27,396 nucleotides of DNA. Origin: Nitrososphaeria archaeon (GTDB taxonomy: Archaea; Thermoproteota; Nitrososphaeria; JACIWG01). This document shows, piece after piece, positions 1-27,396 of this stretch (positions are counted from its first letter, which is position 1; each line of letters opens with the position of its first letter). Location: NCBI GenBank assembly GCA_050011875.1, contig JBEKIG010000018.1:1-27396 (forward strand). Direction: 5' to 3'. The translations under genes were made by a program, and so were the position numbers. The notes under the pieces were generated by a model, which ran no database searches, was not told where the DNA came from, and saw only the letters and a program-made list of their open reading frames with translations.

Positions 1-249
1 ATGGAAAACAGAGGGGTGAAAAATATAATTGGGATCGCGAACGGGCCGGGGAAACTAACTAAAGCGATGAACATAACTATGGAACATTACGGAATAGACC
101 TTACAGAGGAGGGGGAGCTGTACATTATAGGGCATGAAACAGATGAAAAACCTTCTATTGCAACCTCCAAGAGGATTGGCATCAAGAAGGCCTCCGAAAA
201 GCTGTGGCGATTTTACATCAAAGACAACCCTTTCATATCAAAAACCTGA
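1..249 (+). CDS. mpg: 3-methyladenine DNA glycosylase (MPG/AAG family), C-terminal part; gene runs in from upstream of the window
   Basis: Family motifs NGPGKLTKAMNI and TSKRIGIKKA..LWRFYIKDNPFIS. Confidence 0.9.
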   Translation: MENRGVKNIIGIANGPGKLTKAMNITMEHYGIDLTEEGELYIIGHETDEKPSIATSKRIGIKKASEKLWRFYIKDNPFISKT

Positions 250-266
250 CATATCAACTATCAAAG

Positions 267-297
267 GTCAGCTACCACCCCTTAAAAGGAGTGGCTT
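267..297. mobile_element. IS200/IS605-type terminal hairpin (left end on + or right end on -)
   Basis: GTCAGCTACCACCCCTTAAAAGGAGTGGCTT. Its reverse complement matches the end motif next to tnpA at 10375-10405 at 23/31 positions with compensatory stem changes. Confidence 0.7.
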
Positions 298-474
298 GTA
301 GCTGTCATTCACTATATCATTTAATTTATAGAAAGATATTGATCGATGATAATAAAATCAAAATAATCAGCACTCGATGAACAATAAATTTTTATGGTAA
401 AATTTTTTGACGTTAAACCATATTTTTTGAACCTTTAGTGCTTTAATTAACAGAACAACAAGTCTGATACAACA

Positions 475-816
475 ATGAGTGAACATTCAAATAAAGTTGA
501 CCAGATAAAAAAAGTGTCTACTGAATGTGATGAACATTATTCCTTTTTAAAGGAAACAGGATCTTCTATAGACTCGAATTCTCTAAAGCCCAGAGTGCGT
601 AATATTACTCATTCAACAAATGTTGGCAAAAAAATTTCTAACTTCGGTATCGCTTTGGTAGCGTTACCTGATCCGATAATGATATCAGATGCGGTTGGAG
701 GGGTCCTTTTTATTTCAGGTCGATATATGCAGAAGAAGGCGCCTATTGTACTAAAAGACGTGTTCAAAGAATTTAACAAAGTCAACGGAGAGTTAAAGAA
801 AGCACGTTTTCTTTAG
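475..816 (+). CDS. Hypothetical protein with a hydrophobic hairpin segment
   Basis: 113-aa ORF; GIALVALPDPIMISDAVGGVLF followed by a basic helix. Confidence 0.65.
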   Translation: MSEHSNKVDQIKKVSTECDEHYSFLKETGSSIDSNSLKPRVRNITHSTNVGKKISNFGIALVALPDPIMISDAVGGVLFISGRYMQKKAPIVLKDVFKEFNKVNGELKKARFL

Positions 817-907
817 ATTCAGGATTTAAGCTAAGAATTTAACCCTCTTCGAAGCTTTCTCCTTTTTTTCAGACATAAGCTCGTTTACGTACAAAAGGAT
901 ATCAGAG

Positions 908-1141
908 ATGCCTGGTGGGACATCCTTTACATTCAGGGGCGTCACCTTCTATAGCATACCGTTCAATACAAGTGTTACAGCCTGTGAATTCTACTATATC
1001 AGAATCACCTCTCATAACGGTGCTTCAGAGCAAATAGGTAGGATATTGTGCTACAGGGGGCACAGATGTAGTTTTAACGAACGACGTTAATCCGAGGGCA
1101 GGAATAATAGTGAGGAACTAACTAGCAGCCTTCAAAGATAG
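908..1141 (+). pseudogene. Possible decayed gene fragment ending at the 48-bp repeat
   Basis: Short protein-like ORF 908-1090; the region ends at the dispersed repeat starting at 1142. Confidence 0.25.
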
Positions 1142-1189
1142 AAGTTTCTTTATATCCAATCGATAGATTTTGTAAAACCTGTGTCCTAA
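1142..1189 (+). repeat. 48-bp dispersed repeat, copy 1 (copy 2 at 26171-26218)
   Basis: AAGTTTCTTTATATCCAATCGATAGATTTTGTAAAACCTGTGTCCTAA; 44/48 identical to copy 2. Confidence 0.9.
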
Positions 1190-1543
1190 GATGTATAGAA
1201 AGATGTTGATCAAGTGAACCTATGCATGATATTAAATTTCAGTACAAAGAATAAATGTTAAAGGATTACGAACTCATTTTTAAAAAGTTGTGCAACCTTC
1301 AAAGGCACAAAAAACTAGCCTGATGGCTCTTCGTAGTAAAAGACAACTTAAATTTAGTTTTTACTGTTCTTTTTTCATGCACGAGCTTGCGAGCGCACGC
1401 ACTATCATTATCCAATCTGTTTTTTATCAATGCGTGTGACAGAGAGAGATACAGACAGATATGGTATGAGAGATGGTACACACACGAGAGAGAACATACG
1501 TGCGTGGATGCGTTTTCGTGTGTCAGAGAAAAAGATTAAATTT

Positions 1544-1600
1544 TAAACCAAAACCAAAACCACTTCCAATTCACTTCCCCTTCACTTCCCTTTCCTTCCC
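1544..1600. repeat. Low-complexity tract: AAAACC-type repeats, then CACTTCC at 11-bp period
   Basis: CACTTCC at 1561, 1572 and 1583, with a degenerate copy near 1593. Confidence 0.6.
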
Positions 1601-1658
1601 TATACTGGAGAAACGACAAACCCAGACATACAGACAGACACTCTTATCAATCAAACTT

Positions 1659-3152
1659 TTAAACGCGCGCGTTTCTCCATCGCGATAAAAGAAAGACTAT
1701 GATTGCTAAACACACCACCACCACTACTGCGGTCGCTAGAATGGTTAATGTCTCGCCGTTGTAGCCATAAAATTCGACGATGGGCTGAGAGGTCACACTA
1801 TGCCCAGTGGCGTCTGTTACGGCTACGGCTAGCTCATGTTGACCCATTGAGGATGGACTGTAGAAATAGCTTGTAGTGCGACTGTTGGTTGTCATCTGAT
1901 ACACCGTTATGCCATTATCCATCCATATGTAGGAGAAGGGGGCAAACCCTCCTGATATTGTCAAGTTAAGAAGGGCACTAGAATTTGCTAATAATGGATT
2001 TGTTGAATTGAATTCTCCGATGAACGACAATATCGATAAAGGCAAATAGACTTGTACAGCTGTATAGCTTTCATAGAAATTGGGTTGGCCGAGGACTACA
2101 GTATAGGTCCCGTTCGTCATGATTGTCTCAAGGTTGTAGGCCCCTTCAGCTGTGTTGCTTCCGAACCCATACAGGGCATAGGGAGTTATGATGGTTCTAT
2201 TGGACATCGAATAGTGCATGCTCAGAGTGGAATTCATTTGGGTGAAAGTAGTGACTTCTCCGTTAAATTCCCCTCCGAAGACGAGTTCTGCGTCATAATC
2301 ACAATAGTTTGTCGGCGTCAGACCGTATCCGCTTATAATTATTGACGCGTTAGTAACTCCCGGGGCCATTATGGTTGCTGTGTCGTAATTTATCGGATCG
2401 TGTATTCTTGAATCCTGACCGTTCGTTAAGATCTGATAGGCAAAGGTGACATTAACCGAGTTGGTCGATGCTGAGATACTGATGGGTAAGTTGAATCTAA
2501 GTGGGAAGCTGTATGGCTTCGACTGCGTACTGAATCCATAGCAGTATTCTCCTGTGATGTTGTAATAACTTACGCTTCCTTGGCCGGAGACGTTAGCGCT
2601 GGTCATGTTGGCTTTTGGTAAAGAGAAATTCCAGATATTGTCCGTGAAAAACAATGAACTCGCATTAGTTACGAAGTCTGCCATATCTTGTAGCCAGTAG
2701 TCTTTTTGACCGGAAGTCGTGTTTATTTGCAACACGATATTCAATTGGAGACTTACGCAATACGGGTTTACAAGAGTTTGAGTTCCATTATATGCACCTA
2801 TGGAAAATATCTCGGCGTGGCCGACCACGTTATTTGTTAGAATCGCGTAAGGAACTACATAACCAGATTCATTTTCTTCGCCATAATCGGCAATTCCCGT
2901 AGGGACTGGAGCAGAGTGATACATATGATGGATGTCAACAGGGTCTCCTTTGGCATGCAGAGAACTCACATACTGTCGATCTATAAGGTAGCTTAGGGCG
3001 TGGTTTTGTTGGACATATGCAGGCAGCTGTGCAATATACGCATGAACCGAGGCAGCATGCTCACTCATGAAAAGCATGAAACACAAGAGGATGATGGAGA
3101 GCAGTTGAAGTCGGGAATTATTCATACTTCCCCTGGTCAAATTGATAAGCAT
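1659..3152 (-). CDS. Thermopsin-family (peptidase A5) protease with signal peptide, Ig/PKD-like domain and C-terminal membrane anchor
   Basis: Motifs PTGIADYG, SLQLNIVL, YWLQD, DNIWNFS, DAELVFGG and GSNTAE; hydrophobic N-terminus; TM helix plus RWRNARV tail. Alternative start ATG at 3125. Confidence 0.9.
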   Translation of the reverse strand: MLINLTRGSMNNSRLQLLSIILLCFMLFMSEHAASVHAYIAQLPAYVQQNHALSYLIDRQYVSSLHAKGDPVDIHHMYHSAPVPTGIADYGEENESGYVVPYAILTNNVVGHAEIFSIGAYNGTQTLVNPYCVSLQLNIVLQINTTSGQKDYWLQDMADFVTNASSLFFTDNIWNFSLPKANMTSANVSGQGSVSYYNITGEYCYGFSTQSKPYSFPLRFNLPISISASTNSVNVTFAYQILTNGQDSRIHDPINYDTATIMAPGVTNASIIISGYGLTPTNYCDYDAELVFGGEFNGEVTTFTQMNSTLSMHYSMSNRTIITPYALYGFGSNTAEGAYNLETIMTNGTYTVVLGQPNFYESYTAVQVYLPLSILSFIGEFNSTNPLLANSSALLNLTISGGFAPFSYIWMDNGITVYQMTTNSRTTSYFYSPSSMGQHELAVAVTDATGHSVTSQPIVEFYGYNGETLTILATAVVVVVCLAIIVFLLSRWRNARV

Positions 3153-3567
3153 CAGTTATATTACTCTTTAGTCTTAGAATGCGCGCAAACGCGTGTAGCC
3201 AAGCTAGAACAAGCACAGAGGAAATAGGAACAACAAGAACCAAACACGTAACCGATAATGCGCTGGGGTGTAAAATTTAATCTTTCTCGCCTCGCCCTCA
3301 CTATTTTACGATCGATCTAGATGACACTTATTGCATTGTGCTATCAGAAGCTTATCTATTCTAAGTGGAGTACGAACTAGGTTGCTGATAGCCTTGCGGT
3401 GCGTTATCCTTAGAAGTTTACTGTTGTTCATGATTTGGACCTGTTGATGTTGATTTAGGTTATAGGAATAGAAAATTTGTTTACGGAGCCTTATCTTTAC
3501 CCTTATTTACCGTCTGTTCCCAGTAAAACAGCTTAAGATTCCTATCTTCTTAAATGTCATTTAACCG

Positions 3568-3682
3568 TCAACAACAGTCAACGATCATCAACGATCATCA
3601 ACGATCATCAACGATCATCAACGATCATCAACGTCCGTCAACGTCCGTCAACAGTCATCAACATTTATCAACAGCCATCAAC
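3568..3682. repeat. Tandem array of 12 TCAAC boxes at exact 10-bp spacing
   Basis: TCAAC every 10 bp from 3568 to 3678. Linkers: AACAG, GATCA x5, GTCCG x2, AGTCA, ATTTA, AGCCA. One more in-phase TCAAC at 3708. Confidence 0.95.
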
Positions 3683-4099
3683 AGCAGCCGTTAGGGACCA
3701 TCAGCAGTCAACAGGAATCTAACAGTTGACTATTGCACCATCGAACAATCGTACTAGTGGACTAACTAAATTTGGGAGTGGAGAAGGCTTGTACAAGGAT
3801 GCGTTGTCTAAAAAACTGTCTGCATCATGAGATATAAAGCAAGAATCATGGTCTGCTGCTCTGGAAGAAATCTCAAAAATACTTGGACCCAAGTGGAAAG
3901 AAGGGATATATTGAACATAAAAAAAAGGTTGGGAGCTAGTGCTAAGATTAAGAGCGGAAAGAACAAAGCCAATGGCTTCCACTGGTAGATTCATAGTACC
4001 ACCCGAATTAAAAATGAAATAGGAAATGTGGAATATTGACGTAGTGGATCGTATCTGAGAAATCGGCATTCTGCTCTGCTACTCTGATAATATTGATGT

Positions 4100-5029
4100 T
4101 TAGCCTTTTACATGGCTTTCGAAGTTTGTTACTAATTCGCATAACAAGTTCTTCTTTTGCTTATCCCGCTCATTAGCTAACATCTCAATCAAGTGTTTGA
4201 AAAGCCAAGTTCTGTCGTCAATGTACTTCAGAGGTATGTATGGCACCTGTACTCCTTGGAAGACGACCCCCCTTAGTTTATCGAATTGGTCTAACATGAA
4301 CTCGTCACCTTCTTTACCTGAGATTGTGTTAAGCAGGCTAAGCAGCTTACTATATGTCTCTATTGTAAATCTTACGTCATCGCTTATAGGATCTTTTGCG
4401 GCGGCTTCCACCCATTTTGACGCAAGAAGCCTAAACTTTTCTACATACTTTTCCTCCTTTAACCTCTTCAGGATTTCATCCTTGGCAGCCAGTTTCTTTA
4501 ATATGTTGAATAGCTGTTCATGTTCTCGCCTGAGCTGTTCTCCTATACCTTCCAAGATCTCATCTACTAATAGGTAGCATGCTTCTGGGTTTGAGGTTGC
4601 AAGCTTGTCAAGTCTGTAAAGCATAACTGTATAGAGTTCATAGTTTTCAGTGGGCAAGCTACTTCCCTTTCCATTACATTCTTGGAGTATTTTTAGCCAC
4701 TCTGCAACCTCCTCTTGAACGGGGATCATCTCCTTTATTGCCGGTTGCTCTTCTGTCATCATTAGTGCGTCAACTATCTTACGCCCCCTTTCAGATAAAC
4801 TACAATATTTACGTGGACCGCCGATTTTTTGTGATTCCTCTCTTACTTCGATAAGGTCAGATCCTTTAAGTTCTTTTACGGCCTCAGAAATAGCTGGCAG
4901 CTTTACACCAAGTGCTCTGGCCAGTTCGCTCATATGCATCTCCTTTGTCTTGGTTAATTGCTCTATTAACGAACGATGCCTTCCCATAATCGCCATTTCC
5001 TTCCACACATCATCATCTTTATTAGACAT
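4100..5029 (-). CDS. Winged-helix DNA-binding protein (ArsR/MarR-like N-terminus) with long alpha-helical C-terminal region
   Basis: MHMSELARALGVKLPAISEAVKELKGSDLIEV...GGPRKYCSLSERGRKIV. Confidence 0.85.
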   Translation of the reverse strand: MSNKDDDVWKEMAIMGRHRSLIEQLTKTKEMHMSELARALGVKLPAISEAVKELKGSDLIEVREESQKIGGPRKYCSLSERGRKIVDALMMTEEQPAIKEMIPVQEEVAEWLKILQECNGKGSSLPTENYELYTVMLYRLDKLATSNPEACYLLVDEILEGIGEQLRREHEQLFNILKKLAAKDEILKRLKEEKYVEKFRLLASKWVEAAAKDPISDDVRFTIETYSKLLSLLNTISGKEGDEFMLDQFDKLRGVVFQGVQVPYIPLKYIDDRTWLFKHLIEMLANERDKQKKNLLCELVTNFESHVKG

Positions 5030-5035
5030 TTAGGA

Positions 5036-5052
5036 AACTAACCAACTTAGTT
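5036..5052. promoter_or_regulatory. Candidate operator inverted repeat in the divergent promoter region
   Basis: AACTAA-CCAAC-TTAGTT directly upstream of the wHTH start codon. Confidence 0.3.
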
Positions 5053-5230
5053 ACTTAACAAAATAGAATATATACTTTACTATCTTACTATAAGCTGTTA
5101 ACTATTGGTAGTAAAAAGTCCAACAAACAGAATTTCATATCGGTTGTCAGAGCTTTCGAGGCTTTCTTATCGAACTTCTGCGACAACTTCTCCAACAACA
5201 GGCTTTTTTGTTATGAGTCGTTGACTTGAA

Positions 5231-6826
5231 ATGAGAAATCTTGATGAAGTAATTAGGAAGCTGAGGGAACTTGCGAGGGAGAAGCCGCTGGGACCAGAAG
5301 ACCAGGAAACAGCGGTAGAATTAATGCGGGATCTTAGAAAGGGCGGGTTTACAAGCGAAGAAATAAGTGAAGTAACAGGTCGTGCCTGGAGCTCCTCCTC
5401 AGTTAGAGGGTTGGTGGCAAACGTTAAGGTTTCAGATTCCGGAATGAAAGCGAGGGCAATTGACCTGATCATAAAGGCCGTTGAAAAGGACATCAGTTTA
5501 GACCAGGTCGAAAACGCCGTCTCGATTAAGTCTAGGCTGGATTCGAAGGGGACTAGCCTTGAAGAAGTCGCAGATTTTTTGAAGGTAGCCGAAGCTGCGA
5601 AAGCTAGCGTAGGAGAGCTGGTAAAGACAATTAACTCCCTTATCCTCTCTAAGATCACGGTCGATCAGCTAAAGCAGATACTCGAATATAAGAAAAGATA
5701 TGAATTGATGGGGCTCACTTTAGACCATTTAAAGAACATGTACACATTATTAGAAAAATATGGAAGATATGAGTTTGTCATTCAAGCTATCAATACGTAC
5801 AATTCCCTTGTTGAACTTCAGCAGAACTTGAAAGAATGTAATTCAAAGAAGGTCAAGTTGGAAACTGAAATAAGCAGGTTAACTAAAGAAATTTCAAGTC
5901 TAAACGAAAAGAGAAAAGAAGTTGAGGAACCTCTGAAAAAATACGATAACTTGAAAGGGAAAGGCCTTGACGAAGCAGCCCTCCAAGAACTCAGCAAGGC
6001 ACGTGAAAAATTTGGAAGCATCGGAGGCGTCCTTAGGGCTGTCAATAGCTTCGGAAGCCTTGTAGAAATCAGGTCAAGAATTTCTGAATCAGAACGAAAT
6101 GAAAAGGATTTGGAAAATAGAGCAGATAAGCTTAGGACGGAGAACGCTCAGACGTTCAAGGCTATAGAAATGTGTAGGAAGCTGGAGTTGACATACAGAT
6201 TCAATTTAGATACCATTGAAAATTTGATCGCAATCGCAGAAGAATATGGCAGCCCACAGGAAGTGATAGAGGCCATCAGAAGCTACGGTAGTCTCAAGGC
6301 AGTTATAGACAAGATTAATGTGCTGAAAGATCTTATAGGAAAATATGAGACAAATATTACACAGCTCAAAGGAGACATTTACAGCTGGGAGAAAAAGCGT
6401 GAAACAAATATTGCGCAGCTCAAAGCAGACACTTACAGCTGGGAGAAGAAGCGCGACGCAGTAATAAATGAACAAAGGGAATACTCCAACGGGCTCCAAG
6501 CTCAAAAGACTAGAGCAGAACGGTTTGGAGGCGAACTTGAAGAGGCTAAGATAATATTGGCTCTTAGGAAATATCCGTCTGAACTCAAAATCGAAAATTT
6601 AGAGTACCTAGTTCAGACTATCAGGAGCTTAGCGAGCAGAGCAAAGGATCTTGGATTAAACAGAAAATTTGTACTTAAAGACGCAATGGACGCCACATTT
6701 TATTCAAAACATCTATACCTAACCACCTCTAGTGAAGTAGAATTACTCGAAGTGCTCGACTGGGCGTGTAGAGCTATAACCCTCTGTGTTGTCAGGGCGT
6801 CGTTAGGTAAAGCGGGTGCAAGTTAG
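5231..6826 (+). CDS. Uncharacterised N-terminal HTH plus coiled-coil protein with three internal helical repeats
   Basis: HTH-like LRKGGFTSEEISEVTGRAWSSSSVRGLV; repeats EKYG..VIQAINTYNSL, EKFG..VLRAVNSFGSL and EEYG..VIEAIRSYGSL, each followed by heptads. Confidence 0.85.
   Translation: MRNLDEVIRKLRELAREKPLGPEDQETAVELMRDLRKGGFTSEEISEVTGRAWSSSSVRGLVANVKVSDSGMKARAIDLIIKAVEKDISLDQVENAVSIKSRLDSKGTSLEEVADFLKVAEAAKASVGELVKTINSLILSKITVDQLKQILEYKKRYELMGLTLDHLKNMYTLLEKYGRYEFVIQAINTYNSLVELQQNLKECNSKKVKLETEISRLTKEISSLNEKRKEVEEPLKKYDNLKGKGLDEAALQELSKAREKFGSIGGVLRAVNSFGSLVEIRSRISESERNEKDLENRADKLRTENAQTFKAIEMCRKLELTYRFNLDTIENLIAIAEEYGSPQEVIEAIRSYGSLKAVIDKINVLKDLIGKYETNITQLKGDIYSWEKKRETNIAQLKADTYSWEKKRDAVINEQREYSNGLQAQKTRAERFGGELEEAKIILALRKYPSELKIENLEYLVQTIRSLASRAKDLGLNRKFVLKDAMDATFYSKHLYLTTSSEVELLEVLDWACRAITLCVVRASLGKAGAS
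6347..6454 (+). repeat. In-frame 54-bp tandem duplication
   Basis: ETNITQLKGDIYSWEKKR / ETNIAQLKADTYSWEKKR. Confidence 0.9.
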
Positions 6827-6827
6827 G

Positions 6828-7739
6828 ATGAGCCTAGATAAGATCAAACAAGAAATCGGCAAACTTGAGGCAATAGCAGACTATGATAAAGTAAAGAAGG
6901 AAAGGAATGAGATGTTAAAGAAGACAGAGGAGCTTGAAAGTACAAAATCAAATTTAGAGAAAGGGCTGCAAGATAACGTTAACAAGAATGCTGACCTACA
7001 GGCCAAGTTAGGCGAAGGAGGGGTAAGAATTAAAGCTCTGGAGGATGAAGTTCAAAACTTTAAGGCAAGAAACGTGGAACTTGAATCAAGGATTAGTAAC
7101 CTAGAACAGCTTAAAGCCACAACCGAAGGGAAGACATTGAGAGAGGCTGAAGAAGCCTTCATAAAGGCGAAGAATGGAGAAATTCAGAAGGTAGCTGAAG
7201 AACGCTTCAACTTCATGAAGGCTGGATGGGAACGGGACAAGAAACCAGCAGAAGTATTGAATGCCGCTTGCAATCTACTAGATCGCAGTTTGAAGGGTGG
7301 TCTTCGGATAAAGGAACTCGCAGAAAAAGGTGTGCCTGAGGCAGTTATCAAAATAATCTCAAACGAAGTCAGTTCAAGGATAAACCAGGAGTTCATAAGA
7401 AGGGTCGAAGAAGAATCCAATAAAAAGCTCAACCAACTGAAGAATGTTGAATGGCCTAACTGGTTCAGGACACATGTGGAGCCAAAAAGTAGGGAACTGG
7501 AAAGCAAGATTGTTGCAAATTCTCTGAAACGCTTAGAAGGCCCCTGGATCATCACTTGCAACAAGTGCGGGTCACAACAAGAAGATATGGCGTTCGACGA
7601 GGACGGAGTATCACGATTGTTAAGAGACAAGCTGGTTTATATTCGATGTTCAAACCCGAACTGCAGAGATTTCATAGGAGGGCACAGGATCAAAGTGGAG
7701 CTTCGGAAACTCATCTACCATTACTTGATACAGGGATAA
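6828..7739 (+). CDS. Uncharacterised coiled-coil protein with C-terminal zinc-binding domain
   Basis: ATG at 6828, 1 bp after the upstream stop; E/K/L heptads, then CNKC...CSNPNC. Confidence 0.85.
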   Translation: MSLDKIKQEIGKLEAIADYDKVKKERNEMLKKTEELESTKSNLEKGLQDNVNKNADLQAKLGEGGVRIKALEDEVQNFKARNVELESRISNLEQLKATTEGKTLREAEEAFIKAKNGEIQKVAEERFNFMKAGWERDKKPAEVLNAACNLLDRSLKGGLRIKELAEKGVPEAVIKIISNEVSSRINQEFIRRVEEESNKKLNQLKNVEWPNWFRTHVEPKSRELESKIVANSLKRLEGPWIITCNKCGSQQEDMAFDEDGVSRLLRDKLVYIRCSNPNCRDFIGGHRIKVELRKLIYHYLIQG

Positions 7740-7798
7740 TTTGGAAAAAGTTAAGCTGGCGATGTAGAAAGCGAGAACTTCTCAATAAAGCTCAATAA

Positions 7799-7924
7799 TT
7801 TAATATTGTATACTCTAAAGGGCCAGAAGAGCCATCACAAAAGGCACTTGAAATTATAATGAAATGTCAAACTAGTGTAATAGTTAAAGAGGATAAACTG
7901 TTAGGAATCATTACAAAAACATAG
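7799..7924 (+). pseudogene. CBS-domain remnant
   Basis: Startless frame GPEEPSQKALEIIMK...VIVKEDKLLGIITKT resembles a CBS motif. Confidence 0.5.
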
Positions 7925-8043
7925 CTTTTGCCTTAATTGGTGGTGTTAGTGCGTTACTATGTCATACTTTAGGACAAGCTTTTTTAAATTAAGAAGTTAG
8001 GATAGAGTATACTTGGTGGGACGCTCTTATTTTATCTCATTAG

Positions 8044-9366
8044 TCACTCCTTCACACTTGCAATTTGATCTTGAGGAGCTAACTTTCGTTGGCCTACGCT
8101 CTGCTTTTTTGAGGGCAGAAATAGCGAAGCAACTAGACCCATGAGTGTTACAATTGTGCCGATTGCGAAGACCGGGATAAATGAGGGGTTGGAAGCGATG
8201 AAATAGCCAGGCACGACCGACACAATTGCTCCGACTAGATTACCTCCACTATTCATTATCCCAGCTGCTGTACCTGCAACCTTGGGTGTGAACAGTTCGG
8301 TTGTCAGTGGCCAGGCGTTGACCAAGCCTGAGTTGAACATCCAAAAAAGCACAAGTAGGGTGATTATGTATTGAAGCGGGATAGTTCCAAACAGGGCGAT
8401 CAAAGAAGTGACTAAAGCCATGATAAGAAACGAACCCAAGAGAGAATATACAACAACCTTCCTGTGACCTATACGATCACCCACAAAGCCGGCCAGAGGC
8501 TGTCCCAGAAGTGGGGGTACGGTCGCAACCATTGTGAAGAGAAATGCGGCCGTAACATTGTCCATGTTGTACACCTTCACGAAGTAGAGTGTCAGCCATG
8601 CGCTGATGCTGAAACCACCTGTGGCCCCTGCGTATACTAGCGTGAGGATATACGGGGAGGACGAATGCTTCAGGACGTATCCTGTCGATTCCTCATTGCA
8701 TTCTACCTTTCTCGCCTCAGATAACTGTTCTGTAATTGGTGGAAGCCCAATATCCTCAGGCGTGTTCCGTGTGAATCTGAACACCATTGGTACGGCGAGG
8801 ATCACAGGCAAGCCTACTAGGAGGAAGTCGGATTGAACTGATGACAAACCCAGCAGACGTGTTTGTCCACTCACCAGCACAGGCATGATCAAACTTGCCA
8901 ATATCATCGCTAACTGTCCACTATTGAACAGTATGGCAGTCTGCATTCCACGTCTTGAGGGAGAGAACCATCGGGCAAGCATAGAATTCGCTGGGACAAG
9001 TATAGCAGCTGAACCCGCACCTATCAGAGCCCTTATGATAATACTCAACTCTATGCTGGGTAGAAAGATGCCGAAGAGCACAGACCCCACGCCCATGAGA
9101 AGTGTCCCGAAGAGGACCGTTATCCTCGCACCTAGCCACCGCTCGCTCACGTAGCCAAATGGAACCTGCATAACCGCATACGACCAAATCAGAGCTGAAT
9201 TTAACCATCCTACGGTCGCCGGATCCCAATGGTAGGTAGAAATCAGAGAAGGTATGACGGTGGATATGTCTGAACGCTGGAACCAGTAGAGGAAATAGAC
9301 TATGAGCACGGTGCTCAGCACGACCCACGAATACGGATAAGACCGCCTTTGCCCTTCCATCTCCAC
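8044..9366 (-). CDS. Major facilitator superfamily transporter
   Basis: About 12 TM segments; GYVSERWLGAR, LARWFSPSRRG, GFVGDRIGHRK. Confidence 0.95.
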   Translation of the reverse strand: MEMEGQRRSYPYSWVVLSTVLIVYFLYWFQRSDISTVIPSLISTYHWDPATVGWLNSALIWSYAVMQVPFGYVSERWLGARITVLFGTLLMGVGSVLFGIFLPSIELSIIIRALIGAGSAAILVPANSMLARWFSPSRRGMQTAILFNSGQLAMILASLIMPVLVSGQTRLLGLSSVQSDFLLVGLPVILAVPMVFRFTRNTPEDIGLPPITEQLSEARKVECNEESTGYVLKHSSSPYILTLVYAGATGGFSISAWLTLYFVKVYNMDNVTAAFLFTMVATVPPLLGQPLAGFVGDRIGHRKVVVYSLLGSFLIMALVTSLIALFGTIPLQYIITLLVLFWMFNSGLVNAWPLTTELFTPKVAGTAAGIMNSGGNLVGAIVSVVPGYFIASNPSFIPVFAIGTIVTLMGLVASLFLPSKKQSVGQRKLAPQDQIASVKE

Positions 9367-9777
9367 TACACTGGAACATTCACATTTAATTGTTACAGAT
9401 TACTTCCTAATGGATTAAAAGCGCCTTCTCAACGCTTTGTTCAAGATAGAAAACGTATTGACAATAAGACTTCCCAGCGAAAAGATACTTGGATGCTTCT
9501 ATGTCACTCTTAGAAATCTTCAAGAAAATAGATGCTGTTCTAGCATTTTCCGTCTTCTACTCCTTAGATGTTGGAGAACTTCCTATTTCGGTCCGCATAG
9601 TAGCATAAGGAATTGAAGAAGAAAGAGATTATTCGATGACAATGTCGATTGACAAAATATTTTACGGGGAATCTCCCTCTGGCGAGCCTGGCCTGTGGTA
9701 TGAACATCATCTCGATAGAAAATGACATACTCCCCACATTAAAATGTGGGGTATCTACGGCATCGCAGAGCATAGGA

Positions 9778-9807
9778 ATACAGAAAGATACGGAAACATA
9801 CGGAAGG
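9778..9807. repeat. Three 10-bp direct repeats upstream of the 9846 gene
   Basis: ATACAGAAAG ATACGGAAAC ATACGGAAGG. Confidence 0.55.
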
Positions 9808-9845
9808 TACATATATTAGAAGGTTCATAATAATAGTGTGATTGT

Positions 9846-10076
9846 ATGGAGAAAAAAAGCATAATTTTGCCAGATTGGAGGCGAAGACTTTTGGAACAAC
9901 ATCTACTTACGGCACTCATAGCACTTGAGTTAGTCCTGAGTGTGGTATTCCTTTTAGTTTCATATCTTACAGGAAACATATACTTTAAGGGAGTCGGAAT
10001 TGGATTAATAATCGCTTGGGTAACAAGTGCAATAGCCTATTTATTCAAAAGGAAAATGGATGAGAAAAAGGGATAA
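9846..10076 (+). CDS. Small two-TM membrane protein
   Basis: 76 aa, two hydrophobic helices, basic tail. Confidence 0.65.
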   Translation: MEKKSIILPDWRRRLLEQHLLTALIALELVLSVVFLLVSYLTGNIYFKGVGIGLIIAWVTSAIAYLFKRKMDEKKG

Positions 10077-10077
10077 G

Positions 10078-10209
10078 ATGGCAGACATACCATTCATAGC
10101 GACATTGTTGGAAGAAGGAAGGATAACCATACCAAGAGCAGTAGTGAAAGCAAAGAAAGGAAAGAAGGGAAAGACATACCACTTCGTAATAAAAGAGGAG
10201 GTTAAATGA
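10078..10209 (+). CDS. Small AbrB/MazE/SpoVT-like DNA-binding protein (43 aa, not in the ORF track)
   Basis: MADIPFIATLLEEGRITIPRAVVKAKKGKKGKTYHFVIKEEVK; GRITIP motif; ATGA overlap with tnpA; GAGGAGG RBS-like sequence before tnpA. Confidence 0.7.
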   Translation: MADIPFIATLLEEGRITIPRAVVKAKKGKKGKTYHFVIKEEVK

Positions 10210-10400
10210 AGAATGAATACTCGCACTTCAAACCACCGCAAGACTTAGGAAAGAAGTTAGACACAATGCGGTCAGGAAGTCATACGAAATACAATAACAA
10301 TTATCACGTTGTATGGATTCCAAAGTATCGCAGAGCAGTATTGGGAAACCCAAAGATAAAGGAAATTCTGAAAGAAGCCACTCTACTTGTAGGGTGGTAG
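10206..10400 (+). pseudogene. tnpA: IS200/IS605 Y1 transposase TnpA, N-terminal fragment
   Basis: SHTKYNNNYHVVWIPKYRRAVL; ends before the HUH motif and catalytic Tyr. Confidence 0.85.
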
Positions 10401-10405
10401 TTCAC
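10375..10405 (+). mobile_element. IS200/IS605 right-end hairpin
   Basis: AAGCCACTCTACTTGTAGGGTGGTAGTTCAC; stem-loop followed by TAGTTCAC, fused to truncated tnpA. Confidence 0.75.
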
Positions 10406-10598
10406 GAAGTCTGCCACTTCTTACAAGGGATTGGTCCAATATTGGATCGACCTGACTCAAAGAGGCTTTTCATGATCTTAGGAAGTTGTTTTATATATTC
10501 CTCCCACATCCTATCTACTGTAGCCTCATATTTCAGTTGATCAAACCTCCACGAAACCGAAGGAAGTTACGGCGTGACCTGTGGCATAGTGACCCGAT

Positions 10599-11351
10599 TC
10601 ATTTCCACTTGGTGAGTATCTCTTCCCTCTTGAAAGTGGCTGTGCTTAGGTAGAAGAGAAACAAGTCGGCCACCAGAAAAATGCCAGACATGATGAGCAA
10701 GTTGATCGTGTTCAATGGAATCACGTTGATTTCGGTCATCACGTAGATGATGATGAAGGGAAAAAACATCACTCCGGTGAATTGTTGCACAGCCCGGATG
10801 TCATTTGCATGTGATGATAAGATAACGGTCAATTCGATTGAGAGTATGCTGGCGAGTGGTGCAAGTACGAGAAGGATCACTCCAAAGCTCCAATTGGGAT
10901 AGTAAAGATACCCTAGCACGGAACGAGTTAAGGCGTCCATCAGTATCATGTAGATTACGGAGCCTGCATAGATGGAGGCCATTGGAGGTACGAAAGAAGC
11001 GACGCATTTTCCCAGCAGGATGTCACTATCTGCCATGGGCGTTGCAAGTAGCGGTTCGAGGCTCTTCTGGATCTTCTCTCCAACTATGCTGTACGAAGCG
11101 ATCCCACTTGGAAGACTCGCTGCTCCAATTACAAACCAAAAGGAAAACGCGTCCAGAAACGGGGTGAAGGAGCCGCCAGCGCTGGCGGAACTCGGGTAGA
11201 TGTGCCAGATTGCAGCAACAATTCCAGGAAACCCGAGGGCGATTCCAAGTGGGAATAATATCGTGGCATAGATGACTCCCTTCCTACTCTTGAAAGTCTC
11301 GAAGTCCTTTGACGCGACCGACCATGCGTTCTGCAAGTCCAATTCTATCAC
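10599..11351 (-). CDS. ABC-2 type transporter permease
   Basis: SIVGEKIQKSLEPLLATP..ILLGK motif; 6 TM; overlaps the ATPase stop codon. Confidence 0.93.
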   Translation of the reverse strand: MIELDLQNAWSVASKDFETFKSRKGVIYATILFPLGIALGFPGIVAAIWHIYPSSASAGGSFTPFLDAFSFWFVIGAASLPSGIASYSIVGEKIQKSLEPLLATPMADSDILLGKCVASFVPPMASIYAGSVIYMILMDALTRSVLGYLYYPNWSFGVILLVLAPLASILSIELTVILSSHANDIRAVQQFTGVMFFPFIIIYVMTEINVIPLNTINLLIMSGIFLVADLFLFYLSTATFKREEILTKWK

Positions 11352-12265
11352 TGGCTCCTGACCAACTTCAAGTACACATCCTCTAGAGTCGAGCTTGCCT
11401 CTGTAACGAACTGGATGCGACCCCCGGCAGCACCGATTGCACTCACAACGTCAGGATTCTCCTTTTCAGGATTACCCACTCCGATGATGAGTTTGTTGTC
11501 CTCAACTACGACATCACTCGTTCCGACTTTCTTCACTGCAGATATGATAGCCTCACTGACACTCTCGAGCTGGACCACGATCTTCCTTCCTCTTGCCGAC
11601 CGCTCAAGCTCGGCAGGAGTGCCCATCGCCATCAGCTTGGTGTTCAGGATGCCAATCCTGTCGCAGATCCTCTGAGCTTCGTCAAGGTTGTGCGTGTTCA
11701 GGAAGACAGTCTTCTTCTCCTTCTTCAGCTCGAGTATGAAGTCCCTGACCGTCTTCGATGCTTCGGGGTCGAGATTGACCGTCGGCTCATCCAAGAAAAG
11801 AACTTGAGGGTCGTGAATCAATGCGCGAGCTATAGCAAGCTTTTGCTTCATACCCTTAGAGAACGTTCCTGCTGCTAAATCCCTCATGTCCCATAATCCC
11901 AACATCTTGAGAAAATATTCTATCCTTTCTTTTCTCTTTGACTCATCGACCTTATAGTATCTGCCGTAAAAGTCCAGGTTCTTGTACGCACTTAGTTCCT
12001 CGTAGAGCCCAACATTATCTGGAACCAGCCCAATGATTCCCCTGATCTTTTGCTGATCTGCACTGTTTCCAATTTCATAATCGCCTATTTTAGCGGCACC
12101 ACTCGTCTTCGATATCAGACATGCCAGCATTCGTATAGTGGTGGTTTTCCCGGCGCCATTAGGACCGAGAAACCCAAAAACTTCGCCTTCATCCACATGG
12201 AGTGTGAGGCTGTCAACCGCGGTCAGGTCGCCGAACTTCTTAGTGAGGCTCTCCGTCTCAATCAA
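11348..12265 (-). CDS. ABC transporter ATP-binding protein (CcmA/multidrug type)
   Basis: Walker A GPNGAGKTT, signature FSKGMKQK, Walker B LFLDEPT, H-loop. Confidence 0.96.
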   Translation of the reverse strand: MIETESLTKKFGDLTAVDSLTLHVDEGEVFGFLGPNGAGKTTTIRMLACLISKTSGAAKIGDYEIGNSADQQKIRGIIGLVPDNVGLYEELSAYKNLDFYGRYYKVDESKRKERIEYFLKMLGLWDMRDLAAGTFSKGMKQKLAIARALIHDPQVLFLDEPTVNLDPEASKTVRDFILELKKEKKTVFLNTHNLDEAQRICDRIGILNTKLMAMGTPAELERSARGRKIVVQLESVSEAIISAVKKVGTSDVVVEDNKLIIGVGNPEKENPDVVSAIGAAGGRIQFVTEASSTLEDVYLKLVRSQ

Positions 12266-12440
12266 ACTACGTCAGTGCTAATAAATAAGGTTCACCATTT
12301 AAATATTATACAAAGTCAAAAATCATTTCCCCAGATAAGGGACTTAAACCCTTTTAGGTATAGGTTCCAAAGATAACAATACTTTCCGATTCTTGACGGT
12401 CGTTAAACACATTAAGGATCGATATACAGAGAAATACGTA

Positions 12441-12959
12441 ATGAACACAAGCACCGTCATAGTTTTCATTATGGCGTTTGTGGTATTAATTGCCATTGGG
12501 TATTTTTATACAGCTCATTTTCGGCTGGAGGTGTGATGTCTTTCTTCTTAACAGCTTTCCCAAAAGTATATGGTTCATGGTTAGCTATCATACTTGGGTC
12601 TCTCTTTGCTGTTTTTCTTGCTTTTTATCATCTTCAAACGCGATAGAAGAACCGCACAGAAGTTCAATCAATTAGTGTCTACAGAATGGCCGGACTTTCT
12701 GAGAACGCATTTGGAGCCGAAGGCTAGGGAAGTGGAACTCAAAGTTAAATCCAACGTTCTGAGCTTTCTTCAAGGTACATGGCCTACAGAATGTGAACGG
12801 TGTGGAATGAAAGGTTCGCTAACCCTTCCAACTGAAGGGGTAGAATATCTACTAAGGAACGGCTCCATAAGAACAAACTGCCCTAATCCTCAATGTCCTC
12901 ATCAAACTACTTTGAAACTAATAGATCTAATAAAATTGAAACTTTCTCCTAGTTATTGA
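12441..12959 (+). pseudogene. Frameshifted membrane-anchored paralog of the 6828-7739 zinc domain
   Basis: EWPDFLRTHLEPKAREVE...CERC...CPNPQC aligns with EWPNWFRTHVEPKSRELE...CNKC...CSNPNC; hydrophobic segments in other frames from ATG 12441 and ATG 12536. Confidence 0.75.
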
Positions 12960-13122
12960 TTAACATAATATCTGCTACCGCTCCTTTTTTTAAAATCTAG
13001 ATGACTATTACTGCGCGGTACTATTAATTTTTTAGCGATCCCTGTTATTAAGAATCGTAGAAACCCAATTAAAGAAAATATTAAAATATATAAAAATAAA
13101 ATAAATTTGGGTTCTGTCAAGT

Positions 13123-13446
13123 CTACGTTTGGCATGATGGGCTGTAAAAAATCGTTTGGTGGGTTCTAATGCGTCTCCTGTGCATCACCGCAAAGTGAGA
13201 TAAAACTTCTACAATGATAAGCGAAAGTGCAAGCCAGAACACCAAATCAAGAGCAAAGTTTACCCCCAACACAGGGGATCCCGACCCCGTCGCGTTGATG
13301 CGCCAAAAGAACGGGAAACCCCAAGCGATTGTTCCAGCAGAGTTGTATGGATTATTAACTTCAACAAGGCTTGAAATGTAGAACAGCAGAAATCCAAGGG
13401 CGACTCCAGCGGCTATCGGGAACAGTTTCCTCAGCATCTTGGGCAT
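13123..13446 (-). CDS. Small membrane protein
   Basis: Two TM segments flanking a WGFPFFW loop. Confidence 0.65.
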   Translation of the reverse strand: MPKMLRKLFPIAAGVALGFLLFYISSLVEVNNPYNSAGTIAWGFPFFWRINATGSGSPVLGVNFALDLVFWLALSLIIVEVLSHFAVMHRRRIRTHQTIFYSPSCQT

Positions 13447-13588
13447 GGCCTTTATTGGAAGGCATTCTTATTTAAACTTCAGTCCGAATGATTCGAAGAC
13501 TTCAAAGAAGGCTTTTACAAATATATAAAATGAAAAAATTAATATTTTCTGAATTCTAAATTTGCTATGTTTTATAGGTGATGGAAAA

Positions 13589-13670
13589 ATGGTTGGAGAA
13601 GTCAAAATTGAGGATGGAAATCTTGTCTTTGAATTGCATGTAATCGATGAAATATTGAGCATAAATTCCC
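13589..13670 (+). pseudogene. Possible N-terminal remnant of a small hypothetical gene
   Basis: AGGTGA RBS-like motif, then MVGEVKIEDGNLVFELHVIDEILSI, after which the sequence loses protein-like character. Confidence 0.3.
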
Positions 13671-13777
13671 CAGAACATACCCCTTTTGAGAAGCTTTGTA
13701 GATGGTTTCGTGTTGGAAAAGGAACTGATAGACGAGCTCCGATGCCTCAAATCTTTTTAAAATTTACTTCAAAACTA

Positions 13778-15130
13778 TTATTTATCTATTTCGACAAATG
13801 TCTTGATTGATGTGACAAGGCTTTCTACACTTTGAAATGTTGGAATACCGTTGCTGTTTAGAATTCTACTTTTCTTCCTTGTATATTCTCCTCCAGCCCC
13901 AAATATCAAAACAGGTTTCTTAGGCTTGTTAGACACCAGTTTTTCAACGAACTCGTCATCTAAAGGCGTATCCTGGAAAACAACAAAAAGAGCAATTATA
14001 TCCACTTCAGCTGCTTCATCGCAGACCTTAATAGCTGCCATAAAATCGTCTGAAGTTGCACTGCCAGTTAGATCAATTGGATTATTAATATTTACATATC
14101 CTGGTAGACTTTTTGATAGTTTTTCATTTGTCGAAGCGTTAAAATTTGCCATTTTTATTCCGTTATCCTGCATGAGATCCGCTGCAATAACGCATGGACC
14201 TGCACCGTTAGTTATCATAACAACGCGGTCACCTTGACTTTTTGATAGCAGGGCTACAGTTTTCGTAACATCAAAAAGTTGTTGAAATGTTTCTACAGGT
14301 ATCGCACCGACACCTTCCATGAGACTTCTTGCCAAAAGATAATTTGATGCTAGCCTACCTGTGTGTGAATGTGCTACAGCAGCACCACTTTGTGTCCTGC
14401 TTGCTAGATAAACAATAATAGGTTTCTTACTATTTTTTATTGAATCGATAAGCTTTCTACCGTTTGTAAAGCTTTCGATATATAAGGCAATCACTTTTGT
14501 TTTATCGTCATCATTTAGATATTGTATAAGTTCCGCCTCATCCACATCAGCTCTATTGCCTAAGCTTACGACCTTACAGACTCCTATGCCTTCATCGGAC
14601 GCCCAGTCGAGAAAACTAATAGCAAATGTTCCACTTTGTGAAATAAAAGAAATTGAGCCTTCATGCGGTCTGGGTAACCTCTCAGCTGACTGAAAAAAAC
14701 TATCCACCTTAGAATACCCATCATAAACACCAACACAATTAGGTCCTATTATCCTAATATGATTATTTCGAGCTATCCTGACAACATCTTCTTCTAACAG
14801 TATGCCATTTTTAGAAGACTCTCTGAAACCTCCTGAAATTATAATAGCAGCCCTAATCCCTTTTTGGCCAATCTCCCTAAAGATCCTTACAGAATCCTTA
14901 GCCTGTAAAGCATATATTACTAAATCGATATCGCCTTGGACATCTAGTATGCTTGAATACGTTTCTACCCCTAATATTTCTTGTGCATTTGGATTGATAG
15001 GATAGAGTTTGCCTCTGAAACCGCCTTTAAGGAGACTTTTAAAACATTCATGACCAATCTTACCTGGATTAGAGGAAGCTCCTATTACAGCTATGGATTC
15101 GGGGTTAAATATTTTAAAAATCCCACTCAA
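13778..15130 (-). CDS. acdA: Acetate/acyl-CoA ligase (ADP-forming) alpha subunit
   Basis: FNPESIAVIGAS, IIGPNCVG, ISQSG, SLGNRADV, phospho-His SHTG, NNPIDLTG; TTG start. Confidence 0.92.
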   Translation of the reverse strand: MSGIFKIFNPESIAVIGASSNPGKIGHECFKSLLKGGFRGKLYPINPNAQEILGVETYSSILDVQGDIDLVIYALQAKDSVRIFREIGQKGIRAAIIISGGFRESSKNGILLEEDVVRIARNNHIRIIGPNCVGVYDGYSKVDSFFQSAERLPRPHEGSISFISQSGTFAISFLDWASDEGIGVCKVVSLGNRADVDEAELIQYLNDDDKTKVIALYIESFTNGRKLIDSIKNSKKPIIVYLASRTQSGAAVAHSHTGRLASNYLLARSLMEGVGAIPVETFQQLFDVTKTVALLSKSQGDRVVMITNGAGPCVIAADLMQDNGIKMANFNASTNEKLSKSLPGYVNINNPIDLTGSATSDDFMAAIKVCDEAAEVDIIALFVVFQDTPLDDEFVEKLVSNKPKKPVLIFGAGGEYTRKKSRILNSNGIPTFQSVESLVTSIKTFVEIDK

Positions 15131-15394
15131 ATTCCGTTCTCCTGTAACTGTAGCTTTATTTTATATTTTTAACCATTTCCAATTTTTAAATATTTTATCA
15201 ATATGTCATGGAAACTACACCCGAGCTACAACAAGAGAAAATTTGTGTATCTGGTGTCATACCACAGAGGAGAGTATGTCAGACTCCTTTTCTGTTTCTA
15301 AGGATTTCTTATAGTAGAAAGAGACAAGAACGGAACGTTTATAGGACATTTATGAGATATGTAAAAGACGATAAGAGATGGGTGACAAAGGAAA

Positions 15395-16984
15395 ATGAAA
15401 ATACGTACCAAGCAACTAATTGCTGTTCTAATACTTGCCGGAATGCTACTGACTGCACTGACGAACGTGAGAATGCCTCTAGCAAATGCAGCTTCTCAAA
15501 CAAGCATAAACACCGCAATCCAAAAAGGGCTTGTATACTTAAACAGCACACAGGCTTCAGATGGATCCTGGTCATCCGGCGGCTACCCAGTAGCCTGCAC
15601 AGCCATGGCAGTTCTAGCCTTCGAAAACAAGGGTCACTACGGCTGGAACGCGACGGATCCCTACAATAACACAGTCCAAAAAGGGTTAAACTGGCTCTTT
15701 GCACACGGATCAAACCAAACGCTAACCAATAAAACAGCGGGTAACCCAGACGTCAGCGGAACCGGTATCGGAGTATACTGGCCATCAGACGGTGAACCAA
15801 TATACGAGACTCCGATGGTGCTCATGGCTATAGTGGGTTCTAACGCGCCGACAAACGTAACTAGCGGCGCGACAGCGGCAACGTTGGGCGTCCGCACGTA
15901 CCACGCCATCGTGCAAGACATAGTCGATTACTTGGCATGGGCCCAAAATGACGTAGGACAGCCAGGCAGAGGCGGATGGAGATACACGGCCGAATACGGC
16001 ACCTCTGACAATTCAGTGTCCCAATGGGCTGTTGTGGGCTTAATGGCGGCTGCACTATGGGGAATAAAGCCACCAGCGTTCGTCAAGAGCGAACTGAACT
16101 ACTGGATTAAAGCTGATCAGGATCTGACCGGAAACAGTACCTCAAACAGCCAATACGGTTCATTCGGTTACACCGGTGCTGACTCCATTCTCGGAGGTAT
16201 CGTTGAAACAGCAGCAGGAATCGCGGAATTAACCTACGTCGGCGCACCCTCCAACAACGCTAGCATAATAGCAGCTGAGGGTTACATAAACACCATGTGG
16301 ACTACCAACAATGGTGGCTGGCAGGATAACCTGGGCGAACTGTACTGCATGTACGGCGTCATGAAAGCAATGAGGGAGGCGAATCCGCCGATACAGTACA
16401 TCAGATACTACAACGATACTCCAGGGGTTGAATGGTACAACGGAACGGGCGAATACGCAGACGCGCTCGTCACTAACCAAAGCTCCACAGGAAGCTGGAC
16501 TAACTGGGTATCATGGTATGAAGATTTGCCTACCGACTTGAGCACCGCCTTTGGCGTGCTCATCCTCGAGTTTATCCCGGTCTCGATCAGCTACTCGCTT
16601 ACAGTGACAGTATTAGACGCAACCACCAGCAAGCCAATTGCGGGTGCAGCCGTTACAGCTGTTGGTCCAGGAAGCTACTCGGGCACGACTGGAAAAAGTG
16701 GACAAGTAGTGTTCAGCAGTGTTTATGCGGGCACTTACCTAGTTAACGCCAGCGCTTCAGGATATTCACTATCCGGAACCACAGTTTCAGTGACCAGCAA
16801 CACAGCCGTAACCATAAAGCTATCGCCAACCGCGCTCGCTGTTGGTGGAACGGTTGAGCCTGTCAACACGCTAGAGGTCTTGCTCGCAGGCATTCAAGTC
16901 GTATTCTCAGAATACTGGGTAGCATTCTTAGTAGTTACTGCATTCTTAGCAGCTCTCATAATCTTCAAGAAACGACGCGAGTAG
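15395..16984 (+). CDS. Secreted prenyltransferase/squalene-oxidase-repeat (alpha/alpha toroid) protein with carboxypeptidase-regulatory-like domain and C-terminal anchor
   Basis: Signal peptide; QW-like repeats QASDGSW, GGWRY, GSFGY and QSSTGSW; LTVTVLDATTSKPIAGAAV...GTYLVNASASGY; AVGG..PVN plus TM plus KKRRE. Confidence 0.85.
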   Translation: MKIRTKQLIAVLILAGMLLTALTNVRMPLANAASQTSINTAIQKGLVYLNSTQASDGSWSSGGYPVACTAMAVLAFENKGHYGWNATDPYNNTVQKGLNWLFAHGSNQTLTNKTAGNPDVSGTGIGVYWPSDGEPIYETPMVLMAIVGSNAPTNVTSGATAATLGVRTYHAIVQDIVDYLAWAQNDVGQPGRGGWRYTAEYGTSDNSVSQWAVVGLMAAALWGIKPPAFVKSELNYWIKADQDLTGNSTSNSQYGSFGYTGADSILGGIVETAAGIAELTYVGAPSNNASIIAAEGYINTMWTTNNGGWQDNLGELYCMYGVMKAMREANPPIQYIRYYNDTPGVEWYNGTGEYADALVTNQSSTGSWTNWVSWYEDLPTDLSTAFGVLILEFIPVSISYSLTVTVLDATTSKPIAGAAVTAVGPGSYSGTTGKSGQVVFSSVYAGTYLVNASASGYSLSGTTVSVTSNTAVTIKLSPTALAVGGTVEPVNTLEVLLAGIQVVFSEYWVAFLVVTAFLAALIIFKKRRE

Positions 16985-16985
16985 C

Positions 16986-17002
16986 CTCCTTCTTCTTTTT
17001 TT
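16986..17002 (+). terminator. Archaeal oligo-T terminator candidate
   Basis: Pyrimidine run CCTCCTTCTTC followed by an oligo-T tract immediately after the stop codon. Confidence 0.55.
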
Positions 17003-17162
17003 AGGAACTGAGAATAAAAAGAGTGTACGCTTTGATGGCTAGGACATGCGATTGTCCTCGCACAACCTTGAACTCGAGCTCAAATTGGAAAACAGGCTTC
17101 CCACTAGGTTTAGTCGCCTTTTTTCGCGCTCGCGGTTTGTCACGTTTTCCATTCTTGTTCAT
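17001..17162 (-). CDS. Possible small basic protein (53 aa)
   Basis: MNKNGKRDKPRARKKATKPSGKPVFQFELEFKVVRG...; no homology recognised. Confidence 0.25.
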   Translation of the reverse strand: MNKNGKRDKPRARKKATKPSGKPVFQFELEFKVVRGQSHVLAIKAYTLFILSS

Positions 17163-17225
17163 CGGCTAAATAGGAAATTGGGGCCGAGAAGTCGGGGCAT
17201 GGATTAATAAGTAAGCGATAGATGT

Positions 17226-17350
17226 TTCCTATCCACATGAAGCAATTCCTAAAGGTTTCCTGTACACACCCCTATTTACCCTCTTTTCCCAGCTAAATTC
17301 CTGAACATTCCTATTTTCCTAAATTCCCTATTTAGGAGTCCTGATAACCT
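17226..17350. repeat. Degenerate array of (TT)CCT boxes with roughly 10-bp phasing
   Basis: TTCCT at 17226, 17246, 17257, 17298, 17308 and 17316, with CCCT/TTCCC/GTCCT variants between and after. Confidence 0.45.
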
Positions 17351-17706
17351 GTTCTATAGAATAGTCCTTTAGTTTAAGGCTGCTCTGATCTGATTTCTTA
17401 TTATTATGACGACATCTTTTTAACGGGCATGATACCCTCTGCCTTTGGAAATCTATGAAGGGCAGGGATTTTATCTTCATAAAATTCTTTCCAGGAAGGG
17501 TTTAGACCTACCGTGATAACTTTAATTTTTGATTTATCATACCTCTCTTTATCTCCAAAGAACAGGATGGGAACGCAAGGCTTTATTATAAAATCTTAGT
17601 CAGACTTTGCTAGAAATTCATTTTAATTAGAAATTAAAAATATACATCATTTACTTTATATAAGCTTTAAAAATAAGGTTCATTAACAATTTGAGGTGTC
17701 CTAACG

Positions 17707-18155
17707 ATGAGGTTATTTGCTGGAACTTCGCAACAATTTCTGCAAGATACGATTCAAAACCAAATCGCTGAGAAATTAAAACTTGCCTTCTTTAATTACT
17801 TTAGATATTGTCCTTCCCCAGGCGAAATAAATTCATGGAGAAATTCATTGAGGGCAGTCTCACTGGTTTTCCAAGATGCCAGTCTTACTGATCAAGGAAT
17901 TATTCTAGAATACCAACTACCGCTGACCTCAAAAAGGTTAGATTGTTTGATTTGTGGAAGAGATGTAATAACCAAAGATAATGCAGTCATAATCGAACTA
18001 AAACAGTGGGATAAATGCGAGGATGCGTCTGGGGAGAATGAGGTAATAACATGGGTAGGGGGTGCAAAAAGGGAAACTTGCATCCTTCAGTTCAAGTCGG
18101 GCGATATAAGATGTATTTAGAAGATACGCATACAGCCTTTTATGCAGATGGAAAT
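17707..18155 (+). pseudogene. DUF2075 (Schlafen group 3-like nuclease-helicase) N-terminal fragment, frameshifted and truncated
   Basis: EINSWRNSL, ILEYQLPLTSKRLD, IIELKQW, then in another frame LHPSVQVGRYKMYL; no P-loop domain follows. Confidence 0.8.
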
Positions 18156-18158
18156 CCG

Positions 18159-18349
18159 CCTTCGCCTTTATCACCCCTATTTTTTGATGGACGTAAAATA
18201 AATAAAAAAGCAAGAGGCAAAGGTAAATTTGCCAAAGCATATTACTGGTTCAGAAACGATAGTTAGGTGTCGTATGCCTTTATAGCACGGGCATCGCCAC
18301 GCTCTGGTGGCAACGCATTCCGCTTGGCATACAACTTGGGTACCTAACT
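18159..18349. other. Structured non-coding element with two imperfect inverted repeats
   Basis: CCTTCGCCTTT...AGAGGCAAAGG (18159-18223); AGTTAGGT-GTCGTATGCC...GGCATACAAC-ttgggt-ACCTAACT (18261-18349) with inner TCGCCAC/GTGGCAA stem. Confidence 0.5.
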
Positions 18350-18912
18350 ACCAAGTAGGAGCACTTCCATTATATTTAAACTAGTATCTGGTTGCATCAT
18401 CCAGATATCCCAGTTCTTACTCTTCAAATTATGAGTCTTCTAAAAGATTATCTAGAAAAGTTCTCAGATGAGTAAGAAAGATGGGAGAAAGCGGCACAAT
18501 ATGATTGCATTGTTAAGAAAGGATATACATATATTGACGTTGAGATTAAGACACTTACTGGGGGGTTGCTAAAATCCTAAATCAGACCGATTTTGTATCT
18601 AATCCCACCGAATTTGAACCTAGTAGCCCTCCTAATAATTTACCAGTAAATTAGGGTTTAAATCCCGGCCTGAGCATTTTTTATATTTAAATTATAATAA
18701 AGAAGAATGCAATAGATTATCAATTTCAATTTGTGTCTTGATCTTTATCAATATTTTATATGTATAAATCTCCAGCCTTAAATAGGGCGTTTAACACAAT
18801 TTTTTTCCCCCCAGCTATGCATTGTGGTGCCTTATTCTCTTCTTATCATGTTGAATATTCATTTACATTTAAACTTTATAACTTCTTATAACACGATGTT
18901 TGATGAGTTCTA

Positions 18913-20061
18913 TTGGAATATAGACAATTTGGGAAACTTGACTGGAAAGTTTCCGCACTCGGTTTCGGAGGGGGCAGGTTTCCTGTTATTGGCTCAGATA
19001 AAAGTAAAATAAACGAAGATCAAGCTATTAAAATGATCCGTTACGCTATTGATCATGGCGTGAACTACTTAGACTCTGGATATGAATACCATAGAGGAAA
19101 TAGCGAGACACTTATTGGAAAAGCCTTGAGGGATGGATATAGACAAAAGGCTAAGGTGGCTACAAAGATGCCTGTTTGGCTGGTTAACTCTCAATCAGAT
19201 ATGACAAGAATCTTAAATGAGCAGCTAATAAAATTACAATCAAATCATATCGACTTCTATTTACTTCACGGCCTAAAAAGGGATCGTTGGTTGAAAATGA
19301 AACAATTAAATGTCATTGACTGGGCTGAGAGAGCGATCGAAGAAGGCAAGATAACGCACTTTGGTTTCAGCTTCCATGACGACTACGAGGTATTTAAGGA
19401 AATAGTAGACGACTATGATAAATGGGATCTCTGCCAAATACAATACAATTACTTAGATCAAGATTTTCAAGCCGGAACACGTGGATTGAGATATGCTGCT
19501 TCAAAAAAAATAGCTGTTGTTGTTATGGAGCCTATCGCTGCTGGAATGCTCGCTTTAAAACCATCAAAAGACACACAAAATATTTGGGATAAGGCAGAGA
19601 CAAAAAAGACCCCTGCTGAATTGGCTCTACAATGGGTCTGGGATCACCCTGAAGTATCTGTAGCCTTAAGCGGGATGAGTGCTATGGAACAGGTTATCGA
19701 AAATATTGGAAGTGCTTCTAGGTCGAAGCAGAAAAAATTGACAAAAAAGGAACTTAAGTTAATTTCTGAATTAAAGAAGAAGCATCTTGAAGGTAGATTG
19801 ATAGGTTGCAGAGACTGTGGGTACTGTATGCCATGCCCGCAAGGAGTGGATATTCCGAAGAATCTAGCATTCTATAATGAATTTGGACGTTTTAGATTTG
19901 GAAATGAAAAGGCATTAAAAGAACTAGTTGCGAGATATAATGAAACAGTACCTGCTGAGAATCGTGCTACGGAATGTGCTAAATGTGGCCAATGCGAAGA
20001 CAAGTGTCCTCAGCAGCTACCAATTCGTAACTTACTAGCGGAAGTTGTTATAGACTTCTAG
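18913..20061 (+). CDS. Aldo/keto reductase with C-terminal 2x[4Fe-4S] domain (COG1453-like)
   Basis: VSALGFG, GVNYLDSGYEY, ATKMP, IDFYLLH, GFSFHD; CRDCGYCMPCP and CAKCGQCEDKCP. Confidence 0.93.
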   Translation: MEYRQFGKLDWKVSALGFGGGRFPVIGSDKSKINEDQAIKMIRYAIDHGVNYLDSGYEYHRGNSETLIGKALRDGYRQKAKVATKMPVWLVNSQSDMTRILNEQLIKLQSNHIDFYLLHGLKRDRWLKMKQLNVIDWAERAIEEGKITHFGFSFHDDYEVFKEIVDDYDKWDLCQIQYNYLDQDFQAGTRGLRYAASKKIAVVVMEPIAAGMLALKPSKDTQNIWDKAETKKTPAELALQWVWDHPEVSVALSGMSAMEQVIENIGSASRSKQKKLTKKELKLISELKKKHLEGRLIGCRDCGYCMPCPQGVDIPKNLAFYNEFGRFRFGNEKALKELVARYNETVPAENRATECAKCGQCEDKCPQQLPIRNLLAEVVIDF

Positions 20062-20200
20062 TTAGCATCTTAAATCCTTCTGGAAGCTCTACGAGCAAGA
20101 TGTGAAAGCATGAAAGAAGTTTTAATAAAAGTGATTTAACTTCAAAAAAGGAATTTACTCTTAAACATTTTTAAACTGATCTTATATTTATAAATCTATT

Positions 20201-20707
20201 GTGTCAAATAGAGAGCAAGACCATAACACACTATGGAAAGATATAGCCACATACGCTGTTTGGGAAATTATCGTAATAGTATTTTTTATCGTAATCTTGT
20301 CGGTTCCAATAATTCCTTACACATATACGCTCTCTGAACCCGTTCAAATGAATACCAATATTTCTTTATGGAAGGATGAGCCAATTTTCCCAAGCCAGAA
20401 TTTATCTCAAGTCGTCAGTATTCCAGAAAATATAATAATTATTATTATAATAATTATTATATTTATTATTATAATAATTATTGCGTATTTATTATATCGG
20501 TTATTCAGTATTGGACCGCGTGAAAGAGAATTGGAAAGCGTAATCCTCTCGACCATAAGATCACGAAATGGTGCTACCATGGACGACATTATAATTGGAG
20601 CACACATATCTTCCGAAAAAGCAAGCCAAGAAACAAGAAAACTAATAGCAAGAGGAGTAATTAAAACAGTGGATAAGGAAGGCAAAACGTTCTATATGAC
20701 AACATAA
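20201..20707 (+). CDS. Two-TM membrane protein with C-terminal winged-helix-like domain and poly-Ile TM
   Basis: NGATMDDIIIGAHISSEKASQETRKLIARGVIKTVDKEGKTFY. Confidence 0.7.
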   Translation: MSNREQDHNTLWKDIATYAVWEIIVIVFFIVILSVPIIPYTYTLSEPVQMNTNISLWKDEPIFPSQNLSQVVSIPENIIIIIIIIIIFIIIIIIAYLLYRLFSIGPRERELESVILSTIRSRNGATMDDIIIGAHISSEKASQETRKLIARGVIKTVDKEGKTFYMTT

Positions 20708-20793
20708 ACAAATCCGTTCTAACTCTTTGATATAACATGGATATTAAGCTCAATTGAAGGAAATATATGAGAAAGCAAAATTGAAGGTTTTAG

Positions 20794-21113
20794 ACACAAT
20801 AAAATAGTAATTATTAGAATCAAGAGAAAATTGAAGTTATTGGGATTCATAGCCGAAAAGGGTTCGGTAGCCCCCTAATAGAGACAGCGCGATTTTAAAT
20901 TTACAAAGTATTTTAAGAGCTGATCCATCCATACAGAAGTTAGTCATAGTCGCGACTGAAGAAGAAATTGAGAAGTTCAAAGAAGAGATTATGTCTTTGC
21001 CAGAGGACTTCAGAAATTCAATGGGATATTTCAAAGTAAAAGATTTGCAAAAAGCCTTAGAGCATCAAGTAGCCTTGAAGGATATTTTATCCAATATCGG
21101 TCTGCTCAGATGA
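20794..21113 (+). pseudogene. Remnant of a restriction-endonuclease-like gene (C-terminal part)
   Basis: Startless 77-aa frame RDSAILNLQSIL..DPSIQKLVIVATEEEIEKFKEEI (20880-21113), preceded in another frame by HNKIV...LLGFIAEK; family call from recollection only. Confidence 0.45.
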
Positions 21114-21305
21114 AGAATCGGGATTTTAGAATAGCTAAATTTTAGAATAGACCCTTTGGAAAGGCCCATATCTTTGGTCTAGACCGATTAATACTATTTT
21201 TAAGACTCACCAAATGTTTGAATCTTCCTTTGCTAAGATCTAATCTTATTTTACTATTAGTTGCGATTTTTGTATGTGCAAAATAATTCTAGTGAACCCC
21301 AAAAC

Positions 21306-21313
21306 TTTATAAA
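21306..21313 (+). promoter_or_regulatory. TATA box candidate
   Basis: TTTATAAA preceded by A-rich BRE-like bases, about 35-40 bp upstream of ATG 21349. Confidence 0.4.
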
Positions 21314-21348
21314 GAGCAATGAAATAGACTGTAATAGGTTGAAATAGA

Positions 21349-21681
21349 ATGAAAAAGATGGAAGAAAGGGAGGACAAACTTTCTAGTTGTACAGATGTGA
21401 GAGACGAAAACGGGAATGTTTTGGGAGCTGTATGTGTGGCTATAGCTAAGAACTTTGGCAAAAAACGCAAAACAGACATTATATTTATGGGTAAAGAAAA
21501 ACCCGCGTTTTCGGTCAGGAGTACAACAGAATTGATGAACATACTTGGACAGACTAAAATGAATGTGTCATTTGAAGAAAGAAAAAGAGTACTAAATTTC
21601 GTTGCAGAAAGATTGCGTATGTTAGAGTTAGAAAGGGCTTCTGGAGACAGCGAAGAGGCATCCAATGAAAAACAACATTAA
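21349..21681 (+). CDS. Hypothetical protein
   Basis: 110-aa ORF with upstream AGGT and TATA-like box. Confidence 0.7.
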   Translation: MKKMEEREDKLSSCTDVRDENGNVLGAVCVAIAKNFGKKRKTDIIFMGKEKPAFSVRSTTELMNILGQTKMNVSFEERKRVLNFVAERLRMLELERASGDSEEASNEKQH

Positions 21682-21692
21682 AATGTTTAATC

Positions 21693-22391
21693 TTGATTAA
21701 CAGGAGGAACACTTTTACGACAAACAATCTTGCACCCTCTGGCAGAAAAGGGTATAAGGGCATCGCAATGGAAGGACTTGTCGCTAGGTGGTATTCAAGA
21801 ATCCAACAGAAAAGCAGGGAACAATACATATCATGGGCGAAGATAGCAAGAGACAAGATAAAAGCAGGCAGTAGTGTGCTCGAAGTCGCGCCAGGTCCTG
21901 GCTATTTATCGATCGAGCTAGCAAAACTTGGCAGTTACAGAATCGTGGGATTAGACATCAGCAAGACGTTCGTAGATATTGCAAAAGAGAAAGCCAGAGT
22001 AGCAGGAGCGCAAATCGAATTTCGACAAGGCGATGCAGCCTATATTCCTTTCTCGGCTGACATTTTCGATTTCGTAATCTGTACATCTGCTTTCAAGAAT
22101 TTTCCAGAACCTGTGAGAGTACTCGACGAAATATTCAGGGTTTTGAAGACTGGAGGTAAGGCCCTGATCATTGATTTGCGTAAGGATGCCCCTAAGGCAG
22201 AGATCAATGAGTACATACATGGCATGAGGCTGAACAGGTTTGATTCATTCTTTACCAAAATGATGTTTAGGTATCTGCTGAGAACGGCTTATAGCAAAAG
22301 TGAGATCCAAGATCTCGTCTCCAAATCTAGTTTTAGAAGTTGTGAAATCCTAGAGAACCAGATAGATCTTGAAATATCTCTTCAAAAGTAA
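21693..22391 (+). CDS. Class I SAM-dependent methyltransferase (UbiE-like)
   Basis: VLEVAPGPG, GLDIS, GDA..IPF, FDFV, EIFRVLKTGG; start uncertain. Confidence 0.92.
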   Translation: MINRRNTFTTNNLAPSGRKGYKGIAMEGLVARWYSRIQQKSREQYISWAKIARDKIKAGSSVLEVAPGPGYLSIELAKLGSYRIVGLDISKTFVDIAKEKARVAGAQIEFRQGDAAYIPFSADIFDFVICTSAFKNFPEPVRVLDEIFRVLKTGGKALIIDLRKDAPKAEINEYIHGMRLNRFDSFFTKMMFRYLLRTAYSKSEIQDLVSKSSFRSCEILENQIDLEISLQK

Positions 22392-22649
22392 GGGACATCC
22401 TAAAGATACAAAGATGTAGGCGCTCTTTTGTGCGATATGTGATACTAAGAGATAATTAGGAATAACTTCTTTTGATGGTTCCTATCTCCTTGATGGTGTG
22501 TTCCGGAATCCAAGAAAATGCTGGGAACTTAACCGTAGGGTTTTTAATCTCGGCCGGAGCATTGATCTTGGAAAGCAAGCCAGCGTTAAGATTGTAACAA
22601 GCTGCCTTCTCCTCCGCAGTGCCACCTATAATGTCCCCGGAATCGAACT

Positions 22650-22736
22650 TTACCTATAGAGTCCCCATAATGTGAGCTTTCTGTCGTTCCTCCTTCTGTA
22701 GAAGGCATAAACAATAAGGGTACCGTTTTCGCTCAT
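22650..22736 (-). pseudogene. Possible flavodoxin-domain N-terminal remnant
   Basis: MSENGTLIVYA / STEGGTTES across a frameshift resembles the beta1 plus phosphate-binding loop. Confidence 0.3.
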
Positions 22737-22768
22737 ATCATCCACTCTACTTGCTTCAACATATTTCT

Positions 22769-23236
22769 CTATTGTTTATGACTGGTTTTGATAAGATTTT
22801 TCACGTCGAAACCTTTTGACTTTGCAGATTCTAGCAACTTAAAAAACAGTTTATCGTCCATCCTCGGTGTCCTGCTCAATATCCAGAGATACTTGCGGTT
22901 TGGTGTGCCTACAACTGCATATTCATACTCCTTACCCAGGTCTATAATCCAGTAATCAGCAGAGGACGGCCAGAAGAATGATACTTTCAGTTTCGCTCCA
23001 GTTTTTCTATCAACTACTTTTGCCTTGCCCTTTGCCTGTTTCAGTTGGCCATCTCTTAGGCATTCATTGAGCACGGAAACCTTGCCATCTTCCGATAAGC
23101 TATAAGTCGCCGTTATATCAGTACAATCATCTTCGAACCTAAATGGAAGGTGTCCAATCTCAAACCATTTACCCAGATACTTCTCTAAATCGACGTGCGG
23201 CACGACTTCAAGCGAATTATGTTCATCTTTCGCCAA
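22769..23236 (-). CDS. blc: Bacterial-type lipocalin (Blc family)
   Basis: VDLEKYLGKWFEI, LKVSFFWP, DYWII, YLWILSRTP; probable TTG start at 23236 after GGTG (ORF open to 23338). Confidence 0.9.
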   Translation of the reverse strand: MAKDEHNSLEVVPHVDLEKYLGKWFEIGHLPFRFEDDCTDITATYSLSEDGKVSVLNECLRDGQLKQAKGKAKVVDRKTGAKLKVSFFWPSSADYWIIDLGKEYEYAVVGTPNRKYLWILSRTPRMDDKLFFKLLESAKSKGFDVKNLIKTSHKQ

Positions 23237-23580
23237 ATAAATTACACCATCAATATAACCTTCAGGCAGGCTTTTTAAATAAGTTATAGTCCGAACTGGC
23301 TTAATATGTCCTGTTGGAAAAGTTAACAATAATCTCATTCACGGTATCATTAATTCAAAAAAACCTTTACTTTTTATTCAATGCCCGTAATTCACTAATT
23401 ATTCATGTTTTACAGTTAGATTATAGGCAAATTCAATAAAAGCACCCGTTTTTTCTTTAGGTATATGTGGGATAAAATATGAAAATGTTTTATTTGATAT
23501 TCCTTTAGCTTTAAGTTTATAAACTGCATCCATCAGCACAGGAGTAATCTTTATGTACGACCATACCCTTATTTCGATTT

Positions 23581-25620
23581 ATGACAGCAAGAAATACGGC
23601 AAGTGAGTCCGAAGAACTTCTGCCTGTTTATGAAATAACCCGCACAGGTATTGATGATGTGCAGGCCACGAAACTGGCAGAGGCATTACGTATTCCACGA
23701 GAAAAGATAGTGGTACAAAATGGAGCGGTTTCATTTGTCGATTCTGCAAACCATCTTTCTGTTCCCCACGTTCCGGTCAAAGATCCAATCGCCGCTTCGA
23801 TCAGAGAAGCGACCAGGAATTATTATCCCGACATACCTGTTGAAGCGAAGTCAATAGACTATTCGGCCTTGAACAACTTATCAGCTCTGGACGCCGATAG
23901 GGCACTAAGATTGACATCTGACGCCTTGGAATTCGCTGGCCTCACGCCAGAAGATGCAAAGCCGGTCGTTGGTCACACAGTGTTCAAGACCGTCTCTACC
24001 AATGCTAGGGGTGCCCTGGAATCGACAAGCACAAATCTGGATACGCATGTGAGGTACCGTTTCACGCTTAGCGGTCACCCACTTGTAGGGCCAGGAGCAC
24101 AAGTTCAAGTTCACTACGATACTAAAGGAAATGTCACCCAACTGCTCCATGCCATGCGCACACTGAAGAAGGGGCCAATGGTCAAGATCATTCCCGTTAA
24201 AGAGCTCCGCGATCGATTTCTCAAATCATTGCCAGATAGTGCTGAAATTAAGATTCGGCTCGTCTACTGGGCTCCTCCCCTTACACCTGAGGTCAAATCA
24301 TTAAAAGGGTGGAGTCCGCGAGCAATTATTCCCTGGTATGCAATCACCGTCACGAGACGTCTAAGTGATTCAGGAACACAGTCGAGGACTTCACGAGTAC
24401 GTTTGATTCCTGCCACCGATGACCGAAGGTTTGTCCCCTCGGCAACTCTTAATGTCAACGCCCGGCAGCGATCAGTGGTTGACGCACATGTCTCAGTAAG
24501 TGGAGGCACGCCGCCCTATACGTATCTTTGGGCGGGCTCTAATACCGAAACTTCGGCCAGCAATGAGGATTCGATCCGTTATATTCCTACGGTTCGCGAT
24601 TTTCGCCCTATCCTACGCTCTCAGTTGTTGGAAAGGATCGAAAATGTGGTGGTAACTGTCATCGATGCCAATGGCGTGCTTGTACAGACTGGCCAAACTG
24701 TTCCGGTCGTGGCGCAGCCCGTTCTGGGCTTTCGAGATGGCGATGGCTCAGTAACATACGGTTGCGAAAGTCCTAACGACCCCGGCCCAAGCCCGATAGA
24801 TGGGTCGTATGCGCCTGAGAGGATAGCTTGGCAGCAAGCTATGGGTGCTCCAAACGCTGGTGGAGGGTCCCAGCAGTTCTGCTGGCTGGCTGACGCATCC
24901 TGGCCGGGTGACTACATCGAACCCGTTCCCCCCGGGACACTGGTTTCGGATGCGTGGATAAATGGAGACGCCGATTATTCGAACTGGGGAATCAACACGA
25001 CAAACATCATGTTATATAACGGCGACGGTTGTCCTTCATGCTTTACCGAAATGTATCCTGGAGCTACACCTGATGAATATAACGCTTCAGGTGGAGCTGT
25101 TCTTTTCACGCCTGGAAGCTCCTCTACGGTGCAGATCGGCAGTCAATACTACTTTGTGAACTATAATGGCTCATGGGGTACTCCGAACCCGGGGGACAAC
25201 TTGCAGTGGCTGGCAATGTACGCCTGTAATATACTGGAGAACGATAGCAACGCCCCTTCTCCTTGGCTACGCTGGGGTCCCGCCTTTAATGGACTGCACA
25301 GTATGGTGGGATTCGCATCTGAGGCCTCTGACGCCGGCGTCGGCTTCATGGGCGACTTTCCAAACAATATACTTGGTGTGGGAAAGCCCCCTGAAACCAT
25401 AGTTCAGGGATGGCTCGACGCCGCGATGGCCGACGACATGGGCACGCCAGCTGCAATGGGGCCGATTTGGAACTTGGAACTTGGAATAATCACTGTAGGA
25501 ATAAGTGACTACTCGGACTATTATTGGGGTAAGGGATCCGTAGGTATAACCATCCCACAATGTATGATAAATGGCTGGTGGTATATTCAGGGCACTGATG
25601 CCGTACAGGATTTTCCATAA
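23581..25620 (+). CDS. Large multidomain protein with Ig/PKD-like segment and DUF6345-like C-terminal domain
   Basis: VSGGTPPYTYLW; LQWLAMYACNIL...WGPAFNGLHSMVGF...TIVQGWLDA. Confidence 0.75.
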   Translation: MTARNTASESEELLPVYEITRTGIDDVQATKLAEALRIPREKIVVQNGAVSFVDSANHLSVPHVPVKDPIAASIREATRNYYPDIPVEAKSIDYSALNNLSALDADRALRLTSDALEFAGLTPEDAKPVVGHTVFKTVSTNARGALESTSTNLDTHVRYRFTLSGHPLVGPGAQVQVHYDTKGNVTQLLHAMRTLKKGPMVKIIPVKELRDRFLKSLPDSAEIKIRLVYWAPPLTPEVKSLKGWSPRAIIPWYAITVTRRLSDSGTQSRTSRVRLIPATDDRRFVPSATLNVNARQRSVVDAHVSVSGGTPPYTYLWAGSNTETSASNEDSIRYIPTVRDFRPILRSQLLERIENVVVTVIDANGVLVQTGQTVPVVAQPVLGFRDGDGSVTYGCESPNDPGPSPIDGSYAPERIAWQQAMGAPNAGGGSQQFCWLADASWPGDYIEPVPPGTLVSDAWINGDADYSNWGINTTNIMLYNGDGCPSCFTEMYPGATPDEYNASGGAVLFTPGSSSTVQIGSQYYFVNYNGSWGTPNPGDNLQWLAMYACNILENDSNAPSPWLRWGPAFNGLHSMVGFASEASDAGVGFMGDFPNNILGVGKPPETIVQGWLDAAMADDMGTPAAMGPIWNLELGIITVGISDYSDYYWGKGSVGITIPQCMINGWWYIQGTDAVQDFP

Positions 25621-25669
25621 ATACAAAACATAGACCAACATTGGCTCATCTAAGAGGTAAGCAAAGCGG

Positions 25670-25797
25670 CGTGAAGACACTCGCTGATATTCGCAAAGCT
25701 AAGGAAATAAAAGAATACAAGATGGAGGAACTTCAGAAATTTATTAAAGAAAACGAAAAAACTATTTCTGAGCATCCGCCTAAAGGTTGGAAATAAA
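25670..25797 (+). pseudogene. Possible C-terminal gene remnant
   Basis: Frame VKTLADIRKAKEIKEYKMEELQKFIKENEKTISEHPPKGWK-stop. Confidence 0.25.
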
Positions 25798-26066
25798 TGG
25801 GAACATACTTCTACGTCTCAGGGTTTGGGTGGTATCATTGTGCAGTGCCCATAAATTATATTATTTCTTTAGGATTCTGTTTGGATTAACCTGGAACTTG
25901 AATCTTTAAACTCCATATAAAAAGACATGTGGTTTCCATGGATTGAGAAAGTACAGTGATGCTGCTAGGCTCAGCGTCTATGAAGAATCTTGTAGGTTGC
26001 CTTAAGTGGCTTTGAAATTACATATATATAGCAGATACAATTAATTAAATTAGTAGGTGATTTGTC

Positions 26067-26204
26067 ATGTCAGCAAGAGATCTTAAGACGCTCGGGCGTC
26101 ATGTTATTGAGGAATACAACAAGGGGAAGGCGGCCGCCATGGCTGTAATAGACGAGACGTGCTCTACTAAAAGTTTCTTCACATCCAATCGACAGATTTT
26201 GTGA
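26067..26204 (+). pseudogene. SnoaL-like ester cyclase N-terminal fragment truncated by the 48-bp repeat
   Basis: AGGTGA RBS; MSARDLKTLGRHVIEEYNKGKAAAMAVIDETCST runs into the repeat and stops. Confidence 0.65.
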
Positions 26205-26218
26205 AACCTGTGTCCTAA
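26171..26218 (+). repeat. 48-bp dispersed repeat, copy 2
   Basis: AAGTTTCTTCACATCCAATCGACAGATTTTGTGAAACCTGTGTCCTAA. Confidence 0.9.
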
Positions 26219-26450
26219 AACCAGGAATGTTTAGACCAAGAATAAGATCAAACCTCGCACGCATAAAATACGTCTGCTTTACGTCTAACTAGCATCGGTT
26301 TTGGGTAGTTTATCCATTCTGTGTAAATTCAGTAGCTCTTGAAGTTGTTTTTCTACCCTTGCAACACGGGGATGCATGGCTAAGTAGTCAGCCTAGGATC
26401 GGCTCTGTTAGCCTAAGCTCTTCTTAAGAATGCGTCGGATGAGTTGCTGC

Positions 26451-26846
26451 TTAGGAGCCGGACTTTGGCGGCATCATACCGCCCAACACTTCGGTCAGAG
26501 GCGGCGTACTTATCGGTTCATCTTCCACGATCTTCCCGTTAGCTAGACGGTAATAGGTGATAACTCGGGCAGAGACCTTTTTCCCGCTGGCGAGGGTGAA
26601 GTTCATGTTACCTCGAAATACGACCGAATCGCCTTCGGCTACCAGATCCGCGATTTCAAAATTGCGTGCCGGCACGGAAGCATTCAGGCCGGAAACCACG
26701 GCCTTGAAGCCAGTACGATTGGTGATGCCCATACTCGGATTAACATAATCCGGCGCAAGCAATTCGTCGATAAGGTCGATATTGCCGCGGCCCAACACTT
26801 CTTTGATGAATCTGCGGACGACGGCTTTGTTCCCATCGGTGGTCAT
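26451..26846 (-). CDS. SnoaL-like / NTF2-fold ester cyclase family protein
   Basis: NKAVVRRFIKEVLGRGNIDLIDELLAPDYV, DLVAEGDSV, YRLANGKIVE; ATG 26846 with AGGAG RBS. Confidence 0.88.
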   Translation of the reverse strand: MTTDGNKAVVRRFIKEVLGRGNIDLIDELLAPDYVNPSMGITNRTGFKAVVSGLNASVPARNFEIADLVAEGDSVVFRGNMNFTLASGKKVSARVITYYRLANGKIVEDEPISTPPLTEVLGGMMPPKSGS

Positions 26847-27269
26847 TTCAAATTCTCCTATTCCATGAGAGAGTCGCGCGGTCATTATAACTTTTTCGGT
26901 TCGCATTCCATTGCGTAACAGTGATTCCCATAAGCGCTATTTGACTTTGGTAATAACCCTCTCTTACTTGTTCTAATATACTATGCAGTAATGTTAAAGA
27001 TTTATGATAAAAATTTGAACACTGATTAGAAGCCAATTAGATAAACATCTTCAATAAATAGCTTAATTCTTAGTTATGTTTTAACACTTTGTAGCAGTTT
27101 TTTGACTTTCTTAGTATAAACTTCGAGTTCAAGACGGAAAGAATATACGTTCCTCTCAAATTGCTCAGAAGGATTTCGACATGGCAGGGAATTCATGAAA
27201 TTCTTTAAAATAAGTTCCTTGATCAAACAGAAATAACATATTTAAATTGCAATGAAGTGGAGAAAGGGC

Positions 27270-27396
27270 ATGATACGTATCTTAGGAGTTGTCGGAAGCC
27301 CAAGAATTGGAGGAAATACAGAATTATTCGTAAATGAAGCATTGAAGGCTGCTGAAGGGGAAGGCGCTAAAGTAGAACTTGTAAGACTTGCCGACA
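27270..27396 (+). CDS. Flavodoxin-family / NADPH-dependent FMN reductase (iron-sulfur flavoprotein-like), 5' part; runs off the window
   Basis: MIRILGVVGSPRIGGNTELFVNEALKAAEGEGAKVELVRL. Confidence 0.85.
   Translation, partial: MIRILGVVGSPRIGGNTELFVNEALKAAEGEGAKVELVRLAD

Follow-up and report, generated by a model that had tools for sequence, protein, structure and literature searches.

Overall organization of the locus

The window, namely the whole stretch of 27,396 nucleotides from a Nitrososphaeria archaeon analysed here, harbors a phased array of short direct repeats, a gene encoding a 309-residue winged helix-turn-helix (wHTH) protein and a pair of genes encoding coiled-coil proteins of 531 and 303 residues (Table 1). 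The wHTH gene sits between the array and the pair.

Table 1. Features of the locus, in window coordinates
Feature	Coordinates	Strand	Remarks
Array unit, two partial copies in inverted orientation	3443..3454	-	Left of the core; the + strand reads GTTGATGTTGAT
Pyrimidine-rich dispersed core repeat, ~100 nt	3471..3569	+	5'-diverged copy; nhmmer E=4.4e-21
Phased direct-repeat array	3568..3712	+	12 TCAAC at 10-bp steps plus one at 3708
Spacer without supported gene	3713..4099		Between array and wHTH gene
309-aa wHTH protein gene	4100..5029	-	N-terminal winged helix (residues 17-67) and helical C-terminal part
Divergent intergenic region	5030..5230		Between wHTH gene and 531-aa gene
531-aa protein gene	5231..6826	+	Stop codon TAG at 6824-6826
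N-terminal ~97 codons of 531-aa gene	5231..5521	+	Putative DNA-specificity domain, class I
303-aa partner gene	6828..7739	+	~100-aa coiled coil, helical middle, putative C-terminal zinc ribbon
Stand-alone paralog of the putative zinc-ribbon domain at the partner's C-terminus	12594..12959	+	121 aa; tblastn, hmmsearch

The TCAAC array of the original prediction is real, with 12 copies at exact 10-bp steps (starts 3568, 3578 and so on to 3678), followed by the 13th copy and a single inverted GTTGA at 3725. The pattern TCAAC N5 TCAAC N5 TCAAC matches 10 times in the window, compared to none in 100 shuffles, and TRF assigned the array a period of 10 with 8.5-10 copies and 86-90% matches; genome-wide, TCAAC averages only 1.34 occurrences per kb per strand. 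The unit reads (C)ATCAAC-N3/4 and is oriented toward the 531-aa gene. With 13 TCAAC units in 10-bp phase, the array resembles the tandem-repeat centromeres of partition systems and is at most a putative centromere. The inverted copies left of the core include CATCAAC on the minus strand at 3443-3449. An alignment of 12 copies of the core revealed no consensus secondary structure, and the link of the core to the coiled-coil module is uncertain. In the spacer, a 116-aa ORF (3719-4069, minus strand) has no family match. The divergent intergenic region contains a weak repeat (12 bp x 2.2, 5173-5199) and an inverted array unit, TCAACGA, at 5218-5224, 7 nt upstream of the ATG of the 531-aa gene, which is suggestive only, as TCAACGA occurs three times in the window outside the array.

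The winged helix of the 309-aa protein matches wHTH families as predicted. It scores 27.7 bits against HVO_A0114 (cut-off 27.6), below the cut-offs against MarR_2 (24.4 bits) and TrmB (23.7 bits), and E=1.7e-7, also under the cut-off, against the NCBIfam ArsR/SmtB family. It thus possesses the wHTH domain of MarR/ArsR/TrmB-like regulators, and its PADLOC matches cover solely the HTH parts of Csa3/CasR. A word-indexed protein search returned only the protein itself (1/1 match), and the genes at the same position in three other loci have no detectable homology to it or to each other. The proposal that it belongs to a conserved module is therefore not borne out; it is an orphan specific to this locus.

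Structural features of the two coiled-coil proteins

The 531-aa protein has a small helical domain at its N-terminus, about six short modules of the helical-hairpin type, long coiled coils and, at its C-terminus, a globular domain (residues ~450-531); its gene contains a 54-nt tandem duplication at 6346-6453. Pfam and PDB searches yielded only weak matches of the coiled-coil type. The coiled-coil part of its original label stands, whereas the HTH part is backed by sub-threshold matches only (DUF3489, 16.6 bits; MerR_1, 13.4 bits; and, for a paralog, GerE, 15.6 bits, and Sigma70_r4_2, 14.2 bits). The AlphaFold model, which is poor overall (pLDDT 62.7), has short N-terminal helices at residues 22-37, 42-48 and 55-61 (pLDDT about 76-83), with two short helices separated by a six-residue loop, and further helices at 180-243, 294-322 and 352-447. 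The protein is probably DNA-binding.

The 303-aa gene starts one base past the stop codon of its neighbour, and this start codon is backed by homologs beginning at the same MSLxKI. The protein ends as predicted in two cysteine pairs, C244-x2-C247 and C274-x-N-P-N-C279; these four cysteines and H286, assigned to a putative zinc ribbon, are invariant in the 14 sequences compared. Four β-strands are modelled here (residues 240-243, 250-254, 269-273 and 287-291). The C-terminus has no Pfam match, and fold searches with the protein were filled by coiled-coil matches. The stand-alone paralog elsewhere in the window shares 38% identity (tblastn) with residues 197-296 of the partner and matches profile positions 211-318 with E=4.8e-34 (hmmsearch).

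The gene pair is a conserved unit

The two coiled-coil genes recur together, both as pairs (among paralogs and in metagenomes) and as natural fusions, and neither protein matches a named family. This genome (G000) contains four paralogous loci and a second genome of the same genus (G001) contains three. Relative to the window pair, the 531- and 303-type proteins are 70% and 72% identical at locus C17 and 43% and 33% identical at C5, while locus C3 carries a fused form. Profile search recovered 211 protein clusters at E<=1e-30. Among 19 foreign metagenome loci found via the partner, 15 could be evaluated; the 531-type gene lies directly upstream of the partner in 12, is fused to it in one and is absent in two. 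The module is confined to a few archaeal lineages with a patchy spread, being present in 12/401 genomes of the class and 1/401 of a phylum sample, the latter being the source genome itself.

At least six natural fusions were found. In P0113, P0124, P0126, P0146 and P0156, a 531-type part (positions ~1-430) is linked to a part of the partner (positions ~150-318); P0017, P0020 and L038 (754 aa) are additional ones. All fusions lack both the 531-type C-terminal domain and the N-terminal coil of the partner, as expected if these parts dock onto each other in the split form. In short, gene order is conserved for the coiled-coil pair and not for the wHTH gene, and nearby arrays are frequent without being universal.

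The array motif follows the N-terminal class of the 531-aa protein

The sequence of the array tracks the N-terminal part (~97 residues) of the 531-aa protein: class I N-termini go with CATCA(A/G)C arrays and class II N-termini with (AT)TATCC arrays. Within 150 bp, forward CATCA(A/G)C is found in 8, 8 and 3 copies at the three class I loci, compared to zero or one at 14 others, and at least three copies occur in only 4/1409 ORF upstream regions. At least three forward copies of TATCC are present at 6/8 class II-like loci, among them L069, L070 and L075 from metagenomes, against 0/3 class I loci, 0/6 other loci and 49/1409 ORF upstream regions, with the proviso that the TATCC motif is short and that the array at L069 was picked out by eye. 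ATTATC clusters (at least four in 120 bp) occur across the whole 2.64-Mb genome at the C17 locus only.

The window gene itself is a mosaic, in which a class I N-terminus and a class I array are combined with a body resembling that of the class II paralog C17. Its N-terminus is 58% identical to that of the class I paralog G1_C5, 52% to G0_C5 and 32% to C17, whereas its body is 85% (residues 98-350) and 77% (residues 351-531) identical to C17, and nucleotide homology to C17 begins only at 5522. Arrays homologous to that of the window lie upstream of G0_C5 and G1_C5, and what the upstream regions of the class I loci have in common is limited to array, core and N-terminal codons. The motif does not follow the divergent gene, which differs or is absent within the same class. 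Co-location had been the only link between array and pair; since the motif follows the N-terminal class, the array is tied to the pair beyond co-location. Nevertheless, the loci compared are relatives and both array and N-terminal codons lie toward the 5' side, so that block inheritance could mimic this covariation.

Arrays are enriched upstream at the family loci of the genus. A TRF array lies within 1.7 kb of 3/4 family loci in G000, compared to 30/1521 ORFs, and at least five exact 6-mer copies lie upstream at 6/7 genus loci, compared to 11/297. The latter holds for 1/12 loci in genomes of other species and 3/7 metagenome loci; at L065 and L073 coding sequence extends up to the start codon. 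At G0_C5, G0_C3, L069 and L070, an array adjoins the start codon. In four of the seven genus loci, including the window (1.5 kb), a distance of 0.8-1.5 kb and another gene separate the array from the start of the 531-type gene, so that the array cannot be a simple operator there.

Alternative explanations

The array might instead belong to the genus-specific dispersed non-coding repeats, comprising the ~100-nt core and short-period arrays of many motifs in flexible, repeat-rich regions, with the coiled-coil genes merely co-resident. The genome has 19 cores as well as 42 non-coding arrays with periods of 9-13; many of these cores and arrays are distant from family genes, and one cluster (C6:5.3-7.2 kb) holds four cores and six arrays with no family gene. 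The window array abuts a core, four CATCA(A/G)C arrays stand alone, homologous TCAAC arrays (C16:17070 and C22:4762) lie in a different ~430-bp element near unrelated genes, cores occur near IS200/IS605 and restriction-modification genes, and few family loci outside the genus have arrays. However, such repeats would not account for the agreement of motif and N-terminal class, which extends to metagenome loci with a partner protein of only ~40% identity, nor for the restriction of ATTATC clusters to C17, the orientation of arrays toward the gene at all compared loci and the lack of a core at the family loci of G001. We consider this explanation unlikely.

Alternatively, the pair could be a defence or sensor module or the cargo of a mobile island, with the arrays as decoys, regulatory sites or recombination scars and a role in conflict rather than chromosome organization. 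The patchy, multicopy family with presumably diversified specificity would fit, as would the absence of the left 8 kb of the window from the syntenic site of a sister genome, neighbours such as an SNF2-type helicase (C17) and a DpnI-like enzyme (G1_C10), and the restriction-modification and IS605 genes near cores. By contrast, the best PADLOC-DB matches of the pair (PbeC, E=0.0032; JetC, E>=0.028) all cover coiled-coil stretches and place it in no known anti-phage system, no effector domain was found, and no defence neighbour recurs across loci. As originally noted, all three proteins lack a Walker A motif, and Pfam, NCBIfam and PADLOC assign none of them to a nuclease, recombinase or NTPase family. 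Moreover, the proposed assignment to an archaeal mobile element finds no support: the window ORFs include no integrase, recombinase or viral hallmark gene, the window has no tRNA gene, viral contigs gave no relatives (0/315 candidate stretches), and the GC content (0.40-0.41) is similar to that of neighbouring sequence. We regard this alternative as quite unlikely.

It is very unlikely that the wHTH protein targets the array as local regulator of the divergent coiled-coil operon while the 531-aa protein is no sequence-specific DNA binder: the wHTH protein alone among the three has a family-level DNA-binding match, its gene is transcribed divergently from the pair, and four of seven genus loci have a gene between array and pair (weak or clear wHTH matches in three of them) with the array 58-400 bp past its 3' end, but G0_C5 and G1_C5 have the same array type without such a gene, three class II loci share ATTATC(C) arrays despite non-homologous divergent genes, the wHTH gene has the array at its 3' end rather than at its promoter, and the protein search gave this gene no relatives.

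Comparison with known DNA-binding scaffolds

In plasmid partition systems such as ParR-parC and TubR-tubC, short tandem-repeat arrays are bound cooperatively by a small DNA-binding protein, and centromere sequences differ between systems. The present locus likewise has short tandem repeats that differ between loci. However, the adaptors of ParR-parC and TubR-tubC need an adjacent actin-, tubulin- or Walker-type NTPase, whereas none accompanies the pair, in line with the NTPase-free module originally envisaged: no ParA/ParM/TubZ-type NTPase was found in the 18 window ORFs scanned, where the sole ATPase is an ABC-transporter subunit (11348-12265). In addition, no homology to these adaptors was detected, and the window proteins are far longer and mostly coiled coil. 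TubY of TubR-tubC combines an HTH at its N-terminus with a coiled coil at its C-terminus and becomes part of the nucleoprotein complex (PMC7762940).

In its presumed working principle, the module also resembles the KfrA-KfrC system of IncU/IncP plasmids (RA3, RK2, R751). KfrA has a small N-terminal DNA-binding domain and a long coiled-coil tail with internal sequence iterations, binds an iterated operator of five 9-bp repeats at its own promoter, and pairs with the alpha-helical partner KfrC, which binds the tail, and scaffolds a nucleoprotein complex while lacking its own NTPase (PMC7783346). The 531-aa protein is likewise predicted to have a long alpha-helical coiled-coil tail, with internal iterations, after a small, putatively DNA-binding N-terminal domain, and it shares the direct repeats, the separately encoded partner and the lack of an own NTPase. 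There are nevertheless clear differences. No sequence relationship exists, as no KfrA-named Pfam family matches the whole 531-aa protein (E<=0.01) or residues 1-100 of five paralogs (E<=5). Unlike the plasmid systems, the window module lies in an archaeal chromosomal context with no ParA/ParB genes nearby, its partner ends in a putative zinc ribbon, up to 13 repeats are present, at some loci 0.8-1.5 kb from the gene, and one genome holds several paralogs of presumably differing specificities.

The combination of a coiled coil and a small, putative zinc β-ribbon is reminiscent of large serine recombinases, which served as a lead only. Zn_ribbon_recom/DUF4368 clusters appear among the Atlas structural neighbours with TM-scores of 0.18-0.21, far below a fold match, and no resolvase/recombinase domain is present; these matches do not speak for kinship.

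A proposed model of the module

Altogether, the repeat-adjoining pair points to a new protein-DNA scaffold. We tentatively propose, as a possible rather than a probable explanation built on the analogy to KfrA/KfrC, that it is an NTPase-free DNA-binding scaffold or autoregulator. The two genes encode a two-protein module, which some lineages have as one fused protein. The first ~97 residues of the 531-aa protein may recognize a 6-7-bp motif that recurs at every helical turn (9-12 bp) of a direct-repeat array reading toward the gene, and many copies of the protein, joined via their coiled coils, would coat one face of the array. The C-terminal domain of the 531-aa protein may dock onto the N-terminal coiled coil of the zinc-ribbon partner. 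At the four loci above, where array and promoter adjoin, binding would additionally autoregulate the operon; in the window, the array is set apart, behind a locus-specific wHTH gene outside the conserved module.

A broader version of this scaffold model, which we regard as unlikely, posits for soil and peat archaea an NTPase-free "address-tag" system, in which paralogous complexes each recognize their own phased array through an exchangeable N-terminal domain and bridge, tether or position the DNA so marked. If so, the arrays would be more than operators and serve as centromere-like or loop-anchor sites, the marked segments would be chromosomal islands or extrachromosomal copies, and the long coiled coils together with the zinc ribbon would perform the bridging, tethering or positioning.

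The window array and its neighbouring proteins

The periodic array was recovered as originally described, with 12 copies of TCAAC at exact 10-bp steps; a 13th copy and an inverted GTTGA lie beyond them. A triple-phased TCAAC pattern had 10 matches in the window, compared to none in 100 shuffles. Contigs assembled from three sequencing runs stop inside the array and leave 3607-3662 unbridged, so that copy-number variation is not readable from them. The 309-aa protein encoded between the array and the gene pair (wHTH309) had been called a winged-helix protein, a call borne out by one family, HVO_A0114, at 27.7 bits against a Pfam cut-off of 27.6. The tight arrangement of the pair is likewise confirmed, with a 1-bp gap between the 531-aa coiled-coil gene and the 303-aa partner gene, which encodes a putative zinc ribbon. 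The predicted C-terminal cysteine motif of the partner is present (C244xxC247...C274xNPNC279), and its four cysteines, together with H286, are invariant across 14 homologs. As had been noted, the three proteins lack a Walker A motif, and they matched no NTPase, nuclease or recombinase family. The putative HTH of the 531-aa protein was seen as sub-threshold family matches and in a moderately confident structure model only. Within the 531-aa gene, a 54-nt tandem duplication with 88% matches results in two copies of an 18-residue unit (TNI.QLK.D.YSWEKKR), and is missing from the paralog on contig C17.

Positions of the features in the window's genome (G000) and the same-genus genome (G001)
Feature	Genome and contig	Position	Locus
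Thermopsin gene	G000 C18 (window)	1659-3152	
Core repeat, first copy	G000 C18	3471-3569	
TCAAC array, 12 starts	G000 C18	3568, 3578 ... 3678	
13th TCAAC	G000 C18	3708	
Inverted GTTGA	G000 C18	3725	
wHTH309 gene	G000 C18	4100-5029 (-)	
531-aa gene	G000 C18	5231-6826	
54-nt duplication	G000 C18	6346-6453	
303-aa partner gene	G000 C18	6828-7739	
CBS-like remnant	G000 C18	~7797-7922	
MFS transporter gene	G000 C18	8044-9366	
121-aa zinc-ribbon paralog	G000 C18	12594-12959	
Core repeat, second copy	G000 C18	17234-17337	
Pair copy	G000 C17	549-3054	
Helicase and sacsin-domain ORF	G000 C17	4518-7998	L058
Pair copy	G000 C5	42462-44823	
576-aa form	G000 C3	143581	
Four cores with six arrays	G000 C6	5295-7160	L050
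TnpB genes with cores	G000 C4	504-4013	L052
Small core-adjacent proteins	G000 C6; C3	6369-6956; 25082-25768	
Stand-alone CATCA[AG]C arrays	G000 C3; C16; C16; C22	17374; 17078; 27763; 4799	
Stand-alone TGCACC array	G000 C16	28710	
~430-bp element	G000 C16; C22	16950-17450; 4520-4990	L055, L056
Further AAACTTAAC arrays	G000 C30; C7	4091; 114268	
Two-array intergenic region	G000 C16	27750-28771	
Split 531-type gene	G001 C6	40037-41705	L011
Shortened 531-type gene	G001 C5	11383-12570	L009

The pair is an unnamed two-gene module

The 531-aa/303-aa pair is a real, unnamed module. Neither protein fits a Pfam, NCBIfam, PADLOC or PDB-sequence family, in line with the original suggestion of a candidate undescribed system, and a literature search of limited coverage found no paper describing it. 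The genome (2.64 Mb, 119 contigs, 97% complete) holds further pair copies on C17 (70% and 72% identity) and C5 (43% and 33%), in addition to a 576-aa form on C3. Among 41 related genomes, the 531-type gene occurs only in G000 and G001, with four matches each. The G001 gene at L011 is split into ORFs of 210 and 324 aa, and that at L009 is cut to 395 aa and is not followed by a partner gene; both look like decaying copies. A word-indexed protein search returned only three proteins when queried with the 531-aa sequence and 14 with the 303-aa sequence. A 531-type profile built from seven sequences and scored against 1.84 billion representatives matched 569 proteins at E<=0.001, of which 385 reach E<=1e-10 and 211 reach E<=1e-30. 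Only two sampled members carried names, P0100 and P0170, both ‘hypothetical protein’, the latter from a MAG labelled Candidatus Bathyarchaeia. The family is sparse: it was found in 12 of 401 species-representative genomes of the class, including G000 and the unpublished G364, which entered no other comparison, and in one of 401 genomes sampled evenly across the phylum, G000 itself (E<=1e-15).

When metagenomes were scanned with the partner protein, 21 loci were recovered, two of them from the same organism; 15 of the 19 others were evaluable. A 531-type gene lies directly upstream of the partner in 12 of these 15, the remainder being one fusion and two loci without a 531-type gene, one of which is a stand-alone C-terminal domain. 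The window itself has a stand-alone 121-aa paralog of the zinc-ribbon domain beside the ABC-transporter operon, and metagenome locus L078 has a similar stand-alone form. The 12 loci from other species' genomes give a weaker picture: a clear pair at L035 and L040, a 754-aa fusion at L038, partial or weak partner matches at L036 and L039, and no partner at seven, namely six distant 531-type matches (E 1.7e-17 to 4.4e-11) and a 206-aa truncated gene (L037).

In five clear fusions among 173 proteins examined (P0113, P0124, P0126, P0146 and P0156), positions ~1-430 of the 531-type profile are combined with positions ~150-318 of the partner. P0017 is likewise a fusion and P0020 weakly so; three other double-match proteins turned out to be coiled-coil cross-matches. 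The C-terminal domain of the 531-type protein and the N-terminal coil of the partner are missing from every fusion, and we infer that these two parts form the docking interface of the split form. Complex prediction for 531-aa residues 352-531 with the 303-aa protein, using alignments for both, scored zero and was counted neither way.

Structural insight from the models and fold searches is limited to predicted coiled coils. Foldseek searches of the PDB with both models found no match at E<=0.001, and PDB profile searches yielded coiled-coil noise and designed repeat proteins. A wide VIA-align search with the 303-aa model returned only generic coiled coils (Z<=7.6); these span residues 1-168, so that the zinc-ribbon part was barely probed. 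The ESM Atlas gave no usable match for the 531-aa protein, and only sub-0.85 feature matches and TM<=0.30 for the 303-aa protein.

Array motif follows the N-terminal class

The original prediction had co-location in one window as its only link between array and pair. That link now reaches further, as the array motif follows the class of the 531-type N-terminal ~97 residues across loci. Class I shows the pattern GFTSxEISExxGxAW..S..R, and class II, which includes several metagenome loci, TNxxI....GGWxExT.K.YTRG.

Array motifs, read in orientation toward the 531-type gene, with N-terminal class and divergent gene (G0_ and G1_, loci of G000 and G001 by contig)
Locus	Class	Array	Divergent gene
G0_C18 (window)	I	CATCAAC at 10 bp	wHTH309
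G0_C5	I	CATCATCAGC / CATCAAC at 10 bp; ends 70 bp before start	none
G1_C5	I	ATCAAC at 10 bp	none
G0_C17	II	ATTATC at 9-13 bp	255 aa, weak wHTH
G1_C10	II	CATTATCC at 12 bp	190 aa, FUR-like wHTH and zinc ribbon
G1_C6	II	ATTATCC	161 aa, no family match
G0_C3		TGCACC x8-9, then AAATTGCCTTT x4	
G209 loci		GGGATAT and TTGAAA	

In a uniform count, the number of forward CATCA[AG]C copies within 150 bp reaches 8, 8 and 3 for the three loci of class I and 0-1 for 14 others (null, three or more in 4 of 1409 upstream regions). At least three forward TATCC copies occur at six of the eight loci with class II-like N-termini, at none of three class I loci and at none of six with other N-termini (null, 49 of 1409 upstream regions). 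In the 2.64-Mb genome, ATTATC clusters are confined to the C17 locus. Class II-type arrays also stand at the start codon in the metagenome loci L069 and L070, where the partner protein is only ~40% identical; L069 has ~7 ATTATCC-like units from -110 to -35, recognised by eye, and at L070 CCATCC/CTATCC units are accompanied by inverted GGGATAG/GGGATGG units.

On sequence comparison, the window's 531-aa gene is a mosaic. Its protein shares 32% identity with the C17 paralog over residues 1-97, compared to 85% over 98-350 and 77% over 351-531, and nucleotide homology to C17 starts at 5522; the N-terminus is closest to those of G1_C5 (58%) and G0_C5 (52%). Class I upstream regions have in common the array, the core (a dispersed ~100-nt repeat) and N-terminal codons only. 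Together with the mosaic, this sharing pattern indicates that the array goes with the N-terminal domain, not the protein body.

TRF detected a non-coding array with a period of 9-13 and at least 3.5 copies in the 1.7 kb upstream of 3 of 4 family loci in G000, versus 30 of 1521 ORFs at least 200 aa long; the arrays at C17 fall under this TRF threshold. At least five copies of an exact 6-mer were present at 6 of 7 genus loci versus 11 of 297 random ORFs, at 3 of 7 metagenome loci and at only 1 of 12 loci from other species' genomes. Arrays are thus frequent but not obligatory companions. All these counts overstate independence, as the compared loci are relatives.

A wider population of cores and arrays

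The pyrimidine-rich core has 19 copies in the genome and is also present in G001; one copy lies directly 5' of the window array. The second window copy (nhmmer E=1.9e-20) is flanked by a CarboxypepD_reg-domain gene on one side and a 137-aa ORF on the other, away from any family gene. No consensus RNA structure was found for the core, and Rfam had no matches across the window. Arrays of 10-12 bp with very different motifs flank many cores: at L050, four same-orientation cores inside 1.8 kb are separated by six 10-11-bp arrays of differing, often TATA-like motifs (TTATACCCTCG, CCCCTATAAAA and ACCCTTTATAG among them). At L052, a TnpB gene and an IS200 TnpA-TnpB pair each have a core 150-390 nt downstream in the same orientation, and the TnpB copies on C81, C24 and C3 have none nearby. 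As a core follows two of five TnpB copies, both in one region, it was rejected as a general IS605/TnpB right end. Two similar small proteins without a Pfam match each start ~60-100 bp from a core and contain MTLEQ(A/V)KAEVLKLVD...Y(R)(E/D)I, and might represent a further DNA-binding family associated with the repeats.

Four CATCA[AG]C arrays and one TGCACC array stand alone. These may be additional sites bound by the family, or may just as well point to an independent repeat system to which the arrays belong. This main rival is set against the covariation of motif and N-terminal class, and we regard it as unlikely. A ~430-bp element common to C16 and C22 contains a TCAAC array homologous to that of the window, then a second, 12-bp AAACTTAAC array, a motif also found on C30 and C7. 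The intergenic region on C16, beside thermosome and hypA-like genes, has two arrays that flank AT-rich DNA, one of the CATCA[AG]C type with about 12 units and one of inverted TGCACC with 6 units, each showing the motif of a different paralog of the family.

Genomic setting and the divergent gene

The window is the complete 27,396-bp contig C18 of the archaeal assembly. DNA near-identical to it is present in sequencing runs from two or more peat metagenome studies, one of these being its possible source. The neighbours are ordinary, including thermopsin, MFS transporter and ABC transporter genes. A sister genome keeps the MFS and ABC-transporter order (window 8100-12280), had no match to window 1-8000 beside these genes, and lacked thermopsin among its matches with the query used. 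The unmatched 1-8000 at this syntenic site places the module in the flexible genome. Synteny breaks at a short open frame ending ...VIVKEDKLLGIITKT, which resembles the C-terminal remnant of a CBS-domain gene. Just past the C17 arrays lie a 996-aa SNF2/ResIII-type helicase and a sacsin-domain ORF, a neighbourhood not kept at other family loci. The proposed mobile-element origin gained no support, with no mobility gene or tRNA in the window and no viral relative found. We consider it quite unlikely that the pair is defence or island cargo.

The divergent genes of C18, C17, G1_C10 and G1_C6 differ and are non-homologous, and wHTH309 had no relative in the word-indexed protein search. The array motif does not go with the divergent gene, which differs or is missing among loci of the same class, and the wHTH protein, originally counted as part of the system, is set aside. 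That the array beside wHTH309 is its target is very unlikely.

A possible scaffold and its implications

We tentatively favour a cognate array combined with a two-protein coiled-coil scaffold or autoregulator. The proposed mode of action follows that of KfrA/KfrC. KfrA combines an N-terminal HTH with a coiled-coil tail, and its operator consists of five 9-bp direct repeats; the protein also partners with the α-helical KfrC and helps plasmid maintenance (PMC7783346). TubY is a further HTH-plus-coiled-coil component of a centromere complex (PMC7762940). The module resembles both in architecture only, and membership of either family fails for lack of homology and of partition NTPases.

If the covariation reflects binding, the family would amount to a naturally occurring collection of exchangeable DNA-specificity domains, with a once-per-turn array to match each of them, borne by a large, motor-free coiled-coil scaffold. 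A family of more than 200 clusters, so far ‘hypothetical’, is thereby singled out, and the module is a concrete, testable candidate in non-model archaea, where DNA organisation and segregation are largely unknown. Moreover, the many phased arrays and cores elsewhere in this genus show that arrays of this kind might form a common type of non-coding DNA in archaea that has been overlooked.
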